Source: Eubacteriales bacterium (GTDB taxonomy: Bacteria; Bacillota; Clostridia; Oscillospirales; CAG-272). Taken from it: a stretch of 64,000 nt of DNA. Both the position numbers and the translations under genes were made by a program. Below the pieces are notes generated by a model. That model did not search any database. It was not told the origin of the DNA and saw nothing but the letters and a program-made list of their open reading frames with translations. Shown here piece after piece: positions 1 through 64,000 of the stretch. Position 1 is the stretch's first letter. The number at the start of each line of letters is the position of its first letter. The DNA is taken from positions 8,023 to 72,022 of the forward strand of contig JAZNBB010000011.1 of assembly GCA_045586845.1 (NCBI GenBank). The letters are read 5' to 3'.

Positions 1-479
1 CAAACGTTCCGTACATCCTCCTCATTTCGGTACTGGTACTGATCTTCTCTCCCAGCTTCTCAACCATGGTATTCGCTTTGACTATTACGGGTTGGTTAGG
101 TATCGCCTACTTTATCCGAACTCAGGTCATCATTATCCGTGACCGTGAGTACAATCTGGCATCCAAGTGCCTGGGTACTCCCATTCTGCGCATTGCAATC
201 AAAAACATCTTGCCCTTCATGACGTCTGTTATCGTGACTTTGCTGGCTACTGAGATTCCTTCCTACATCTCCTACGAGGTATTCCTGTCCTATATTGGTA
301 TGGGTCTGAAGGATATGTCTTTGGGTAAACTGATCGAGTCCGCACAAAACGCCATGACCACTCCCGGCTGGGAACTGGAATTCTGGGCTCCCGTTTCCAT
401 TGCGTCCATCATTGCTGTGGTGCTGTACGTTGTTGGTCAAAACCTCGGTGACGCTTCGGATCCGAGAACGCATATGTAA
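1..479 (+). CDS. oppC: Oligopeptide ABC transporter permease, 5'-truncated by window edge
   Basis: EAA-loop-like 'REYNLASKCLGTP..RI..KNILP' and C-terminal 'GQNLGDASDPR'; directly upstream of oppD/oppF. Confidence 0.9.
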   Translation, partial: NVPYILLISVLVLIFSPSFSTMVFALTITGWLGIAYFIRTQVIIIRDREYNLASKCLGTPILRIAIKNILPFMTSVIVTLLATEIPSYISYEVFLSYIGMGLKDMSLGKLIESAQNAMTTPGWELEFWAPVSIASIIAVVLYVVGQNLGDASDPRTHM

Positions 480-491
480 GAGGTGACTGCT

Positions 492-2240
492 ATGGAAGAC
501 AAGAAAATTCTTTTATCTGTCAGAAACCTCAGCGTAAAATTCCGTGTCAGAGGACGTATTCTGACAGCGATCCGCAACGTATCCTTGGATCTTTATGAAA
601 ATGAATCCATCGCTATCGTAGGCGAATCCGGTTCGGGAAAATCCGTATTTACCAAAACCTTTGCAGGTATGCTGGAAACCAACGGCTATATCAGCGAAGG
701 ACAGCTCATCTACAACGACGAGGAACTTGCAAAGACCTCCGTATCCATCGGCACTGCGGAAAAGAACCGCATCAAGTCGATCTGGCAATCCCTGGACAAG
801 TCCTCCAAGCTGGAAGCAGGTGCGGAGATCTACCGCAAGATCGTTGCCCTGCAGGACGAGAACAAGCATCGTTCCCTGCTCTCGGATGAGGATTCCTTGG
901 CAATTGAAGCAAAGCTCAAAGACCTGCTCTTTAAGAAGACCGAGCAGTCCAACCTGCGTCTGACCTTGGATCGCAAGAAGGAGAAAGAGCGTTACAACAA
1001 CGTAACCGCCGAGATCAACCGCCTTTCTGCAGAGATTGACGCTGTGGAAAAGGATAAAAAGCAAAGAATTGCTGCCGCTGCTGCCGCTGCTAAAAAGGAC
1101 GAGGCGTACAACGCATCCTTCAAGGCAGAAATGGACAAGCTGCAGGAAGCCTACAAAAAAGCGATCTCGGGAGAGATCTCCAAGGAGGCTCACGAGCGCA
1201 ACGGTATTATTGCCAAGGAGATCTACCTCTCTGTCGGTCGTTACGGTGCAACCAAACGTAATCAGTTCATTCGTCAGCTTTGCAAGTCCTGCCGCGAAGC
1301 TATGCGTCAAGGCTTGAATTTGTACGATGAGGAAGTACGCAACACCGTATTTGACAGTGTGGTATTCCGTGTAAAGCTGTTGGAAGAGACCGATAACGAG
1401 CTTAAGGGTACCTGTATTCTGGATCTGGCAAAGATTCATTTTGCCAAGGACTGGAACCAGATCCGCGGCGGTCGTATCGCTACGGTATTCCAGGATCCTA
1501 TGACATCGCTCAACCCCATCATCACCATCGGCAAGCAGATATCCTCTATTATTCTCAAGCACCAAAACTGCTCCGAAACAGAAGCTCGTATGCGTGCTTT
1601 GGAGCTGATGAGAAAAGTTGGTATTCCTAACGCCGAAAACCGTTTCGACGATTATCCCTTCCAATACTCGGGCGGTATGAGACAGCGTATCGTTATTGCG
1701 ATCGCCCTTTCCTGCCAGCCCAAGATCCTGATTTGCGACGAGCCCACCACTGCTTTGGATGTGACCATTCAGGCACAGATCCTCAAGCTAATCAAGGACC
1801 TGCAGAAGGAGTTTAATTACACCATCGTCTTTATCACCCACGACCTTGGCGTGGTGGCAAACGTTGCCGACCGCGTTGCCGTGCTGTATGCCGGTCAGAT
1901 CGTGGAGCTGGGTACGGTGGAGGAAGTTTTCTATGACCCCCGCCATCCCTACACTTGGGCACTCCTGTCCTCTCTGCCCCAGTTGGCTCAGCGCAATACC
2001 AAGCTGTACTCCATTTCGGGTACGCCTCCTTCCCTCTATAACGAGATCGTGGGAGATGCCTTTGCGCCGAGAAATCCCCATTGCCTGAAGATCGATACGC
2101 TCAAGGAGCCTCCGCTGTTCCAAGTTTCCGAAACGCATTTCGCAAAGACTTGGTTGTTGGATCCCAGAGCACCTAAGATCTCCAAGCCCGAAGCCATTGA
2201 GGACATCCACGAAAAGCTCATGAAAACGTTCAATATTTAA
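492..2240 (+). CDS. oppD: Oligopeptide ABC transporter ATPase with a large internal insertion
   Basis: Walker A GESGSGKS, '[10 protein letters not shown]', signature YSGGMRQR, Walker [12 protein letters not shown]-terminal HPYT; ATG at 492 after GAGGTG. Confidence 0.92.
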
Positions 2241-2253
2241 GGAGGGCGTGACT

Positions 2254-3570
2254 GTGAAGAATACAACTGATACTAAAAAGCGCCGCTCCAAAGGGTTCCC
2301 CGAGCACGGTCCGCTCGATGCCAACGGCAGAGAGATCCTGCTCTCTCTGAAAAACGTGGACATCACTTTTGGCAAGGGTGAAAACGCTGTTCGCGCCGTT
2401 AAGAACGCCAGCTTTGACATTTATAAGGGCGAAACATTCTCCTTGGTAGGTGAATCGGGATCCGGTAAGACCACCATCGGTCGTGCCGTGATCCGCGTCA
2501 ATCCCTGCGCAGCCGGTGAAATCCAGTATAAGGGCAAGAGAATTTCGGGAAAGCTTTCCCGTACCATGGATAAGGAAGTCATCCGTAACATCCAGATGAT
2601 CTTCCAGGATCCCGCCGCTTCCCTGAATGAACGCGCTACGGTTGATTACATCGTATCCGAGGGCCTTTACAACTTCCGCCTTTTCGAAAACGAGGCGGAT
2701 CGTGTGGCAAAGGTAGAGAAAATGATCGAGGAGGTTGGTCTGCTGCCCGAGCATCTGACCAGATACCCCCATGAATTCTCGGGCGGTCAGAGACAGCGTA
2801 TCGGTATTGCCCGTGCTATGGTCATGGAGCCCGAACTGGTGGTTGCCGACGAACCTATCTCCGCACTGGACGTTTCGATCCGCGCGCAGGTACTCAACCT
2901 TCTCAAGAAGTTCCAGAAGGAACGCCAGATCACCTATTTGTTCATCGCGCACGACCTCTCTATCGTTCGTTTCATTTCCGACCGAATCGGCGTTATCTAT
3001 AAGGGCGATATCGTAGAGGTTGCAGAGGCAGAAGAACTGTTCGACTATCCCCTGCACCCCTATACCAGATCGTTGATCTCTGCTATTCCGATCCCCGATC
3101 CTCAGCTGGAGAAAAACAAGGTTCTGTTTACCTACGATCCTTCCGTGCACGATTACAGCGAGAATAAACCCTCACTGCAAGAGGTCAGCCCCGGCCACTT
3201 TGTATTCGGTAACGATGCCGAGATTGAGGAATATCGTAAGATCCGCAACAGCGGCGTTCCGCTCAAGTCTATTACTATTGCAGATCCTTCTGCAGAAGAC
3301 TACGTTGCCGATCAACCCCGGAACGATCAAGATGCAAAATCCAAGAGCGAGTTTGACCTTCTCCCCCCCAGACATGATACGGGCAGCAAACTCTACATGA
3401 TCGGATCCTTCCTGCTCCCTGTGTTGGGTCTTATCGCATACTTCCTGTTTAAGCGTTTCAAACACAAGAGAAATGCGAAAGCATGTCTGCGTGGTGCAAT
3501 TGCCGGTTTTGCCGTACCTGTCATTCTTGCAGCGCTCTTGGGGATCCTTATCCTCATCGCTATTATTTAA
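2254..3570 (+). CDS. oppF: Oligopeptide ABC transporter ATPase with a C-terminal membrane extension
   Basis: [29 protein letters not shown]; GTG 2254 has the best spacing from GGAGG; two hydrophobic helices at the C-terminus. Confidence 0.9.
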
Positions 3571-3629
3571 TCAAGTAACCGCATGGCCCGGCAACGGGTC
3601 ATGCGGTTGTAATACCTTTGGAGGTTTTT

Positions 3630-4874
3630 ATGCGTCTGTTCAAAAAGAAAAAGGAACAATTAGAACTGGAAGTATCCGAAAAGCACGTGGGACTCCGCCT
3701 CATCCTCGCCATGGTGTTTCTGGTGATCGGACTGGGTGCCTTGGGCTTTTTTCTGTTCCGGCTTTTGGGGGAAGACCCGGGTTGGCAGACCATTGAGCTC
3801 TCCAACAAGAGCCTTGTTTCGGAACAGGAAATCATTTTTGAGTATGATCTGGGACGCGGTGAGCTTTCAGCAGCAGCTGAAAAGCGAGATCTGCAAAAGG
3901 CGTACACCACTGCTATGGAGCGAGTATATAAGCTCTTTAATGCCCGCAATGGGTATGAAGGGCTGGTAAATATGCACTATATCAGCCTGCATCCAAACCG
4001 CGTGCTGACAGTAGATCCCGACCTTTATGCCGCTTTCGCCTTAGCGGAGGCACATGGAGACCGTTCTGTATATTATGCACCTATCCAGGAACAGTATCGC
4101 AATCTGTTCTCCTGTACTGACGATATTACTGCCGCAACTCTTGATCCATATAAAGATCAAGAAACTCTCGCTTTGGTGACAAAGCTGGCTGAATATTCCA
4201 ATAACCCCTCAGACATCCGCGTGGATCTGCTGGGAAACAATCAGATCCAACTGACTGTATCGGATACGTATCTTGCCTATGCGCAGGAGCACGGCATAGA
4301 ACTTCTCGTAGATTTTTCTTGGCTAACCAACGCTTTTGTATTGGACTGTGTTGCCGATGAGCTGATCTACCAAGGATTTACCCGCGGCTATCTCATTTCT
4401 TACGACGGCTACGCCCGATATCTGGACGCGGATAACAACGCTTACACCGTTCGAATTTTCGACCGTGTGGATACTACCGTATACCCTGCGGCTATCTTCG
4501 AATACAAAAACATCCGATCCTTGGTACAACTCAGGGACTACCCTCTGAATACGTTTGGAGCAGCCGACTACTACGGCTACGCAGACGGTAGCCATGCCTC
4601 GAGATTTTTAGGACAGAACGGTCTGTACCAAACAGCTCTCCATGATCTCACCGCCTATTCCTCCAATAAGGGCTGTGCAGAGACAGCACTGACCTTGTCC
4701 CCCGCCTTTATTGCTAAGGAGTTGGATCAAGCCAAGCTTACAACAGCAGCAGAGCAAGGAATTTTTGCTGTGTGGTGCACGGATCGAGTGATCCGCTTTA
4801 CAGACACGGCACTTGACCTAAGGGAGCTATATGAGCATGACGACATTCGCTATACCGTTATGCCCCGTCCGTAA
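3630..4874 (+). CDS. Membrane-anchored ApbE-like (FAD:protein FMN transferase family) protein, divergent
   Basis: N-terminal TM; 'NMHYISLHPN..LTVDPDLY..F', 'VDFSWLTNAFVLD..ADEL...G' resemble the ApbE core; the ATSG and HIIDP motifs are not evident. Confidence 0.55.
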   Translation: MRLFKKKKEQLELEVSEKHVGLRLILAMVFLVIGLGALGFFLFRLLGEDPGWQTIELSNKSLVSEQEIIFEYDLGRGELSAAAEKRDLQKAYTTAMERVYKLFNARNGYEGLVNMHYISLHPNRVLTVDPDLYAAFALAEAHGDRSVYYAPIQEQYRNLFSCTDDITAATLDPYKDQETLALVTKLAEYSNNPSDIRVDLLGNNQIQLTVSDTYLAYAQEHGIELLVDFSWLTNAFVLDCVADELIYQGFTRGYLISYDGYARYLDADNNAYTVRIFDRVDTTVYPAAIFEYKNIRSLVQLRDYPLNTFGAADYYGYADGSHASRFLGQNGLYQTALHDLTAYSSNKGCAETALTLSPAFIAKELDQAKLTTAAEQGIFAVWCTDRVIRFTDTALDLRELYEHDDIRYTVMPRP

Positions 4875-4885
4875 AGGAGGCTTAA

Positions 4886-5395
4886 ATGCAGATTCAATTC
4901 CGATACGGCGACAAAACGCTCAAGCAAGATTGGCTCCCTTCTATCTTTGAGATCCTGTACGACAATATGAGCATTATCGCTCCCACAGGTCGTACGTTTG
5001 AACAGGATTACGCAGAGTGGCACGCTCAGGTTTCCCCCGCTTTGGAAAAAGATCCTCGCAAGGTCATACTGATATATGATCAGGATCACCTGATCGGATA
5101 TTTCCAGTACTATGTTAATGCCGGGGAATCTCTATTTATGATGGAGGAGATTCAGATCAGACGCAAATACCATGGCACGGGCGTGTTCCAAGCCTTTTAC
5201 ACGTGGTTTTTGCCTCTTCTCCCTTGCAATATACAAAAGGTAGAGGCGTATGCGCACAAGAAGAATGTCAAATCCCATGGCATTCTTACCCATTTGGGTC
5301 TGTCTCCCGTAAACGATCTTGACCAAGGTCAAACGGTCCATTACTGCGGAGATTTCTCAGCTCTGTTGAAAAGATTTCCTCCCAACAATCCGTAA
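4886..5395 (+). CDS. GNAT family N-acetyltransferase
   Basis: 'EEIQIRRKYHGTG' acetyl-CoA loop and 'N..S..IL..LG' motif; AAGGAGG SD. Confidence 0.75.
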   Translation: MQIQFRYGDKTLKQDWLPSIFEILYDNMSIIAPTGRTFEQDYAEWHAQVSPALEKDPRKVILIYDQDHLIGYFQYYVNAGESLFMMEEIQIRRKYHGTGVFQAFYTWFLPLLPCNIQKVEAYAHKKNVKSHGILTHLGLSPVNDLDQGQTVHYCGDFSALLKRFPPNNP

Positions 5396-5404
5396 AACAC
5401 CGTA

Positions 5405-5433
5405 AAAGGGTACGCTGCTGCGTACCCTTTTTT
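5405..5433 (+). terminator. Rho-independent terminator
   Basis: AAAAGGGTACGC-tgct-GCGTACCCTTTT followed by more T. Confidence 0.75.
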
Positions 5434-5521
5434 CTTCGCCGATGCGTCCCCTCTTGCATTTCGCGTTCCTGTATGCTATAATGAAAACAGCCCCCCAAAA
5501 ATTCAAAACGGAGGAACTATT

Positions 5522-7189
5522 ATGCGTTACGTTGTTGTTGATGCTACAGAATTTGCCTATCCTGATCGGTGGGAGTATGCGTCGGCTGCCAATACCGTGT
5601 TGCTAGACTCGCCGCGCGGCACCTATGCGACCTTTCAGATCCTTGTGGACGGACTCTGCGCCGATCACGTCAAGGAAAACTGGCTACCTGAAGCGATCTA
5701 CAAGGCCCCTGCCCTTTTGGAGCAAGCAAAGATCGGATTCCCGCGCACAAGAGGCGTCAGTATCAGGACCGACCTGCCCTACCCCGTGGAGTGGTACGCG
5801 CTCGTGCCTGTCACGGTTGAGCAAAACTACGGTCTTGCCGAGGCGGACGTCAAGCCGCCGCACTTTCCCGTGCGCATGGGTCCATTCCGCGTGTACGACT
5901 GCCTACGCCCCTTTGATGGCACCTTGGACGTAGGAGTAGGCGACGGCAGAGAGTATGATACTGACATCGGCGGCATTTTCGGTGCTGTCGTCATTCCCGC
6001 AGATGCTACCCCCGGCACATATACCGCCACCGTTGAGATCACGGCAAGCGGGCAGAGCGTTTCCGTGCCGCTTTCGCTGACCGTTTATAAGGCGACTGTA
6101 CCCAAAGAATCCCTGACCATCATTCAGGGATACAACGCGGACTGCGTGGCAAGATACCACGGCGTCAAATATGGCTCGGACGCATATTACGCGCTGGACG
6201 ATGCTTACGTAGGGGCGCTGCGCAGAATGCGACAGAACATGACCTACACGGGCGGCGTCAAGGTGACCGAGGTGGGCAAAAACCAATATGAATTTGATTT
6301 TACTGCCATGGAGCAGGACATGCGCCGCAAGCTGGCACAGGGCATCAAGTGCTTCAACGGACCGTCCGTTGGCTGGCGGCAGAGCTGGCACAGCTCGACC
6401 ATTTTGGTCAATAACACCATTCCCGCCATGAGCTATGAGGGCTACTGTTACCTTGTACAATACCTGCCCGCCCTGCACGATATGCTTGCGCGCAACGGCT
6501 GGCTTGACATATTCATGATGGGCATTGCCGACGAGCCCAATGCCGAAAACTGCACCGAATGGCGTGCACTTGCAGGATTGGTACACAAAATCGTGCCCGA
6601 CATCAAGCTGATCGATGCCATGAGCTACGGCAACATTCACGGTGCGCTTGACATCTGGGTGCCGCTCAACATGGAATACGACAAACATCAAGCCGAGATC
6701 GAAACGCTCCGACAGCAGGGTGATGAGATCTGGCACTACGTTTGCTGTGGACCGCGCAGCGAGTGCTACATCAACCGCTTCCTTGACTATCCTCTGCTCT
6801 CCACGCGATACCTGTTCTGGGGCAACTATCGCCACTCGCTGACAGGATACCTGCATTGGGCTGCCAACTGCTATCAGCCCGGACAGGACCCGTTCCGTCA
6901 GAACTGTCCCGAGCACACCAACACCGACTCCACCATCTTTCTGCCCCCGGGAGATACGCATCTGATCTACCCCGGCGAGCACGGTCCTTGGCTGTCCGCC
7001 CGAGGCGAGGCGCAGCGCATGGGCACCGAGGAATACGAGATGCTCAGTGAGCTTGCAAAGACCGACAAGCAGACCGCCGACGAGATCTGCCAAAAGGTGT
7101 TCCGCTCATTTTGCGACGTAGAATACGACGTGGCAAAATTCCGCGCGGCGAGAGTGCAATTGCTTGAAGCGTTGAGTGGCATTGCATAA
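5522..7189 (+). CDS. DUF4091-domain glycoside hydrolase (GH123-like)
   Basis: 'IADEPN' acidic pair, 'WHYVCCGP', 'NRFLDYP', 'GYLHWAAN', 'PGDTHLIYPG..GP..S.R.E..R.G.EEYE'. Confidence 0.8.
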   Translation: MRYVVVDATEFAYPDRWEYASAANTVLLDSPRGTYATFQILVDGLCADHVKENWLPEAIYKAPALLEQAKIGFPRTRGVSIRTDLPYPVEWYALVPVTVEQNYGLAEADVKPPHFPVRMGPFRVYDCLRPFDGTLDVGVGDGREYDTDIGGIFGAVVIPADATPGTYTATVEITASGQSVSVPLSLTVYKATVPKESLTIIQGYNADCVARYHGVKYGSDAYYALDDAYVGALRRMRQNMTYTGGVKVTEVGKNQYEFDFTAMEQDMRRKLAQGIKCFNGPSVGWRQSWHSSTILVNNTIPAMSYEGYCYLVQYLPALHDMLARNGWLDIFMMGIADEPNAENCTEWRALAGLVHKIVPDIKLIDAMSYGNIHGALDIWVPLNMEYDKHQAEIETLRQQGDEIWHYVCCGPRSECYINRFLDYPLLSTRYLFWGNYRHSLTGYLHWAANCYQPGQDPFRQNCPEHTNTDSTIFLPPGDTHLIYPGEHGPWLSARGEAQRMGTEEYEMLSELAKTDKQTADEICQKVFRSFCDVEYDVAKFRAARVQLLEALSGIA

Positions 7190-7292
7190 CACAAATTGGG
7201 CGGCATTTTGAGTAGATCCGGGCTTGCGAAACAGAAAAACGTTTGCAAAAATACAGTACAATCAACCATTCAGTAACAAAAGGAGCACGAGT

Positions 7293-7766
7293 ATGCAATA
7301 TTCTTCTGTCAATCGGCTTGGGGATTTTGAATTTCACGATGCCGAGCTATCTTTGCTCTCATGGGAAGACGACCGGCTGGCCGTTTGTGCCAAATACCTG
7401 AACATGCACAAGGACGCCACTCCCGATCATGCGGACGCGGATATGGAGATTGCAAAGGCCATTATTACCTTTTGCGGATTTGATCTGAAGGAATTTGAGC
7501 CCAGCCGCGTCTGGAAAAGAGACGAGCATGGCAACGCGTACACGGACGATCCGCTCTTCATTCACACAGGTGCTCTTGCCCAAAGCATGCTGAAGATCGA
7601 ATTGCAACATACCGTTACGGTAATGGGCATTGCTTACGTGGATGGCACATACGACCTTGGTGCATGCGGGATCGATCCCTATTTCTCTGCCCGCTTCACC
7701 TTTTTGGATGTCAGAATTGAATGGGACTCCTACCGCCAAAAGGCGTGGTATGAACGTAGACGTTGA
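7293..7766 (+). CDS. Hypothetical protein
   Basis: AAAGGAG SD before ATG 7293; 157 aa beginning 'MQYSSVNRLGDFEFHDA'. Confidence 0.7.
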   Translation: MQYSSVNRLGDFEFHDAELSLLSWEDDRLAVCAKYLNMHKDATPDHADADMEIAKAIITFCGFDLKEFEPSRVWKRDEHGNAYTDDPLFIHTGALAQSMLKIELQHTVTVMGIAYVDGTYDLGACGIDPYFSARFTFLDVRIEWDSYRQKAWYERRR

Positions 7767-7840
7767 CGTCAACGATACAAGCTGTTTGCAACACTGCTAT
7801 CTTTCCCAATCTGTATACAATCCTCTTGCACAGTCAAAAA

Positions 7841-7868
7841 CGACCCGTCGGGTAACCGACGGGTCGCC
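7841..7868. terminator. Bidirectional terminator between convergent genes
   Basis: CGACCCGTCGG-gtaa-CCGACGGGTCG with A-run upstream and T-run downstream. Confidence 0.75.
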
Positions 7869-7878
7869 GCTTTTTTAC

Positions 7879-9603
7879 TTACTCTTTTCTTTTCCACTCC
7901 CGCACAATGCGGATGTCGCCCTTCTGCCAGGTCACATCCAGCATGTCACCCGGACGCACCAGCACGATCTGTTCATTCTCCTCGGTAAACGCCACGCGGT
8001 ATACAGCACCGTCCTCTGCCGTGATATACGCGTAGGTGATACCGTCCAGCGTCAAGAATTGCACATCCGCAACCGTCACGCTTCCCTGCTCTGTTTCAAC
8101 GGGTCCCTGCACGTCCACACCGCTTTGCGACAGCATTTTCAGATATGCTGCCACCGCATCCTGCTGCGTTTCTCCCGTGGCAACCATGGTATACTGACGC
8201 ACGTTGACAAGCGCATACAGCTTGACAAGTCCGTTGTTATCCTTGAGCACCATGATATAGGTGGGCACACTCGAGATATTGACCAAGGACGGGAAAGACG
8301 CCACGTATTCCTTTTCCTGTACCTCACCCTCGGCAGCATGCATAGCAGAATGCTCCTCTGCCCCAATCACGGGATAAAATCTGTACTCACCCGTGCGTGC
8401 GTTGGACAGAATAAAGCCGATATTGGAAGCATCCGAGGTCACCGAGGTAACACCGGTGAAATACCATACGTCATCGTCGAACATCAGATATCCAAAATCA
8501 TCGGTGGTCTGCTTACATCCCTTGTTGCCAATAATGCTGTTGATAAAGCCACCGGAATACAGACCCTGCCAATCGTATTTTTCGCAGGCGAGATCGCCGT
8601 CAAACACCACGTCCACCCATTGCGGTACGTCCTTGACGGCATACAGTGTGCTGCTGCCATCCAGAGGATTGAAAATAATCAACTCTTCTACGTCGTACGC
8701 ACCAAACAGCCCCACGCGAGGGGCAAAGCAGGAAATGCAATAGTAGGGGTTCCCTTCCTCGTCCACCTCAAAGCTGACGTCCTGCATATCAAAGATCTTA
8801 GTAGGATAATCAAAGCGCAGCTTGCGCATCAGATCGTCCTCAAAAAAGCCGCTTTGCGCATAGCGAATGCCTTCCTTGACCTCATAATATTCGGCGGTAT
8901 TGCCCAGCGTATCCACCATAATGTAACCCGGAATGCCGTTTGCACGGTTGCCGATCCACTTGAAAAAGCCATCGTATTCCAAATGCGTGATCTTGATGGG
9001 CTTGCCGTGATAGTTGATCTGCGTATAATCATCACTGACCACGTATTGAGAAACCACGTTTGACAAAGCGCCCAGCTTGCGGTCGCCCAGCATACGCGCA
9101 GAATCGGTATCCATAAGCGCGATGTTGGTGATCTCCTTGGTTTCGGGCATATCCGCTTCAAAATCACGCTCCTCGACGGTGATGATCCCGGCGTAGTTGG
9201 TGGCGTTGAGCACGACCGACGAGATCACGGTGCCGCCTACCAGAACCACGATCGGAACTGCGATCATCACACACATAATAATCGAAAGCGCGCCCTTGCC
9301 AAACAGCCGCTTCCAGGACGGAGCCTTGGCAGTCATGCGCCCACCGCGGAACAAATCGCCAAGGTCAATACTCTTGATGAACAGACGGAATGGCGAAAAA
9401 TCCAAAGCACGCAGTGCAAAAGCAAGACACACCGCACCAAACAGCATAAAAAACCAAAACTGCTCACTCATAGGATTGAGTGGCGGAAGCAGAAAATAAT
9501 AGTACACGCCAATCAGCGCCCCTGCTAACAAAAGTCTCAACAAGGTAAAGATAACAGAGTTGATTTTATCGGGAGCGGGTTGCGTTTGATGTTTCTTAAC
9601 CAT
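7879..9603 (-). CDS. Conserved hypothetical membrane protein with a large extracellular domain
   Basis: Three N-terminal TM segments then a ~430 aa soluble region; GGAGGG SD before ATG 9603. Confidence 0.8.
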   Translation of the reverse strand: MVKKHQTQPAPDKINSVIFTLLRLLLAGALIGVYYYFLLPPLNPMSEQFWFFMLFGAVCLAFALRALDFSPFRLFIKSIDLGDLFRGGRMTAKAPSWKRLFGKGALSIIMCVMIAVPIVVLVGGTVISSVVLNATNYAGIITVEERDFEADMPETKEITNIALMDTDSARMLGDRKLGALSNVVSQYVVSDDYTQINYHGKPIKITHLEYDGFFKWIGNRANGIPGYIMVDTLGNTAEYYEVKEGIRYAQSGFFEDDLMRKLRFDYPTKIFDMQDVSFEVDEEGNPYYCISCFAPRVGLFGAYDVEELIIFNPLDGSSTLYAVKDVPQWVDVVFDGDLACEKYDWQGLYSGGFINSIIGNKGCKQTTDDFGYLMFDDDVWYFTGVTSVTSDASNIGFILSNARTGEYRFYPVIGAEEHSAMHAAEGEVQEKEYVASFPSLVNISSVPTYIMVLKDNNGLVKLYALVNVRQYTMVATGETQQDAVAAYLKMLSQSGVDVQGPVETEQGSVTVADVQFLTLDGITYAYITAEDGAVYRVAFTEENEQIVLVRPGDMLDVTWQKGDIRIVREWKRKE

Positions 9604-9726
9604 AGAAAGGCCCTCCATCCGTTTTTATCATTATAGCACACCTGCATGCACATGTCAACGCTCATAAGCATCGAGCATTTATTATGTTAATTTATCATAT
9701 TATCATATAGAAAAGGGGGGATACGC

Positions 9727-10236
9727 TTGCGCAAAATCATTGGATATTTAGTATGCTTGCCGCTTGTTTTTTCACTTTGCAGCTGCGCCAAACAGAATGT
9801 AACCGTCGAACAGATATTGCTCGCCCTGACCGAGGCTGAAATCGGCTTGCCTGCGGGGCAGATATACTTATCCTCAGCCTCAGAGGAACAAGCGACATAT
9901 CTTTCGCCCGACTTGATCGCCGCCCTATACGGACAGGGAGAACCGCCATGGCAGCTCTCCCTGATAGAGGATTACGGGTTATTTTTAAGCACAGCACAGC
10001 ACCCTTGCGAATTTGCAGTATTTCGCTGCTATGCGCACAGCGACACCGATGAGGTTGCCGCCATGTGCCACGTGCGGCTGGACGCGCTGCGCATCCATTA
10101 CAAGGACACGCAGTATGCGACGCAGTATGCGTACTACGTGCAGAACGCGCGCGTGGTCGTGATCGGCAATTACGTCCTTTTGCTAATCAGCTCAGACCCC
10201 GAGCACGCCTTCCGTGCAGCCAAAGGGGTAATTTAA
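9727..10236 (+). CDS. Putative lipoprotein (DUF4358-like)
   Basis: Lipobox 'LCSC'; C-terminal 'NARVVVIGNYVLLLIS.D'. Confidence 0.6.
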   Translation: MRKIIGYLVCLPLVFSLCSCAKQNVTVEQILLALTEAEIGLPAGQIYLSSASEEQATYLSPDLIAALYGQGEPPWQLSLIEDYGLFLSTAQHPCEFAVFRCYAHSDTDEVAAMCHVRLDALRIHYKDTQYATQYAYYVQNARVVVIGNYVLLLISSDPEHAFRAAKGVI

Positions 10237-10685
10237 TGTGCAAACAACGTGATCACGTAATAGATCACGCCCCAAACTGCACCGCTGACCACACCGTACA
10301 GCAATACGGGACCTGCAACCGTGAATATCTTTGCACCTACGCCTAAGATCAAACCCTCGGATTTTGCATCCAAGGCAGGTGACACAACGGCGTTGGCAAA
10401 GCCCGTAATGGGTACCAACGTGCCTGCTCCGGCATGCTTGGCAATATTATCGAACACCCCAAGACCTGTGAGCAATACGGCAAGAGCAACCAACGTCACA
10501 GATACAAGCGTTGCGCTGCTCTCTTTCTCCATACCGCATACCTCACCGTATACCCACATAAGCAGCTGGGCAAAGGCACAAATGCCGCCGCCCACACAAA
10601 ACGCCCACACGCAATCCTTTGCCACGGGTGAGCGTGGCGCACGTGCGCGGACGTATTTTTGATATTGCTTTTTATCCATGTTCAT
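10233..10685 (-). CDS. spoVAC: Stage V sporulation protein AC (SpoVAC/AEB family)
   Basis: 'AFCVGGGIC', 'HAGAGTLVPITGFANAVVSPA', 'EGLILGVGAKIFTVAGPV'. Confidence 0.92.
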   Translation of the reverse strand: MNMDKKQYQKYVRARAPRSPVAKDCVWAFCVGGGICAFAQLLMWVYGEVCGMEKESSATLVSVTLVALAVLLTGLGVFDNIAKHAGAGTLVPITGFANAVVSPALDAKSEGLILGVGAKIFTVAGPVLLYGVVSGAVWGVIYYVITLFAH

Positions 10686-10748
10686 AAACGTTGTCCTCTC
10701 TCGCTGACCCCTCAATCAACAGATCGGTCAGCGAACGTGATACACAAA

Positions 10749-10778
10749 CAGTATGCAAAACAGCCTGCCGCATTATTC
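10749..10778 (-). promoter_or_regulatory. Putative SigG-type forespore promoter for spoVAC, overlapping the upstream gene's terminator hairpin
   Basis: Minus strand GAATA-N18-CATACTG is close to the SigG consensus GHATA-N18-CATAHTA; overlaps hairpin CAGCCTGCCG..CGGCAGGCTG. Confidence 0.45.
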
Positions 10779-10795
10779 GGCAGGCTGCTTTCCAA

Positions 10796-11260
10796 TTACA
10801 GGTATCTTTGCATATTTTCCACGTTACTCTGCTCAAAATCTATCATTTCGCGGCAAAGGCGCAAGGATTTTTCGCTGACATGGCAATTTTCGTATTCGCG
10901 CAAAAGCTTTACGGAATCGGTAATGTTCATGTTACTGCCCTCAATCACCATCTCGGCAATGTGCGAGGTGTCTGAGTCCATCAAGGTGTTTACGTTGATC
11001 CCTACCTTGGTGGTCATCTTTTGCCAAAGGCTTGCCCCCTGTGCTTCCTCACCTTGTTCACACAAATACTCCTCTGCGCGCTTGGCGTAGCCCTCGTAGC
11101 CGTCCAGCTGGGCGGTCAGGTCGCGGCGCAAACCGCTGTCCGCTACCTTGGGTAACAGTGTGAGCAGTGCCTCAGAGCCCATTTTTGCGTTTTGATATAT
11201 TCCCTCAAGCAGCGCGCCGGTCGTTCCCTTTTGCGCGCTTTGATTGGTCGTGCTTTGCAT
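10796..11260 (-). CDS. Ferritin-like four-helix protein, likely sporulation associated
   Basis: 'IYQNAKMG', 'SHIAEMVIEGSNM', 'FEQSNVENMQRYL'; GGAGG SD; next to spoVAC. Confidence 0.7.
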   Translation of the reverse strand: MQSTTNQSAQKGTTGALLEGIYQNAKMGSEALLTLLPKVADSGLRRDLTAQLDGYEGYAKRAEEYLCEQGEEAQGASLWQKMTTKVGINVNTLMDSDTSHIAEMVIEGSNMNITDSVKLLREYENCHVSEKSLRLCREMIDFEQSNVENMQRYL

Positions 11261-11326
11261 AAAATCCTCCGAAAAAATCATACTTGTACGGACAGTATGC
11301 CTCAAAGCGCAAAAATTATGTAAAAA

Positions 11327-12529
11327 TTATTGGTTGACGTAATGCTTGGCAAGACCGCCTTCGCTGGTCTCGCGGTATTCGCTCTTTAGGTGAATACCTG
11401 TTTCATACATGGTTTTGACCACGGTATCAAACGGGATCTTGCTCATGCTTGTCAAAAAGTTTGCAAGAGAGAGCGCATTGATGGCACGCATTGCAGCCAC
11501 GGCATTGCGCTCAATGCAGGGGATCTGCACAAGTCCGTTAATGGGATCGCAAGTAAGCCCGAGATGATGCTCCATAGCCACCTCTGCGGCATATTCTATC
11601 TGCTCAAGTCCCATACCGAATAGCTCCGCAAGTGCTGCCGCTGCCATAGAGCACGCGCTGCCGATCTCTGCCTGGCAACCACACTCCGCACCACTGATCG
11701 ATGCATTGGTCTTGATGATATTACCGATCAAGCCGCCCGTTGCAAGCGCGCGGAATATCTGCTCATCTGAAAAACCCTTTTGCTCCTGCATATACTTGAG
11801 CACCGAGGGCACAACGCCGCAAGCACCACAGGTAGGCGCGGTCACGATCTCACCGCCGCTTGCGTTCTCCTCGCCCACAGCAAAGGCATATGCACAGACC
11901 AGTCTGTTCTCTCGCGTTTGCGCCGACTCGTCGATATGACGCTGATTGTACAGGTAGTGCGCCTTGCGCGTGACGTGCAAACCGCCGCCAAGCTCACCTT
12001 TAGTGCGCAAGCCCCTGCCGATGCAGTCCTCCATAGTCAGCCACATATCCGATAAATAATCCCAGATCTCGGGACCTTCTACCATTTCCACGTAATCGGG
12101 CAGGCGCATATCGTGCGCGGTGCAATATTCCGCGATCTCGGTAAAGGTAGTGTGCGGATAGATCGACTTGGTTTCAAGCGGTCCTTGTCCGTCAAACAAA
12201 ATGCTGCCGCCGCCCACGCTGTACACGCGGGCTGAGCCGATCTGCTTCCCGCCCTTGAAAGCCGCGAAATCCACGGTGTTGGGGTGCACGGGTGTGGGGC
12301 TTGTCTTGTCAAAGATCATTTCGGTCTTATCCTCGCCAAGCGCCTCTAAGATGACCGCGTCGGTCATGTGCCCCTTGCCTGTCAAGGCAAGAGAGCCATA
12401 CAGCACCACACGATACGCATCCGCATCGGGATGTTGTGCGCGAAATTGCGTAGCCGCCTTAAATGGTCCCATGGTATGGGAGCTGGAGGGACCTCTGCCC
12501 GCCTTATATAACTCTCTGATGCTTTCCAT
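11327..12529 (-). CDS. sdaA: Iron-sulfur L-serine ammonia-lyase, single-chain type
   Basis: 'GPSSSHTMGP', 'LYGSLALTGKGH', 'SISGAECGCQAEIG', 'HLGLTCDP..GLVQIPCIERN'. Confidence 0.93.
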   Translation of the reverse strand: MESIRELYKAGRGPSSSHTMGPFKAATQFRAQHPDADAYRVVLYGSLALTGKGHMTDAVILEALGEDKTEMIFDKTSPTPVHPNTVDFAAFKGGKQIGSARVYSVGGGSILFDGQGPLETKSIYPHTTFTEIAEYCTAHDMRLPDYVEMVEGPEIWDYLSDMWLTMEDCIGRGLRTKGELGGGLHVTRKAHYLYNQRHIDESAQTRENRLVCAYAFAVGEENASGGEIVTAPTCGACGVVPSVLKYMQEQKGFSDEQIFRALATGGLIGNIIKTNASISGAECGCQAEIGSACSMAAAALAELFGMGLEQIEYAAEVAMEHHLGLTCDPINGLVQIPCIERNAVAAMRAINALSLANFLTSMSKIPFDTVVKTMYETGIHLKSEYRETSEGGLAKHYVNQ

Positions 12530-12644
12530 AAGTGCACCGTCCTTTTGATTTCATAAGATAATCATAGCACAAAGCCGGAGGAAAATCAATAGATCAGAGA
12601 AAAAACGCGCATATATAGAGGGAAATTGTTGCGTATGCAGGCAA

Positions 12645-12740
12645 GGGCGTCGAGGACTGATCGCCCCTACAGTTTTCCGATTTTTGTTGTGCAATATTGG
12701 ATCAAAAACAGTCGTAGGGGCGATCATTGATCGCCCCTAC
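12645..12740. repeat. Two GTAG-family REP-like palindromes
   Basis: GGGCGTCGAGGACTGATCGCCCCTAC (12645-12670) and the perfect palindrome GTAGGGGCGATCA-T-TGATCGCCCCTAC (12714-12740). Confidence 0.75.
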
Positions 12741-12760
12741 GACACAAAGAACTTTTTCAA

Positions 12761-12785
12761 AAGGGGCTGCCGACGGCAGCCCCTT
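12761..12785 (-). terminator. Terminator after the GH2 gene
   Basis: AAGGGGCTGCC-gac-GGCAGCCCCTT. Confidence 0.7.
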
Positions 12786-12809
12786 CTGATTGTTTTTGAT
12801 ATCTTGATA

Positions 12810-14549
12810 TTATTCTTCCTCAATTGCAGCCTTCTGCGTCAGCACCGAATGGAAGAACGCGGGGTCAAACTTGGCACGGCGGTCGTAGGTGTAAAGGCCA
12901 TTGACTTCCTGCTCTACGTCGGTCAGCTGCGTGTAGCACAGACCGCCCATGTTGGGGTGGAACAGAATTGCCTCGGAAAGCCCCTTGAAGCGTGCCTTGA
13001 AGCCTTGCTCATCCGTGGGTGCCTGACCGTAGCCCCAGCCGATATTGCGATCAGCATCCGACCACAAGGTGCCGCCGTACTCGCTGACAAACGTGCAGTT
13101 ACACCGGCAGCGGTACTTCTCTTCCCTGTAATGATCAACAACGTGTCCGTGTACGTCGATCTTCTCGCCTTTGGCAAGCGGTGCAAGACGCTCTGCAAAG
13201 GTAACGGGATCCTGATTGTAATCGTGCAGGTCGAAAATATCGGTCAGCTCGTCCTGGTGTACCCAGCCCGATGCGTCTATGTAAAGTCTTGTGGGGTCGT
13301 AGCCGCGGGTCATGGCTGCCAACGTCTTCATAAACAGTCTGTTCTGATTGGGCGCACTTTCATTGATGGGGCACCAACCGATGATAGCAGGATGATTGAA
13401 GTCGCGCTCCATGATCTCATGCCACTCGGGCAAGAAATTCTCAAACACTTCGGTACGCGAGGAATCCTGCACCCAGTTTGCGTGCTCACCCCAAACGATA
13501 TAACCCTTCTTATCACAGTAGGACAAAAACAGCGGCTCAAATACCTTTTGGTGCAATCTTGCGCCGTTAAAGCCCATTGCCATGGAGCGATCCACGTCGG
13601 CATACAACGCCTCTACCGTGGGAGCGGTATAGATACCGTCGGGATAGAAACCCTGATCAAGCACCAATCTCTGGAACACGGGCTTGTGGTTGAGGTACAT
13701 GATGCCCTTACGACATTCAACGCTTCTCATACCAAAATAGCTCTTTGCCATGTCATCACCGCACTTGATCTCAAGATCGTACAGGCGACCGTTGCCCACC
13801 TCCCAAAGGTGCAGCTCGTCTAAAGCCATGCGTAATGTGCACTTGCCGCCATGGGCTGTACCGTTTGCTTTGCCCACGACCTTGCCCTCGTAGCTTGCAA
13901 CCAAGGAAACAGGGGTATTCTCGCCGCCCTTGACGTGCAGCTCGACGGTGAGGGTGGAATCGTCAATATCGGAAAAATAGCGTGCGCTCTGTAAGTAGAT
14001 CTCGGGCACGCACTCCAACCAAACCGTCTGCCAGATGCCGGTGGTTCTGGTATAGAAGCAGCCGAACGAGCCGTACTGCGGGCTTTGCTTGCCTGCAGGC
14101 TGATTTCCCGTGCGCAGATCGTCGATCGCGCGAATGGTAATGGCATTCTCGCCCTCGCAGAGTGTCCCCGTAATATCCATGGTAAAGGATACGTAGCCGC
14201 CGATATGATCGTCGATCCACTTGCCGTTGACCCACACGTCGGTTTTATAATCGCACGCGCCAATATGCAGCAGTACGCGCTTACCTCCCTGCCAGCCCTG
14301 TGGCAAGGTGATCTTTTTGCGGTACCATACGCAGTTGCAGAAATCGGTGTCACCAATACCGGAAAGCACGCTCTCACGGCAGAAAGGTACTGTGATCTGC
14401 TCGGTAAATTCTGCGCCGTTTGCAAAGCCGCGTTGTTCGCCACTCATGCCTCGGTCGGTCATGTACTCCCACGTACCGTTGAGGTTGAGCCATTCGTTTC
14501 TGACAAGCTGGGGGCGCGGATATTCCGCGCGAGGGATATTATGTTGCAT
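12810..14549 (-). CDS. Glycoside hydrolase family 2 (beta-galactosidase/glucuronidase-like)
   Basis: 'PRAEYPRPQLVR..W.NLNG.W', 'LDQGFYPDG', 'RDFNHPAIIGW..INES', 'SEYGG', 'YTQLTDVEQEVNGL'. Confidence 0.92.
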   Translation of the reverse strand: MQHNIPRAEYPRPQLVRNEWLNLNGTWEYMTDRGMSGEQRGFANGAEFTEQITVPFCRESVLSGIGDTDFCNCVWYRKKITLPQGWQGGKRVLLHIGACDYKTDVWVNGKWIDDHIGGYVSFTMDITGTLCEGENAITIRAIDDLRTGNQPAGKQSPQYGSFGCFYTRTTGIWQTVWLECVPEIYLQSARYFSDIDDSTLTVELHVKGGENTPVSLVASYEGKVVGKANGTAHGGKCTLRMALDELHLWEVGNGRLYDLEIKCGDDMAKSYFGMRSVECRKGIMYLNHKPVFQRLVLDQGFYPDGIYTAPTVEALYADVDRSMAMGFNGARLHQKVFEPLFLSYCDKKGYIVWGEHANWVQDSSRTEVFENFLPEWHEIMERDFNHPAIIGWCPINESAPNQNRLFMKTLAAMTRGYDPTRLYIDASGWVHQDELTDIFDLHDYNQDPVTFAERLAPLAKGEKIDVHGHVVDHYREEKYRCRCNCTFVSEYGGTLWSDADRNIGWGYGQAPTDEQGFKARFKGLSEAILFHPNMGGLCYTQLTDVEQEVNGLYTYDRRAKFDPAFFHSVLTQKAAIEEE

Positions 14550-14646
14550 TTCTGTGTCCTTTCCCGCGCCGATCTCGGGCGGTTTCATATTTGTATTTTT
14601 TCGCAAATACGGGGAGACCGCAAGCGGTCTCCCCAAAAGTCCTTTA

Positions 14647-15165
14647 TTATTCGGGCATGATCAGACCGTAGGTGTCATCCTTCCTTTTATAAACAACGCA
14701 GGTCGCGCGTGTCTCATCATCCACAAACACGAAGAATTGATGACCAATCAGCTCCATTTGCAATATAGCCTCTTCGGGGGACATGGGCTTATAGGGGAAA
14801 GTCTTGGTACGAATGACCAGCTCCTCTTCCACAAAGTCCTCGGGGAAATATTCCTCGACGGGGAACGCATCTTCACGAATGCGCTTTGAAAGACGCGTTT
14901 TGTTCTTGCGGATCTGTCGCTCGATGGCATCGATCGACTGATCCAGCGCATCTCTGAACGAGTCCGCACCAACCTCGCTGCGGAACAGCGTGCCCTGTGC
15001 ATTAATGGTGATTTCCAAGGTGGACACGTTACGCTTGCGGCTGAGCGTAACGGTTGCATCAGGCTCGACCTTGAAATACCGATCAAGCTTGGCAAGCTTC
15101 TTTTCAATCAGGACTTTCGTGTCGTTGTACACGTTCAGTTGTCTGCCGATAATGTTGGTCTTCAT
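14647..15165 (-). CDS. hpf: Ribosome hibernation promoting factor (long HPF)
   Basis: 'IERQIRKNKTRL', 'KPMSPEEAILQMELIGHQFFVF', 'VVYKRKD..YGLI'. Confidence 0.93.
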   Translation of the reverse strand: MKTNIIGRQLNVYNDTKVLIEKKLAKLDRYFKVEPDATVTLSRKRNVSTLEITINAQGTLFRSEVGADSFRDALDQSIDAIERQIRKNKTRLSKRIREDAFPVEEYFPEDFVEEELVIRTKTFPYKPMSPEEAILQMELIGHQFFVFVDDETRATCVVYKRKDDTYGLIMPE

Positions 15166-15377
15166 AAATGCCACCTCCGTTTTTTATTGCAAGCGCGGGG
15201 GCAAGTCCCCTTCTGCTTACGGTTTTATTATAACATATTTGCCTGACTTTGTAAAGTATTAACCATGAATTTTTTGTAAAACTTGATAATCATTGTGCAA
15301 TATGCCAATGCTGCTCGGTTTTTGCCTCGCGCGTGCGCGACGCGCGAAAAAAGACAGAAAAATCGGTCAATAATGTA

Positions 15378-15417
15378 TTGACATTTCACAGAAAAGTGGT
15401 ATAATTAACACGTTAAT
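15378..15417 (+). promoter_or_regulatory. Sigma-A promoter with a putative MarR operator
   Basis: TTGACA (15378)-N16-TATAAT (15400) with extended TG; palindrome ATTAAC-ac-GTTAAT at 15404-15417. Confidence 0.65.
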
Positions 15418-15453
15418 CGTTAACTGGCTAATTATTTTACGGAGGTTGATTTC

Positions 15454-15957
15454 GTGCAAGAAAACACCCAATTTCAACACGAGGAACGCGGCCGCGCAAG
15501 CGCGGTGATCAAGCAGTTTGTCCGTGCCGATCGCCTGCACCGTCAGGTCGTGGAAGCAACAATCACGGCGCAAACAGGTCTGCACCGCTCTCAGCACGTG
15601 CTGCTGATGCGCCTGTCTCGCGGATGCATCCCCTCGCAAAAGCAGCTTGCCAAGGAGCTGGGCGTCAGTCCTGCAGCCATTACTGTCTCGCTCAAGCGTC
15701 TGGAAACCGACGGCTATATCACCAAAGACGCGGATGCGGACGATTGCAGATGCAATCGCATCGCCCTGACACAAAAGGGGCAATATGCCATAGATAAAAC
15801 GTGGAAACTTTTTGAGTGCATAGACAACGCCATGGTTCAGGGCTTTGAGGATTCCGAGTTGGACTCCCTGCTTGGCGCGCTGGAGCGTATTGAACAAAAT
15901 CTGCACCAAATGTTAACACAACAGCAATTTCCCCACGGAAAGGAAGACACACAATGA
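15454..15957 (+). CDS. MarR family transcriptional regulator
   Basis: wHTH 'SQKQLAKELGVSPAAIT..LKRLE..GYI....D.DD.R...I.LT.KG'. Confidence 0.9.
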   Translation: MQENTQFQHEERGRASAVIKQFVRADRLHRQVVEATITAQTGLHRSQHVLLMRLSRGCIPSQKQLAKELGVSPAAITVSLKRLETDGYITKDADADDCRCNRIALTQKGQYAIDKTWKLFECIDNAMVQGFEDSELDSLLGALERIEQNLHQMLTQQQFPHGKEDTQ

Positions 15958-17801
15958 AGCGTTGGTTAAAATACGTGAAACCGTACCTACCCTATTTTAT
16001 CCTCGGTCCGCTTTGCATGGTAATCGAGGTCATCGGCGAGGTACTTATGCCCAAATATCTTGCCATGATCATCAACTTCGGCTCTGCGTATCAGTCACTC
16101 AAGGCGTTTTCCCTGCCTGTTTACGACGGTACGTGGTCAAGCGTAGCTATGCCGCAGATCGTCGAGGGGCTGAGACAGTCCGCCGTGCTGTATATGATCG
16201 GCGTTTGCGGTTTGATCGTACTGACCGCCCTGCTCATGATGGCAGGTGGTGTTGGCGGCGCGTATTTCGGCGCAAAAGCGGCTGTTTACTTTGCATCTGA
16301 TGTGCGTCGTGATGTGTATGCCAAGGTACAGAGCTTCTCGTTTGCCAACATCGACAAATTCTCAACAGGCTCGCTGGTCACACGTCTGACTAACGACATT
16401 ACACAAATGCAAAACTTTATTAACGCGCTGCTCCGTATGGCGTTGCGCGCACCCGGTATGCTGATCGGAGGCCTTATCATGGCAATCATGCTCAAGCCCA
16501 GCCTTTCGGTAGTGCTTGCGGTGACCATACCTTTGATGCTGATCAGTGTACTGCTGATTATCACACGCGGCTTTTCCCTGTTCGGCAAAGTGCAGGAACG
16601 CATTGACGGACTCAACAACACTGTACAGGAAAGCATTACCAACGTGCGCGTGGTCAAATCCTTTGTGCGCGAAAAGGAAGAAACAGACAAATTCAAGGCT
16701 GCCAACCGTGACCTGCGTATGACCGGAACGAATGCAGTCAAGATCATGATCATGCTCTCCCCTGTCATGACCCTGTTTATGAACCTGACTATCATTCTGG
16801 TTTTGTGGTTTGGCGGCCATATGGTGGTGGACGGTATGCCGATCGGTGACCTTTCCGCCTTTATTACCTACGTTAACCAGATTCTCAGCTCGTTGATGAT
16901 GGTCACTTTCTTGCTCATGATGTCCTCTCGCGCCCTTGCCTCCAACAAGCGCGTAGGCGAGGTGTTGGACGAAAAGCTTGACCTCAACGATGCAGACGCT
17001 AAATGCAAAGATGCACAGGTCACCAAGGGTAAGATCGAATTCAAAAACGTTTCCTTCCGCTACTTCAAAGGCAGCGAGGACCGCGTACTTGCAGACATTG
17101 ATCTAACCATTCAGCCCGGCACTACCGTGGGTATTATCGGTCCCACGGGTTGCGGCAAAACAACGCTTGTATCTATGATCCCCCGCCTTTACGACGTAGA
17201 CATGGGACAGGTGCTGGTGGATGGCGTGGATGTGCGCGATTACTCACTTTACAATCTGCGCGAGGGCGTTGGCATGGTGTTGCAAAAGAACGTGCTGTTC
17301 TCGGGCACCATTGAGGAAAATCTGCGTTGGGGTAACCAGGACGCGACCACGGAGCAGATTCAAACTGCTGCAGAGCACGCACAGGCACACAAGTTTGTGC
17401 AAAACTTCCCCGAAGGCTATAACACGAACCTTGATCAGGGAGGCACCAACGTTTCGGGAGGGCAGAAGCAGCGTCTTTGCATTGCGCGCGCGCTGCTCAA
17501 AAATCCCAAGATCCTCATACTCGACGACTCAACCAGCGCGGTAGACACCGCTACCGAGGCACAGATCCGCGAAGCCTTTGCAAACGAACTCAAGAACTCG
17601 ACCAAGATCATTATTGCGCAGCGAATCTCCTCTGTCATGGATGCCGATATGATCGTGGTCATGGATCAAGGTGCGATCACGGGCATCGGCACACACGCAG
17701 AGCTGCTTGAAAATAACGAAGAATACAAGGAGATCTACGTTTCCCAGATGGAAAATAAGCAAACACAGCCCGCAGAGCAACCCAAGGAGGTGAAGGCATA
17801 A
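15954..17801 (+). CDS. ABC exporter, permease plus ATPase (heterodimer subunit 1)
   Basis: TM domain, GPTGCGKT, VSGGQKQR, degenerate Walker B LDDS. Confidence 0.92.
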   Translation: MKRWLKYVKPYLPYFILGPLCMVIEVIGEVLMPKYLAMIINFGSAYQSLKAFSLPVYDGTWSSVAMPQIVEGLRQSAVLYMIGVCGLIVLTALLMMAGGVGGAYFGAKAAVYFASDVRRDVYAKVQSFSFANIDKFSTGSLVTRLTNDITQMQNFINALLRMALRAPGMLIGGLIMAIMLKPSLSVVLAVTIPLMLISVLLIITRGFSLFGKVQERIDGLNNTVQESITNVRVVKSFVREKEETDKFKAANRDLRMTGTNAVKIMIMLSPVMTLFMNLTIILVLWFGGHMVVDGMPIGDLSAFITYVNQILSSLMMVTFLLMMSSRALASNKRVGEVLDEKLDLNDADAKCKDAQVTKGKIEFKNVSFRYFKGSEDRVLADIDLTIQPGTTVGIIGPTGCGKTTLVSMIPRLYDVDMGQVLVDGVDVRDYSLYNLREGVGMVLQKNVLFSGTIEENLRWGNQDATTEQIQTAAEHAQAHKFVQNFPEGYNTNLDQGGTNVSGGQKQRLCIARALLKNPKILILDDSTSAVDTATEAQIREAFANELKNSTKIIIAQRISSVMDADMIVVMDQGAITGIGTHAELLENNEEYKEIYVSQMENKQTQPAEQPKEVKA

Positions 17802-19777
17802 TGGCAAAGCGCAACCTTGAAAGCCTGCAAAAGCAATATGCAAAATCCTCTCACGGTGGTCCCGGCGCTCCTCGCGGCGGTGGCGGAGGTCGCCACGGCA
17901 GAGGAATGGGTGGCAAACCCAAAAACGCAAAGCACACCATCGCGCGCCTGTTGCGATATCTCAAACCGCATACCGCTGCTATGATCCTTGTGTTGATTTG
18001 TATGCTGTCGCATACCGTGACCGCACTCATTGGCTCGTATCTGCTCTCCCCCGTCATCAACCATTTGGCAGGCGTGGAAATGGGTGAAGACGCAAGCTTC
18101 TTTACCGAGCTTGCAGACCGTGTGATCTCGGCACTGGTGCAGTCCGCTCCCATCACCTTTGTGAGCAATACCTTTGGGCTGAGCGGTCCGTTCCCCTACC
18201 TGTTTGCCGCCCTATGTATTTTCGTGTGCATTTACGGCTGCGGCATTATCGCCTCCTACACCCAGGCACGACTGATGGTGCATATTACTCAATCCTCGCT
18301 GGAGCACATCCGTAACGACCTGTTTGAAAAGATGCAGCGTTTGCCCGTGCGCTACTTTGACGCTAACCCAACGGGCGAGACCATGAGCCGCTTTACCAAC
18401 GACGTAGACAATATCGACCATATGCTGTCCAACACGCTGACTTCGCTGATTTCGGGTGCCATTACACTGCTCGGCACCTTCGTATTCATGCTGACCACCA
18501 ACGTATGGCTGACGCTGATCACGGTAGTGTTTATCCCCATCTTTGGTCTTGGCGGCGCAGCTCTTGCCAAGCGTTCCCGAAAATTCTACAAACAACAACA
18601 GGCGGCGCTGGGCGCAGTCAACGGCTACATTGAGGAGACTGTTTCGGGACAGAAGGTAGTTAAAGTGTTCAATCATGAAAAAGAATGTGAGGAGGAGTTC
18701 GGACTTCTCAACCGCGATCTGCGCGGCAAACAGTACCGTGCCATGTTTTGGGGCGGTATCATGGGTCCCATCATGGGCAACACCAGCCAGATCACTTTTG
18801 CATTTACCCTTGGCGTGGGTGGCATTATGATGCTGCTGACCGGCTTTACCCCCGGTGAGTTGACCGTGTTTGCCAATTACTCCAAGCAATTCTCCTTCCC
18901 CATTACCAACATCTCACAGCAGATGACCACCGTGTTCTCTGCCCTTGCGGGCGCCGAGCGCGTATTTGCTGTCATGGATCAGCCACCCGAACAGCCGGAT
19001 GCCGAGGGAGCGATCAACGAGAACACAGCGGGCTACGAGGGTATCAAGGGCGACGTGATATTCGAGGACGTGACCTTTGGCTATATCCCCGAAAAGACGG
19101 TGCTTAAGAATATCTCGCTGTACGCACATCCGGGTCAGAAGATCGCATTTGTCGGTTCGACGGGTGCGGGAAAGACCACCATCACCAACCTGCTTAATCG
19201 ATTCTACGACATTGAATCGGGCAGCATTACCATCGACGGCATTGACATCAAGCAATACTCGCGCGACTATTTGCGAAAGAATATTGCCATGGTACTGCAG
19301 GACACCCACCTGTTTACAGGTACGGTCATGGAAAACATCCGCTACGGCAGACTGGACGCCACCGACGAGGAGGTCATTGCAGCCGCCAAAACGGCAAGCG
19401 CGCACAGCTTTATCATGCGCCTGGAGCACGGTTACCAGACACGCTTGGAGGGCGACGGCGCAAACCTTTCTCTGGGTCAGCGTCAGCTGCTCAACATTGC
19501 ACGTGCAGCGCTTTCCAAAGCCCCCATTCTGGTGCTGGACGAGGCGACCTCCTCGGTCGATACGCGTACCGAGCGTCACATTGAGCGCGGCATGGATCGC
19601 CTTATGAAAAATCGTACCACTTTTGTCATTGCCCACCGTCTTTCCACGGTGCGCAACTCCAACGCCATTATGGTGCTGGAGCAGGGCGAGATCATCGAGC
19701 GCGGTGACCACGACGACCTGCTCGCCCTCCAGGGAAGATACTACGAGCTCTATACCGGTATGAAGGAGCTTGACTAA
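17801..19777 (+). CDS. ABC exporter, permease plus ATPase (heterodimer subunit 2)
   Basis: GSTGAGKT, LSLGQRQ, LDEATS, IAHRLST. Confidence 0.92.
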   Translation: MAKRNLESLQKQYAKSSHGGPGAPRGGGGGRHGRGMGGKPKNAKHTIARLLRYLKPHTAAMILVLICMLSHTVTALIGSYLLSPVINHLAGVEMGEDASFFTELADRVISALVQSAPITFVSNTFGLSGPFPYLFAALCIFVCIYGCGIIASYTQARLMVHITQSSLEHIRNDLFEKMQRLPVRYFDANPTGETMSRFTNDVDNIDHMLSNTLTSLISGAITLLGTFVFMLTTNVWLTLITVVFIPIFGLGGAALAKRSRKFYKQQQAALGAVNGYIEETVSGQKVVKVFNHEKECEEEFGLLNRDLRGKQYRAMFWGGIMGPIMGNTSQITFAFTLGVGGIMMLLTGFTPGELTVFANYSKQFSFPITNISQQMTTVFSALAGAERVFAVMDQPPEQPDAEGAINENTAGYEGIKGDVIFEDVTFGYIPEKTVLKNISLYAHPGQKIAFVGSTGAGKTTITNLLNRFYDIESGSITIDGIDIKQYSRDYLRKNIAMVLQDTHLFTGTVMENIRYGRLDATDEEVIAAAKTASAHSFIMRLEHGYQTRLEGDGANLSLGQRQLLNIARAALSKAPILVLDEATSSVDTRTERHIERGMDRLMKNRTTFVIAHRLSTVRNSNAIMVLEQGEIIERGDHDDLLALQGRYYELYTGMKELD

Positions 19778-19788
19778 ACTAAAAAACA

Positions 19789-19820
19789 CAACGGGACGAG
19801 TCCGCAGACTCGTCCCGTTG
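19789..19820. terminator. Hairpin terminator between convergent genes
   Basis: CAACGGGACGAGT-ccgcag-ACTCGTCCCGTTG. Confidence 0.7.
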
Positions 19821-19822
19821 CG

Positions 19823-20875
19823 TCATAGCTGTTGCATGATCTCTCTATATGCGCGATGCGCACTTGGTACAGGATATGTGCCGCCCAATTCCGCCAATGT
19901 CGCACAGGTCAGCCTATTCGATACGGGTACGGTGCTTTTCACGTGCACAAGATACCCTGTCATGTGCCATTCAAGATGGGTAAAGATATGCTTTGCCGCG
20001 ATGGGCTGACCGACCCCCAGCACCTCAAGTTCCAGCGCCTCTGCATACTGCGCAGCTTGCCGGGCGTTGAGCGTCCCTTCGGTCTGATAAAACTCATACA
20101 TTCCCGCAAGCAGCCCCACGTCGGGTCTTTTGCGCAACACCACGTGCTCACCATCCCACAAGAGCAGCACGGTCAAGGGCACGATCCTGCGCGGCTTTGC
20201 CTTGGATCGAACAGGCAACACGTCGGTCTTGCCCTGCTCAAGTGCCGTGCAGAATGCCTGCAAGGGACACACAGCGCATCTCGCCTCGCCCGCAGGCACG
20301 CAAACGGTTGCACCAAGCTCGATCATGGCCTGTGTAAACTCGGCTGCGCTATCCGCGGGAATCACGGCAGCGACATCCTCTCTTGCCTTTCTTTGCACGG
20401 CAGGCTGCAAAATATCCTGCTCGCAGCCCACAAGCCTTGCCCACACGCGCATAACGTTTCCGTCTACGGCGGGTACGGGAAGCCCAAACGCGATAGACGC
20501 GATCGCTCCCGCAGTATAAGCACCGATTCCGCAAAGTTTTTGCAGTGCGTCGTAATCGGCGGGTAACTCGCCTCCATATTGCTCGCACACCTGCTTTGCC
20601 GCCTTTTGCAAGTTTCGGGCACGGCTGTAATACCCTAACCCCTCCCAAAGCTTAAGCAGGCGTTCTTCCTCTACCTCGGCAAGACTTTTGATATCGGGCA
20701 ATTCGCGCATGAAGCGCGCAAAATACGGCTTGACAGCCTCAACGCGCGTTTGTTGCAGCATGATCTCAGACACCCACACGCGATACGGTGTAATCTCTTT
20801 ACGCCACGGCAGATCACGCGCATTTTGTCGATACCAGATCAACAACGGTCTGGCAACTTCATTTGACAAGCGCAT
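19823..20875 (-). CDS. mutY: A/G-specific adenine glycosylase
   Basis: 'RDLPWR..PYRVWVSEIMLQQT', 'WEGLGYYSRARNL', HhH-GPD, FeS Cys motif, 'HIFTHLEW'. Confidence 0.95.
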   Translation of the reverse strand: MRLSNEVARPLLIWYRQNARDLPWRKEITPYRVWVSEIMLQQTRVEAVKPYFARFMRELPDIKSLAEVEEERLLKLWEGLGYYSRARNLQKAAKQVCEQYGGELPADYDALQKLCGIGAYTAGAIASIAFGLPVPAVDGNVMRVWARLVGCEQDILQPAVQRKAREDVAAVIPADSAAEFTQAMIELGATVCVPAGEARCAVCPLQAFCTALEQGKTDVLPVRSKAKPRRIVPLTVLLLWDGEHVVLRKRPDVGLLAGMYEFYQTEGTLNARQAAQYAEALELEVLGVGQPIAAKHIFTHLEWHMTGYLVHVKSTVPVSNRLTCATLAELGGTYPVPSAHRAYREIMQQL

Positions 20876-20878
20876 GGA

Positions 20879-21577
20879 TCAAAGCCCCGCAAACTTTTCG
20901 CACGCCACCTTATACTGTGCACGGGAAATGGGAACCAGGTCACCGTTACGCATAGTATATTCACGATTGTTGATGCGCGTGGTGTGACGCAGGTTGACCG
21001 AATAAGAGCGATGGCAGCGAAAAAAGATATCGGCGGGGAGCTTTTCGCAAAACGCCTCAAAGCTGCCCATAAACACATATTGCTGACCGTCACGGCCATA
21101 TATTACGATATCGTGCTTTTGGCTCTCCAGATACAGAATATCATCGTACTCCATCATGACCTGCCCTTTTTTGCGGTCGTTGATCACCAGTCCCGGCTGC
21201 TTTTCCATCTTTTCCAAGCACATCTGCACCGCACGGCGCAGCTTGATGGGATCGACCGGCTTTGTCAGATATGTCAGCGGGTACACCTCATAAGCATCCA
21301 GCGCAAACTCGGAACTTGAAGTCATAAATACAATATTAACACGGCTTCCGGCGCGGCGCAGCTCACTTGCAAATTCAAGACCTGTGCGCTTATCCATCAC
21401 GATATCCAAAAGCAACAGCGAATAATCACATTTGCGCATGGCTGCCTGCAGCTCATCGGTAGAGCTGAAGCAATCGGTGCGGTGGGTAATACCCTTTTCG
21501 TCCAGCATCTTATCCAAAAGCTCCTTAGCCTTTGCGGAATACACTGCCTCGTCGTCGCAAATTGCGGTATAAAACAT
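20879..21577 (-). CDS. LytTR family response regulator
   Basis: REC domain 'ICDDE..LLDI..G', C-terminal 'FFRCHRSYSVNL'. Confidence 0.92.
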   Translation of the reverse strand: MFYTAICDDEAVYSAKAKELLDKMLDEKGITHRTDCFSSTDELQAAMRKCDYSLLLLDIVMDKRTGLEFASELRRAGSRVNIVFMTSSSEFALDAYEVYPLTYLTKPVDPIKLRRAVQMCLEKMEKQPGLVINDRKKGQVMMEYDDILYLESQKHDIVIYGRDGQQYVFMGSFEAFCEKLPADIFFRCHRSYSVNLRHTTRINNREYTMRNGDLVPISRAQYKVACEKFAGL

Positions 21578-21678
21578 ATTTCTACCTCCTCTGTCAGAGC
21601 ATTTTTCGAGACTTGTATTTATTATAACAGAAAAGTGCGGATTTGTCTATAAAATCGAGAGAAATTTCTTGCAAAGCC

Positions 21679-21809
21679 TTGACAAATGCCAATATGCGTG
21701 CTACACTTAACGTAATAGATTTAAGGAAAATCTGTATGCGCCGCACGATAAACGCAGACAGTTACGCAAAATTGGCAGCCGCAGTTTGATCTGCGGTATT
21801 TTTATTTTA
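21679..21809 (+). promoter_or_regulatory. aro operon sigma-A promoter and structured leader with a terminator-like hairpin
   Basis: TTGACA (21679)-N17-TACACT; uORF 21736-21789; hairpin CCGCAG-tttgat-CTGCGG followed by T-rich tract. Confidence 0.55.
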
Positions 21810-21824
21810 CGGGAGGACATCGTC

Positions 21825-22871
21825 ATGCTTACGGTTACAGTACGCGCTTCCAACACCTACGACGTGTGCATTGGTCGCGGCATTTTGACCAATTCAGGTG
21901 CGCTGATCTCACGGGTGCTCGCGCCCTGCCGCGCGCTGATTCTGACCGACGATCACGTCGCGCCTATTTACGCGGATGCGCTGGCAGATTCGCTGCGCTC
22001 TGCGAATTTTGTCCCCGAGATTTTTACCATACCACACGGCGAGGATTCCAAATCGCTTATCACGCTAAGTGCACTGCTGGAGCATTTGGCAAGTAAGCAT
22101 TATACCCGTACCGACGCGCTGTTTGCGCTGGGCGGCGGTGTGATCGGAGATCTTTGCGGCTTTTGCGCATCGGTCTATCTGCGCGGCATTCCCTTCATAC
22201 AGATACCTACCACCCTGCTCGCCGCCGTAGATTCCTCGGTGGGCGGCAAGACTGCGGTCAATCTTGTTGCGGGGAAAAATTTGGCAGGCGCGTTTTATCA
22301 GCCGCGATTGGTGATATGCGATCCCGATACGCTCTCGACACTGCCGCCCGAAATTTTTGCAGACGGATGCGCCGAGGTCATCAAATACGGCGTGATCAAC
22401 GATACAGACCTCTTTGGTATGCTGCAGAACGGTGTCTCGCCCGCAAGTGAGCAGATCATTGCCCGCTGTGTCCGGAACAAGCGCGATATTGTAGAAAAAG
22501 ACGAATTCGATACAGGTATGCGCCAACTGCTCAACTTGGGGCACACGGTGGCGCACGCGATCGAAAAGCTTTCAAATTTTGAAATACCGCACGGCAGGGC
22601 GGTTGCAATGGGCACGGTGTCCATCATGCGCGCTGCAATGGCACATGGATATTGTTCCGAAACCGACCTTGACGCACTGATCGGGTTGACAAAAAAACTG
22701 GGGCTGCCCACCGAGTGCCCCTACAGTGCAGCAGAATTGGCAGCCGCCGCCTGCTCTGACAAAAAGCGCAGCGGAGACACCTTGACGCTTGTTATACCCT
22801 ACGGTATTGGAGATTGCCGCCTGTATCCCCTGCCCGCAGCCGATCTGCAGGCTTGGCTGGAAGTGAGGTAA
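21825..22871 (+). CDS. aroB: 3-dehydroquinate synthase
   Basis: 'ALGGGVIGD', 'PTTLLAAVDSSVGGKT', 'NLGHT..HAIE'. Confidence 0.95.
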   Translation: MLTVTVRASNTYDVCIGRGILTNSGALISRVLAPCRALILTDDHVAPIYADALADSLRSANFVPEIFTIPHGEDSKSLITLSALLEHLASKHYTRTDALFALGGGVIGDLCGFCASVYLRGIPFIQIPTTLLAAVDSSVGGKTAVNLVAGKNLAGAFYQPRLVICDPDTLSTLPPEIFADGCAEVIKYGVINDTDLFGMLQNGVSPASEQIIARCVRNKRDIVEKDEFDTGMRQLLNLGHTVAHAIEKLSNFEIPHGRAVAMGTVSIMRAAMAHGYCSETDLDALIGLTKKLGLPTECPYSAAELAAAACSDKKRSGDTLTLVIPYGIGDCRLYPLPAADLQAWLEVR

Positions 22872-22875
22872 CTCC

Positions 22876-24147
22876 ATGCAAGTGACACTTCACACCCCCG
22901 TGCCGCGCGGCTCTCTGCAACCCTTTCCCTCCAAGTCCGAGGCGCACAGAGCCTTGATCTGTGCTGCACTTTCCAACATACCCACACAGATCATCTGCGG
23001 TGCGACAAACGATGACATTGAGGCTACAGTCGATTGCCTTTGTGCACTTGGCGCGCGCATTGCTCGTACAGAGAACGGCTTTTTTGTTACGCCCTTGACG
23101 CACGGACCTGCACGGGCAGATCTTGACGTGCGCGAATCGGGCTCAACTTTGCGCTTTTTGCTGCCCGTGATATCCGCTTTGGGCACAACAGCTCATATTT
23201 CAAGACGCGGCAGACTGCCCGCGCGCCCGTTATCGCCACTGCACGAGCTGCTGCAGCAACACGGCGCGCACATTCAAAAAGGAGAGAACGGCAGTTTGGA
23301 GAGCTCCGGACAGCTTTGCGGCAGCGATTATGCCATTGCCGCCAACATTTCCTCGCAATACATAAGCGGACTCTTGTTTGCGCTTCCTCTACTCGACCTT
23401 GACATACCCTGCACCGTCACCTTGATCGGGCAAGTTGAATCGCGTCCTTATCTTGACATGACGCTTGCCGCACTTGACACCTTTGGGATCAAGGTCACCG
23501 AACAGGACGGCACGCTGACCATACCCGCGCACAGTCGCTTTACCTCTCCGGGAACGGTGACCGTGGGCGGCGACTGGTCGGGTGCTGCAGCCTTTGCCTG
23601 CATGGGCGCGGTCGGTAAGCATCCCTTGACCATTACGGGACTTGACCCGCACTCCGCACAGGGAGATCGCGCAATTTTATCTATTCTCTCGCAAATGGGA
23701 GCGCAGGTGCAGATCGGTGCAAATACGGTATCCGTATCCCCGGCTCAACTGCATGGCTTAGAGATCGATGCAACGCATATCCCCGACCTTGTACCCGTAC
23801 TGGCAGCCACGGCGGCGTTTGCCAATGGCACAACCCGCATTTACGGCGCATCACGATTGCGCACCAAGGAATCCGACCGCCTTGCCGCCACCACCACGGT
23901 GTTGCGAAGCTTGGGCGCGGATATCACAGAAGCCGAGGACGGTCTGATCATTGTCGGCAAGCCTCAACTTTCGGGCGGAGCGGTCCATACCTTTGATGAC
24001 CACCGCATTGCCATGACCGCCGCAGTCGCCTCGCTTGGCTGCCAAGCCCCCGTCACAATAGAGGACGCACAGGCGGTCAATAAATCCTATCCAACCTTCT
24101 GGGAGCAGTTATCTGCTCTTTGTGATCCCGAAACCGTTATTTTTTGA
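22876..24147 (+). CDS. aroA: EPSP synthase
   Basis: 'PSKSEAHRA', 'RESGSTLRF', 'SSQYISG', 'RLRTKESDR', 'DDHRIAM', 'KSYP.FW'. Confidence 0.95.
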   Translation: MQVTLHTPVPRGSLQPFPSKSEAHRALICAALSNIPTQIICGATNDDIEATVDCLCALGARIARTENGFFVTPLTHGPARADLDVRESGSTLRFLLPVISALGTTAHISRRGRLPARPLSPLHELLQQHGAHIQKGENGSLESSGQLCGSDYAIAANISSQYISGLLFALPLLDLDIPCTVTLIGQVESRPYLDMTLAALDTFGIKVTEQDGTLTIPAHSRFTSPGTVTVGGDWSGAAAFACMGAVGKHPLTITGLDPHSAQGDRAILSILSQMGAQVQIGANTVSVSPAQLHGLEIDATHIPDLVPVLAATAAFANGTTRIYGASRLRTKESDRLAATTTVLRSLGADITEAEDGLIIVGKPQLSGGAVHTFDDHRIAMTAAVASLGCQAPVTIEDAQAVNKSYPTFWEQLSALCDPETVIF

Positions 24148-24298
24148 AAGGTTATCGTGAAAATTCACTTTGCCTGCCTGATTCGTCTGTTATTCACGCA
24201 TAAATCTCACACAAAAGGGACCCTACCCATTTTGGAGCAAAGCTCCACGGTGATGTTTCAAAACTATTTGAGCCGCCACGGGCGGTATGGAGGTTAAT

Positions 24299-25378
24299 AT
24301 GCCCTACCCATTCGGTAAAAACATCAAATTGGATATCTGCGGCGGCTCGCACGATCCGGAGATCTCTATGACGCTCTCGGGTCTGCCCGCGGGCATTGCA
24401 TTCAATATAGCGCAGCTGCACACCTTTATGGCGCGCCGCGCCCCGGGGCAAAACGCCTGGTCTACCTCGCGCAGCGAGGCTGATCTTCCGCACTTCAAAA
24501 GCGGCGTGATCGATAGCGAGGACGGTTGTCTGTATACCGACGGCACACCCGTCAAGGCGGTCATTTACAACACAAATACGCGCTCTTCGGATTATGACTT
24601 CGACATTCCCCGCCCGGGTCACGCCGATCTTGCCGCACGCCTCAAATACGGCGACGCAGTTGATCTGCGCGGCGGCGGGCACTTTTCAGGACGTTTGACC
24701 GCCATGATCTGCCTTGCGGGAGGCATTTGCTTACAACACTTAGAAACGCACGGGATCCGTATTGGTGCGCACGCACTTTCCATCGGCGGCATATACGACG
24801 TGCCCTATGACCCCGTCAGCAATACCCTCTCCGCCTTTGCAGAGGTGGATTTTCCCACGCTGGATGCAAAAGCAGGAACGCAGATGAAAGAGAGAATTGC
24901 CGCAATACGAGCCGAGGGCGACTCGGTTGGCGGCTTGATCGAGTGCAAGATCTTGGGCATTCCCGCAGGACTTGGCGAGCATATGTTCCGCTCGGTGGAA
25001 AGCGTGATCTCACAGGCCATGTGGAGCATTCCCGCCATCAAGGGTATCTCGTTTGGTGCAGGCTTTGGTGTGGCAAATATGCTCGGCTCACAAAACAACG
25101 ATCCCATTTGCACCGACGGAGAGCGCATTTGCACGACCGCAAACAACGCGGGCGGTGTCTTGGGCGGTATGACAAACGGTATGCCCATTCTGTTCACAAT
25201 TGCCATCAAGCCCACGCCATCAATAGCCAAAGAGCAGAAAAGCATCAGCTTTTCGCGCATGGAAAACACCACGCTGCACATTCAAGGCAGACATGACCCC
25301 TGCGTCGTCCCCCGCGCAGTACCCGTGGTTCAAGCCGCGGCGGCACTGGCAATCATGGATCTGATGTTGGATGAGTAA
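24299..25378 (+). CDS. aroC: Chorismate synthase
   Basis: 'PRPGHAD', 'RGGGHFSGR.TA', 'GDSVGG', 'GRHDPC..PRA'. Confidence 0.95.
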   Translation: MPYPFGKNIKLDICGGSHDPEISMTLSGLPAGIAFNIAQLHTFMARRAPGQNAWSTSRSEADLPHFKSGVIDSEDGCLYTDGTPVKAVIYNTNTRSSDYDFDIPRPGHADLAARLKYGDAVDLRGGGHFSGRLTAMICLAGGICLQHLETHGIRIGAHALSIGGIYDVPYDPVSNTLSAFAEVDFPTLDAKAGTQMKERIAAIRAEGDSVGGLIECKILGIPAGLGEHMFRSVESVISQAMWSIPAIKGISFGAGFGVANMLGSQNNDPICTDGERICTTANNAGGVLGGMTNGMPILFTIAIKPTPSIAKEQKSISFSRMENTTLHIQGRHDPCVVPRAVPVVQAAAALAIMDLMLDE

Positions 25379-25388
25379 AGGAGTTTTT

Positions 25389-26213
25389 ATGTATTATTTA
25401 CCCACCGATTATTTGATTTTGACTGCCATTCATGATAAAAAAACTGCCCTTGACGCACTGCTGGAGGCAGCTTGCACCACGCTACCATATCCGCTCTCTA
25501 AAGGTGCGCTTGCCTTTTCTCTTGGCAAGCTGGCAGCAGGCGGATACATCGAGGAATACAGCCTGACCGACAAGGGTACGGCATTTTTCAAGAACAATAA
25601 GAAGTTTTTGGAGAGCAAATCCAAGGCTAACGCGCGTATGTGCGCGCTGCTTTGTGCCGAGAGAATTGAGGGAGAGATCACACCCTACGCGCTTTCCGAC
25701 TCTGCCTACGCCGAGGCTTGCGACGCCCTGCGCCGCAAATACAGCATCCCTTCGCCAAAGTTTTGCATCGTGCAGGGCGAAAGTTCGCTGATCCTGCGCT
25801 TTGCGGGCTATTATGCGGACCGGGAAAACGAGGACGATTGGTGTGACGGACAAAGCATCGCAGTCAATATCCCTTCACTTTGCGCGCTGGTTGACACCTA
25901 CGTTGCGCATTACCGAGATGGCAGACACCACAAATGCTGTCTGTATGCCGATGGTGCACCCGCTTACGTAGCTACCGTGAGCATTGACGAGGAAAGAACG
26001 CGTCTGAGCATTTCCAAGATTCTGTTCAACCGCCAACGCTTTATTGGCAAGCGCGACGGAGACCTTGACTATGCACAATGCGGGGAAACGGTATTTGACC
26101 GTGTCAATCCTACGCTGGATTCATATCTGGTACTGGCTATGATAGAGGCAGAGGCAGTTATGGCAGAAGCCTTCCCTTATGAAGCCGTATCACTTTTATG
26201 GGAGATGTGCTGA
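25389..26213 (+). CDS. Hypothetical protein inside the aro operon
   Basis: AAAGGAG SD; 274 aa; N-terminal wHTH-like 'GYIEEYSLTDKG'. Confidence 0.7.
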   Translation: MYYLPTDYLILTAIHDKKTALDALLEAACTTLPYPLSKGALAFSLGKLAAGGYIEEYSLTDKGTAFFKNNKKFLESKSKANARMCALLCAERIEGEITPYALSDSAYAEACDALRRKYSIPSPKFCIVQGESSLILRFAGYYADRENEDDWCDGQSIAVNIPSLCALVDTYVAHYRDGRHHKCCLYADGAPAYVATVSIDEERTRLSISKILFNRQRFIGKRDGDLDYAQCGETVFDRVNPTLDSYLVLAMIEAEAVMAEAFPYEAVSLLWEMC

Positions 26214-26214
26214 T

Positions 26215-27441
26215 ATGAGCAAATTTTATCTGATCGGCGAGCACCTATCGCACAGCTTTTCGCCCGAGATCCATGCCCTGTTGGGCAATCCCGATTACGC
26301 CCTCAAGGAGCTTGCGCCCGACGAGGTGGCGGACTTTATCAGGCACGGCGACTACGACGGTCTGAACGTCACTATCCCCTATAAAAAAACGGTCATTCCC
26401 TATCTTGACGAGCTGACAGACACCGCGCAAAGACTCGGTGCGGTCAACACGATCGTACGCACCCCCGACGGCAAATTGCTTGGTGACAACACCGACTATT
26501 TCGGCTTTTCCTACGCGCTTGCCTCCGCAGGCATTACAATTCGCGGCAAAAAGGTGCTCGTCCTTGGCTCGGGCGGCGCATCCAAGACGGCCGTTGCGGT
26601 GGCACGCGACGCGGGCGCTTGCAAGGTGGTCATCGTTTCCCGCACGGGTGCGGTCAATTATCAAAATGTATACGATTTGCATGGGGACGCCGAGGTCATC
26701 ATCAACTGCACCCCCGTGGGTATGTACCCCAAGTCGGGCGTCACCCCCGTTTGGCTTGTCAGGTTCCCAAAGCTTTGCGGCGTGGCGGATATGATCTACA
26801 ATCCCGCGCACACGCTCCTGCTTGCCGCGGCAGAGGAGCTTGGCATCCCCTCTACCAACGGGCTTTCCATGCTGGTTGCGCAGGCGGCTGCGGGACACGA
26901 GCGCTTTACCGCGCAGAGCGTTTCCCATGCCCGTATCGACCAAATTATTCGCACCTTTGCCAAGCAAAGCGAGAATATCGTGCTGATCGGCATGCCGGGC
27001 TGTGGCAAATCCACCGTGGGTGCCGCCCTCGCACGCTTGAGCGGCAAGACCTTTGTGGATACCGACGCCCTGATAGAGCAAAGGGCGGGCAAGTCCATTC
27101 CCGACATATTTGCCACCGAGGACGAGGACGCCTTCCGTGAGCTGGAGCACCGTGCGATTTGCGAGATCGGTGCCACTCACGGGCAAGTCATTGCCACGGG
27201 CGGCGGCGTTGTCACACGCCCCGAGAATCAGTACCCGCTGGAACAAAACGGCGTTATTGTATGGCTGCAACGCCCCTTGGAGCAGCTGCCCACCGACGGC
27301 AGACCGCTCTCGCAATCGGGTGCGCTTGCTGATATGTACCGCGCGCGCGAGTCGCTCTACCGCGCATTTTGCGATTTACAAATCCCCAACGACGGCGCGC
27401 CCGAAGAGGTTGCCGCACGCATTATGGAGGAACTTTTATGA
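26215..27441 (+). CDS. aroE: Shikimate dehydrogenase-shikimate kinase fusion
   Basis: AroE motifs 'HSFSPEIH', 'GLNVTIPYK', 'AVNT', 'NTDY.GF', then AroK motifs 'GMPGCGKST', 'ATGGG'. Confidence 0.93.
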   Translation: MSKFYLIGEHLSHSFSPEIHALLGNPDYALKELAPDEVADFIRHGDYDGLNVTIPYKKTVIPYLDELTDTAQRLGAVNTIVRTPDGKLLGDNTDYFGFSYALASAGITIRGKKVLVLGSGGASKTAVAVARDAGACKVVIVSRTGAVNYQNVYDLHGDAEVIINCTPVGMYPKSGVTPVWLVRFPKLCGVADMIYNPAHTLLLAAAEELGIPSTNGLSMLVAQAAAGHERFTAQSVSHARIDQIIRTFAKQSENIVLIGMPGCGKSTVGAALARLSGKTFVDTDALIEQRAGKSIPDIFATEDEDAFRELEHRAICEIGATHGQVIATGGGVVTRPENQYPLEQNGVIVWLQRPLEQLPTDGRPLSQSGALADMYRARESLYRAFCDLQIPNDGAPEEVAARIMEELL

Positions 27442-27878
27442 AATTTTTAGTCATTAACGGCCCCAATCTCAATCTGCTGGGACGCAGAGAGCCTGCCATT
27501 TACGGAAACCGCGACTACTCTGCATTATGTGAACACATCAAAACATCTGCCGCACAGGTCGGTGTGGAAATCGATATCATGCAGACCAATCACGAAGGCG
27601 TGATCGTAGATGCTGTTCAAGATGCGCTTGGCAAATACGACGGCATTGTCATCAACCCCGCCGCCTACACCCATACAAGCGTTGCCATTGCAGACGCGAT
27701 CGCCGCCGTTGAGATCCCCACAGCTGAGGTACACCTGTCCGACGTGGACAGCCGTGAGCCCTTCCGTCGCGTTTCCTACGTGACACCCGTGTGCGTCCTG
27801 CGCATCACCGGTCTTGGCTTTGACAGCTATTCCGAAGCCATTGCCCAACTCGCTGCGATTGTTCGCTCAAAAGGTTGA
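27438..27878 (+). CDS. aroQ: Type II 3-dehydroquinate dehydratase
   Basis: 'NGPNLNLLGRREP.IYG', 'NPAAYTHTS', 'EVHLS....RE.FR'. Confidence 0.95.
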   Translation: MKFLVINGPNLNLLGRREPAIYGNRDYSALCEHIKTSAAQVGVEIDIMQTNHEGVIVDAVQDALGKYDGIVINPAAYTHTSVAIADAIAAVEIPTAEVHLSDVDSREPFRRVSYVTPVCVLRITGLGFDSYSEAIAQLAAIVRSKG

Positions 27879-27932
27879 CAAGCCGCAACAAGTCTGTTAT
27901 AATGGTAGCAGAAATTCCAATAAACGGAGGAT

Positions 27933-28910
27933 ATGACCGTGAAACGCATTGCAAAGATCTTGCTTGCCCTGTTACTTTGCTCCACTGCACTGCTCACAGC
28001 CTGTGACAGCGGCGTTGTGCCCACAGAAACTACACCTGCCGATACCGAACCCTCGGCAGAACAGAATACCGAGCAATCCACAGAGTTGCCTGCTACGCAA
28101 GACACCACCGAAAACATCACAGAAATCGTAACAGAGGAGGAGACCATCGTGCCCAACGACGGAAAGCCCAAAAAGTTTTTTACACTCAGCTTTGACGACG
28201 GCATTACGCAAGACCTCAGAGTCATTGAGATACTCAAAAAATACGACGTCAAGTGCATTTCCTTCAATATCAACACGGGTCTTTACGGTGCAAATTGGAC
28301 CTGGGTAGGTCCTGCCATCGGTGATGCAAGTATTCCGCACCAGCGTTTTACCGAGGAGGAGCTGCAATCCGGCATTTATGACGGTTATGACGTGCTGGTG
28401 CATACCCTCAACCACCCCTCGCTCAAGAATTACGACAAGCGCGCAAGCCAGATCAAAAAAGAGGTTGGCAAGGACGCTGACAACATTGAAAAACTGACAG
28501 GCATTCGTCCTGTCGGCATGGCTTGGCCGGGCGGCGATACCGAATATACCGACACCACCATTGAGCTTGTACTGGAAAACACCGATATTCGCTTTGCACG
28601 CGGCACTACCTCGACCTACAATTTCGAGCTGCCCGAGTATTTCATGAAATGGATGCCCACCTGCTCGGCAATCGACCCGCAGTGCCTGACGCTGGCACAG
28701 CAGTTCATTGATGCCGAGTGTACCGAAGACATGCTGTTCTACGTTTGGGGACACGCTTACGAGCTGGATCTGAACAACGGTGCAGGCTATGAAACCTTTG
28801 AGCAGCTTGTCAAGATGATGAGCGAGGCAGAGGACGTCTACCTTGTCACCAACACCGAGTTCTACAAAATCTATAAGGATCAGATTCCCTCTTGGACAGA
28901 GGCAGAGTAA
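27933..28910 (+). CDS. Polysaccharide deacetylase (CE4) lipoprotein
   Basis: Lipobox 'LTAC', T/E-rich linker, 'LSFDDG', 'HTLNHP', 'WGHAYE'; own promoter TTGACA (27875)-N17-TATAAT. Confidence 0.85.
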   Translation: MTVKRIAKILLALLLCSTALLTACDSGVVPTETTPADTEPSAEQNTEQSTELPATQDTTENITEIVTEEETIVPNDGKPKKFFTLSFDDGITQDLRVIEILKKYDVKCISFNINTGLYGANWTWVGPAIGDASIPHQRFTEEELQSGIYDGYDVLVHTLNHPSLKNYDKRASQIKKEVGKDADNIEKLTGIRPVGMAWPGGDTEYTDTTIELVLENTDIRFARGTTSTYNFELPEYFMKWMPTCSAIDPQCLTLAQQFIDAECTEDMLFYVWGHAYELDLNNGAGYETFEQLVKMMSEAEDVYLVTNTEFYKIYKDQIPSWTEAE

Positions 28911-29058
28911 ACAGAGACAAAGCACTTGCGCAAGCAAGTGCTTTCTCTTTTTTACGCTTTTTTGCCGCTTGCTCTTGCACGCGCCGCGCAAGTGTGCTAT
29001 AATAAAAGCAATCGTTTTAGTTTGCTAAAATCCTGAACCTCAAAAGGAGGGCATTGGT

Positions 29059-29838
29059 ATGAAAATCGTCGTCAAGATCGGCACTTCCACGCTGGCACAC
29101 GCCACCGGCAGACTCAATATCAAGAGAATCGAGCAGCTTTGCAAGGTACTCTCCGACCTCAAAAACGCAGGACACGAGATCATTCTCGTTTCTTCCGGTG
29201 CAATCGGCATGGGCGTGGGTAAGTTGGGGCTTCCCGCGCGTCCCCGCGACACTGCAGGCAAGCAGGCAGCGGCTGCCGTTGGACAATGCGAGCTGATGTA
29301 TACATATGACAAGCTGTTCTCCGAATATAACCACACAGTAGCACAGATACTGCTTACAGCGGATGACCTGCGCCACGCTGACCGCCACCAAAACTTTGAG
29401 AATACCATGAGCCGTTTGCTGGAGCTCTCGGTGCTGCCCATCATCAACGAAAATGATACGGTTGCCACCGAGGAGATTGAGATCGGGGACAACGATACCT
29501 TGGCTGCCATCGTGGCAGAGAGCGTGCGTGCCGATCTTTTGATCCTGCTCTCCGACATTGACGGGCTTTACACCGCAGACCCGCACAAGCATGAGAACGC
29601 ACAACTGATCTCCGATGTGTACGAGCTGGACGTGCGCATCCTTGCGCTTGGCGGAAGCGCAGGCTCGGCTCTGGGCACAGGCGGCATGGCAACCAAGCTG
29701 CGTGCCGCGCAGATTGCGACCGGCGCCGGCTGCGACATGGTGATTGCCAACGGTGCTGACCCCGATCTGCTTTACCGCATTGCAAGCGGCGAGGCAGTCG
29801 GCACTAAATTTCATGCAAACAAGGGGGAAAGTGCATGA
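29059..29838 (+). CDS. proB: Glutamate 5-kinase (no PUA domain)
   Basis: 'VVKIGTS', 'VSSGAI', 'INENDTV', 'GDNDTL', 'GTGGMATK'. Confidence 0.95.
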   Translation: MKIVVKIGTSTLAHATGRLNIKRIEQLCKVLSDLKNAGHEIILVSSGAIGMGVGKLGLPARPRDTAGKQAAAAVGQCELMYTYDKLFSEYNHTVAQILLTADDLRHADRHQNFENTMSRLLELSVLPIINENDTVATEEIEIGDNDTLAAIVAESVRADLLILLSDIDGLYTADPHKHENAQLISDVYELDVRILALGGSAGSALGTGGMATKLRAAQIATGAGCDMVIANGADPDLLYRIASGEAVGTKFHANKGESA

Positions 29839-31094
29839 GAAGCACGCAGGATATTTTAATTGCAGCCAAGCGGGCGGGCAATATCATAAAAAGCTATACC
29901 GCCGAGCAGCTTGACGCGGCACTCGCCGCCATGGCTGCGACACTGGTTGCCGACACCGATGCCATTTTACAGGCAAACACCGCCGATCTGGAAGCTGCTC
30001 GCGGACATATTTCGGACGTCATGCTGGACAGATTGCGCCTTGATGACAAGCGCGTACACGGCATGGCACAGGGCATTTTGGACGTTGTTCGTCTGCCCTC
30101 CCCTCTGGGACACGTGCTGGCAGAGTTCCAACGCCCCAACGGCATGACCGTACGCAAGATCTCCTCTGCTATGGGCGTCATTGCCATCATTTACGAAAGC
30201 CGCCCCAACGTGACCTCGGACGCAGCTGCACTCGCCATCAAAGCGGGCAGCGTTTGCGTATTACGCCCCGGTCGTGACGCAGCCAAGTCGGCTGCCGCTA
30301 TCGTTGCCGCTTTGCGTAAAGGGCTTACCGCCGCAGGTCTTTGCCCCGATCTCGTCAATTTGGTGGAGGACACCTCACGTCAGAGCGCAACCGACCTGAT
30401 GAAGGCAAACGGCTTTGTGGATATGCTGATCCCACGCGGAGGCGCGGGACTGATCCGCTCCTGCATCGAAAACGCCACCGTGCCCTGTATTCAGACGGGT
30501 ACGGGCATCTGTCACATTTACGTAGACGCAAGTGCCGACCTTGACATGGCGCTGAACATTTTAGATAATGCAAAAACCAGCCGCCCGTCGGTCTGCAATG
30601 CTTGCGAGGTATGCCTTGTACATAAGGATATTGCCGACAAGTTCCTGCCTTTGGTAAAAGTGCGTCTGATCGACGCAAGACGCGCGGCGGGCAAGATCCC
30701 GGTCGAGTTGCGCGGTGACACACGCACTTGCGCTGTCATTGACGCAATACCTGCAGGCAAAAACGATTTTGACACCGAATTTTTGGACTATATTTTAGCC
30801 GTGGGCATTGTAGACGGCGTGAACGAAGCTGTTTCGCATATTGGCGCGCACTCCACGGGACACAGCGAGGCGATCCTCGCAACCGATCAGACCGCCATTG
30901 ACACATTTGTGCGCGGTGTGGATTCCTCCTCGGTGTACGTCAATGTATCCACCCGTTTTACCGATGGCGGCGAGTTCGGCTTTGGCTGCGAAATGGGCAT
31001 TTCCACGCAGAAATTGCACGCGCGCGGTCCCATGGGACTTTGCGAACTGACCACGTATAAATACGTCATTACAGGCAACGGGCAGACCAGATGA
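29835..31094 (+). CDS. proA: Glutamate-5-semialdehyde dehydrogenase
   Basis: 'IYESRPNVT', 'IPRGG', 'RPSVCNA', 'STRFTDGGEFG', 'STQKLHARGP'. Confidence 0.95.
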   Translation: MRSTQDILIAAKRAGNIIKSYTAEQLDAALAAMAATLVADTDAILQANTADLEAARGHISDVMLDRLRLDDKRVHGMAQGILDVVRLPSPLGHVLAEFQRPNGMTVRKISSAMGVIAIIYESRPNVTSDAAALAIKAGSVCVLRPGRDAAKSAAAIVAALRKGLTAAGLCPDLVNLVEDTSRQSATDLMKANGFVDMLIPRGGAGLIRSCIENATVPCIQTGTGICHIYVDASADLDMALNILDNAKTSRPSVCNACEVCLVHKDIADKFLPLVKVRLIDARRAAGKIPVELRGDTRTCAVIDAIPAGKNDFDTEFLDYILAVGIVDGVNEAVSHIGAHSTGHSEAILATDQTAIDTFVRGVDSSSVYVNVSTRFTDGGEFGFGCEMGISTQKLHARGPMGLCELTTYKYVITGNGQTR

Positions 31095-31096
31095 GA

Positions 31097-31193
31097 GTGA
31101 TATATTTCGCCATGGGCGAAATGTGATATTTTTGCTATCGCAAAAGTGATATTCGCGCTGCGCGCGAGTGATATGTTCCGCCCAAGGCGGAAC
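31097..31193 (+). repeat. Array of 4 units: GTGATAT linker plus variable perfect hairpin
   Basis: GTGATAT at 31097, 31123, 31146, 31168, each followed by a different 6-8 bp perfect stem with a 3-4 nt loop. Confidence 0.9.
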
Positions 31194-31281
31194 GTTGCGG
31201 TAGGAATTTGCCACATGGCAAATTCCAATCCGATTGTATTCTTTCTGAAATCACCACGTGAACCCAATAAGAGGAGCTTTT

Positions 31282-32079
31282 ATGAAAAGAATTGGATTTA
31301 TCGGTGCGGGCAACATGGGCGGTGCACTGGCGCTTGCCGCATCCAAGACCGATTGCGCGCTATACGTCACCGACCTTGATACAGCGAAAGCATCTGTGCT
31401 TTGCGAGCGCACGGGCGCGACAATGTCCGACAGCGCAACCATTTGCGCAACCTGCGATCTCATTTACCTTGGCGTCAAGCCGCAGATGCTTGCCGAGGTT
31501 GCCGCAGAGCTCGCCCCTGCGCTGCAGCAAAGAAACACCCCTTACTGCCTGGTCAGTATGTGCGCAGGCATCACAATCTCGCGCCTTGGCGAGCTGTTTC
31601 CCGATACCGCTGCCATTCGCATCATGCCCAACACCCCCGTAGCCGCGGGGCAAGGAATGATCCTGTACTGCTATAACGACCTGACCACAGCCGAACAGAT
31701 CGACACCTTTTTGTATGCCATGTCACACGCGGGCAAGCTTGACCTTTTGGACGAATCCCTGTTCGACGCGGGTACGTCGGTCTCGGGGTGCGGTCCCGCC
31801 TTTGCCTATCTGTTTGCCGACGCGCTTGCCAAAGGGGGAGCTGATTGCGGGCTTTCCTACGAGCAAGCGTGCGCATATGCCGCACAAATGTTGCTGGGTG
31901 CCGCACTGATGCTGCAACAGGGCGGCAGGAGCCCCGATCAATTGCGCGAGGCGGTCTGCTCCAAGGGCGGTTCGACCATTGAGGGCGTCAAGGTCATGTG
32001 GGAGCAGAACCTGGAAGGCACGGTACGCGAAGCGGTCAAGGCAGCATACAAGCGGAATATTGAACTCGGAAAACAATAA
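31282..32079 (+). CDS. proC: Pyrroline-5-carboxylate reductase
   Basis: 'IGFIGAGNMG', 'VKPQ', 'RIMPNTP', 'SGCGPA', 'VCSKGGSTI'. Confidence 0.95.
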   Translation: MKRIGFIGAGNMGGALALAASKTDCALYVTDLDTAKASVLCERTGATMSDSATICATCDLIYLGVKPQMLAEVAAELAPALQQRNTPYCLVSMCAGITISRLGELFPDTAAIRIMPNTPVAAGQGMILYCYNDLTTAEQIDTFLYAMSHAGKLDLLDESLFDAGTSVSGCGPAFAYLFADALAKGGADCGLSYEQACAYAAQMLLGAALMLQQGGRSPDQLREAVCSKGGSTIEGVKVMWEQNLEGTVREAVKAAYKRNIELGKQ

Positions 32080-32094
32080 AATCAGGAGGTTCAT

Positions 32095-33744
32095 ATGATC
32101 AAAACAGCACTTATCTCCAGCCTTGAGAAATGCTTTTCCGATCAGCAGATCGAAAGTTTTGCACCGCTGAAAGCCCTTTCGGTGCTTAAAAACGAACGCT
32201 TCTCGGTGCAGCTGCTCTACAGAAGCGAGCCGGATCACGCAGGACGCGCCATCGTGCGCGTAGACGGTGCGCTTGCCCCCTATGCAAGCGTGAGAAGCGT
32301 CAAGAATATCCCCGTTGACATTGCGATCTTCCCGGGTGCCGATACAAGCAACTATCTGCGCACAGATCCCGGACTCTATCCCGACCTGCTGCAGCCCCTG
32401 CACTATAGCGGAGCGGTCTCGATCATGAAGGATCAGACGCAGAGCGCGTGGATCGAATTTGACCTTGACGGCAAGGCGGCTGCCGGCACTTACCCTATGG
32501 CGGTGACGCTGGTGGACGGGCTTGGCAACGAGGTGGCAAAGGAGTGCTTTGAGGTCAAGGTCATCAACGCCACGCTGCCTGCGCAGCAAATGCGCGTGAC
32601 CCAATGGTTTCATGCGGATTGCCTTGCCAACTACTATAACGTGCCCGCCTGGAGCGAGGAGCACTGGAGAATTGTGGAGAATTTTGCACGCACCGCGCGC
32701 AGAAACGGCATCAATCTGCTGCTGACACCCATCTTTACACCCGCACTTGACACGGTCATCGGCGGTGAGCGCACCACGGTACAGCTGATCGACGTTTACA
32801 AAAACGGGGACGCGTACACGTTCGGTTTTGAAAAGTTGGATCGTTGGATCGATATGTGCGACCGCGTGGGCATTGAGTATTTTGAGATCGCGCACCTGTT
32901 TACCCAGTGGGGCGCAGAGCACGCGCCCAAGGTCATGGCGAGAGTGGACGGTGTATACAAAAAGATCTTTGGCTGGGAGACTGCTGCAACGGGCGAGGAG
33001 TATTCGACCTTTTTACGCACCTTCCTTGCATCTTTTCTTGACCATATGAAGGCAAGAGGCGACGACGGTCGTTGCTATTTCCATATTTCGGACGAGCCAA
33101 ACGAGATGCAGCTGGAGTCCTATAAGGCGGCAAAAGCGATCGTCGCGGATCTGCTGGAGGGCTACCCCATTATGGACGCGCTTTCCAATTTTGAATTCTT
33201 CAAGCAAGGCATCGTGCCCCTGCCCATTCCCTCCAATGATCATATCAAGCCCTTTATCGAGGCAGGCGTGCCCGGCTTGTGGACATATTATTGCTGCGGG
33301 CAGCTTTCACACGTTTCCAACCGCATGATGGCAATGCCGCTGTGGCGCACGCGCTCAATCGGCTATCAGTTTTATAAGTATGATATCGCGGGCTTTTTGC
33401 AATGGGGATATAACTTCTACAACACCTGCGGCTCGGTTGACCCGATCAATCCCTTTGTGGACGCTTGCGGCGAATATTGGGTGCCCGCGGGTGACACCTA
33501 CTCGGTCTACCCCGCACAGAACGGCGAGGCAATGGAATCGATCCGTATTTTGTCCTTCCACGAGGCATTGCAGGACGTGCGCGCTATGAAGCTTGCCGAA
33601 ACATATTACGGCAAGGACGCGGTAGTAGCTGCTTTGGAAGATATCCTCGGCGAGATCAGATTTGACAAATGCGCCACCGACGCAAAAACCATTCTCGCTA
33701 TGCGAAAAAAGATCAACGACATGATCGCGGCAGCGGTCAACTAA
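32095..33744 (+). CDS. DUF4091-domain glycoside hydrolase (GH123-like), second paralog
   Basis: 'TQWFHADC', 'HLFTQWGA', 'ISDEPN', 'WTYYCC', 'GFLQWGYNFY', 'GD..VYP...SIR...LQD'. Confidence 0.85.
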   Translation: MIKTALISSLEKCFSDQQIESFAPLKALSVLKNERFSVQLLYRSEPDHAGRAIVRVDGALAPYASVRSVKNIPVDIAIFPGADTSNYLRTDPGLYPDLLQPLHYSGAVSIMKDQTQSAWIEFDLDGKAAAGTYPMAVTLVDGLGNEVAKECFEVKVINATLPAQQMRVTQWFHADCLANYYNVPAWSEEHWRIVENFARTARRNGINLLLTPIFTPALDTVIGGERTTVQLIDVYKNGDAYTFGFEKLDRWIDMCDRVGIEYFEIAHLFTQWGAEHAPKVMARVDGVYKKIFGWETAATGEEYSTFLRTFLASFLDHMKARGDDGRCYFHISDEPNEMQLESYKAAKAIVADLLEGYPIMDALSNFEFFKQGIVPLPIPSNDHIKPFIEAGVPGLWTYYCCGQLSHVSNRMMAMPLWRTRSIGYQFYKYDIAGFLQWGYNFYNTCGSVDPINPFVDACGEYWVPAGDTYSVYPAQNGEAMESIRILSFHEALQDVRAMKLAETYYGKDAVVAALEDILGEIRFDKCATDAKTILAMRKKINDMIAAAVN

Positions 33745-33760
33745 ACAACTCGGACTACCC

Positions 33761-33879
33761 AAACTTTTGAAAGTTTTTACGTCGCTTTTTTCAAAAAGCG
33801 ACTGGGGTTCGGGGCAACGCCCCGCAAAAACGCCGTTTTTTTGGTTCTTTTTTTGCGGCTACTTGCTCAAAAAAAGAAC
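33761..33879. repeat. Multi-hairpin interspersed element
   Basis: Consecutive palindromes GTCGCTTTTT/AAAAAGCGAC, CGGGGC-aac-GCCCCG, AAAAACG/CGTTTTT, GTTCTTTTTTT/AAAAAAAGAAC. Confidence 0.6.
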
Positions 33880-33915
33880 GGAGAGGATTTTCTCCATGTA
33901 ATCCCCCGATAGAGT

Positions 33916-33955
33916 GGGCGATCACAGATTGCCCCTACGTTCGTATCAAAAAACA
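33916..33955. repeat. GTAG-family REP-like palindrome with duplicated flank (copy 1)
   Basis: GGGCGATCACAGATTGCCCCTAC; 33931-33955 is identical to 34483-34507. Confidence 0.8.
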
Positions 33956-34074
33956 GATCACCTGCTACGGGTGTAGTCCTTATCGGAAAAATCACCATAA
34001 CGAAAAATTCCCACAGACCAATCAAACGGTTTGTGGTAATTACCTTTTATAAGTGGAAGAAACGGTTTAACCAC

Positions 34075-34122
34075 GCCTTCTCCAGCGGGAGAAGGGGGAC
34101 CACGAAGTGGTGGATGAGGTGT
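34075..34122. repeat. Double-hairpin REP-like element of a second family
   Basis: CCTTCTCC-agcg-GGAGAAGG then ACCAC-gaa-GTGGT and GGATGAGGTGT. Confidence 0.6.
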
Positions 34123-34134
34123 TATCTCACAGGA

Positions 34135-34209
34135 TTAAGATCGCAATAAATCCAAGCCAAGATGCTTCAATATATCCTCTGCAACAGTGTTGAAATTGTT
34201 TCGTATATT
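34135..34209 (-). pseudogene. Possible C-terminal remnant of a DUF559-like endonuclease
   Basis: Minus frame reads NIRNNFNTVAEDILKHLGLDLLRS*, resembling the C-terminal helix of DUF559 proteins from memory; abuts the double-hairpin repeat. Confidence 0.4.
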
Positions 34210-34306
34210 AACACGCTTGTTTGCACAAAGAAGAATTTGAAAGTAAGCGGCGTGGGATATGTTTGAAATGTTAAAAGGCTGAGCAAACATTGAAAAAAAC
34301 CGCTCG

Positions 34307-34451
34307 GAGATCCCGCTTCAATTCGCCTTTGGCGAATATTCGCGCTTTTTCTCCGTTCCGTGTCCTCGTTTCTGCGGGCACTGCACTACGCAAAAGTTCG
34401 ACTTCGTGCCATTTTGCAACTCGTTGCGAAATTTCTCCGCTCAGGATGACA
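34307..34451. repeat. Structured element bounded by GAGATCC and GCTCAGGATGACA
   Basis: Internal hairpins ATTCGCC-ttt-GGCGAAT and TTTTGCAAC-tc-GTTGCGAAA; ends resemble GTCATCCTGAGC-type interspersed repeats. Confidence 0.55.
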
Positions 34452-34460
34452 CGGGCTGGG

Positions 34461-34507
34461 ATTCGCGGGCGATTCGTGAATCGCCCCTACGTTCGTATCA
34501 AAAAACA
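34461..34507. repeat. GTAG-family REP-like palindrome with duplicated flank (copy 2)
   Basis: ATTCGCGGGCGATTCGTGAATCGCCCCTACG is identical to 48871-48901; 3' part matches 33931-33955. Confidence 0.85.
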
Positions 34508-34616
34508 AAAAAACGGAATTGCTTTACCGCGATTCCGTTTTTTTCATTTTCTCATTTTTCATATTTGTCCTTTCCTTGCGCAAACTACTTTTGAATTCAC
34601 TTTTTCGGAGGCATTT

Positions 34617-35630
34617 ATGAAAGATTTTATAGATTCCCGTGCATATTCCAAGCAAGAGCTGCTTGACATCGTCTCTCTCTCGCTTGCCATCAAGCGCGCG
34701 ATCAAGCAGGGCTATTATCCCCCACTCATGAAGGACATGACGCTTGGCATGATCTTCCAGCAGTCGTCCACGCGTACGCGCGTGTCGTTTGAGACCGCGA
34801 TGAGCCAAATGGGCGGTCACGCCCAATACCTTGGTCCCGGCATGATCCAGCTGGGAGGGCATGAAACCATTGAGGACACGGGGCGCGTGCTCTCGCGCCT
34901 TGTTGACGTGGTCATGGCGCGCGTTATCACGCACGATACGATCATCCGCCTTGCCAAATCCTGCTCGGTACCCGTCATCAACGGTATGTCCGACTTTAAC
35001 CACCCCACACAGGAGCTTGGCGACATCTGTACCATGGTAGAGCACCTGCCAAGGGGCAAGAAATTGCAAGATTGCAAGGTGGTATTTGTGGGCGACGCCA
35101 CGCAGGTCTGCGCGTCTCTGGGCTTTATCTGCACCAAGCTGGGTATGCATTTCGTGCAGTACGGTCCCTCCTCGCATCAGCTGAATAAGGGACACAGACA
35201 GATCATGCAGGAAAACTGCGATGTGTCGGGCGGCTCGTTTGAGATCTCGGACAAGCGCGACTGCGTGCGCGAGGCGGACTTTATCTACACCGACGTGTGG
35301 TACGGTCTTTACGAAAACGAGATGCCCAAGGAAGAAAGAGTCAAGGTGTTTGCCGACTATCAGGTCAACCGCGACCTCTTGCAACTGGGCAACCTTGGTT
35401 GCAAATTCATGCACTGCCTGCCCGCAACGCGCGGCGAGGACGTGACCGACGAGGTTGCCGACTCCGAGGCATCCCTTTGCTGGGACCAGGCAGAAAACCG
35501 CCTGACCGCTATGCGCGGACTGCTGGTTTATCTGACTCACAACCGCCGCAGACCCAGCGAACTGCAGATCGCTGCCGCAAAAGAGTCGCTGGACGCGACA
35601 ATGTGCCGCATCTTCTGCGACAAAAAATAA
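34617..35630 (+). CDS. aguB: Putrescine carbamoyltransferase
   Basis: 'FQQSSTRTR', 'HETIEDT', 'NHPTQE', 'GDATQV', 'YTDVWYGLY', 'HCLP'; first gene of the agu cluster. Confidence 0.92.
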
Positions 35631-35639
35631 GGTGACGAT

Positions 35640-37070
35640 ATGACAGCTAAAAAATTCAGATTGATCGATGTCATTCTGTCGGTCATCTGCGTAGTGTTCG
35701 TGGCAGAGGCGGCAGCCCCCGTGGCATCGATCGGCAACAGCCAGTATTTCTGGTGGCTTTTAATGATCGTCGCCTTCCTTCTGCCATACGGGCTGATCTC
35801 GTGTGAGCTGGGTACGGCATACGCAGGTGACGGCGGTCTTTATGACTGGATCAAAAAAGCATTCCCAAAGACGCGCTGGGCAGCGCGCGCGTCCTTTTAC
35901 TACTGGGTCAACTTCCCGCTTTGGATGGCATCCTTGGCGGTCATGTGCCCGACATTGATCGGCACGGCGCTCGGAATCGAGCTTGGCACGCTTCCCTCTC
36001 TTGCGTTGCAGCTGGGCTTTATCTGGACCGTGACGCTGATCGCGCTCTACCCCGTGTGCGACAGCAAGGGCATCCTAAACGCAAGCGCAGCAATCAAGAT
36101 TTTGCTTGCGTTGACACTGGGTGGGCTTGGCGTATATTACGTGGTAAATAACGGTTTTGTCAACCCCATGACCCCCGCATCGTTCCTGCCCTCTTTTGAC
36201 GCCCACTCACTCTCCTATATCTCGGTCATTATCTTCAACTTCTTAGGTTTTGAAGTAGTGTGCACGTATGCTGACAGTATGACAAGTCCGCGTCGGCAGA
36301 TCCCCGTATCTATCATTCTCGGCGGTATTGTGATCGCAGCCATCTATCTGTTTTCGGCGTTTGGCATCGGCGCTGCCGTGCCCGTAGAGGAGATCAGCCC
36401 CGATTCGGGACTGATAGACGCTTTAGTTGCCATTACCGGACGCACGGGCGGCTGGTTTATCTCGATCGCCGCCGTGCTGTTTTTGATTACTCTGTTCGGC
36501 AACATGATCTCGTGGTCAATGGGTGTCAACTCGACCGCAGCATACGCCGCAGACAACGGCGATATGCCCGCCCTGTTCTCCCGCCGCAGAGAGAAAAACA
36601 ATATGCCGATCGGCTCGGCGCTTGCCAGCGGTGTGGTTGCCTCCATGATTGTTCTTGCAGGTGTGGCAATGGAGTATCTGCTGCCCGATTCCTCGCTGTT
36701 CTGGAGCTTTTTTGCACTCAATCTGGTCATGCTTCTGCTCTCGTATCTACCCGTCTTCCCTGCATTTTTAAGGCTGCGTAAGCGTGATCCCGACACGCCC
36801 CGTCCCTTCCGTGTACCCGGGGGCAAGCTGATCCTGCCCGTGATCGCATACCTGCCCTTTATCATGATCATCGCCGCCATCATTTTTACCGCTGTACCTT
36901 TTTCATTTGACACCGAAACGCTCTCCTATTATCTGCCCATTACGGTGGGGTCCTTGGTGGCGGTACTGATCGGTGAGATTTTGATCGCGTGGCGTGACGG
37001 CGACCACACCCCCAAACCAATAGAAAGCACCCCGCGTGCAAAAGGAGAAGCTTATGCCAACAAGAATTGA
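35640..37070 (+). CDS. aguD: Agmatine/putrescine antiporter (APC family)
   Basis: About 12 TM segments; 'CVVFVAEAAAPVASIGNSQYFWW'; located between aguB and aguA. Confidence 0.88.
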   Translation: MTAKKFRLIDVILSVICVVFVAEAAAPVASIGNSQYFWWLLMIVAFLLPYGLISCELGTAYAGDGGLYDWIKKAFPKTRWAARASFYYWVNFPLWMASLAVMCPTLIGTALGIELGTLPSLALQLGFIWTVTLIALYPVCDSKGILNASAAIKILLALTLGGLGVYYVVNNGFVNPMTPASFLPSFDAHSLSYISVIIFNFLGFEVVCTYADSMTSPRRQIPVSIILGGIVIAAIYLFSAFGIGAAVPVEEISPDSGLIDALVAITGRTGGWFISIAAVLFLITLFGNMISWSMGVNSTAAYAADNGDMPALFSRRREKNNMPIGSALASGVVASMIVLAGVAMEYLLPDSSLFWSFFALNLVMLLLSYLPVFPAFLRLRKRDPDTPRPFRVPGGKLILPVIAYLPFIMIIAAIIFTAVPFSFDTETLSYYLPITVGSLVAVLIGEILIAWRDGDHTPKPIESTPRAKGEAYANKN

Positions 37071-38157
37071 ACAATCCACCCCGCGGCAGGACGGCTACCG
37101 TATGCCTGCCGAATATGAGCCGCAGGAACGCATCTGGATGCTGTGGCCGGAACGCCCCGATAACTGGAGATGCGGTGCCAAGCCCGCGCAAAAGGCGTTT
37201 GCCGACGTGGCACGCGCCATTTCCGAGTTTGAACCCGTGACCGTGTGCGTTTCGGCTGCCCAGTACGCCAACGCGCGTAACCAACTGCCGCCCGAGATCA
37301 CGGTGGTCGAAATGTCCTCAAACGACGCTTGGGTGCGCGACTCGGGTCCCACCTTCCTGGTCAATGACAAGGGGGGCTTGCGCGCAGCAGATTGGGCATT
37401 CAACGCCTGGGGCGGGCTTTATGACGGGCTTTATTTTCCTTGGGATAAGGACGCACAGGTAGCGCAAAAAATCTGCGAGTTGGTGGGTGTTGACAGCTAT
37501 CCTACGCCCGATTTCGTGCTGGAGGGCGGATCGATCCATGTGGACGGTCAGGGTACGGTACTGACCACCGAGATGTGCCTGCTCTCACCCGGCAGAAACC
37601 CCGATATGAATAAAGCGCAGATCGAGCAGATGCTGTGCGAATATCTCGGCTGCACCAAGGTGCTTTGGATGCAAGACGGTATTGACCCAGATGAGACCAA
37701 CGGACACATTGACGACGTAGCGTGCTTTGTTGCTCCCGGCGAGGTGGCTTGCATTTATACCGACGACGAGAGCCATCCGTTTTATGAGGAGGCGCGCGAC
37801 GCATACGAATTCTTATGCAAACAGACCGATGCCAAAGGACGCAAGCTTAAGGTACACAAGCTGTGCCTGACCCAAAAGCCTGTGTACCTCGAGGGTGCGG
37901 ACACCATCGACTCTGCCGAGGGCACGCTGCCAAGACATGACGGCGAGGTCAGCATTGCGTCGTATATGAATTTCCTGATCGTCAACGGCGGCGTGATATT
38001 GCCGCAGTACGGTGACGAAAACGACGCGCTTGCCATAAAGCAGGTGCAAGCCATGTTTCCCGATCGTAAGGTGGTTGGTGTCATGACCCGCGAGGTGGCG
38101 TTTGGCGGCGGCAACATCCACTGCATCACACAGCAGCAGCCCGCGGCAAGGGGGTAA
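37054..38157 (+). CDS. aguA: Agmatine deiminase
   Basis: 'RMPAEYE', 'DAWVRD', 'LEGGSIH', 'TNGHID', 'GGGNIHCITQQQP'. Confidence 0.96.
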   Translation: MPTRIEQSTPRQDGYRMPAEYEPQERIWMLWPERPDNWRCGAKPAQKAFADVARAISEFEPVTVCVSAAQYANARNQLPPEITVVEMSSNDAWVRDSGPTFLVNDKGGLRAADWAFNAWGGLYDGLYFPWDKDAQVAQKICELVGVDSYPTPDFVLEGGSIHVDGQGTVLTTEMCLLSPGRNPDMNKAQIEQMLCEYLGCTKVLWMQDGIDPDETNGHIDDVACFVAPGEVACIYTDDESHPFYEEARDAYEFLCKQTDAKGRKLKVHKLCLTQKPVYLEGADTIDSAEGTLPRHDGEVSIASYMNFLIVNGGVILPQYGDENDALAIKQVQAMFPDRKVVGVMTREVAFGGGNIHCITQQQPAARG

Positions 38158-38161
38158 GCAT

Positions 38162-39130
38162 ATGCAGAGAATTGCAATAGCGTTGGGCGGCAACGCGCTT
38201 GGAAACGACAGCCGGACCCAGCGTGCTACCGTGGCAAAGGTGTGCCGCACGCTGGTCGATCTGATCGAGGCAGGCAACGAGATCGTGATCAGCCACGGCA
38301 ACGGTCCGCAGGTGGGCATGATCCAACTCGCCTTTGACACCGGCGCGGCACAGACAGATGCCATCTCTCCCATGCCCCTGCCCGATTGCACCGCCATGAG
38401 TCAGGGATATATCGGATACCACCTGCAAGCCGCTTTGCAATCAGAGCTTGCGCGGCGCGGTATGCCCTGGCAGGCGGTCAGCGTAATCACACAGGTCACA
38501 GTAGATGCGAATGACCCTGCCTTTTCCCATCCCACAAAGCCCATCGGCGCGTTTTATTCCCAAGACGAGGCAGACGCGCTGGCAGCGCAAAATCCCGATT
38601 GGACGTTTATCGAGGACGCGGGCAGAGGATATCGCCGCGTAGTTCCCTCACCCGCCCCCGTAGAGATTGTGGAGCGCGATGCCATTCTCAGCCTCTTGGC
38701 AGGAGAGTATATCGTGATCGCCTGCGGTGGCGGTGGTATTCCCACGTTCATGACCGCAGAGGGCGGCAAACCCGTGGCAGCCGTGATCGACAAGGATTTT
38801 GCCGCCGCGAAATTGGCTGCGGCGGTAGGCGCGCACACGCTGCTCATCCTGACCGCAACCGACTGTGTTTTCACCGACTTCGGCAAGCCGGAACAGAAAG
38901 CCCTTTCGCATCTGACGCTTGCAGAGGCGGAGCACTTGATGAATCAGGGGCATTTTGCCAAGGGATCCATGCTGCCCAAGGTACAGGCAGCCATGGATTT
39001 CGTTTCCTCTGCCCCCGGTCGCCGTACTATTATCACCTCGCCCGACGCGGCAAGGGCAGCGTTGCAAGGCAAAAGCGGCACCGAGATCGTTGCGCAAAGC
39101 GTAAACGATGTTTCCCTAACAGTCAAATGA
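38162..39130 (+). CDS. arcC: Carbamate kinase
   Basis: 'ALGGNAL', 'HGNGPQVG', 'PTKPIG', 'EDAGRGYRRVVPSP', 'IDKD', 'GSMLPKV'. Confidence 0.95.
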   Translation: MQRIAIALGGNALGNDSRTQRATVAKVCRTLVDLIEAGNEIVISHGNGPQVGMIQLAFDTGAAQTDAISPMPLPDCTAMSQGYIGYHLQAALQSELARRGMPWQAVSVITQVTVDANDPAFSHPTKPIGAFYSQDEADALAAQNPDWTFIEDAGRGYRRVVPSPAPVEIVERDAILSLLAGEYIVIACGGGGIPTFMTAEGGKPVAAVIDKDFAAAKLAAAVGAHTLLILTATDCVFTDFGKPEQKALSHLTLAEAEHLMNQGHFAKGSMLPKVQAAMDFVSSAPGRRTIITSPDAARAALQGKSGTEIVAQSVNDVSLTVK

Positions 39131-39196
39131 TACGGTAATTCGCATCAATGAAGTTACGCTGCACGCAAATGATGTTCACCTGCAGCAAACGAATGC
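39103..39196 (+). repeat. Degenerate ~21-nt periodic array with an AAAYGATGTT-like linker
   Basis: AAACGATGTT 39103, AAATGATACG 39125, CAATGAAGTT 39146, AAATGATGTT 39167, AAACGAAT 39187. Confidence 0.55.
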
Positions 39197-39212
39197 GAAT
39201 CAACGCATAAAG

Positions 39213-39238
39213 AAGGACGGGAAAAATTCCCGTCCTTT
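39213..39238. terminator. Terminator between convergent arcC and the rhamnosidase gene
   Basis: AAGGACGGGAA-aaa-TTCCCGTCCTT. Confidence 0.7.
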
Positions 39239-39280
39239 ACAAGTTTATTCCGTTTATGCAAAGCGCAACCTCATCGCACG

Positions 39281-40978
39281 TCAACGCAAAATAAAGATTC
39301 CCTTGGGTGCCTGGATATCGACCTTTTGAGAGCCGTCTGCATCCTTGGTGACCTTGATATAGATCTCGCCCTTGGGGGTGGGATACGTGCCCTCGACCCA
39401 GTCAAGATATGCAAGCTCAGGCTTGATCTCGTAGGTGTTGGGAGAGATGGAACGAACACCCATCACGTAAGAGGACATATACGGACAAGGACCGGAAGCC
39501 CAGCCGTGGCACAGCGAATGACGGAATTTGACGTAGCAATATGCACCGTAATCGCCGTGAATATCGATCTTGCCCTCCGGCACGATCTCATCAATTCTGC
39601 CTGCATTCTCCATCCAGGAAAGGTGGAAGTCCTCCCAGAACGTGGTAGCACCCATATCCAGCATGCCGCCCCAATATTCCTTGATATCGTCAAGCGCACC
39701 CGCAAAATCGCCCGCCAACGCCTTTGCCTTGAGAATATAGTAGCCAAAGAAGGTAGAATAGCCGTGTCCGCCGCCGGGAGCGATCATCTTTTCGTTGGTC
39801 TCCTTGGCGTCAGCCAATCCTGCCAGTACCAGCAACGCGGCAGCCTGCTTGGAGCCACAGGGATCGGGCACGTGCTTTCTCATGCGAACGGCTGCCATGG
39901 CGCACTTTTCCGCAAGGGCAACGTCACCCAGTGTATACAAGAGCGAGGTGCCCTTATCAAGCGCGATCTTGAGAAGACCTTGCAGACCTGCATGGATGGC
40001 ACCGGGGTTGTCGTTGTTGGGCCAGTCCATAAATCTGTTCTCGGGCATATGCTCCACACCGTCCTCATCCACACAGTCGGCAAGCACGTTCATCAGATCA
40101 TGAATGTACTCTCGTTGCTGAGACAAATACACCGTGTCACCCACGGTCCTGTACCAGTCGTGCTGAATGATCAGCCACCACATGGAATAAGAGGAGATGC
40201 CGTTCATCCAGGTGCCGACGGGGGTCTCGTCGCGCACCACATCCAGGGACTTGGGCACGATATCGGTATACCCGAAGGTGGTCAGAATGGTCTTGACCTC
40301 GGTATGCATATCACCGATCCAGACAAGTCTGTCACGCTTAATGCCATCCCACAAATATTCCTGCATATTCAGGTGCGCGGTATATGCGGCGGTATCCCAG
40401 ATCTGGTTAAGTCTCTCATCCGAGCAACGGAAAGTGCCCTTATACTCCAGATCCATATAGTGGAATACACCTTGAATTGCCTTGAAGGTAATGGATGCAC
40501 TCTCGTCAAGCAGCTCTACATACAAAAAACGGTAACCGGTCTCGTTGGTCTCAACGCCGGAATACATACCCAAACTGTATACGCTGTCACGAATGGCATG
40601 GTCGTTGGTAGTATTTTTCTCGCCAAGAGGCGTCAAAGCCTCCATAACGCTCTCACCGAAACGGACTGCGACACGTGCCGCACCGTTATGTCCGGGTCCC
40701 TGAGTCATCCAGGTGTGGAAGCGTGCAGAGCCGGCAAACTCAATGCCAAAGTCTAAAAGAATTGCCGCATGGGGCTTGCCGGGTTCGTTTTTGAGCGTGC
40801 AGTTGTCCTTGCCAACGACCAGCGTGATCTGATTGCTCTTTTCGTCAAGCAGGTTCTCTGCGCCCATGACGTTGCCCTTTGTCAGAACGATTCTCTTGGG
40901 AACCAAGTATCTTCTTGTACGGGGATCGACGTTTTCGCCCGCAAGAGCAGTAAATTTTTCAATTACCTTTTTTGCCAT
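39281..40978 (-). CDS. Alpha-L-rhamnosidase (GH78)
   Basis: 'LLDFG', 'WDGIKRDRLVWIGD', 'GATTFWEDF', 'RHSLCHGWASGP'. Confidence 0.92.
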   Translation of the reverse strand: MAKKVIEKFTALAGENVDPRTRRYLVPKRIVLTKGNVMGAENLLDEKSNQITLVVGKDNCTLKNEPGKPHAAILLDFGIEFAGSARFHTWMTQGPGHNGAARVAVRFGESVMEALTPLGEKNTTNDHAIRDSVYSLGMYSGVETNETGYRFLYVELLDESASITFKAIQGVFHYMDLEYKGTFRCSDERLNQIWDTAAYTAHLNMQEYLWDGIKRDRLVWIGDMHTEVKTILTTFGYTDIVPKSLDVVRDETPVGTWMNGISSYSMWWLIIQHDWYRTVGDTVYLSQQREYIHDLMNVLADCVDEDGVEHMPENRFMDWPNNDNPGAIHAGLQGLLKIALDKGTSLLYTLGDVALAEKCAMAAVRMRKHVPDPCGSKQAAALLVLAGLADAKETNEKMIAPGGGHGYSTFFGYYILKAKALAGDFAGALDDIKEYWGGMLDMGATTFWEDFHLSWMENAGRIDEIVPEGKIDIHGDYGAYCYVKFRHSLCHGWASGPCPYMSSYVMGVRSISPNTYEIKPELAYLDWVEGTYPTPKGEIYIKVTKDADGSQKVDIQAPKGIFILR

Positions 40979-41163
40979 GTTGAATACCCTTTCTGTATGT
41001 ATAAGGTGTTTTTGCGTTGGTATTAACCTTGTTCATTATATCATATACTTTTGTCAAATGCAATAAGATTGTGAAAATTATAGCAGTTTTTTACTGCAGA
41101 TCGGCAAAGAAAAACCCCGAGCCGTGCATGCACAGCTCGGGGGAGTTTCAAATGCTTTTCGCA

Positions 41164-41763
41164 TCACCTTTCATAATCGCTGAAATCAAACTTGACCTGT
41201 CCGTCTTGGTTCTCATAACCAATATTTTTAATGCTTTGGCACGTGTGTACAAAATAGGTATCGGATTCCCCGGTCTGATCTACCGCGCAAAGATAAAAAT
41301 AAAGCGTTCCTTGTTCACCCTCCAAGTATTCCGTGGGAATTGTAATCTCCTCGCTATATTTGTATTTCAAGTTTTGCCAGGTTCTTCTGATTGCGTACTG
41401 ACTGCCGTCAATATCGGCATCGCTGTATTCCACCAGCAAGGTATAGCCCTCAATATTTTGATAATCCGCAATTGTTCTGTCATCCCTGTCGTAATACAAT
41501 CCCCGATCCTGATTACTTACGTAAAGCGCGAGTCTATAGTAGCCGAAGGTGCAATACCCGTGCTGATCATCGGTTGCAAAATACATAGTCATGGTGGCGT
41601 CGTCTACGTCCATATATGATCTTGATGCCCCAAGATCAAAGCTGGGCAACGTCCGATCAACGGATTCAAACAGCGAAACAAACGATTTTGTTTTTTGCGC
41701 GCAGCCCGTGAAGCACACAAGCAACAAAAGACATATCGCCAGACATAAAATTTTGTTTTTCAT
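41164..41763 (-). CDS. Hypothetical lipoprotein
   Basis: Signal peptide with lipobox 'FTGC'; AAAGGAGG SD; more AT-rich than neighbouring genes. Confidence 0.75.
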   Translation of the reverse strand: MKNKILCLAICLLLLVCFTGCAQKTKSFVSLFESVDRTLPSFDLGASRSYMDVDDATMTMYFATDDQHGYCTFGYYRLALYVSNQDRGLYYDRDDRTIADYQNIEGYTLLVEYSDADIDGSQYAIRRTWQNLKYKYSEEITIPTEYLEGEQGTLYFYLCAVDQTGESDTYFVHTCQSIKNIGYENQDGQVKFDFSDYER

Positions 41764-41783
41764 AATATCCTCCTTTGTAACGT

Positions 41784-42080
41784 TTATTGAATGGTCAGTA
41801 CCAATGTATTGCTGCTGTTAGCCAAATGCCATGCAGCATCTCGAGATACATCACTAATGTACGTTTCCGTCTCAGTTTTATATGTATATAATTTGCATTG
41901 TCTCTTTGAACCGTCATTGGATACAGCCTCTATTGATAATATACCAAATTCATCGGTAGCATTAAATTGTATCCTGCCCGTGTCTGTCGAGGATGAAATC
42001 ACTTCAATTCCTTCTGTAACTATATTATACTCAACAACATCACGATCGTCAATCGTTAATTCGGACACCTCCGAATTCTC
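41784..42080 (-). pseudogene. AT-rich ORF fragment, probably a truncated gene
   Basis: 94-codon frame with no well-spaced SD, in-frame TAA just upstream (IFS*ENSEV), visibly AT-rich. Confidence 0.4.
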
Positions 42081-42102
42081 TTATGAAAATATTAGTCGGT
42101 TT

Positions 42103-43020
42103 TTACGGCCAAAGCGCATCATTGAGATAACACTTGATCGACTCCTCCAACCAATAGGTATATTCCATATCGGGCGCTAAGTGCTCCATGGATTTGAAGC
42201 GCAGGTACAGATCCTTGCCGTCCGATACGTCGTGCCAAATATCGGCAAACACAAAGTCAAATTCTTCGCGCGGATAATGCTCAGCGGCAAACTCAAACGC
42301 ATCGGCGTGCACGATCCTGATCTTATCCTTACACTCCATTTGCGGCAGGAGATTTTGCTCAAAGAGCCGGATCGCATCCGCGCCGATATCCACCACGGTC
42401 ACCGACTCTACCTCGGGCTTTCTTGCTGCCATATACGCGAAATAACCAAGTCCCAGCCCAAACGTCAGCACTCTACCGTGCGCCCGATCCAGCGCGGGCT
42501 GCGTGGTAACGGTCTCGTTGGGCATCAGCGTCATCCATTCCCTGCCGTTCTCCAGCACTCCCGGGAACTTGAACTCGCGCATGAAAAAGCCCAGCTGCGG
42601 GATCATACGGTTATCTCTTGTTACCAAAAAGTCGTTGCAAACAAACACCTCACAGGGCGCAAGCTTCATCTGCCTGTATTCCCATTTGCCGATCTTACCC
42701 GGATTGATCCTGATATTTTGATAATACGCGTTTTCCTCAAAATCCGCGGGATCAAGTTCGCATATCATAGGCACGAAATAATGGCGGAACAGATCGCGGT
42801 CTCGTCCCGAGGTATCAAGACCGCAAAGGGCTGCCAAACACTCGGCATACGCATACGCGCGGCTAACGCCGCATTCGCGTGCGATCTCATCCACGACTTT
42901 GGCATCCAGTGCATCTGCAGCCAAATTGAGCATTACGCTCATCATGCGCACCACGCCGTCGTTATAGGTGCGTATGGTTTCCGGGCGCAGCCCGGATATT
43001 TGCTTGATGGGGGTTTCCAT
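42103..43020 (-). CDS. Class I SAM-binding protein (spermidine synthase/methyltransferase-like)
   Basis: 'VLTFGLGLGY', 'VTVVD', 'ADAF', 'FDFVFADIW'; GGGAGG SD before ATG 43020. Confidence 0.8.
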   Translation of the reverse strand: METPIKQISGLRPETIRTYNDGVVRMMSVMLNLAADALDAKVVDEIARECGVSRAYAYAECLAALCGLDTSGRDRDLFRHYFVPMICELDPADFEENAYYQNIRINPGKIGKWEYRQMKLAPCEVFVCNDFLVTRDNRMIPQLGFFMREFKFPGVLENGREWMTLMPNETVTTQPALDRAHGRVLTFGLGLGYFAYMAARKPEVESVTVVDIGADAIRLFEQNLLPQMECKDKIRIVHADAFEFAAEHYPREEFDFVFADIWHDVSDGKDLYLRFKSMEHLAPDMEYTYWLEESIKCYLNDALWP

Positions 43021-43153
43021 ATCGTCCTCCCTGTGTATGATTGCCCCAATTATAGCACATTTTATCCTTGCCGTCAAGTTGTGGTGTGCTCTTGACAACG
43101 ACATATTATTTTGATAGAATAATACATATCCGATTATAAAAAAGGAGCATAGC

Positions 43154-43543
43154 ATGAAGCGTTTTTTCGCGCAACGATGGGTGCAAGTATGCCTTTTGCA
43201 CGTTGGCATTCTTGCAGTTGTGGCAACACTGGTGGCATTGTTTTCATGGATATTTGACGGCATATGCCCGACATACACGCTGTTTGACGTTTGCTGCCCC
43301 TTTTGCGGCATGACACGCGCACACTTGGCGGCTTTGCGCTTGGATTTTACAGCAGCGTTTTCATACCACCCTGCATTTTTTGCGGGTCTGCCCTTTTTGT
43401 GGCTGCTGATTCACAAAGGGCTTTTTGAAAAAAAGCGGACAGCTGTGCTTTGGTGGATACTTACCGCAACGCTTGGCGCTCTGCTTTTAGGTACGTACAT
43501 CACACGTGTGATCATCACGGGAGGATTTGATTTTTTTGCATAA
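43154..43543 (+). CDS. DUF2752 membrane protein
   Basis: 'CP......CPFCGMTRA........AFSYHP'. Confidence 0.85.
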   Translation: MKRFFAQRWVQVCLLHVGILAVVATLVALFSWIFDGICPTYTLFDVCCPFCGMTRAHLAALRLDFTAAFSYHPAFFAGLPFLWLLIHKGLFEKKRTAVLWWILTATLGALLLGTYITRVIITGGFDFFA

Positions 43544-43579
43544 ATACTACGGAAGCGCACCGACAAAACTGAAACCGAA

Positions 43580-43612
43580 ATGGTAAGGGAGGATATGATC
43601 CTCCCTTACCAT
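43580..43612. repeat. 15-bp perfect-arm palindrome, REP-like
   Basis: ATGGTAAGGGAGGAT-atg-ATCCTCCCTTACCAT; no T-tail. Confidence 0.55.
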
Positions 43613-43749
43613 GGTTCGTCCTTCACATTGATATCACTCACTCCATTCTTTTGGAGTTTTTTTATTGCGGACAACCATATTGACAAACACAGTATGACAA
43701 TATATAATTATAGTACCGATTTTTCGAATGGAACGGAGCAACGAGCAGC

Positions 43750-45093
43750 ATGCAAAGGCACAAGATGACCATGGGGCAGGTCTTTAATTTCAAGGACCCC
43801 AACGCGCGCACGCGCTGTATTTTAGTCATATCGGTAGCTCTTGAGGCGGTGATCACCTACATCACCACGGGAATTTTCTGGACCGAATTTTTGCGCGGCT
43901 ACCATATGGAGCCCGAGGAGATCGGTATTCTCGCCTTCTCTCCTTTTATCGCGGGGCTTTTCGTCATCTTTGCGCCCTCCCTGCTCACCCGATTCAAAAA
44001 ACGTCGTTTCGTACTTGCAGCCTGCAAGCTCTTGTACTATGTGTGCAGCATTTTCGCGCTGACACTGCTGCCGCGCTTGGTGTCAGATGCCACGTTACTG
44101 ATCATTTTTATGTCTGTGCTGCAGTTTATCGCTTACATATTTAACATCATTGCAGTTTCCGGCTACGCCGCCTGGCACGTCAAGTTTCTGCCTGAGCGTA
44201 TGCGCGCGCATTACATGACATTTAATCAATTCTCCGCCGCACTGCTGCCCGGCATTCTGATCATGGTTGCTGCCGTGTATGCCGATCAGCTTGCCGCCAT
44301 ACCCGCTGAGCAGCTGGTATTTCTCGAGTGGGTGCGTCATTTTGGCTTTTTGTTAGGGATTGTGGATGTGGTACTGCTCTCGCTGCCCCGCGAGGTGGAC
44401 TACCCGGTCATTCACACGCCCAAATTTCGTGACATCATCTCCGTTCCCCTCTCCAACAAAAAGTACCTGCTTGGCATGGTCGTGGTATTTGCATGGCAAT
44501 TCTCACTGTACTGCCACAATACCTTTTTGCAGGTCTACCTGATGGACACCATCGGCATTACCTATTTCCTTTACTGCTTTATCATCTTTGTCTATCCCTT
44601 CTTTTTCCCATTCTCTATGAAATTCTGGCAAAACAGAATTCAAAAAACCTCTTGGCTGCGTGCACTGGCACTCGCTCTCTTGATCGAAGCACCTTTACAA
44701 CTTGTATATGCGCTCATACGCCCCGATCTCGCTCCGTGGCTGCTGGTAAGTATGCTGCTGTTCATTCGCCTGCCGCAGCATTTTGCAGGCGTGGGACGCA
44801 ACACCATTGTGGCAAATATGCAATATATCAATATGCCGCAGGTCAACCGTACCTGCTACACCTCATTTTATCAGATCGTGTTCAACTTGGGCGCGGCTGC
44901 GGGATTGTTGTTCGGCACAGTATTTGTTGCCTTCTCCAAAAATTTTGCCCTGCCTCTGTTCGGGTACACGTATACGGGCGGTATTCCGTGGTTGATCGCG
45001 TTTTCGGGCATCATTCAGCTGGGCATTGTGGCATACATACTGCTCATGGGCAACCGCCTTGAACCTGCAGCAGAACAGAAAGGAGACATATGA
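43750..45093 (+). CDS. MFS transporter
   Basis: About 12 hydrophobic helices in a 6+6 layout; upstream TTGACA-N17-TATAAT at 43680-43708. Confidence 0.8.
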   Translation: MQRHKMTMGQVFNFKDPNARTRCILVISVALEAVITYITTGIFWTEFLRGYHMEPEEIGILAFSPFIAGLFVIFAPSLLTRFKKRRFVLAACKLLYYVCSIFALTLLPRLVSDATLLIIFMSVLQFIAYIFNIIAVSGYAAWHVKFLPERMRAHYMTFNQFSAALLPGILIMVAAVYADQLAAIPAEQLVFLEWVRHFGFLLGIVDVVLLSLPREVDYPVIHTPKFRDIISVPLSNKKYLLGMVVVFAWQFSLYCHNTFLQVYLMDTIGITYFLYCFIIFVYPFFFPFSMKFWQNRIQKTSWLRALALALLIEAPLQLVYALIRPDLAPWLLVSMLLFIRLPQHFAGVGRNTIVANMQYINMPQVNRTCYTSFYQIVFNLGAAAGLLFGTVFVAFSKNFALPLFGYTYTGGIPWLIAFSGIIQLGIVAYILLMGNRLEPAAEQKGDI

Positions 45094-46610
45094 AATATAA
45101 AATTCCATGCATTATATTGCTGTGCGCCATGCTTCTGCCCCTGCTTGCAGCTTGCAATACGGGCACACGGCAAGAGCAGCTGACCGACACACAGCCCGAA
45201 GCACAAACCGAAACCGACGATGGGCGCACCACGGTCGAGATCGTGTCTCCTATCCCGAATGCCGTCACGTTTACGGGCGGAGAACCCGTGCAGGACGTAA
45301 CCGACACCGCATTCGTACCCGTGTCGTTTACGGTCAAATTCGGCTACGTTTACGAGGGCTACGAGATCGACGGTAAACTTTATGATGGCACCGAGATCGC
45401 GCTTGATCGGGTGGAAAAGGACACCAAGGTCCTGCTCAAGCTGGACTACGCGACGCGCGAGCTGCCCATCGTGCATCTGAACGTGGGAGATGCGAGCATC
45501 AACTCTAACGAGATATACACGGACGTGACCTTTGACCTTGTCAACACCGAGGAAGAGCTGATCGGCTTGACGGGCGGTATACGTCTGCGCGGCAATTCCA
45601 CCTCGGGCTACCCCAAAAAGCCCTACCGCATCAAATTTGATCAAAAAGTATCTCTGTTCGGACTTGAGAAGGCTAAAAGCTGGGTGCTGCTGGCAGAATA
45701 TCTTGACCCCTCCTGTATGCACAACTACACCGCATTTCACTTAGGGGCGACCTCGGACGCGTTGAATTTTACACCAACCGCGCACCACGTCAACGTGTAT
45801 CTCAACGGCGAATACGTAGGACTGTACACGCTGTGTGAACAGGTGCAGGAAAACACGGGGCGCATGAACCTGAAACAGACCATCACGCCGGACATGACCA
45901 ACCTTGATGATTTCAACTTCTACGTGTGCCTTGATGAGGATGCACAGTTTGATCCGAATGCCGTGGAGGGCGAGGACTACTTCTACGTTGCATGGTGCAA
46001 CAAGTACTTCTCTCTCAAATATCCCAAAAAAGAAGACTTTTGCTCGGACGAGCAGTTTTATTCCTTTTTTGCACAATTAGAGGATCATTATCACACAGTG
46101 CTGGATGCTTGTCGAGACGGCAATACCAAAAAAATGAAAAGATATATGGACGTGGAATCCCTGATCGATCACATGATCATTGACCAGATCATGGGAGAGA
46201 GAGACCACGTGTGGAAATCGTTTTACTCTTATCAGATCGCAGGCGAAAAGCTTGCGTTCGGGCCTATCTGGGATTACGACTACAGCCTGTACGTGCCCTG
46301 GACCGACGCGCCCAACGAATATTACACCGTAGACAGCAAGATCGAATATTCCAACGAGTTTTTCCGTGGCGTGGCGCGCTCGGATGAGCTTTACGAGCTG
46401 CTTTGTGAGAGGTATCAGGCACACTACTCGGACGCACTGGACGACTGCATCGACCATGTGCGGGACTATAAGGGCGACATATCCGAATCGCTTGTACTAA
46501 ACCAAGAGCGATGGTATGAGGATAAGCCCGACTTGACCGAGGACAATTACGATTTTCTGGTCAAGTTTCTCAAAGACAGAAAAAAGGTGTTGGATCGGGC
46601 GTGGAGATAA
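45090..46610 (+). CDS. CotH kinase family lipoprotein
   Basis: Lipobox 'LAAC'; 'RGNST....KKPYRIKF', 'WVLLAEYLD', 'YLNGEYVGLY.LCE', 'GPIWDYD'. Confidence 0.88.
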   Translation: MKYKIPCIILLCAMLLPLLAACNTGTRQEQLTDTQPEAQTETDDGRTTVEIVSPIPNAVTFTGGEPVQDVTDTAFVPVSFTVKFGYVYEGYEIDGKLYDGTEIALDRVEKDTKVLLKLDYATRELPIVHLNVGDASINSNEIYTDVTFDLVNTEEELIGLTGGIRLRGNSTSGYPKKPYRIKFDQKVSLFGLEKAKSWVLLAEYLDPSCMHNYTAFHLGATSDALNFTPTAHHVNVYLNGEYVGLYTLCEQVQENTGRMNLKQTITPDMTNLDDFNFYVCLDEDAQFDPNAVEGEDYFYVAWCNKYFSLKYPKKEDFCSDEQFYSFFAQLEDHYHTVLDACRDGNTKKMKRYMDVESLIDHMIIDQIMGERDHVWKSFYSYQIAGEKLAFGPIWDYDYSLYVPWTDAPNEYYTVDSKIEYSNEFFRGVARSDELYELLCERYQAHYSDALDDCIDHVRDYKGDISESLVLNQERWYEDKPDLTEDNYDFLVKFLKDRKKVLDRAWR

Positions 46611-46649
46611 CGAAAAAGCGCTTAGATCTCCCCACTTTTGTCATATTAA

Positions 46650-46782
46650 GACGCACCGGGAAGGATCTGGTATGAGGCATACCGGAGGAAACAGAAACAG
46701 AGATCGAATTTTATATTCCAATGACGGCTTGATGTTTGTAACGTACGATCATTACCACACCTTTTACGAAATTTTACATTAA
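46650..46782 (+). pseudogene. Barnase/binase-like ribonuclease C-terminal remnant, frameshifted
   Basis: DAPGRIWYEA (46650-46679), +1 shift, then TGGNRNRDRILYSNDGLMFVTYDHYHTFYEILH*; aligns to barnase GRTWREADINYTSGFRNSDRILYSSDWLIYKTTDHYQTF. Confidence 0.85.
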
Positions 46783-46792
46783 GGAGCATCCA

Positions 46793-47116
46793 ATGAGCAA
46801 AGAAAAATATACGATAGATTTCTCAAACGTCAACCATTACTTTGAGATGCACGCTATCATAAAGGAAGCATTGGATTTCCCCGATTATTATGGCTGTAAC
46901 TGGTCTGCTTTTTGGGATTGCCTGACAGATATGTACGGAGAACCCATACACATCGAAATCATCGGGCTTGATGTGATGGAAAGAAAATTCGGTGAAAGCA
47001 ACGCCGCCAAAATGATTGAAATTTTGAAACGCTTCAAGCACTTCAATCACGACTTGTTTTCAAATGACATCATGATCGAGATCATCAGCGGTGACACTCG
47101 TATAAACCTGCAGTAA
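46793..47116 (+). CDS. Barstar family ribonuclease inhibitor
   Basis: 'IDFS......MH..IKEALDFPDYYGCNWSAFWDCLT'; AAGGAG SD. Confidence 0.92.
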   Translation: MSKEKYTIDFSNVNHYFEMHAIIKEALDFPDYYGCNWSAFWDCLTDMYGEPIHIEIIGLDVMERKFGESNAAKMIEILKRFKHFNHDLFSNDIMIEIISGDTRINLQ

Positions 47117-47184
47117 AAAATTTTCGCCTTTGCATAACTTCTCATAAGGAAGTTTCGACCGATCATAAAAATTACTCTATCATA

Positions 47185-47213
47185 TTGACAATCCTGCCAA
47201 ACAGTGCTATACT
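47185..47213 (+). promoter_or_regulatory. Sigma-A promoter
   Basis: TTGACA-N17-TATACT with extended TG. Confidence 0.75.
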
Positions 47214-47235
47214 GAAAGAAACAAAAAAAGGAGCT

Positions 47236-47346
47236 ATGACAATGTCTGTATTCGCTTACGTACTGAATAACGAAAACGTGCGCGGCATGTACCCCATGAA
47301 TTGGGATACGTCGGGCTTGTATTGTCATACCCATTTTTCAAGATAA
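47236..47346 (+). CDS. 36-aa leader or small peptide MTMSVFAYVLNNENVRGMYPMNWDTSGLYCHTHFSR
   Basis: AAAGGAG SD immediately after the promoter; below the length cutoff of the ORF track. Confidence 0.6.
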   Translation: MTMSVFAYVLNNENVRGMYPMNWDTSGLYCHTHFSR

Positions 47347-47375
47347 CCGATAGGCTATCGATATTTGGATATTGA

Positions 47376-47417
47376 CGGTGCAAGTCGTAAAAAGCGATTT
47401 GCACCGCTTTTATTTTT
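47376..47417 (+). terminator. Attenuator-like terminator upstream of the methyltransferase
   Basis: CGGTGCAAGTCG-taaaaag-CGATTTGCACCG then CTTTTATTTTT, directly before the GGAGG SD. Confidence 0.7.
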
Positions 47418-47427
47418 GGAGGAGAGT

Positions 47428-48222
47428 ATGGAAAGACTTGAAGCACTCAAAAATTACTACGAAAGTCACGACGAACACGCGCGCCTTGGCTCGCTTCACG
47501 GCTCGGTGGAGTTTCTGACCACCGTGCACTATATTGAAAAATATTTAAAGCCCGGCATGACCATTTTAGAAATCGGTGCGGGCACGGGACGTTATTCGCA
47601 TTATTTTGCGCAAAAGGGCTACGACGTGACCGCTGTGGAGCTGATGGAATGCAATATTGAAGTTTTCAAGCAAAACACCGCAGAGGGCGAAAACGTCTCG
47701 ATCTCGCAGGGCGACGCGGTTGACCTTTCCGACTTCCCCTCGGACACGTATGACGTCACGCTCCTGCTCGGTCCGATGTACCACCTGTACACCGACGGGG
47801 ATAAGCAAGCCGCCCTTTCCGAAGCGGTACGTGTCACCCGCCCGGGCGGTACAATTTTCACCGCATACTGCAACAGCGACATGACGGTCTACCAGTTCTG
47901 CTTTGCGCGCGGCGGTATTCACGATCCGCAATACAAGGATCTGATCAATTACGAAACCTTTGCGCTGAGCTCCACGCCCGCTGAGATATTTTCCCTTTAC
48001 CGCAAAGAGGATATTGACGCGCTGGTGAGTCCCCTGCCCGTACGCAGGTTGCATTACGTGGGAGCGGATATGCTGACGCATTATATCGGCGGTGCGGTGG
48101 ACGCCATGGACGAGGAAACCTTTGCGCTTTACATGAAATATCACCTCTCCATTTGCGAGAGAGGCGACATGGTGGGCGCAACGAATCACATTTTGGACGT
48201 ATTGAGGAAGAAAAGAACATGA
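47428..48222 (+). CDS. Class I SAM-dependent methyltransferase
   Basis: 'ILEIGAGTGRY', 'AVEL', 'GDA.DL', 'LLGPMYHL'; GGAGG SD before ATG 47428. Confidence 0.9.
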   Translation: MERLEALKNYYESHDEHARLGSLHGSVEFLTTVHYIEKYLKPGMTILEIGAGTGRYSHYFAQKGYDVTAVELMECNIEVFKQNTAEGENVSISQGDAVDLSDFPSDTYDVTLLLGPMYHLYTDGDKQAALSEAVRVTRPGGTIFTAYCNSDMTVYQFCFARGGIHDPQYKDLINYETFALSSTPAEIFSLYRKEDIDALVSPLPVRRLHYVGADMLTHYIGGAVDAMDEETFALYMKYHLSICERGDMVGATNHILDVLRKKRT

Positions 48223-48797
48223 AAAAAACATTAGTCATCATCACAGGCCCGCACGCGGTGGGCAAAATGACGGTTGGGCAGGAGCTTGCCAAGATCACGG
48301 GCTTGCGCCTGTTTCATAACCATATGTCGATTGAGCTGGCTCTCCGGCTGTTTGATTTCGGCACGCCCGCATATCGCGCGCTCAACGAAACCATCCGCAA
48401 GACCGTGTTCGAGCAGTTTGCCACGGGCGATCTTCCCGGACTGATCTTTACTTACATGATCGACTTTGACGAGCCGAGTGAATTTTTGTATCTGGGCGAG
48501 ATCATAGAGCTGTTTTCGTCGCACGGCGCAGATTGCCACGTTGTCGAGCTGTGCGCGGATTTTGACGAGCGTATCGAGCGCAACAAGAGCGAAAACAGAC
48601 TTGCCAACAAGGAATCCAAGAGAAACGTGGAATGGAGCGAGGCCGAGATGCGCCACACAGCCGCGACACACCGCCTCAATTCCCGCGAGGATGAAGTGCT
48701 GCCGTTCGAGAGTTATATCAAGATCGATAACACAAACCTTGCACCCGACCGAGTGGCAAGCATGATCAAGGAACGGTTTGGAATTGAAGGAAATTAA
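48219..48797 (+). CDS. P-loop kinase (shikimate/nucleotide kinase-like)
   Basis: 'ITGPHAVGKMTVG', 'LFHNH', 'ERIERN..ENRL..K.SKR'. Confidence 0.85.
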   Translation: MKKTLVIITGPHAVGKMTVGQELAKITGLRLFHNHMSIELALRLFDFGTPAYRALNETIRKTVFEQFATGDLPGLIFTYMIDFDEPSEFLYLGEIIELFSSHGADCHVVELCADFDERIERNKSENRLANKESKRNVEWSEAEMRHTAATHRLNSREDEVLPFESYIKIDNTNLAPDRVASMIKERFGIEGN

Positions 48798-48830
48798 AGC
48801 AAACACCAAGGACTCCGTCAATCTCCGTGC

Positions 48831-48900
48831 GTAGGGGCGATTCAAGAATCGCCCGACAGTGCATATTATCATTCGCGGGCGATTCGTGAATCGCCCCTAC
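48831..48900. repeat. Inverted REP doublet (REPIN-like), GTAG family
   Basis: GTAGGGGCGATTCAAGAATCGCCC, 22-nt spacer, GGGCGATTCGTGAATCGCCCCTAC. Confidence 0.85.
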
Positions 48901-48925
48901 GATTTATACAGAAAGGAGAACTTCC

Positions 48926-49474
48926 ATGATATTACAACCCAAACAAATCACATTAAAGAACGGCAGAACGGCGATCCTGCGCACACCCGAGGTATCGGAT
49001 GCAGCAGAAATGCTGGCATACATCACAAAGGCATGCGGCGAAACCGAATTCTTGGCACGCTATCCCGAGGAATGGGCAAGTATGTCAATTGAACGTGAGC
49101 AGGCTTGGATAAAAAATCTACGCGAGTCCCCGGGCAGCCTTGCCATTACCTGCTTTGTGGACGGAGAGCTGGCGGGCAACTGCGAGATCGGGTTCAAGCC
49201 GGGCATCAAAATGGGGCACAGAGCCACCGTTGCCATTGCGATCTTGCAGGAATACTGGGGGCTTGGTATCGGCTCCGCCATGTTTGAAGAGATGTTCGCG
49301 GCGGCACGGGAGCACGGCACCATGATCATGGAGTTAGAATTTATCGAAGGCAACGACCGCGCGCGGCATCTGTATGAAAAATTCGGTTTTCGCATCGTTG
49401 CCGAAAAGCCCAACGCCATTCGACTACGGGACGGAAAGCTGCTGAGTGAATTTATCATGCAAAAGCATTTGTAA
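48926..49474 (+). CDS. GNAT family N-acetyltransferase
   Basis: 'ILQEYWGLGIGS', 'GNDRARHLYEKFGF'. Confidence 0.9.
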   Translation: MILQPKQITLKNGRTAILRTPEVSDAAEMLAYITKACGETEFLARYPEEWASMSIEREQAWIKNLRESPGSLAITCFVDGELAGNCEIGFKPGIKMGHRATVAIAILQEYWGLGIGSAMFEEMFAAAREHGTMIMELEFIEGNDRARHLYEKFGFRIVAEKPNAIRLRDGKLLSEFIMQKHL

Positions 49475-49481
49475 AGCAGAA

Positions 49482-49505
49482 CGGACAGGCGTCCTCGACT
49501 GTCCG
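49482..49505. repeat. REP-like palindrome remnant
   Basis: CGGACAG-gcgtcctcga-CTGTCCG; core GTCCTCGAC is the reverse complement of GTCGAGGAC at 12649. Confidence 0.5.
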
Positions 49506-49570
49506 CTTGCGCGTTACAATAGACATATGGATGAATCCAATTCGGTGTTATAACCAAACATACCCGATTC

Positions 49571-49610
49571 AAAAATCTCCTCCCTGCCTTGGGCAAGGAG
49601 GAGATTTTTT
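49571..49610. terminator. Bidirectional terminator
   Basis: AAAAATCTCCTCC..GGAGGAGATTTTT between convergent genes. Confidence 0.75.
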
Positions 49611-49631
49611 ATGCAAATTTCTTATGCGATT

Positions 49632-50075
49632 TTATTCTACGACGACCACGCCGCCCTCTTTGACGGTCACGCTCATGCCGTCCTTGACGTATGCAAGAAA
49701 TTCATCGCCAAGGCAATCGATAACGGGCATGGTAACGCCCTCTACCCACACGTCGGCAAGCACCGCGCCTGCGGCTGCGAGTGAGTCGATATGGTTTGCA
49801 AACAACATACAGGCAGGTTGCTTGTGCAAAGCACAAGCGCAATACAGTACAAGACCGCCCGTGGTGGAGCCGATGGTCTGCGGCAGGCACAAAGCCTTTC
49901 CAATCATGGGCTTCCCGTGCAGATCTGCATTGTTCTGGTCGCCGCACTTGACCTCTTTGTCACCAAACTGCAACGCCATCTGAAAGGATGCCAGCGTGTT
50001 AAAGCCCTGCGTGGAAACAAGCGCCTCTGCCTTGACCTCACCGGGGGTGACTACTCTACCTTTAAACTCTTTCAT
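49632..50075 (-). CDS. Aconitase X swivel (small) subunit, DUF126
   Basis: 'FKGRVVTPG....EALVS', 'DLHGK...GK.LCLP.TIGST.G'. Confidence 0.85.
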   Translation of the reverse strand: MKEFKGRVVTPGEVKAEALVSTQGFNTLASFQMALQFGDKEVKCGDQNNADLHGKPMIGKALCLPQTIGSTTGGLVLYCACALHKQPACMLFANHIDSLAAAGAVLADVWVEGVTMPVIDCLGDEFLAYVKDGMSVTVKEGGVVVVE

Positions 50076-51349
50076 GCGTTCTTACCTCCCGTAATGATCT
50101 GCAATATCTCCTCGTCTCGATAGTATCTCGAGCTGGTATAGGTGCGCAACTTATTTGACGAGGTGATGACCGGCATCTTCTTGCAAAGCGGATTGTTCAT
50201 GTACATCAAAGGACAAATATACGAGGTGATGACACCCGTTGCCTTGAGTCTTGCGGCGTAATCGGTGGCATTGAACGCCTCCAGCACGCCGGGAGCGGCG
50301 GTCAGCACGGTGGGAATGAGCACCTTCTTTTTGCCGTTGGCGGCAAGTGCGCCTTCAATATTATCAGTCCATGTCTTGAGCTGCTCCAGAGACAGGTGCG
50401 GACAACCCACAAAGCACAGCTTGGGCGTTGCGTCCTCGTTCTTCCACATCACGGGATATTCTCTCTGCACTCTTGTAAGCTCTGCGTCGTCAATGACGTA
50501 CTCACGTGCGCCTTCTGCGATCAATGACTCACCCAACTCAACTGCCTCGGGGGTCAGATTGGCAATGTGGTAAAGTCCGACCGCACCGTTGGATGCAGTT
50601 GCAGCGCCAAAATCCTTGAGGTATGCACAGGTTGCGTCGTTGAGCTCGGTGCCGATCCATTGATCAAGTCCTACGACGTAAGGCACGTCCTCCATGACCT
50701 TCATACCGATGGCAGAGCCAAGCAGCTGCGCCTCGGGCTTTCTTGTGGTCTTGATCTTGACAACCCAGGTAGCCTTTCTGCCCTCGTCGGTCAGCAAGCC
50801 AAAGTAAGGCACGTAACCCACGATAGAGCCCATAATATCAATAATTCCCGAGTTACGGTTGCAGCGAGCCCCCAGCACACTGTTTGCGTACACAACTGCC
50901 GAGGATTCTGCCCAGGACAGCACGTCACCCTTTTTCGGCTTGTTGCCAACCTCATCCATGTAGCAGGTGCAGGTGAACGCTTTGTCGTCCATCAGCCCCA
51001 GCTCATGCAGCTGTTTCTCATAAAAATCCTGCTTGGTATACATGAACTTGTTGAATACAAAATTCTGCAGGAAATTTGCGGGCACGTTCTTATCAATGGG
51101 TCTGGGGTCAACCGAGAATTTCTGCCCCGAGAAAACACCTGCATCCAGCAGCTGCTGCATCAGGTCGTACACGGGGGACATGACCTTCAGACCAAACGAA
51201 GTAACCAAATGGTTATATTCCGAGGTGATGGGCACAAGCTTTTCAGCCTCAAATGCATCACCATACATGACAAGCGTTTTCATGACCTTGGCAAGCGTTT
51301 CGCCCTGCGCACCGTCCAAAATCGCCTGTTGTTCTTTTGTCAGTATCAT
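50072..51349 (-). CDS. Aconitase X catalytic (large) subunit, DUF521
   Basis: 'MILTKEQQAILDG..G', 'FTCTCY', 'WAESSAVVYANSVLGARCNR', 'GCPH', 'TSSNK...Y'. Confidence 0.9.
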   Translation of the reverse strand: MILTKEQQAILDGAQGETLAKVMKTLVMYGDAFEAEKLVPITSEYNHLVTSFGLKVMSPVYDLMQQLLDAGVFSGQKFSVDPRPIDKNVPANFLQNFVFNKFMYTKQDFYEKQLHELGLMDDKAFTCTCYMDEVGNKPKKGDVLSWAESSAVVYANSVLGARCNRNSGIIDIMGSIVGYVPYFGLLTDEGRKATWVVKIKTTRKPEAQLLGSAIGMKVMEDVPYVVGLDQWIGTELNDATCAYLKDFGAATASNGAVGLYHIANLTPEAVELGESLIAEGAREYVIDDAELTRVQREYPVMWKNEDATPKLCFVGCPHLSLEQLKTWTDNIEGALAANGKKKVLIPTVLTAAPGVLEAFNATDYAARLKATGVITSYICPLMYMNNPLCKKMPVITSSNKLRTYTSSRYYRDEEILQIITGGKNA

Positions 51350-51414
51350 AGACAATCATCCTTTCATGAATGAATTTCAATTCAATTGATTGCAGTGCGG
51401 AGAAAATCCACCTC

Positions 51415-51507
51415 ATTACTCGCGCAAAGCGCGAATATCACTGCGGCTCTGCCGCAATATCACTTGCGCGCAGCGCAAATATCACTCGTGCGAAGCACGA
51501 ATATCTC
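51415..51507 (-). repeat. Array of 4 units with exact 22-nt period: GTGATAT linker plus variable 6-bp hairpin
   Basis: Plus strand ATATCAC at 51435, 51457, 51479 and ATATCTC at 51501, separating TCGCGC/GCGCGA, TGCGGC/GCCGCA, TTGCGC/GCGCAA, TCGTGC/GCACGA. Confidence 0.92.
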
Positions 51508-51521
51508 TGCAATGAAGCTGT

Positions 51522-53588
51522 TTACAGCTTCATTGCCACATCCCACGCACCCCAAATGACAGTGCGCAGATTGCCCACAGCCTTGGCATCACCGATCACG
51601 TGTACGCCCTTGGTGGTCAGCGGTGCGGGATTGTAACCGACAGACAAAACGACCGAATCCGCATCGATCTGCTCAGTCGCGCCGTCCTTGCGCTTGATTA
51701 CGACGCCCTGCTCGTTGATCTCAGACACACCGGTTTCCAGGAACACGGGGACTTCGTTTGCCTTAAAGTAGTCGCGCAGATAGCTTGTGTTTGCCAGACA
51801 AATGCCCTTGGTGGTGATCAGATCGTCCTGCATTTCCACAATGATCGGCATTTTGCCCTGCAGGCACAGCTCATATGCGATCTCGCAACCGGTCAGGCCG
51901 CCACCGATTACGACCACCTTGTTGCCAACCGTTTTGTTTCCAAGCAGGAAGTCAACAGCCTCGATCGAACGCTCTACACCGGGAATCGGGATGCGCTTAG
52001 CCACGGCACCGGTTGCAACGATGACCTCATCGGCATCCAAAGACTTGACATCCTTGACTTCGGTGTTCATCTTAACCTCAATAGGATGCTTGGCGATCTC
52101 GCGGATATACCACTTGATCAAATCGCGGTCCTTTTCCTTGAAGGAAGGCGCAGCGGCTGCAATAAATACGCCGCCCAGTTTATCGCTCTTTTCGTACAAG
52201 GTGACCTTGTGGCCGCGCTTCGCGCACACGATAGCTGCTTCCATACCGCCAATGCCGCCGCCGATGACAGCGATCTTCTTTTGCTTCTTGGCGGGAACAA
52301 TATGGTATTTTTTAGACTGCATGGTCTCCGGATTGATCGCACAGCGGGAAAGTCCCATGGTGTCGGTCAGATCCTGCGTGTTGGCATGACCCTTGGATGA
52401 GGAGAAATTAAAGCAAGCGTTATGGCAACAGATGCAGGGTTTGATATCCTCCAGTCTGTCCTCGATCAGCTTGGTGATCCACGCGGGATCAGCCAAGAAC
52501 TGGCGAGCTACGCCCATCGCGTCGATCTTGCCCTCGGCTATTGCCGCAGCACCCACGTCGGGTTCCATTCTGCCCGCGCAGACCACGGGAATGTCCACAA
52601 ATTTCTTGATGTGCGCAACGTCCTCAAGGTTGCAGTTTTGAGGCATATACATCGGCGGATGCGCCCAATACCAGGAGTCGTAGGTGCCATTATCTGCGTT
52701 GAGCATATCGTAGCCAGCATCCTGCAGGAACTTTGCCGCCTTTTCGGACTCCTCCATGTTTCTGCCGACCTCTTCGTAGTCCTCTTCGGGCATAGCGCCC
52801 TCGCAAAAGCCCTTCATCTTGGATTCTACCGAGTAACGCAAAGATACGGGATAATCATTACCGCAGGCTTCCTTGATCGCCTTGACGATTTCTGCTGCAA
52901 AACGATAGCGGTTTTCAAAGCTTCCGCCGTAATCGTCGGTACGCTTATTAAAGAATTCGATTGCAAACTGGTCCAGGAGATAGCCCTCGTGTACTGCGTG
53001 TACCTCTACACCGTCTACACCCGCATCGTGGCAAAGCTTTGCGGTCTTGGCAAAAGCTTCGATGATCTCGTGGATCTGCTCTACCGTCATCTCGGGACAA
53101 ATGATGTCATGCGCCCATCTCGACGGCTGGGGGCTGGGACTTGCAAGCTCATGCGAGGTGTCGATCACGGGCTTGATCACGGCACGGGTGAACTTGTTTT
53201 TGTGTAAGGGTGCTATCAGCTCGGTGATCGCCCAGGAACGACCCATGCCTGCGGTCAGCTGAATAAACACCTTGGCACCTGTCTTGTGGATCTCATCCAT
53301 AAATTCCTTAAGATCCTCAAACATCTTGGGGTTCTGGTACAGCCACTTGCCCCAGAAGGTATCACGAATAGGCGCAATACCGGGGATGATCAGGCCGACG
53401 TTGTTGTTTGCGCGCTCCAAAAACAGCTTGGCAGCTTCCTTATCGAAATGGCAGCCGGTCAGTTCAAACCAACCAAACAGCGACGTACCACCCATGGGGC
53501 ACATAACGATGCGGTTTTTGATCTCGACGTTGCCAATCTTCCAAGGCGTAAACAACGCTTGGTACTTGGGATCGGTTTGATTGTTCAT
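51522..53588 (-). CDS. NADH:flavin oxidoreductase / 2-enoate reductase-like (OYE barrel, 4Fe-4S, FAD domains)
   Basis: '[11 protein letters not shown]', '[13 protein letters not shown]', '[16 protein letters not shown]', 'CICCHNAC', two GxGxxG motifs; AGGAG SD before ATG 53588. Confidence 0.9.
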
Positions 53589-53622
53589 AACGCTTCTCCT
53601 ATGTAAAAATTTTTTATTATTC

Positions 53623-55017
53623 TTATTTACCAACGCAGAAATGCGCGAAAATGCCCGCAACCACGTCTTCGGATACGGCTCTGCCGTCCACCTCAGCAAG
53701 TGCCTCTGCCGCCTGCTCGACATCCGAACAGCAAAGGTCGATGGGCAGCCCCATCCTTACAGCCGAGAGTGCCTGCTCCAGACGTTCGGCAGCTAAGATC
53801 AGGGCGGCATGCTGGCGTGCATTTGCCACCACTGCATCGTGGCGCAGATCGATTGCGCCATCAATAAATTGCTGCTCGACTATGCGCACAAGTGCCTCGC
53901 AGCCCTCGCCCGTCATGGCGGACAGGCAGACGACCGCACGCACACACGGTGCAAGTCTTGCTCGCACGGCATCGATCTGCGCAACTGTTGCCGTGTCGGT
54001 CTTATTGATCACACCGATTACGCAGCCGCTATGTTCCGAGAGCTTCTCGAGCAGGTCGTCATCCTCATCTGTCAGTTCCGCACACGCATCAAACACAGCA
54101 AGCACCAGTTCTGCGCTCTCCAGATATTCCAAGGCGCGTTGAATGCCAATCTGCTCCACGTAATCGTCCGACCGGCGCAACCCCGCCGTATCGTGCAAGC
54201 GCACCGTCACGCGTCCGATGGCTGCCGTTTGGCTCAGCACGTCACGCGTCGTTCCCGCAATATCGGTCACGATCGCCGCTTCCCTGCCCACTATGTGGTT
54301 ATAAAGCGAGCTTTTCCCGCCGTTTGCCTTGCCCACGATGACCGTAGGAATGCCCTCGGCAACCGCGTGTCCCGTGCGGTAGGTATCAGCAAGCGTCTTT
54401 GTCTTGTCAAGCGACTTGGTCAGCTGTGCTTGTATCTGCTCGCGGCTCATGTCCGCAAGATCCTCGTCAGGATAGTCAATGACTGCAAAAATGCTGGAAA
54501 GCACTAAGCAAAGCCCCTCGTATATTTCGTTGGTTTTTTTACTCAGTCCTCCACGCATCCCTGCGCCCGAGAGCAGCATCTGCTCGCGCGTGCCCGCTTC
54601 CAGAAGATTTCCCAGCGCCTCGGCAGCCGAAAGCCCCAGCTTTCCGTTGATAAACGCGCGCTTGGTAAACTCACCTGCCTCGGCAGGTCTCGCGCCGGCC
54701 GCCAAAAGACAGGTCAGCACGGTCTGCGTGACCAGAATGCCGCCGTGACAGGTGATCTCCACGGTATCCTCGCCCGTAAACGAATGCGGTGCGCGGAACA
54801 CCACCGCCATGCCGTCATCCACCTGCGTGCCGTCGGCAGCGTCAATGATGCGCCCGTAGGTCATATAATTGGCACCCACGTCCCCCAAAGCCTTGCCGCT
54901 TACGGGAAAGAATACGCGCTCGGCAATCTCCACGGCTCTCTCGCCGCTGACGCGCAAAAGCGCAACCCCACCCTTGCCGTACGGGGTGCTTACGGCAGCA
55001 ATGGTATCCGTAATCAT
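53623..55017 (-). CDS. mnmE: tRNA modification GTPase
   Basis: '[18 protein letters not shown]', '[15 protein letters not shown]', 'GTTRD', 'DTAG', 'NKTD', 'FCVGK'. Confidence 0.96.
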
Positions 55018-55051
55018 ATAAAAACCTCTTTGTCCATAATATATCATTTTA

Positions 55052-55080
55052 ATTATAAACCATTATTATGCGTTTGTCAA
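55052..55080 (-). promoter_or_regulatory. Sigma-A promoter of mnmE
   Basis: Minus strand TTGACA-N17-TATAAT. Confidence 0.75.
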
Positions 55081-55178
55081 GTTAGTTTATGGCAAGGGAG
55101 GAGGAGCAAGCCCCTCCCTATTGATGCAAACTACTTTTCCACGCAAAAAGGGTTGCCCGCGGGCAGCCCTTTTTGCAT

Positions 55179-55706
55179 TTATTCATTTTCGGTCTTTTTT
55201 GCTTTCCTGAACACCAAGAATTTGCCGATGATATAATTGGCAACAATGTTGGCAACCGAAGCGATGCCCATGGCAAACAGCTCAATGCCCGCACCGCGAT
55301 ACTGCGAAAGATCCACGGTCAGTACTTCCATCTGTTCAGGCAGAATAGCACCCAGTGCCCATACAACACCGAGATTGAGCAGCCACTCAAACAGCACGAA
55401 GGTAGCAAGCCTGCCGCCAAAGAACTCAGCCATCTGCACCCAGATATTTGCCTTTTTATCCGCATCCTTGAACACATAAACACGGTTGGTAAAGAATGCA
55501 AACAGCACAGCGCAGATCCACGATATCACACTGGCAACCGTAAACAGCACTGTATATTGCACGCTCAACTCATCCTCGATAGCAAAGATCGCCTTGCCCG
55601 GCCACAGAATACCAAAGCGCACCACCCAGCTGACAAGCGTAGTCAGCACGCCGAACACCAGGTACATGACCGCTTCCTTGGTGGTCTTTTTTGCGTTATT
55701 TTCCAT
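55179..55706 (-). CDS. GtrA family membrane protein
   Basis: 'YLVFGVLTTLV', 'FAFFTNRVYVF', 'NYIIGKFLVF'. Confidence 0.88.
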   Translation of the reverse strand: MENNAKKTTKEAVMYLVFGVLTTLVSWVVRFGILWPGKAIFAIEDELSVQYTVLFTVASVISWICAVLFAFFTNRVYVFKDADKKANIWVQMAEFFGGRLATFVLFEWLLNLGVVWALGAILPEQMEVLTVDLSQYRGAGIELFAMGIASVANIVANYIIGKFLVFRKAKKTENE

Positions 55707-55724
55707 ATTGATTATTTTTCTCTC

Positions 55725-57167
55725 TTATTTGTTGATTTGGTAGGTAGTGCCCTCGCGGGAGTCGATCAGCGTCACGCCCTTATCCAGCAGGTATTGGCGG
55801 ATGCGGTCAGCCTCGGCAAAATCCTTTGCCTTCTTGGCAGCGGCTCTTTGATCGATCAGCGAAAGGATCTCAGCAACAAAAGGATCCTTCATGGCTTGTT
55901 CGCGCTCTGCTCTCTCCGCTTCTTCCTTTTCTGCGCGACGCTTGTCTGCAGTCTGTACCAACTCCAAGGAAAGCACCGCATCAAAATCCATGAGCAGCGC
56001 GCGCTTGGTTGCATCGTTGCACTTTGCCTTGAGCACGTCGTACACCGCGGTGATGGCAAGCGAAGTGTTCAGGTCATTGTCCAGCGCCTTTGCAAACGCC
56101 GCCCTGCCCTGTGCGAAAGCCTCTGCTTCCACCTCACCATCGGGAGAAAGCTGCATGACGCGCGCAATCAGCTTTTCGTAAGCAGCAACGGCGTTGTCAA
56201 GGTTCTCCCAAGAGAACACGAGCGACTTACGATAATGCGATTGCAGGCAGAAAAACCTGTAAGCGAGCGGATCGTATCCCTTGCTCTCCAGCAGCGACAC
56301 AGTCAGAAATTCGCCCGACGATTTGCTCATCTTGCCGCTGTCGGTATTCAGGTGCAGTACGTGGAACCAGTAATTGCACCACTTGTGGCCAATATACGCC
56401 TCGCTCTGCGCGATCTCATTGGTATGGTGCGGGAACGCGTTGTCAATGCCGCCGCAGTGAATGTCGAGGTACTCACCAAGGTACTTCATGGAAATACCCG
56501 AGCACTCAATGTGCCAGCCGGGATAGCCGACGCCCCATGGCGACTCCCATTTGAGCTCCTGGTCGTCAAACTTGGACTTGGTGAACCAAAGCACAAAGTC
56601 CGCCTTGTTTCTCTTGTTCTCGTCCTTCTCAACACCCTCGCGCACGCCCTCGGCAAGATCATCCTCCGAGAAATCGTTGAACACGTAGTATTTGTCAAGC
56701 TTTGCGGTATCAAAATAGATATTGCCGCCCGCCTCGTAAGCATAGTCCTTATCCAAAAGACCCTGCACAAGATCGATAAACTCCTTAATACAACCGGTTG
56801 CGGGCTGTACGATATCGGGTGTCTTGATATTCAGCTTTTTGCAATCCGCAAAAAACGCATCGGTATAGTATTGTGCGATCTCCATGACTGTTTTATGCTC
56901 GCGCTTGGCGCCCTTGAGCATCTTATCCTCGCCCTCGTCGGCGTCGCTTGTCAGGTGACCGACATCGGTGATATTCATAACGCGCGTCACGTCATAGCCC
57001 GCGTAGCGCAGATACTTCTCCAGCACATCCTCCATGATGTAGGTGCGCAGATTGCCGATGTGCGCGTAGTGATACACGGTAGGTCCGCAGGTATAGATGC
57101 TGACCTTGCCCGGCTCGTGAGGCACGAATTCTTCTCTTTTATGCGAAAGTGAGTTATATAAGATCAT
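55725..57167 (-). CDS. cysS: Cysteine--tRNA ligase
   Basis: 'CGPTVY..AHIGN', 'PGWHIECS', 'HHTNEIAQ', KMSKS. Confidence 0.97.
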   Translation of the reverse strand: MILYNSLSHKREEFVPHEPGKVSIYTCGPTVYHYAHIGNLRTYIMEDVLEKYLRYAGYDVTRVMNITDVGHLTSDADEGEDKMLKGAKREHKTVMEIAQYYTDAFFADCKKLNIKTPDIVQPATGCIKEFIDLVQGLLDKDYAYEAGGNIYFDTAKLDKYYVFNDFSEDDLAEGVREGVEKDENKRNKADFVLWFTKSKFDDQELKWESPWGVGYPGWHIECSGISMKYLGEYLDIHCGGIDNAFPHHTNEIAQSEAYIGHKWCNYWFHVLHLNTDSGKMSKSSGEFLTVSLLESKGYDPLAYRFFCLQSHYRKSLVFSWENLDNAVAAYEKLIARVMQLSPDGEVEAEAFAQGRAAFAKALDNDLNTSLAITAVYDVLKAKCNDATKRALLMDFDAVLSLELVQTADKRRAEKEEAERAEREQAMKDPFVAEILSLIDQRAAAKKAKDFAEADRIRQYLLDKGVTLIDSREGTTYQINK

Positions 57168-57182
57168 AGTGAAAATCCATCC

Positions 57183-58052
57183 TTATCTGTTAGTTTGCAT
57201 CATACGCACAAGCGCGCGTGCCGCACCCAACGTGTCGGCAGCCAGCTGCTCACGGGTCTTGTCGTACATGGGCAGGTGCGAGGTCTTGGTTTCAAAATCA
57301 AGCACGCCCTCATAACCGACGGCGCATAGTCCCTTAACCACATCCGCCCAGTCGATCTGTCCCGTCAAAGGCACCAGATGCGCGTCCGTGCCGTCGTTGT
57401 CGTGCAGGTGGACCAGCGCAAGCGTCTTACCCAGCAGTTCGATCTCGTGGGATTGCCTAAGCCCCGCCGTATGGGCGTGTCCCGTATCCCAACAAGTATC
57501 AATGCCCAGCTTTTTTGCAATGGCAACGATCTCCACGGCGCGACAGCCGTACAAGTGGTCATGCTCGCTTTCCTTAGTGCTTGCCATATTCTCCACCGCA
57601 AGCGTAACGCCAAGCTTTGCCGCCTTTTCGCAAAGGGGGGTGAGATAGGAGACATTCTCGGCAAACCAATCCTGCTTGGATATGCGGCTCGAGTGGCGGG
57701 CAATGGGATGAATGACTGCGAGCGGGATACCCATCAAAGCAGCCGCTTCAATACCGCGCTCCTGCTCACGCGCAAAACGCTGCATAGCGACCTTGTCATC
57801 GGGATTGGGCATATAGAAAGGCAGGTGGCACACGGGTAAGCTCATACCAAGACTCGCAGCACGCGAAGCGGCGGCATACAGCACGCTCTGCCATGCGTCG
57901 TCAAGCAGACTGATATTTTCCAGTGACACGTCGGTAGCGGTATAGCCACAGTCGTGCAGATTCTGCAGCGAAGCAGACAGCGAATAGCGTCCGTCGGGAC
58001 ACCAACCGTAAAAGCGCGTGGGCACGCACGGGGTCAATGGCTTTGTATGCAT
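57183..58052 (-). CDS. Sugar phosphate isomerase/epimerase (xylose-isomerase-like TIM barrel)
   Basis: 'LAVENM', 'CWDTGHA', 'VHLHDN.G.DAHL.P..G.IDW'. Confidence 0.85.
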   Translation of the reverse strand: MHTKPLTPCVPTRFYGWCPDGRYSLSASLQNLHDCGYTATDVSLENISLLDDAWQSVLYAAASRAASLGMSLPVCHLPFYMPNPDDKVAMQRFAREQERGIEAAALMGIPLAVIHPIARHSSRISKQDWFAENVSYLTPLCEKAAKLGVTLAVENMASTKESEHDHLYGCRAVEIVAIAKKLGIDTCWDTGHAHTAGLRQSHEIELLGKTLALVHLHDNDGTDAHLVPLTGQIDWADVVKGLCAVGYEGVLDFETKTSHLPMYDKTREQLAADTLGAARALVRMMQTNR

Positions 58053-58160
58053 AACACCTCTCCTTTCATAAGATTCATCTTTATATTATAGCAAGTTTTA
58101 TTGAGTTTGTCAACTGTATTCGTCTTAACACAACCAAATTCAAAGAATGAAAAGTTTTGA

Positions 58161-59006
58161 TCAATTTTTTGCTTGTTCCGTGCGCACCCAGCTCTGCGCC
58201 CTGCCGATCTTCTCGCCCTCGGTCAATAGTCCCGCGCCGGTCAACATATGCAATGCGTAATACGCGTCCCTGCCACGCTGCCCCGAAGCAGCGGCATACG
58301 TTTTTGCCGTAAACTGCTCGGGCAGGGTATCGGGCAAAAACATTATGTAATCTTCTTTTTTATCCAAAACCACCGTACCGTACAGCGCGGTGGGGATCTT
58401 TTCATACCTTGATGCGCGCGCCTTTTTCTCTTTGCCGTAGCCGTCCAGCAGTCTGTATTCCTCGACCTCCAGGAGTAGCAGCTCAAAGCGCAATCTCGGG
58501 TTTTGCAAATGCTCGCGCAGCCAGTACAGCTCACTTGCCACCGCCGTGGGCTTTGTTACGTGTGGCTTTGCCGAACGCTTTTGTACCGTTCCCGTAGCAG
58601 GATCGATCCAGTTGATATGCTTGCGATACGGTACGGGTACCACCACGGTCACTACGTAGGGCGTGTGCTGCATATACCACGCAATCTTTGCGCGCATGGG
58701 ATACATACTGCCGGTCTGAATCTCCCAGATATTACTGCCGCGCAGCACATCGGCAACAAATCCGTTCCCTTTTATCTCCGCCGCATCTTCGCCAAGTGTA
58801 TCCTTGACGCGGATCTCGTGGCATGTTTCGTCCTGGCAGATATAATTCTTCAAGATTGCGTGCATACGCTTCTCAGACAGTGTACCGATGCCGTCCTCAA
58901 AATGCACGCCGCGCGCCACGTATCCAAGGCAGATTCGGGAAAAGCGCAAGGCATCCGCACTTGCAACGGCATCGGTCTGTATGGATTTTTGCGCCTTTTT
59001 TACCAT
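58161..59006 (-). CDS. Hypothetical protein, PD-(D/E)XK nuclease-like with a possible C-terminal wHTH
   Basis: 'IGTLSEK.MH..LK', 'FVADV.....WEIQT'. Confidence 0.65.
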   Translation of the reverse strand: MVKKAQKSIQTDAVASADALRFSRICLGYVARGVHFEDGIGTLSEKRMHAILKNYICQDETCHEIRVKDTLGEDAAEIKGNGFVADVLRGSNIWEIQTGSMYPMRAKIAWYMQHTPYVVTVVVPVPYRKHINWIDPATGTVQKRSAKPHVTKPTAVASELYWLREHLQNPRLRFELLLLEVEEYRLLDGYGKEKKARASRYEKIPTALYGTVVLDKKEDYIMFLPDTLPEQFTAKTYAAASGQRGRDAYYALHMLTGAGLLTEGEKIGRAQSWVRTEQAKN

Positions 59007-59180
59007 ATTCTGCCCCTTCCCGCTCCGCATGAAAAACGCGTTGCTAATCATACTAATTTTATCATAAAAATTCAATTTGTCAACCTTTCGTACAATTATT
59101 ACAAAGCATGATTTGTGACACTCGGGACATGATAACTACGGAACCATTCCACATTCACAATACAAAGGACGAATATTTCC

Positions 59181-60254
59181 ATGAAAATCAAAATGAATAG
59201 AATCGCAAGCGTTCTGGCGGTCGCTTTCACCCTGATCATGCTGCCGGGAGCATTCGGCGTGGACCTGCCCGTGATGAGTGCCGCTGCTGCATCCGCAGCT
59301 ACTCCGGCAGACGTGCGCCTGTTGCCGGGCGGTATGCCGTTTGGCGTCAAGTTCTCGACCGAGGGTGTGCTGGTGGTCGGCTTTTGCGACGTGGACGCTG
59401 AGGGCGGCAGTATCAACCCCGCCTATGCCGCAGGACTGCGCACGCGCGACGTGATCACATCGGTCAACGGCAAACAAATTGCCGATGCGGCACAATTTGG
59501 CAGTATGGTCGCAAATGCGGGAGCAACACCGCTGTCTTTGACCTACAAGCGCGCCGGGCAGTCACATTCCGCCACACTGATCCCTGCCAAGTCGATCTCG
59601 GAAAATCGCTACAAGACCGGGCTTTGGGTCAGAGACAGCGGCGCGGGCATTGGCACAGTCACCTTTATTGAACCTACCACGGGCGCGTTCGGAGGTCTTG
59701 GGCATGGCATTTGCGACAGCGAAAGTGGCGCCTTGGTCGGCATGACGCGCGGCGTGGTCAACGACGTGACTATCAGCGGCGTGCAAAAGGGCGTTTCGGG
59801 CAAGCCGGGTGAGCTCAAGGGCTATTTCGGCACCGCCAAAACAGGCACGCTGCTTGCCAACACCGATTGCGGGGTGTTCGGCGTATTTTCCCAAAAGCCC
59901 GTGACCAAACAAAGTGCCCTGCCCATCGCGCACCACGGAGAGGTCAAGGAGGGCGAGGCGCATATCCTGTGCACGCTGGATGATGCGGGGCCATGCAAGT
60001 ATTCCATCCGTATCTCGGATATCGATAAGAGCGCCACCGGCTCCAAGTGCTTTACGGTCAAGGTGACCGACTCTGCACTGATCTCCAAAACAGGAGGTAT
60101 CGTGCAAGGCATGAGCGGCTCTCCCATTATTCAAAACGGTAAGCTCGTCGGCGCTGTCACCCACGTGCTGATCAATGACCCGACAACAGGTTACGGTATC
60201 TTTATCGAAAATATGCTCAATGCGGCAACGGCACCGCTCAAAAACGCGGCGTAA
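59181..60254 (+). CDS. spoIVB: SpoIVB peptidase (S55)
   Basis: PDZ domain, 'GLWVRDSGAGIGT.TF', 'GLGHGI', 'TGGIVQGMSGSPIIQNGK'; upstream GCATG-N17-CATGATA SigG-like promoter. Confidence 0.95.
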   Translation: MKIKMNRIASVLAVAFTLIMLPGAFGVDLPVMSAAAASAATPADVRLLPGGMPFGVKFSTEGVLVVGFCDVDAEGGSINPAYAAGLRTRDVITSVNGKQIADAAQFGSMVANAGATPLSLTYKRAGQSHSATLIPAKSISENRYKTGLWVRDSGAGIGTVTFIEPTTGAFGGLGHGICDSESGALVGMTRGVVNDVTISGVQKGVSGKPGELKGYFGTAKTGTLLANTDCGVFGVFSQKPVTKQSALPIAHHGEVKEGEAHILCTLDDAGPCKYSIRISDIDKSATGSKCFTVKVTDSALISKTGGIVQGMSGSPIIQNGKLVGAVTHVLINDPTTGYGIFIENMLNAATAPLKNAA

Positions 60255-60310
60255 ATGTATAACAGGCAACACCTGCTTGGGTGTTGCCTGTAGCTTTACA
60301 ATATTGCTTT

Positions 60311-61588
60311 TTATTCGTACTTAATGGTAATTCTCTCCATAATCAGCTTTTCGATCTTGCCGAATAGCGCGCTCTCCTTAATGGCTTGCTCTCCCATGTT
60401 TTCGCGGATATACTCGGCGGTGTAGTTGTACTGCTTATAGTACTCTACCAAATAGTCCAGTTCTGCCTTGAATTCCTCATCGGAAATCTGCTCAATACCC
60501 TCTGCTTCGGCAATGGCGTGGATCAGAATACTCTGCTGCACCGTTTTTTGGCAATTCTCGGTCAGAGCCTTCTTCCAGTCAGCACCTTTTTCAAGACCCA
60601 TATAGTCTACAGCAAACTCATCAAGCGAAGAATAGCCATACAAGGTCTTATAATACGCATAGTAGGAGTTGAACTCCTCCAGGTACATATTGTAATAATA
60701 CTCTACCTCACCCTCGGGATAAGAGGTAAAGGTCAGCTTTTCCATCAGCTGTTCCATCGCCATGCCGTAGGCAGCCTGCTCGGCAGCCTCCAGCGCGGAT
60801 TCTTCCATACTCTTTTTGAGGTAAACCTTATATGCGTCGACCAATGAACCTTCATAGTCCGCCACATCGTTCTCGGGCACGAATTTTAGCGTTTCAGTCA
60901 CAAACGCATCAGTCAGTTCAGGAACATCATATTGCACCACGTATTCGACCACCACGTAAAAGATCGCATCCTTGCCTGCAAGATCTTCATGGTAGTTCTC
61001 GGGGAAGGTCACGTGCACGGCATGGGGATTTTCCTTACTGGTTTCGGAGGGGACAACACCGATCAGCCCATCCTCAAAGCCGGGAATAAAGCTGCCCGAG
61101 CCGATACCCAAGCCGTAGGGTGTTTTGTCGCTCATGTTCGAGCCACCCTCAAATTCCTTTCCGTCCACCTCGCCACGATAGTAGATGTATGCCTTGTCGC
61201 CGTAGCGGATTGGCTGATCCTTGACCTGCTCGGTGCCGTTGGTAGCGGTTGCGTACTTATACAGCATACTCTTGAGCTGCTGCTCGATGATCTCATCGGT
61301 CACCAGGTAATCCTTACCCACATTGATCTCAAAAGCTGCATACTGCCCTTTATCAAGTGTAACAAACGCACTCATGTCGTTTGCCATATAGTCGTAGCGC
61401 ACAACAGGCTCGGGAGTTGTGCCCGTGCTTCCCTCGGGAGCGGTGGTCTCGGGAGCGGTGGTTCCAAACACTTTGTCCAGTATATTGTCGATCTGTTCTC
61501 TGCCGCCGCCAAACTGACCGCAGGCACACAACAACAGGCACGCAGCCATACATCCGCACAAGAGCGCAATTCTGATATACTTGTTCAT
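60311..61588 (-). CDS. Trigger-factor-like FKBP peptidyl-prolyl isomerase lipoprotein
   Basis: Lipobox 'LLCAC'; FKBP 'GEVDGKEFEGG', 'IGSGSFIPGFEDGLIG', 'VTFPENY..LAGK'; trigger-factor-like helical C-terminus. Confidence 0.8.
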   Translation of the reverse strand: MNKYIRIALLCGCMAACLLLCACGQFGGGREQIDNILDKVFGTTAPETTAPEGSTGTTPEPVVRYDYMANDMSAFVTLDKGQYAAFEINVGKDYLVTDEIIEQQLKSMLYKYATATNGTEQVKDQPIRYGDKAYIYYRGEVDGKEFEGGSNMSDKTPYGLGIGSGSFIPGFEDGLIGVVPSETSKENPHAVHVTFPENYHEDLAGKDAIFYVVVEYVVQYDVPELTDAFVTETLKFVPENDVADYEGSLVDAYKVYLKKSMEESALEAAEQAAYGMAMEQLMEKLTFTSYPEGEVEYYYNMYLEEFNSYYAYYKTLYGYSSLDEFAVDYMGLEKGADWKKALTENCQKTVQQSILIHAIAEAEGIEQISDEEFKAELDYLVEYYKQYNYTAEYIRENMGEQAIKESALFGKIEKLIMERITIKYE

Positions 61589-61858
61589 GAATATTCTCAC
61601 TTTCATATATAATTCCCCAATATCATACACCACTGCGGCGAAAAAGTCAAGAGATATGCGAGAAAGTTCAAAAATCGATCACATCCCCCAACGCTTCGCT
61701 CAGCAAAGGTGAGGCACCCTGAGCTGAGTGCTCGGTCACAGAGTGACCGAGTTCAGTCAAAGTTTTACGGGCCATTCGGAGAAAGAGGTGTTCCTCTTGA
61801 CTCTCGATTGATTTTATGCTATACTAAACAGAGAAAATAAACGGGAGGTGACCGGGCT

Positions 61859-62605
61859 GTGTGCGATGCTTTGCGCATTTTGCGCTGCGACCAGATTGAT
61901 TCCACCAACGCGGAGGCACGACGTATTGCCGAGGCGAATGCGGGGGAAAATACACTTATCATCGCGCGCACGCAGACTGCCGGCCGCGGCCGCATGGGAC
62001 GCAGCTTCTACTCACCCGACGGCACAGGACTTTACGCTACGTTACTCTACTACCCCGACCGTCCGATCACCGAGCTTGGAGGCTTGACCTGCGCGGCTGC
62101 ACTTTCGAGTGCTGTGGCAATCGAGCAGCTTTGCAGCATTTTCCCGAGCATCAAATGGGTCAATGACCTTTACCTTGACGGCCGCAAGGTGTGCGGAATC
62201 CTATGCGAATCGTTCGGTACACCGCACGGTAGGGCAATTGCCGTCGGTATTGGCATCAATCTGACTACGCGGGATTTCCCCGCCGAGATCGAAAGCATTG
62301 CAGGCAGCTTGCAAGCCGCAGTCGAGCCCGAAACGCTTGCCCTACATATTTGCTCTCTCCTGATCCCTTATCTGCAAAGCGGCGACAACGCTCTTTGGCT
62401 GCAAGGCTACCGCGACCGCTTTTTGTTGATGGGTATGCGCGTGGAATGTATCACCCCACAAGGCAACTTCCCTGCCACCGTACAAGGTATTGACGACACG
62501 GGTGCTTTGCTTGTAACCACAGACGACGGCAGCGAGCATATATTGTATGCAGGGGAGGTCAGCCTCGACGCGACAGATCCTCTTTCCTCATTCAATAAAT
62601 CATGA
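61859..62605 (+). CDS. birA: Biotin--protein ligase (no N-terminal HTH)
   Basis: 'IDSTN', 'QTAGRGRMGR.F.SP', 'IKWVND', 'KVCGIL.E'. Confidence 0.93.
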   Translation: MCDALRILRCDQIDSTNAEARRIAEANAGENTLIIARTQTAGRGRMGRSFYSPDGTGLYATLLYYPDRPITELGGLTCAAALSSAVAIEQLCSIFPSIKWVNDLYLDGRKVCGILCESFGTPHGRAIAVGIGINLTTRDFPAEIESIAGSLQAAVEPETLALHICSLLIPYLQSGDNALWLQGYRDRFLLMGMRVECITPQGNFPATVQGIDDTGALLVTTDDGSEHILYAGEVSLDATDPLSSFNKS

Positions 62606-62620
62606 TTTTGGAGGTACATC

Positions 62621-63121
62621 ATGTTCAAAGAGATTTCTCCTTACGAGATAAGCGACAACGTATTCAAAGCCATTGACAAAGATTGGATGCTGATCACGGC
62701 TGCCAAGGACGGCACCGCCAATTCCATGACTGCATCCTGGGGCTGTCTTGGCATTCTCTGGAATAAGCCGATCGCGATCTGCTTTGTGCGTCCGCAACGC
62801 TATACGTACGAGTTCTGCGAAGCTTCGGACACGCTTTCACTGACCTTTTTTGATGAGTCTTGGCGCGACGCACTGAAACTCTGCGGCAGAAAAAGTGGCA
62901 GAGATATCAACAAATATTCAGCTACGGGGCTTTCCCCCGTCTTCGACGGCGAGACACCCTATCTCAAAGAGGCGCGCATGGTGCTCTTGTGCAAAAAGCT
63001 GTATGTCGACGATCTCAAAAAGCAAAATTTTCTTGACCCTGCGCTGCTCAAAAATTACCCCATTGACGATTTCCATCGCGTGTATATCTGCGAGATCACC
63101 AAGGTGTTGGTGAAAGAATAA
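62621..63121 (+). CDS. Flavin reductase family protein
   Basis: 'WMLITA', 'NSMTASWG', 'VRPQRYT', 'CG.KSGRD'. Confidence 0.9.
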   Translation: MFKEISPYEISDNVFKAIDKDWMLITAAKDGTANSMTASWGCLGILWNKPIAICFVRPQRYTYEFCEASDTLSLTFFDESWRDALKLCGRKSGRDINKYSATGLSPVFDGETPYLKEARMVLLCKKLYVDDLKKQNFLDPALLKNYPIDDFHRVYICEITKVLVKE

Positions 63122-63258
63122 TTTTTCGAACAACCAAACAAGCAAGCGGCTGGGGGCGACGCCCCCTGCAGACCGGGATATTTGCTGCCATAACCCAACG
63201 TCTTGGTATCCATTATAAACAAAAATGATCCCCCAAAAAAGCAAAGGAAAGATAAACC

Positions 63259-63789
63259 ATGAAACTACTCATTGCATCCGACCTGCACGGCAGTGCTGAT
63301 TGTTGCGCCACGCTGTGTGAAACCTTTGCCCAAAGCGGTGCTGACCGACTGATTCTGCTGGGCGACGTGCTGTATCACGGCCCGCGTAACGATCTGCCCG
63401 AGGGCTATGCACCCAAAAAGGTGATCCCAATGCTCAACGCCATTGCAGACAAGATCATCTGCGTGCGCGGCAACTGCGACGCCGAGGTGGACGGTATGGT
63501 GCTGGATTTTGACGTGCTGACAGACAGCCGCACCCTGCACGACGGTGACCTTTGCATATTCCTGCACCACGGGCATCACGACCTGCCCGACCTTGATGCA
63601 GGCACGGTGGTACTGTATGGGCACACGCACATCGTGGAGCACCACGAGGAAAGCGGACTGTATTTCTTCAATCCGGGATCGGTCACCATCCCCAAGGGAG
63701 GCAATCCCCCCACCTATATGCTGTATGAAAACCGCACCTTGACGGCTCTTGACTTTGATGGCAACGTCATTTTTGAAAAAAGTGTGTGA
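63259..63789 (+). CDS. YfcE-like metallophosphodiesterase
   Basis: 'SDLHG', 'GDVLYHGPRN', 'RGNCD', 'GHTH', 'NPGS'. Confidence 0.9.
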   Translation: MKLLIASDLHGSADCCATLCETFAQSGADRLILLGDVLYHGPRNDLPEGYAPKKVIPMLNAIADKIICVRGNCDAEVDGMVLDFDVLTDSRTLHDGDLCIFLHHGHHDLPDLDAGTVVLYGHTHIVEHHEESGLYFFNPGSVTIPKGGNPPTYMLYENRTLTALDFDGNVIFEKSV

Positions 63790-63903
63790 CAAGCAAAAAA
63801 TCTGCGGAAAACCTCTTGATTTTTCGCGGATTTTTTGATAAAATTTTTATATATTTTTAATACAGGATACGGCAAATACGCATCCCTTTCAAGGAGGATT
63901 TTT

Positions 63904-64000
63904 ATGAGCAACGTTCGTCCCGAATCCATGGTACGAATCACCACCCCCGAGCTGGCAAAAACTTTTATTGAAGAGCAGGTAGCCCGGGTTCGCGCACAGG
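63904..64000 (+). CDS. guaA: Probable GMP synthase ATP-pyrophosphatase subunit, 3'-truncated by window edge
   Basis: AAGGAGG SD; 'FIEEQVARVRAQ' matches the helix that precedes the SGGVDS motif; only 32 codons visible. Confidence 0.55.
   Translation, partial: MSNVRPESMVRITTPELAKTFIEEQVARVRAQ

What the first reader, a model, noticed from the sequence alone, without database searches (positions are those of the whole stretch)
31097..31193. Fixed-linker, variable-hairpin array between proA and proC
Seen: GTGATAT-[ATTTCGCC atg GGCGAAAT]-GTGATAT-[TTTTGC tatc GCAAAA]-GTGATAT-[TCGCGC tgc GCGCGA]-GTGATAT-[GTTCCGCC caa GGCGGAAC], starting 2 nt after the proA stop. Every spacer is a different perfect inverted repeat while the linker is invariant, the reverse of a CRISPR array where the repeat carries the hairpin. 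Simple tandem duplication would not keep pairing while changing stem sequence. Inference: selection on ssDNA/RNA structure, as a multivalent protein-binding or processing site, or as the product of an unknown spreading mechanism. I do not recognise it as a named family.
Basis: partly seen in the sequence, partly recalled or inferred. Interest (0 to 1): 0.78.

Follow-up and report, generated by a model that had tools for sequence, protein, structure and literature searches.

The report
Gut-1 hairpin-array repeat after proA
The array is real, but it is one copy of an already catalogued many-copy repeat of gut Clostridia (the "Gut-1" motif) that has landed between two proline genes in some species of this genus and not in others, and what the repeat does is still unknown.

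Summary
In detail: four GTGATAT words alternate with four perfect hairpins from 2 nt after the proA stop. A fifth hairpin and a short tail follow.

It is not an unnamed family. Rfam Gut-1 (RF01706) matches it at 44.2 bits (cut-off 50). A second copy in the window scores 53.6, and the genome holds at least 34 matches. This scan has reported Gut-1 arrays at least eight times on other DNA.

This copy belongs to a defined ~140-160-nt subfamily ("family A"), seen at 21 independent loci in the genus. The stems are conserved or compensated and the loops are free.

The proA-proC site is filled in 9 and empty in 6 of 15 genomes with the junction. Filled and empty are interleaved on the tree of the flanks.

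Copies lie in either orientation to their neighbours (11 to 10), so this is not a proline regulator.

Broken stem pairs are A:C on the GTGATAT strand 29 times and G:T 4 times. The strand that stays paired is therefore the complement of Rfam's strand.

Across 45 other genera, Gut-1 matches track small IVP (Avd-like) genes (odds ratio 37.6) and not Y1 transposases (2.4).

Most likely it is a gene-less, structure-selected copy of an IVP-linked repeat. Its function is inferred, not shown.

The parts
29835..31094 (+). proA (glutamate-5-semialdehyde dehydrogenase), the upstream neighbour. Its stop codon is at 31092-31094.
   Evidence: ORF. NCBIfam NF001221, 526.5 bits.
31095..31272 (+). The stretch that is absent from the empty proA-proC sites of six same-genus genomes. 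It is the inserted or deleted block between the stop codon and the GGAG of proC.
   Evidence: In the empty sites the spacer is 10-11 nt (stop, GGAG..TA, ATG). BLAST pieces end at query position 596 and resume at 773-782.
31097..31174 (+). Four GTGATAT linkers (31097, 31123, 31146, 31168) with hairpins 1-3 between them.
   Evidence: Rfam Gut-1 match at 31095-31179, 44.2 bits.
31175..31193 (+). Hairpin 4 (8 bp, loop CAA).
   Evidence: Covariation in helix 4.
31194..31226 (+). Variant fifth linker (GTTGCGGTAG) and hairpin 5 (AT-rich stem with a GCC core). Both are conserved in sequence in all copies of the subfamily.
31227..31254 (+). Tail of the element. It is T-rich with ATTGTA at 31233-31238. 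On the - strand this reads TACAAT, preceded by TTCACG at an 18-nt spacing.
   Evidence: The tail is conserved at many independent loci. Promoter-like match, but it is not general across loci.
31282..32079 (+). proC (pyrroline-5-carboxylate reductase), the downstream neighbour. Its GGAG is at 31273-31276.
   Evidence: NCBIfam TIGR00112, 226.1 bits.
51430..51509 (-). A second, different Gut-1 array in the window: GAGATAT plus three GTGATAT words, with four hairpins. It is preceded by a hairpin whose loop holds the stop codon of the upstream gene.
   Evidence: Rfam 53.6 bits, over the cut-off of 50. Sequence.

Best explanation
The array is a gene-less copy of one subfamily ('family A', about 140-160 nt) of the Gut-1 hairpin-array repeats of gut Oscillospiraceae-like Clostridia. 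It consists of an optional long hairpin, four short hairpins joined by the heptamer GTGA(A/T)AT, a fifth hairpin and a short tail.

Shown here:
- It is a dispersed, many-copy element.
- At the proA-proC junction it has been gained or lost several times within the genus.
- Its stems are kept paired by compensatory change while its loops drift.
- Its orientation is independent of the neighbouring genes.
- The strand on which pairing is preserved, through G:T(U) wobble, is the strand that reads ATATCAC. That is the complement of Rfam's strand.
- Across genomes the repeat is numerous only where genes of the small four-helix-bundle IVP family (PF05635, relatives of the Avd protein of diversity-generating retroelements) are found. 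Full mirrored arrays sit directly in front of those genes.

Inferred:
- The hairpins act as rigid spacers that hold four or five copies of the heptamer single-stranded, as a multivalent site for an oligomeric reader.
- Gene-less copies such as this one persist or spread through that system, much as REP sequences depend on their transposase.
- For the proline operon the copy is a passenger. It splits a tightly coupled proA-proC junction and has no dedicated regulatory role.
For: Family membership:
- Rfam RF01706 scores 44.2 bits here and 53.6 bits at the second copy in the window.
- The own genome has 34 matches at E<=1, 6 of them over the cut-off. Only 150 of 189 candidates were scored.
- 45 of 61 related genomes have a match, including 15 of 15 others of the genus.

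Subfamily:
- The same five stems in the same order occur in 47 parsed copies from 21 independent loci.

Structure selection:
- 97.1% of cells are paired.
- 20 of 43 pairs changed on both sides, against 7.4 +/- 1.7 in shuffles (0 of 500 reach it; slid controls 1-4).

Gain and loss at the proA-proC junction:
- The junction was recovered in 14 of the 15 other genomes of the genus (G003 gave only a contig-end piece of proC), so 15 genomes count with the window's own.
- 9 sites are filled: G000, G012, G015 and G002 carry GTGATAT; G009, G007, G001 and G004 carry GTGAAAT; G005 carries a shortened form.
- 6 sites are empty: G006, G008, G010, G011, G013 and G014.
- On the 13-row tree of the flanks at least 4 changes of state are needed.
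- The AU test rejects the filled genomes as one clade (p 1.5e-56; the group was named after I had seen the tree).

Orientation:
- 11 loci are sense and 10 antisense to the flanking genes. The calls come from a codon model that got the strand right in 171 of 194 held-out ORFs.

Strand of pairing:
- In family A stems, the non-Watson-Crick pairs on the GTGATAT strand are A:C 31 (29 distinct events), G:T 4 and other 8, out of 1672 pairs (binomial p 1e-5). The bias holds in both orientation classes.
- IVP-linked arrays follow the same rule in both halves: A:C 6 to G:T 2 in the left half, G:T 4 to A:C 0 in the right half.
- In 58 units of the own genome, 15 of 22 triloops read C-TNC-G, which is C-GNA-G on the complement. 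None read C-GNA-G on the GTGATAT strand.

IVP link:
- Presence or absence over 45 genomes of 45 other genera gives both 26, Gut-1 only 3, IVP only 3, neither 13. The odds ratio is 37.6 (Fisher p 3e-6) and Spearman of the counts is 0.83.
- Arrays lie directly upstream of IVP genes in 16 of 20 IVP loci from 20 genomes, by inspection.
- They also do so in 63 of 69 loci of the own IVP lineage and at the single IVP gene of this genome.
- The IVP protein matches PDB 2RLD, a five-chain entry, at E 4e-30. PF05635 is likened to Avd in PMC10053308 (passages read).
Against: - No binding, transcript or mobility was observed.
- The presence link with IVP is partly built in, because IVP-linked arrays are themselves Gut-1 matches. 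Co-inheritance alone would make words and IVP lineages co-vary.
- The only IVP gene in this 75.6%-complete assembly uses GTGATGT/ACATCAC words, not GTGATAT. No IVP gene lies in the window.
- Some features favour the GTGATAT strand instead. An A-U and an invariant U.G pair can extend every hairpin on that strand (43-44 of 44 sequences). Hairpin 5 plus the T-rich tail looks like a weak terminator on that strand.
- In the other large subfamily (mirrored 'type B', 28 copies) the few wobble pairs do not follow the rule. The left half has G:T 4 to A:C 1, which goes against it. The right half has 3 to 1, which goes with it.
- Loops of family A itself are only partly of the GNA/GNNA kind: 2 of 5 in this copy.
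- The filled/empty pattern could reflect recombination between species rather than insertion.
Confidence: 0.55

Rival explanations
1. It is what Rfam calls it: a small non-coding RNA (Gut-1 RNA) transcribed from the GUGAUAU strand, acting in trans or as a stable 3' product.
For: - Weinberg et al. rated Gut-1 'Y' (certainly an RNA) and not cis-regulatory (Table 1).
- The + strand folds far better than shuffles: -70.4 kcal/mol, z -6.67.
- Hairpin 5 with the T-rich tail resembles a terminator on this strand.
- Some arrays in the genome end in clear terminators on this strand: C79, C42 and C85.
- An invariant U.G can extend each hairpin on this strand.
Against: - In family A, broken stem pairs on this strand are A:C 29 to G:T 4. 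This is the reverse of what a folded RNA of this strand should tolerate.
- Triloops closed by C-G read UNC on this strand, which is not a known stable RNA loop. This point rests on recalled knowledge.
- No promoter is conserved upstream. In this copy the array starts 2 nt after a stop codon inside an operon.
- Orientation to the neighbours is 11 to 10.
Confidence: 0.15
2. It is a cis-acting mRNA element of the proBA-proC operon. It would act as a stabilising 3' structure, partial terminator or processing site that uncouples proC from proBA, as REP sequences do in some E. coli operons.
For: - It sits between two co-directional genes of one pathway, in sense orientation.
- It has five stable hairpins.
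- Several copies start at or within a few nt of a stop codon.
Against: - Six of 15 species of the genus do without it at this site, with a 10-11-nt coupled junction.
- The same element sits at 20 other unrelated loci, and at 10 of the 21 loci in all it is antisense to the genes.
- The strand statistics point to the other strand.
Confidence: 0.15
3. It is a REP/BIME-type element mobilised by a REP-associated tyrosine (Y1/HUH) transposase acting on hairpins in single-stranded DNA.
For: - It is a many-copy intergenic palindromic unit with a short conserved word beside each hairpin.
- Selection on one DNA strand would fit an ssDNA enzyme.
- The genome has one Y1_Tnp gene.
Against: - 16 of 45 Gut-1-positive genomes gave no Y1_Tnp match. 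They include genomes with 27-51 Gut-1 matches: G005, G033, G039 and G048.
- The odds ratio outside the genus is 2.4 (p 0.22).
- No GTGATAT cluster was listed near the own Y1 gene, which lies at C91:21418-21750. The only C91 cluster is at position 1309.
- The REP head GTAG is not present (recalled feature).
Confidence: 0.05
4. It is functionless selfish or relic DNA. On this reading the hairpins are kept only because unpaired copies are lost or because arms are homogenised, with no reader protein.
For: - The element is optional at this site.
- No effect on the host was shown.
- No RNA evidence was obtained.
Against: - Orthologous copies are retained across species whose flanking genes are only 76-82% identical, with compensated stems and near-invariant heptamers while the loops are saturated. 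Neutral decay would not give this pattern.
Confidence: 0.1

Closest known systems
Gut-1 RNA motif (Rfam RF01706; Weinberg et al. 2010, Genome Biol 11:R31, PMC2864571)
   Same: Tandem short hairpins with free stem sequence are joined by a fixed heptamer (GUGAAAU in the model). The whole model is matched at positions 1-77. Orthologous copies at this site carry GTGAAAT exactly. The source organisms are gut Clostridia.
   Different: This copy scores under the gathering cut-off (44.2 against 50). It has five hairpins plus a tail, not three. It belongs to a sequence-defined subfamily. My strand statistics favour the complement of the modelled strand. I read the paper's main text only in passages. 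Its Additional files 1-3, which hold the discussion and flanking genes of Gut-1, were closed.
REP/BIME elements and their RAYT transposases (Enterobacteria, Pseudomonas)
   Same: These are also many-copy intergenic palindromic units with a short conserved word, often in inverted pairs and often just after stop codons. Their number depends on a linked protein gene.
   Different: REP palindromes are conserved in sequence and carry a GTAG head (recalled). Here the word is a heptamer between hairpins, and the linked gene is a 119-aa four-helix-bundle protein, not an HUH enzyme. The Y1 association was tested here and is weak.
IVP / 'four helix bundle protein' family (PF05635, TIGR02436; PDB 2RLD, 2GSC) and DGR Avd
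   Same: The full mirrored arrays of this repeat family sit in front of such genes. IVP genes are known as scattered small inserts in 23S rRNA intervening sequences and in cas loci (PMC3936711, passage read).
   Different: No IVP gene accompanies this copy. I found no paper linking IVP genes with heptamer or hairpin arrays. Avd works with a reverse transcriptase. I did not search this genome for one.
DNA mini-hairpins d(GCGNAGC)/d(GCGNNAGC) at ssDNA priming sites and phage N4 promoters (review PMC13037366)
   Same: On the ATATCAC strand most loops of this genome's arrays read C-GNA-G or C-GNNA-G. The review states that such hairpins are exceptionally stable in DNA, while TTC or TTTT loops are not (passages read).
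   Different: Those are single hairpins in phage or plasmid origins, not arrays with a repeated linker. Only 2 of the 5 loops of this copy are of that kind.
CRISPR arrays
   Same: There is only a formal alternation of constant and variable segments.
   Different: The constant part here is 7 nt and unstructured. The 'spacers' are palindromes conserved between copies. Arrays in the own genome never exceeded 4 linkers in a chain. No cas link was sought or seen.

Membership tests
Rfam Gut-1 (RF01706) | Covariance-model score at or above the gathering cut-off (50 bits) | tested here: not met
   This copy scores 44.2 bits, E 2e-5 for the whole window. Sister copies pass: 53.6 bits in the window and up to 64.1 in the genome.
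Rfam Gut-1 (RF01706) | Three or more tandem hairpins joined by the GUGAAAU-type heptamer, with the full model matched | tested here: met
   Model positions 1-77 are aligned. The linker here is GUGAUAU, and it is GUGAAAU in the orthologous copies of G009, G007, G001 and G004.
Rfam Gut-1 (RF01706) | Stems supported by covariation | tested here: met
   20 of 43 pairs have changes on both sides, and 0 of 500 shuffles reach this.
Rfam Gut-1 (RF01706) | Expressed as an RNA of the modelled strand | tested here: inconclusive
   No RNA holder was listed and 0 reads were laid in 4 runs, so this was no test. Indirect statistics go against this strand and partly for it.
REP/BIME with RAYT | Association with a Y1 (HUH) REP-associated transposase | tested here: not met
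   Outside the genus the odds ratio is 2.4 (p 0.22). 16 of 45 Gut-1-positive genomes have no Y1_Tnp match.
REP/BIME with RAYT | Many-copy intergenic palindromic units | tested here: met
   32 of 34 merged arrays of the own genome lie between crude ORF calls. There are dozens per genome in the genus.
MITE | Terminal inverted repeats and target-site duplication | tested here: not met
   Filled and empty proA-proC sites were compared. The two ends, GTGATAT... and ...ATTGTA, are not inverted repeats of each other. No consistent duplication is seen: a GA or AA dinucleotide flanks only the long form, and it is part of the ribosome-binding site.
CRISPR | Repeats of 23-50 nt with unique, non-palindromic spacers that differ between arrays | tested here: not met
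   The repeat is 7 nt. The spacers are palindromes shared by 47 copies.
IVP-linked mirrored array cassette (informal, from this scan) | A mirrored array (word, then its reverse complement) directly upstream of a PF05635 gene | tested here: not met
   This copy is a single half-array with no IVP gene nearby. The full form exists once in this genome, at C17.

The most novel reading that the evidence does not exclude
Small IVP (Avd-like, pentamer-forming) proteins and arrays of four to five repeated heptamers form a previously undescribed kind of tiny cassette in gut Clostridia. In the Gut-1 class the heptamers are held apart by DNA-type mini-hairpins (cGNAg/cGNNAg) that fold on one defined strand, with mirror symmetry around the centre of the full element. 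An outward-moving process from that centre, whether divergent transcription or priming on single-stranded DNA, would then meet the same structure on both sides. Gene-less half-arrays such as the proA-proC copy would be non-autonomous offspring read by the same protein ring. If so, Rfam's Gut-1 is modelled on the wrong strand and is not primarily an sRNA.
Probability: 0.2. Interest if true: 0.75.

Novelty: new member of a known kind. Interest (0 to 1): 0.4.

Why it matters
As a finding it is mostly ordinary. It is a further copy of a motif that Rfam has held since 2010 and that this scan has met repeatedly.

Gut-1 has nevertheless had no function, no genomic context and no cultivated host in print, as far as my searches reach. 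The results here make the question testable:
- There is a clean filled/empty site in sister species.
- There is a sequence-defined subfamily with 21 loci.
- There is a reproducible strand asymmetry that contradicts the catalogued strand.
- There is a strong genome-level link to IVP genes, a widespread family of unknown function related to the Avd protein of diversity-generating retroelements.

A simple binding assay of IVP against arrays could give both orphans a function.

Tried and rejected
**RNA evidence.** No RNA holder was listed for window 29800-32100. Four RNA runs of the same species label were laid and gave 0 reads, so there was no test of expression.

**Phage or plasmid carriage of family A.** blastn of window 31095-31255 found no match in 50,697 phage records or in 72,556 plasmid records at E<=1e-3.

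**A conserved promoter on the - strand.** TTCACG-18-TACAAT is present here. Similar hexamers stand in the two other long-form orthologues, by my reading. Across the 21 loci, a TACAAT 7-9 nt from hairpin 5 occurs at only 6, with variable -35 quality. I rejected it as a general feature.

**Genome-wide switch of the linker.** I considered that each genome might use either GTGATAT or GTGAAAT throughout. This is rejected: both kinds of pair coexist in the same genomes (G000 54 to 3, G009 92 to 61, G004 21 to 27; the reversed-pattern control gave 0-2). Mixed arrays also exist.

**Orientation from open frames.** Using open frames in 300-nt flanks was too noisy. I replaced it with a codon model.

**First automatic wobble count.** It was inflated by a spurious extension of hairpin 4 into the linkers. 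I replaced it with a structured parse. L062 could not be parsed, and L057, which has an extra duplicated unit, was dropped.

**CRISPR-like, MITE and RAYT readings.** See the membership tests.

**Literature.** Searches for 'Gut-1' with 'RNA motif' (2 papers), for IVP family names (4 papers held the terms, 3 listed) and for the heptamers (5 irrelevant papers) found nothing on function or on an IVP link. The supplements of PMC2864571 were not available and may hold flanking-gene data.

Full report
**1. The observation**

One search shows the array as described. The proA stop is at 31092-31094, followed by GA. Then come four GTGATAT words (31097, 31123, 31146, 31168), each followed by a different perfect hairpin of 8+3, 6+4, 6+3 and 8+3 (stem bp + loop nt).

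A variant linker (GTTGCGGTAG, 31194-31203), a fifth hairpin (31203-31226) and a T-rich tail with ATTGTA follow. proC starts at 31282, behind a GGAG at 31273. NCBIfam confirms proB, proA and proC.

Chance does not produce this:
- The window has 19 GTGATAT against 6.5 +/- 2.7 in shuffles, and 0 of 100 shuffles reach 19.
- None of 200 Markov simulations had a chain of three or more.
- In the genome, 64 of 542 GTGATAT sites are followed at once by a perfect hairpin, against 231 of 20000 random positions.
- GTGATAT is the only recurrent 7-mer between adjacent perfect hairpins: 29 of 96 such pairs, next best 2.

**2. It has a name**

Rfam's Gut-1 model (RF01706) aligns end to end with 31095-31179 at 44.2 bits. 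The gathering score is 50, and E is 2e-5 for the whole window. A second, different array at 51430-51509 on the - strand scores 53.6 bits.

The model's consensus is the same architecture with GUGAAAU as the word. Weinberg et al. 2010 (PMC2864571, passages read) list Gut-1 as a likely non-coding RNA known only from human-gut metagenomes. The details are in supplements I could not open.

The only other paper holding the name uses it as a folding benchmark.

The scan's own notes show at least eight earlier reports of the same motif on other DNA. Their lead about IVP genes is tested in sections 6 and 7.

**3. A many-copy repeat with subfamilies**

- The window's genome (2.16 Mb, 109 contigs, 75.6% complete) has 34 Rfam matches at E<=1, 6 of them over the cut-off, with 150 of 189 candidates scored.
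- It has 31 clusters of exact GTGATAT, with spacing peaking at 22 nt.
- Chains never exceed four words.
- Of 34 merged arrays, 32 lie between crude ORF calls.
- Among 60 relatives, 44 have matches, including all 15 of the genus with 11-58 matches each from only 63 scored candidates per genome.
- By record titles, close relatives of a linked gene are uncultured Oscillospiraceae, Clostridia or Eubacteriales genomes from ruminant and other animal guts.

The proA-proC array is one of a sequence-defined subfamily that I call family A. The same five stems in the same order, the variant fifth linker and the tail occur twice more in this genome (C58, C85). They occur many times in every genome of the genus at 71-92% identity.

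I fetched 40 copies. Together with the own copies and the orthologues, 47 copies could be parsed. L062 was unparsed and L057 was dropped. They come from 21 independent loci, and many loci are shared between species.

Most copies start with a further, longer hairpin whose outer stem reads GCAATG...CATTGC. This copy lacks it.

**4. Structure is selected; the site is polymorphic**

On an alignment of 44 copies the five helices are 97.1% paired. Twenty of 43 pairs show changes on both sides, against 7.4 +/- 1.7 in shuffles (0 of 500). Slid controls give 1-4. The loops differ almost freely between copies, and the heptamers are near-invariant except position 5 (A or T).

At the proA-proC junction, counting the 15 genomes of the genus in which the junction was recovered:

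| State | Genomes | Word |
|---|---|---|
| Filled | G000, G012, G015, G002 | GTGATAT |
| Filled | G009, G007, G001, G004 | GTGAAAT |
| Filled, shortened | G005 | GTGAAAT |
| Empty | G006, G008, G010, G011, G013, G014 | none |

- G003 yielded only a contig-end piece of proC.
- The empty sites have a 10-11-nt spacer: stop, GGAG..TA, ATG.
- On a tree of proA+proC (13 rows), filled and empty genomes are interleaved. G012 (filled) is sister to G006 (empty) at 100/100. At least 4 changes of state are needed.
- Holding the filled genomes together costs 475 log-likelihood units (AU p 1.5e-56). The group was named after I had seen the tree.
- Stems 2 and 3 differ between orthologues by compensated changes.
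- I saw no terminal inverted repeats and no consistent target duplication.
- Whether the pattern reflects repeated insertion, precise loss or exchange between species cannot be told from these data.

**5. Not a proline-specific device, and which strand folds**

A codon model called the right strand in 171 of 194 held-out ORFs. With it, the element is sense to its neighbours at 11 loci and antisense at 10.

The stems are almost perfect, and their rare defects are one-sided. On the GTGATAT strand, 1672 stem pairs include 31 A:C (29 distinct events), 4 G:T and 8 others (binomial p 1e-5).
- The bias holds in both orientation classes, so it is not a by-product of transcription or replication direction.
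- Both kinds of transition contribute, by my reading of the list.
- An A:C on this strand is a G:T (G:U) wobble on the other. The strand that keeps pairing is therefore the one that reads ATATCAC, the complement of Rfam's strand.

Loops agree with this for the genome's arrays in general.
- In 58 units the closing pair is C-G and the loops read T..C. That gives C-GNA-G or C-GNNA-G on the complement.
- 15 of 22 triloops are of this kind, and none read C-GNA-G on the GTGATAT strand.
- A 2026 review (PMC13037366, abstract and passages) describes GCGNAGC and GCGNNAGC as exceptionally stable DNA mini-hairpins. It places them at single-strand priming sites and phage N4 promoters, and says that TTC or TTTT loops are ordinary.
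- PMC3201870 (abstract in the listing) stresses the closing pair.

Evidence pointing the other way:
- Every hairpin can be extended on the GTGATAT strand by an A-U and an invariant U.G from the flanking words.
- Hairpin 5 with its tail resembles a weak terminator on that strand.
- Only 2 of this copy's 5 loops are of the GNA/GNNA kind.
- In the other large subfamily (type B, 28 copies) the few wobble pairs are G:T 4 to A:C 1 in the half where the rule predicts the reverse.

Both strands fold far better than shuffles. No RNA data could be obtained.

**6. The link to IVP genes**

The genome has one PF05635 gene (C17, 119 aa; TIGR02436 'four helix bundle protein'). Directly in front of it, after a tRNA-Cys gene and a terminator, lies a mirrored array. 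It has four words of the GTGATGT type with hairpins, then four ACATCAC with hairpins, then a TTTACA-17-TATAAT promoter.

In 69 loci of the same IVP lineage from other species that have enough upstream sequence, 63 show two or more such words in at least one half. In most of the 24 loci I read, a tRNA gene and a terminator lie upstream.

In 20 IVP loci from 20 genomes, 16 have word-plus-hairpin arrays. The words differ by lineage (GTGATGT, ATGATGT, ATGAAGC, ATGAAAT, GTGATAT, GTTATGA, GCTAAAT). Four have plain tandem short repeats without hairpins.

Over the same 61 genomes:

| Comparison with Gut-1 | Set | Both | Gut-1 only | Other only | Neither | Odds ratio | Fisher p |
|---|---|---|---|---|---|---|---|
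| IVP | all 61 | 42 | 3 | 3 | 13 | 60.7 | 4e-8 |
| IVP | 45 other genera | 26 | 3 | 3 | 13 | 37.6 | 3e-6 |
| Y1 transposase | 45 other genera | 15 | 14 | 5 | 11 | 2.4 | 0.22 |

- Spearman correlation of Gut-1 and IVP counts outside the genus is 0.83.
- Four array-rich genomes have no Y1 match.
- Kin are not independent, and the IVP-linked arrays are themselves Gut-1 matches, so part of this link is built in. Even so, genomes without IVP have at most 1-2 weak matches, while IVP-bearing ones have up to 51.

In the IVP-linked arrays the wobble rule of section 5 holds in both halves: A:C 6 to G:T 2 on the left, and G:T 4 to A:C 0 on the right, read on the IVP-sense strand. The two halves therefore fold on opposite physical strands, with mirror symmetry about the centre.

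The IVP protein matches PDB 2RLD, a five-chain entry, at E 4e-30. PF05635 has been likened to the Avd protein of diversity-generating retroelements (PMC10053308). IVP genes are known as scattered inserts in cas loci and 23S rRNA genes (PMC3936711).

I found no paper that connects IVP genes with repeat arrays.

**7. Reading**

Shown:
- This is a copy of a known, many-copy, structure-selected repeat, optional at this site.
- Its orientation is independent of the neighbouring genes.
- It has a strand asymmetry opposite to the catalogued strand.
- At genome level it is tied to IVP genes and not to Y1 transposases.

Inferred:
- The hairpins space and expose four to five heptamers for an oligomeric reader, most likely IVP.
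- Gene-less copies depend on that system.
- For the proline operon the copy is a passenger.

Open:
- Whether the active form is RNA or single-stranded DNA.
- How copies move.

**8. Verdict**

Interest is moderate (0.4). The function of Gut-1 is still unknown, and the present data make it testable. However, the motif is catalogued and the scan has seen it many times.

Noticed in passing
window 51430-51509 (-), with flanks 51380-51560: A second Gut-1 array of a different subfamily, 53.6 bits. The hairpin before its first word is a perfect 13-bp palindrome. Its 5' arm is the last codons of the upstream gene, and its loop holds that gene's stop codon.
   Followed up: partly
own genome: C26:~4560-4790, C72:~19140-19330, C89:~21300-21490 and ~9180-9335, C92:~6500-6690, C41, C36, C2, C28: Nine copies of a mirrored ~215-nt element ('type B'). 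It has four GTGATAT units, a conserved centre, then ATATCAC and ATAGAAC units, and ends in a long hairpin. In relatives the same hairpins lie in front of an IVP gene (G014:C20). Four copies share a further ~150-nt conserved upstream block of unknown nature.
   Followed up: partly
L090 (G056:C24), L073 (G059:C4), L071 (G017:C40), L080 (G054:C21), just upstream of the IVP start: IVP genes in genomes or lineages without hairpin arrays are preceded by plain tandem short repeats, for example TAGTTGC-like heptamers about nine times in G056. A repeated word in front of IVP genes may be the general rule, with hairpins as an addition.
   Followed up: partly
L112-L137 and own C17:900-1250: The IVP cassette (terminator-like hairpin, mirrored array, promoter, gene) sits directly downstream of tRNA genes of different kinds in different species. 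This suggests insertion at tRNA 3' ends.
   Followed up: no
window 31233-31262 (-): A sigma-70-like match TTCACG-18-TACAAT faces into the array, antisense to proA. The two other long-form orthologues (G012, G015) have comparable hexamers at the same place, by my reading.
   Followed up: partly
alignment A1, columns 8-9/31-32 and equivalents: The last two bases of each heptamer (AT) can pair with the first two of the next (GT). This gives an A-U and an invariant U.G that would leave only three unpaired bases (GAW) between hairpins on the GTGATAT strand.
   Followed up: no
window 32095-33744 (+): A 549-aa ORF directly after proC has no NCBIfam match at E<=1e-5.
   Followed up: no
L015 (G005:C66), proA-proC spacer: A shortened orthologue keeps hairpin 1 and hairpin 5, but hairpins 2-4 are missing. 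The join is at a word, as if by recombination between linkers.
   Followed up: no

What the first reader, a model, noticed from the sequence alone, without database searches (positions are those of the whole stretch)
51389..51513. Second GTGATAT-hairpin array with exact 22-nt period, sense to its transcript
Seen on the minus strand, 14 nt after the reductase stop: GAGATAT-[TCGTGC ttc GCACGA]-GTGATAT-[TTGCGC tgc GCGCAA]-GTGATAT-[TGCGGC aga GCCGCA]-GTGATAT-[TCGCGC ttt GCGCGA]-GTAAT. All four 6-bp stems differ yet pair perfectly. A 7-bp inverted repeat (ATTGCAG 51389, CTGCAAT 51507) brackets it. It shares linker, four-unit size, orientation and post-stop intra-operon position with the proA array 20 kb away, but is not a linear copy. 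Inference: a dispersed modular element family and the best candidate for an undescribed system in this window.
Basis: partly seen in the sequence, partly recalled or inferred. Interest (0 to 1): 0.8.

Follow-up and report, generated by a model that had tools for sequence, protein, structure and literature searches.

The report
Gut-1 hairpin repeat, a dispersed element
The hairpin array after the reductase gene is one copy of the already catalogued Gut-1 RNA motif, which in this gut bacterium and its relatives behaves as a many-copy repeat that comes and goes between genes rather than as a single special gene.

Summary
On the minus strand, 14 nt after the reductase stop, four 6-bp/3-nt hairpins are separated by GAGATAT/GTGATAT at an exact 22-nt period. 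It is not undescribed: Rfam's Gut-1 model (RF01706) scores it 53.6 bits against a cut-off of 50, and the proA array scores 44.2. The function of Gut-1 is unknown in the papers searched.

New here: Gut-1 is a high-copy modular intergenic repeat. I found 51 arrays in this 2.16-Mb draft against 3-11 for permuted linkers. Matches occur in 15/15 congeners and 31/41 relatives, but only 2/150 other genomes of the phylum. Orthologous sites are filled or empty: 6 empty at proA, and 46 short against 12 filled at the reductase site, needing at least 7 changes on the tree. Orientation to genes is unbiased, 10 sense against 8 antisense.

Stems covary almost only through Watson-Crick pairs and loops are hypervariable. 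No Y1/RAYT gene is linked.

One odd feature: the first hairpin is built from the reductase gene's own 3' end plus a lineage-matched inverted copy.

The parts
51522..53723 (-). Upstream gene: 733-aa NADH:flavin oxidoreductase + pyridine-nucleotide-disulphide oxidoreductase (2,4-dienoyl-CoA-reductase-like). Its last 13 nt form the 5' arm of hairpin H0.
   Evidence: ORF; Pfam PF00724 2.7e-55 and PF07992 5e-40
51509..51536 (-). Hairpin H0: GCAATGAAGCTGT-aa-ACAGCTTCATTGC, 13 bp, spanning the stop codon. The 5' arm is coding sequence; the 3' arm (51521-51509) exists only in array-bearing alleles.
51420..51507 (-). Four linker+hairpin units (linkers at 51507-51501, 51485-51479, 51463-51457, 51441-51435; 6-bp stems, 3-nt loops, period 22). 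The Rfam Gut-1 hit covers 51430-51509.
51379..51419 (-). Degenerate 3' module: GTAATGAGGTGG (counterpart of GTTGCGGTAG in relatives), the 5' arm of the terminal AT-rich hairpin (ATTTTCTCCGC) with its 3' arm lost, and the conserved tail CAATTGAATTG.
   Evidence: Comparison with L007, L009, L004 and L008
50072..51349 (-). Downstream gene AcnX (aconitase X large subunit). The start is taken at ATG 51349, which follows a GAAAGGA ribosome-binding site.
   Evidence: Pfam PF04412 3.2e-91
31095..31225 (+). Second copy of the family, after the proA stop: four GTGATAT units, GTTGCGGTAG (31194-31203) and a complete terminal hairpin GAATTTGCC-acat-GGCAAATTC (31204-31225). There is no H0.
   Evidence: (Gut-1 44.2 bits)

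Best explanation
The array is one copy of the Gut-1 family (Rfam RF01706). In this genus Gut-1 is a non-coding, non-autonomous, modular DNA repeat comparable in lifestyle to REP/BIME or pneumococcal BOX elements.

A full element has three parts:
- An optional 5' hairpin (H0).
- One to five units of [GTGAWAT linker + short perfect hairpin].
- A 3' module: a GTTYCGC..GCGRAAC hairpin, then GTTGCGGTAG, then an AT-rich terminal hairpin.

Shown:
- Copies are gained and lost at orthologous intergenic sites.
- They sit in both orientations relative to genes and to GC skew.
- They exist as sequence subfamilies of 75-92% identity.
- They often occur as convergent pairs.

Inferred: the constraint that keeps stems perfect and linkers constant acts mainly on DNA. 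Either hairpins extrude in single-stranded DNA and are recognised together with the linker by an unidentified trans-acting enzyme, or they are made by templated fold-back copying. Pairing is kept almost only by Watson-Crick pairs, loops are free, and at this locus the first hairpin's distal arm is an inverted copy of the local gene end.

At this site the element lies between two co-directional genes with no promoter-like or terminator-like signal of its own. It is therefore presumably co-transcribed. Any effect, such as a 3'-exonuclease barrier after the reductase cistron or loosened coupling to AcnX, would be a by-product and not a dedicated system.
For: Family membership:
- cmscan gives 53.6 bits against the gathering score of 50, E 4e-10 on the 321-nt stretch.

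Copy number:
- Exact linker followed by a hairpin occurs 107 times against 5-24 for five permuted linkers.
- 51 arrays against 3-11 in four controls; arrays with two or more flanked hairpins, 18 against 0.
- 34 Gut-1 CM hits in G000 with only 150 of 189 candidates scored.
- Many hits in relatives lie at contig ends.

Distribution:
- 15/15 congeners, 22/24 genomes of the family, 31/41 relatives including G000.
- 2/150 other genomes of the phylum.

Insertion polymorphism:
- proA site: 6 congeners have 11-12 nt between the stop and the next ATG, 6 carry a 155-189-nt element, and 1 carries a 133-nt short form.
- Reductase site in 80 related loci: 46 short, 11 Gut-1 (12 with the window), 12 other repeats, 11 without AcnX.
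- On the reductase tree the Gut-1 state needs 9 changes, at least 7 of them forced by well-supported branches.
- Unit number differs at orthologous sites: 1 unit in G000 against 4 in congeners at two loci. One G000 site holds only H0 plus one linker, exactly where a congener has the whole element.

Orientation:
- 45 of 51 arrays are intergenic, leaving 43 after merging.
- 10 of 10 neighbouring pairs are convergent.
- Unpaired arrays between co-directional genes: 10 sense, 8 antisense.
- 15 arrays lie on the G-rich strand and 19 on the C-rich strand.

Structure:
- In 52 copies, 95.9% of 1888 cells are paired.
- 21 of 37 pairs show double-sided changes: 105 cells against 19.2 in shuffles, with 0/500 shuffles as high. 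Only 7 cells show a one-sided (wobble) change.
- Majority-base frequency is 0.92 in stems, 0.86 in linkers and other unpaired columns, and 0.49 in loops.

H0:
- A Watson-Crick stem of 10 bp or more spans the stop in 9/12 filled loci, 0/46 short, 1/12 other and 0/11 without AcnX.
- The distal arm best matches its own lineage's gene end in 7 of 12, for example L021 GCAACAAAGATC/GATCTTTGTTGC, while its near-identical sisters L029 and L036 are empty.

Local signals:
- No promoter-like or terminator-like site lies in the array.
Against: - No mobilising enzyme was identified. Y1_Tnp genes are not flanked by arrays, and several array-rich genomes lack any Y1_Tnp match, for example G027 (98% complete, 34 hits).
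- No terminal inverted repeats and no clear target-site duplication were seen.
- No copy was found on phage or plasmid records.
- Strong conservation of stems and six of seven linker positions across families of an order could equally reflect selection for an RNA or protein-binding function.
- All 12 arrays at the reductase site are sense-oriented and at the same position. This could reflect selection for a function in this operon and not targeted insertion.
- No expression data were obtainable.

Caveats on the counts:
- Gene calls for the orientation counts come from my own rough ORF/codon-usage caller.
- G000 is 75.6% complete, and repeats are under-assembled.
- The 52 aligned copies were picked by BLAST similarity to one element and include orthologous sets, so they are not independent.
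Confidence: 0.62

Rival explanations
1. Functional cis-acting RNA. The array is kept in operon mRNAs because the transcribed hairpins do something useful. They might protect the upstream cistron from 3'-5' decay, set processing sites, uncouple translation of neighbouring genes, or display GUGAUAU single strands to an RNA-binding protein.
For: - The stretch folds far better than shuffles as RNA (z -5.4), with stems extended to 9 bp by the linker edges, leaving about 3 nt between helices.
- Strong covariation and a conserved linker.
- Recurrent presence at the same operon junction, always sense (12 of 12).
- H0 sequesters the stop-codon region.
- Weinberg et al. 2010 rated Gut-1 a likely RNA (table read).
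Against: - About half of unpaired copies between co-directional genes are antisense (8 of 18). There the transcript would carry AUAUCAC, not GUGAUAU.
- Wobble pairs are nearly absent, which is unusual for RNA-selected helices.
- Close relatives do without the array at the same junctions.
- Unrelated palindromic repeats occupy the same junction in 12 other loci.
Confidence: 0.2
2. Enzyme-free origin. The arrays spread and grow by replication errors. Stable hairpins stall forks, and nascent strands switch template or fold back. This copies arrays to new sites and creates junctional inverted duplications such as H0.
For: - The distal arm of H0 is an inverted copy of the lineage's own gene end.
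- Stems are perfect and Watson-Crick only, with free loops.
- No linked transposase, no inverted terminal repeats and no target duplication were seen.
Against: - Element ends are precise and the same in independent insertions. Elements start at (C/G)A(G/A)TGAWAT and end after the terminal hairpin.
- One site shows exact absence of everything 3' of the first linker.
- Tens of copies per genome and a narrow taxonomic range fit a specific machinery better than generic replication errors.
Confidence: 0.1
3. Double-stranded DNA binding array. GTGATAT repeated every 22 bp (two helical turns) would be an iteron- or centromere-like site for a DNA-binding protein. From memory only, the heptad WATCACW bound by the omega repressor of inc18 plasmids resembles the T-type linker read on the other strand.
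For: - The 22-bp phasing in this copy.
- The linker is conserved at six of seven positions.
Against: - Spacing varies from 19 to 26 nt among arrays.
- Double-stranded binding does not explain the covarying palindromes.
- The A-type linker GTGAAAT does not fit the recalled heptad.
- The resemblance to the omega heptad is recalled and was not tested.
Confidence: 0.04
4. Stand-alone trans-acting small RNA gene, which is the original filing of Gut-1 as a noncoding RNA unaffiliated with mRNAs.
For: Classification in Weinberg et al. 2010 (passages read); Rfam type 'Gene; sRNA'.
Against: - This copy lies 14 nt after one stop codon and about 30 nt before the next ribosome-binding site, with no promoter-like or terminator-like site.
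- There are tens of diverged copies per genome, in both orientations.
Confidence: 0.03

Closest known systems
Gut-1 RNA motif (Rfam RF01706; Weinberg et al. 2010, Genome Biol 11:R31)
   Same: Consecutive short hairpins joined by a conserved GUGAAAU-type linker. The covariance model scores this array above its curated threshold. The sources are gut-derived. The function is unknown.
   Different: - The linker here is GUGAUAU. Both types coexist in every genome of the genus.
- The natural element is longer than the 77-nt model, with H0, up to five units and a 3' module.
- Here it is a high-copy, insertion-polymorphic repeat embedded in operons, whereas the paper's table lists it as not cis-regulatory and 'human gut only'.
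REP/BIME elements and REPINs with their RAYT (Y1/HUH) transposases (recalled from the literature)
   Same: Short intergenic palindromes with a conserved single-stranded head next to the stem; tens to hundreds of copies; frequent inverted (convergent) pairs; co-transcription with operons; hairpins plausibly recognised as single-stranded DNA.
   Different: - Units here are tandem and in the same orientation, with a 7-nt linker and many different stems.
- No Y1 gene is flanked by arrays, and Y1 presence does not track copy number.
- A separate classical GTAG-headed palindrome family, GTAGGGGCGA.., coexists in the genome.
BOX elements of Streptococcus pneumoniae (boxA-boxB(n)-boxC; recalled)
   Same: Modular architecture with distinct 5' and 3' modules and a variable number of middle modules. 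They are intergenic, co-transcribed, predicted to fold stably, and have no known own transposase.
   Different: The sequence is unrelated. The middle unit is 20-26 nt here against about 45 nt, and the host lineage differs. Membership was not testable because no model was available.

Membership tests
Rfam RF01706 Gut-1 | Covariance-model score at or above the curated gathering score (50 bits) | tested here: met
   53.6 bits over model positions 1-77 at window 51430-51509 (-). The proA copy scores 44.2 bits, below the cut-off.
Rfam RF01706 Gut-1 | Three successive hairpins separated by a conserved GUGAAAU linker | tested here: met
   The alignment to the model shows all three helices paired. The linker is GUGAUAU, a U for A at position 5. 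GTGAAAT arrays also occur in the same genome.
Rfam RF01706 Gut-1 | Independent noncoding RNA not affiliated with an mRNA, as filed in 2010 | tested here: not met
   The array lies between two co-directional genes, 14 nt after a stop codon, with no promoter-like or terminator-like site. Transcription itself could not be tested.
REP/REPIN-RAYT system | High-copy intergenic palindromes with a conserved head sequence | tested here: met
   51 arrays against 3-11 in controls, and 45 of 51 are intergenic.
REP/REPIN-RAYT system | A Y1/HUH (RAYT) gene flanked by the repeats and co-distributed with them | tested here: not met
   - The only clear Y1_Tnp gene of G000 has no flanking arrays.
- Its homologues were found in 10 of 41 genomes, G000 included.
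- Any PF01797 match was found in 22 of 41 genomes, absent from several array-rich ones.
- 12 IS200-type loci in relatives show no periodic linker runs.
MITE (miniature inverted-repeat transposable element) | Terminal inverted repeats and a direct target-site duplication | tested here: not met
   The two ends of the element differ (linker+hairpin against AT-rich terminal hairpin). Filled and empty proA alleles show no duplication longer than about 3 nt.
CRISPR array | Repeats of about 23-50 nt with unique spacers, plus cas genes | tested here: not met
   The constant part is 7 nt and the variable part is a 13-19-nt palindrome. Arrays have 5 units or fewer and occur at more than 40 sites. cas genes were not searched for.
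Intrinsic terminator | GC-rich hairpin followed by a T-run | tested here: not met
   The scan finds no terminator-like site inside 51379-51536.

The most novel reading that the evidence does not exclude
Gut-1 arrays are the footprint of an undescribed kind of bacterial mobile element with no inverted terminal repeats, no direct target duplication and no Y1 partner. An unknown machinery would recognise 'hairpin + GTGAWAT' in single-stranded DNA and cut exactly 3' of a linker. It would add units or whole elements there. At some insertions it would write an inverted copy of the target's own flank as a new first hairpin. That would explain four things: the perfect Watson-Crick-only stems, the free loops, the unit-number polymorphism, and the lineage-matched stop-codon hairpins.
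Probability: 0.15. Interest if true: 0.75.

Novelty: new member of a known kind. Interest (0 to 1): 0.4.

Why it matters
Gut-1 has sat in Rfam since 2010 as an orphan 'human gut only' RNA motif. In the papers I could search it has no assigned organism and no assigned function. This window places it in an order of gut Clostridia. It also shows that Gut-1 is a high-copy repeat that is gained and lost between genes, which changes the experiment one would design: mobility and DNA-hairpin recognition, not small-RNA target hunting.

It also matters for annotation. Hits to RF01706 in these genomes should not be read as sRNA genes, and these repeats break assemblies.

The lineage-matched inverted copy of the gene end at the 5' junction is the one feature that could point to an unfamiliar insertion mechanism.

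Tried and rejected
- RNA evidence. The look-up of sequencing runs listed no RNA holder of the stretch.
- Read laying on four DNA contig sets. This gave a mix of related organisms. One contig joins 51340 to 51521 with 21 other letters, an empty-site-like relative. Nothing there bears on expression.
- RAYT hypothesis. Rejected.
- Omega-repressor lead. PF07764 was not found in G000, but the control rang nowhere, so the search is uninformative.
- Phage or plasmid carriage. blastn of the proA element gave no match in either collection.
- Genome-wide concerted evolution of the linker. Rejected. T-type and A-type arrays coexist in all 16 genomes of the genus; for example, adjacent-linker pairs number 54/3 in G000, 92/61 in G009 and 4/12 in G006. 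Mixed arrays also exist, such as TTTA in 6 of 52.
- Replication-strand bias. None: 15 against 19.
- H0 as a general rule. Only partly true. Perfect stems of 8 bp or more abut the 5' end in 12 of 53 proA-type copies, against 1 of 53 at a shifted control. At 6 bp or more the difference vanishes (18 against 13). The proA copy has none. In one case both arms are missing from the empty allele (L135 against G000), and in another the hairpin pre-exists in the empty allele (L142).
- Supplementary files of Weinberg 2010, which hold the text on Gut-1, were not available.
- Literature searches for later work on Gut-1, for RF01706, and for REP elements in Oscillospiraceae found only the 2010 paper and a 2026 structure-prediction benchmark.

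Full report
**Observation**

The stop codon of a 733-aa flavin/pyridine-nucleotide oxidoreductase lies at 51524-51522. After 14 nt come four units of a 7-nt linker (GAGATAT once, GTGATAT three times), each followed by a perfect 6-bp stem with a 3-nt loop. Linker starts are exactly 22 nt apart. The AcnX gene follows, about 70 nt further on.

Tandem Repeats Finder reports the array with period 22 and score 75. The pattern linker-N15-linker occurs 4 times in the window against 0.01 expected. The stretch folds far better than shuffled versions, z -5.4 as RNA and -6.3 as DNA.

The last 13 nt of the reductase reading frame, GCAATGAAGCTGT, pair perfectly with ACAGCTTCATTGC just downstream, enclosing the stop codon. 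The GTAAT... tail is the damaged 3' module of a larger element.

**Identity**

Rfam's covariance model for the Gut-1 RNA motif (RF01706) matches 51430-51509 on the minus strand at 53.6 bits against a gathering score of 50. It matches the proA array at 31095-31179 at 44.2 bits.

Gut-1 was published by Weinberg et al. (2010, PMC2864571). I read three passages of that paper. Its table lists Gut-1 as a likely RNA, not cis-regulatory, and 'human gut only'. The text says it was found only in environmental sequences.

In the searchable library Gut-1 or RF01706 appears otherwise only as a benchmark example in a 2026 structure-prediction paper. A search for REP elements in Oscillospiraceae found nothing. 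The 2010 supplements, which hold the discussion of Gut-1, were closed.

The function is still open.

**A high-copy family**

The draft genome that holds the window has 2.16 Mb in 109 contigs and is 75.6% complete. Counts in it:
- The Rfam model finds 34 matches at E <= 1, with only 150 of 189 candidates scored. The window's own best hit is not among them, so the list is incomplete.
- Exact GTGATAT followed by a hairpin of 5 bp or more occurs 107 times, against 5-24 for five permuted linkers.
- Chains of two or more linkers enclosing hairpins give 51 arrays, against 3-11 in four controls. Arrays with two or more enclosed hairpins number 18 against 0.

Across genomes:
- Matches at E <= 0.001 occur in 15 of 15 congeners, 22 of 24 genomes of the family, and 31 of 41 relatives counting G000. 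There are typically 20-70 per genome, many at contig ends.
- Only 2 of 150 other, evenly sampled genomes of the phylum have any match.
- Titles of orthologous loci place the lineage among uncultured gut Clostridia (Eubacteriales, Oscillospiraceae or Acutalibacteraceae MAGs).

**Context and orientation**

These counts rest on my own rough ORF and codon-usage gene calls.
- 45 of 51 arrays are intergenic. The other 6 are about what the controls predict by chance.
- After merging there are 43 arrays. Twenty of them form 10 neighbouring pairs, and all 10 pairs are convergent.
- Of the 23 unpaired arrays, 10 are sense and 8 antisense between co-directional genes.
- There is no bias to the G-rich or C-rich strand: 15 against 19.

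'Sense to its transcript' is thus true of this copy but not of the family.

**Gain and loss at the proA site**

Among the 15 congeners:
- Six have 11-12 nt between the stop and the next start codon.
- Five have an element of 155-185 nt; G000's own copy is 189 nt, which makes six filled sites. Two of the five congeners carry GTGATAT linkers, as G000 does, and three carry GTGAAAT. The order of hairpins is the same in both types.
- One has a 133-nt short form with one unit.
- Three are cut by contig ends.

The same element, about 135-150 nt long, gives well over 150 BLAST matches at 71-97% identity across the 16 genomes.

**Gain and loss at the reductase site**

I fetched 80 related loci:
- 46 have a short spacer of 12-75 nt.
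- 11 carry Gut-1 arrays, all sense and all at the same position.
- 12 carry other sequence, mostly other palindromic repeats.
- 11 lack AcnX downstream.

On a maximum-likelihood tree of the reductase, the Gut-1 state needs 9 changes. At least 7 of them are forced by branches with SH-aLRT support of 95 or more. Filled L021, for example, sits beside empty L029 and L036 at 0.01-0.04 substitutions per site.

In about 560 kb of these loci my array finder found 16 chains. Fourteen are at this one junction, in 11 loci. The junction is therefore a hot spot, either for insertion or for retention.

**Unit-level change**

At two orthologous loci G000 has one unit where congeners have four. At another, G000 has only a 5' hairpin plus one linker, followed directly by the downstream flank, where a congener has the entire element. 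That is what a cut exactly 3' of a linker would leave. It is a single case.

**Nature of the constraint**

I aligned 52 proA-type copies and counted pairs in the five helices:
- 95.9% of 1888 cells are standard pairs.
- 21 of 37 pairs show changes on both sides. That is 105 cells against 19.2 in shuffles; no shuffle of 500 reached it, and slid controls gave 4-12.
- Only 7 cells show a one-sided (wobble) change.

By column class, the majority-base frequency is 0.92 in stems, 0.86 in linkers and other unpaired columns, and 0.49 in loops. Six of seven linker positions are at least 94% conserved in the three internal linkers, and the fifth is A or T.

Near-absence of G-U pairs together with free loops fits pairing that must hold in DNA, or stems that are made by templated copying. 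It fits less well with an RNA helix under selection. This is an inference. The copies were chosen by similarity and include orthologous sets.

**The first hairpin**

At the reductase site a Watson-Crick stem of 10 bp or more spans the stop codon in 9 of 12 filled loci. It does so in 0 of 46 short loci, 1 of 12 'other' loci (L056, which carries a different array) and 0 of 11 without AcnX.

The proximal arm is the gene's own end, which is also present in empty alleles. The distal arm exists only in filled alleles and follows lineage-specific differences, including the choice of stop codon:
- Window: GCAATGAAGCTGT/ACAGCTTCATTGC.
- L006: ..GAAACTCTG/TAGAGTTTC..
- L016: 15 bp through TTTAAT.
- L021: GCAACAAAGATC/GATCTTTGTTGC.

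In 7 of 12 loci the own partner is the best among all 12. The distal arm was therefore templated on the local sequence, either at insertion or afterwards.

Similar stop-spanning hairpins occur at other loci: L118, L133/L152, L114, L125-group. Many copies carry a 5' hairpin with a GCAATG...CATTGC foot, which the reductase gene end happens to supply as Ala-Met codons.

The rule is not general. The proA copy has no such hairpin. In one case both arms are missing from the empty allele, and in another the hairpin pre-exists in the empty allele as a terminator-like stem.

**Search for a partner**

- The only clear Y1/HUH transposase gene of G000 (PF01797, 68.6 bits) has no arrays beside it.
- Its homologues occur in 10 of 41 genomes, G000 included.
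- Any PF01797 match occurs in 22 of 41. Several array-rich, nearly complete genomes lack one, and one array-free genome has a strong one.
- Twelve IS200-type loci in relatives show no periodic linkers.
- No copy of the element was found in phage or plasmid collections.

The element has no inverted termini and no evident target duplication.

**Conclusion**

The array is a genuine, non-random structure. It is a member of the published Gut-1 family carrying the GUGAUAU linker variant. The best-supported reading is a REP/BIME- or BOX-like modular repeat that is gained and lost in intergenic DNA. It is presumably co-transcribed here as a passenger in the reductase-AcnX operon.

What mobilises it, and whether its RNA does anything, remain unknown. 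The locally templated first hairpin and the linker-exact boundary are the features worth following up.

Noticed in passing
window 6209, 12670-12740, 34490, 48831-48900; 73 sites in G000: A second repeat family of the classical REP type: GTAGGGGCGA(T/C).. followed by a GC-rich palindrome, often as inverted pairs. The 9-mer GTAGGGGCG occurs 73 times in the genome against 6-19 for four permuted controls. The same family occupies the reductase-AcnX junction in L003 and L005 and lies next to Gut-1 elements in several congeners.
   Followed up: partly
L010, L017, L019, L023, L030, L075, L049 (reductase-AcnX junction): A third repeat type, with a ..CTTTTTGAAAAAG.. hairpin and CCCAAAACTTTA nearby, sits at the same junction in other relatives. 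Three unrelated palindromic repeat families therefore use this one intergenic site.
   Followed up: no
G000 contigs C2, C26, C36, C41, C42, C72, C78, C89 (two), C92: Ten neighbouring pairs of Gut-1 arrays, all convergent (+ then -), 28-120 nt apart, often sharing a central hairpin (TTCGCC..GCGAA). They look like composite elements.
   Followed up: partly
G000:C70:44510-44554: A 'solo' form. It is a GCAATG-footed hairpin plus one AGTGATAT linker, followed at once by the downstream flank, where congeners L122 and L141 carry a whole four-unit element. L041 at the reductase site looks similar.
   Followed up: partly
G000:C91:21382-22128 (L001 1465-2211): A 249-aa protein with a Y1_Tnp domain (68.6 bits) and a long C-terminal extension. 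It is single-copy, present in 10 of 41 genomes searched (G000 included), and not linked to either repeat family in its flanks.
   Followed up: partly
window 49632-53723 (-): Operon-like row: a dienoyl-CoA-reductase-like flavoenzyme, the AcnX large subunit and an AcnX swivel-domain protein. The last two overlap by 4 nt. This gene pair is conserved next to the reductase in 69 of 80 related loci.
   Followed up: no
L056 (reductase-AcnX junction): A 13-bp stop-spanning hairpin built from that lineage's own gene end (TGAAATTGTAAGC/GCTTACAATTTCA). It is followed by GTGGCTAGTGACTAGC.. and not by a Gut-1 array. This may be a related element type following the same junction rule.
   Followed up: no
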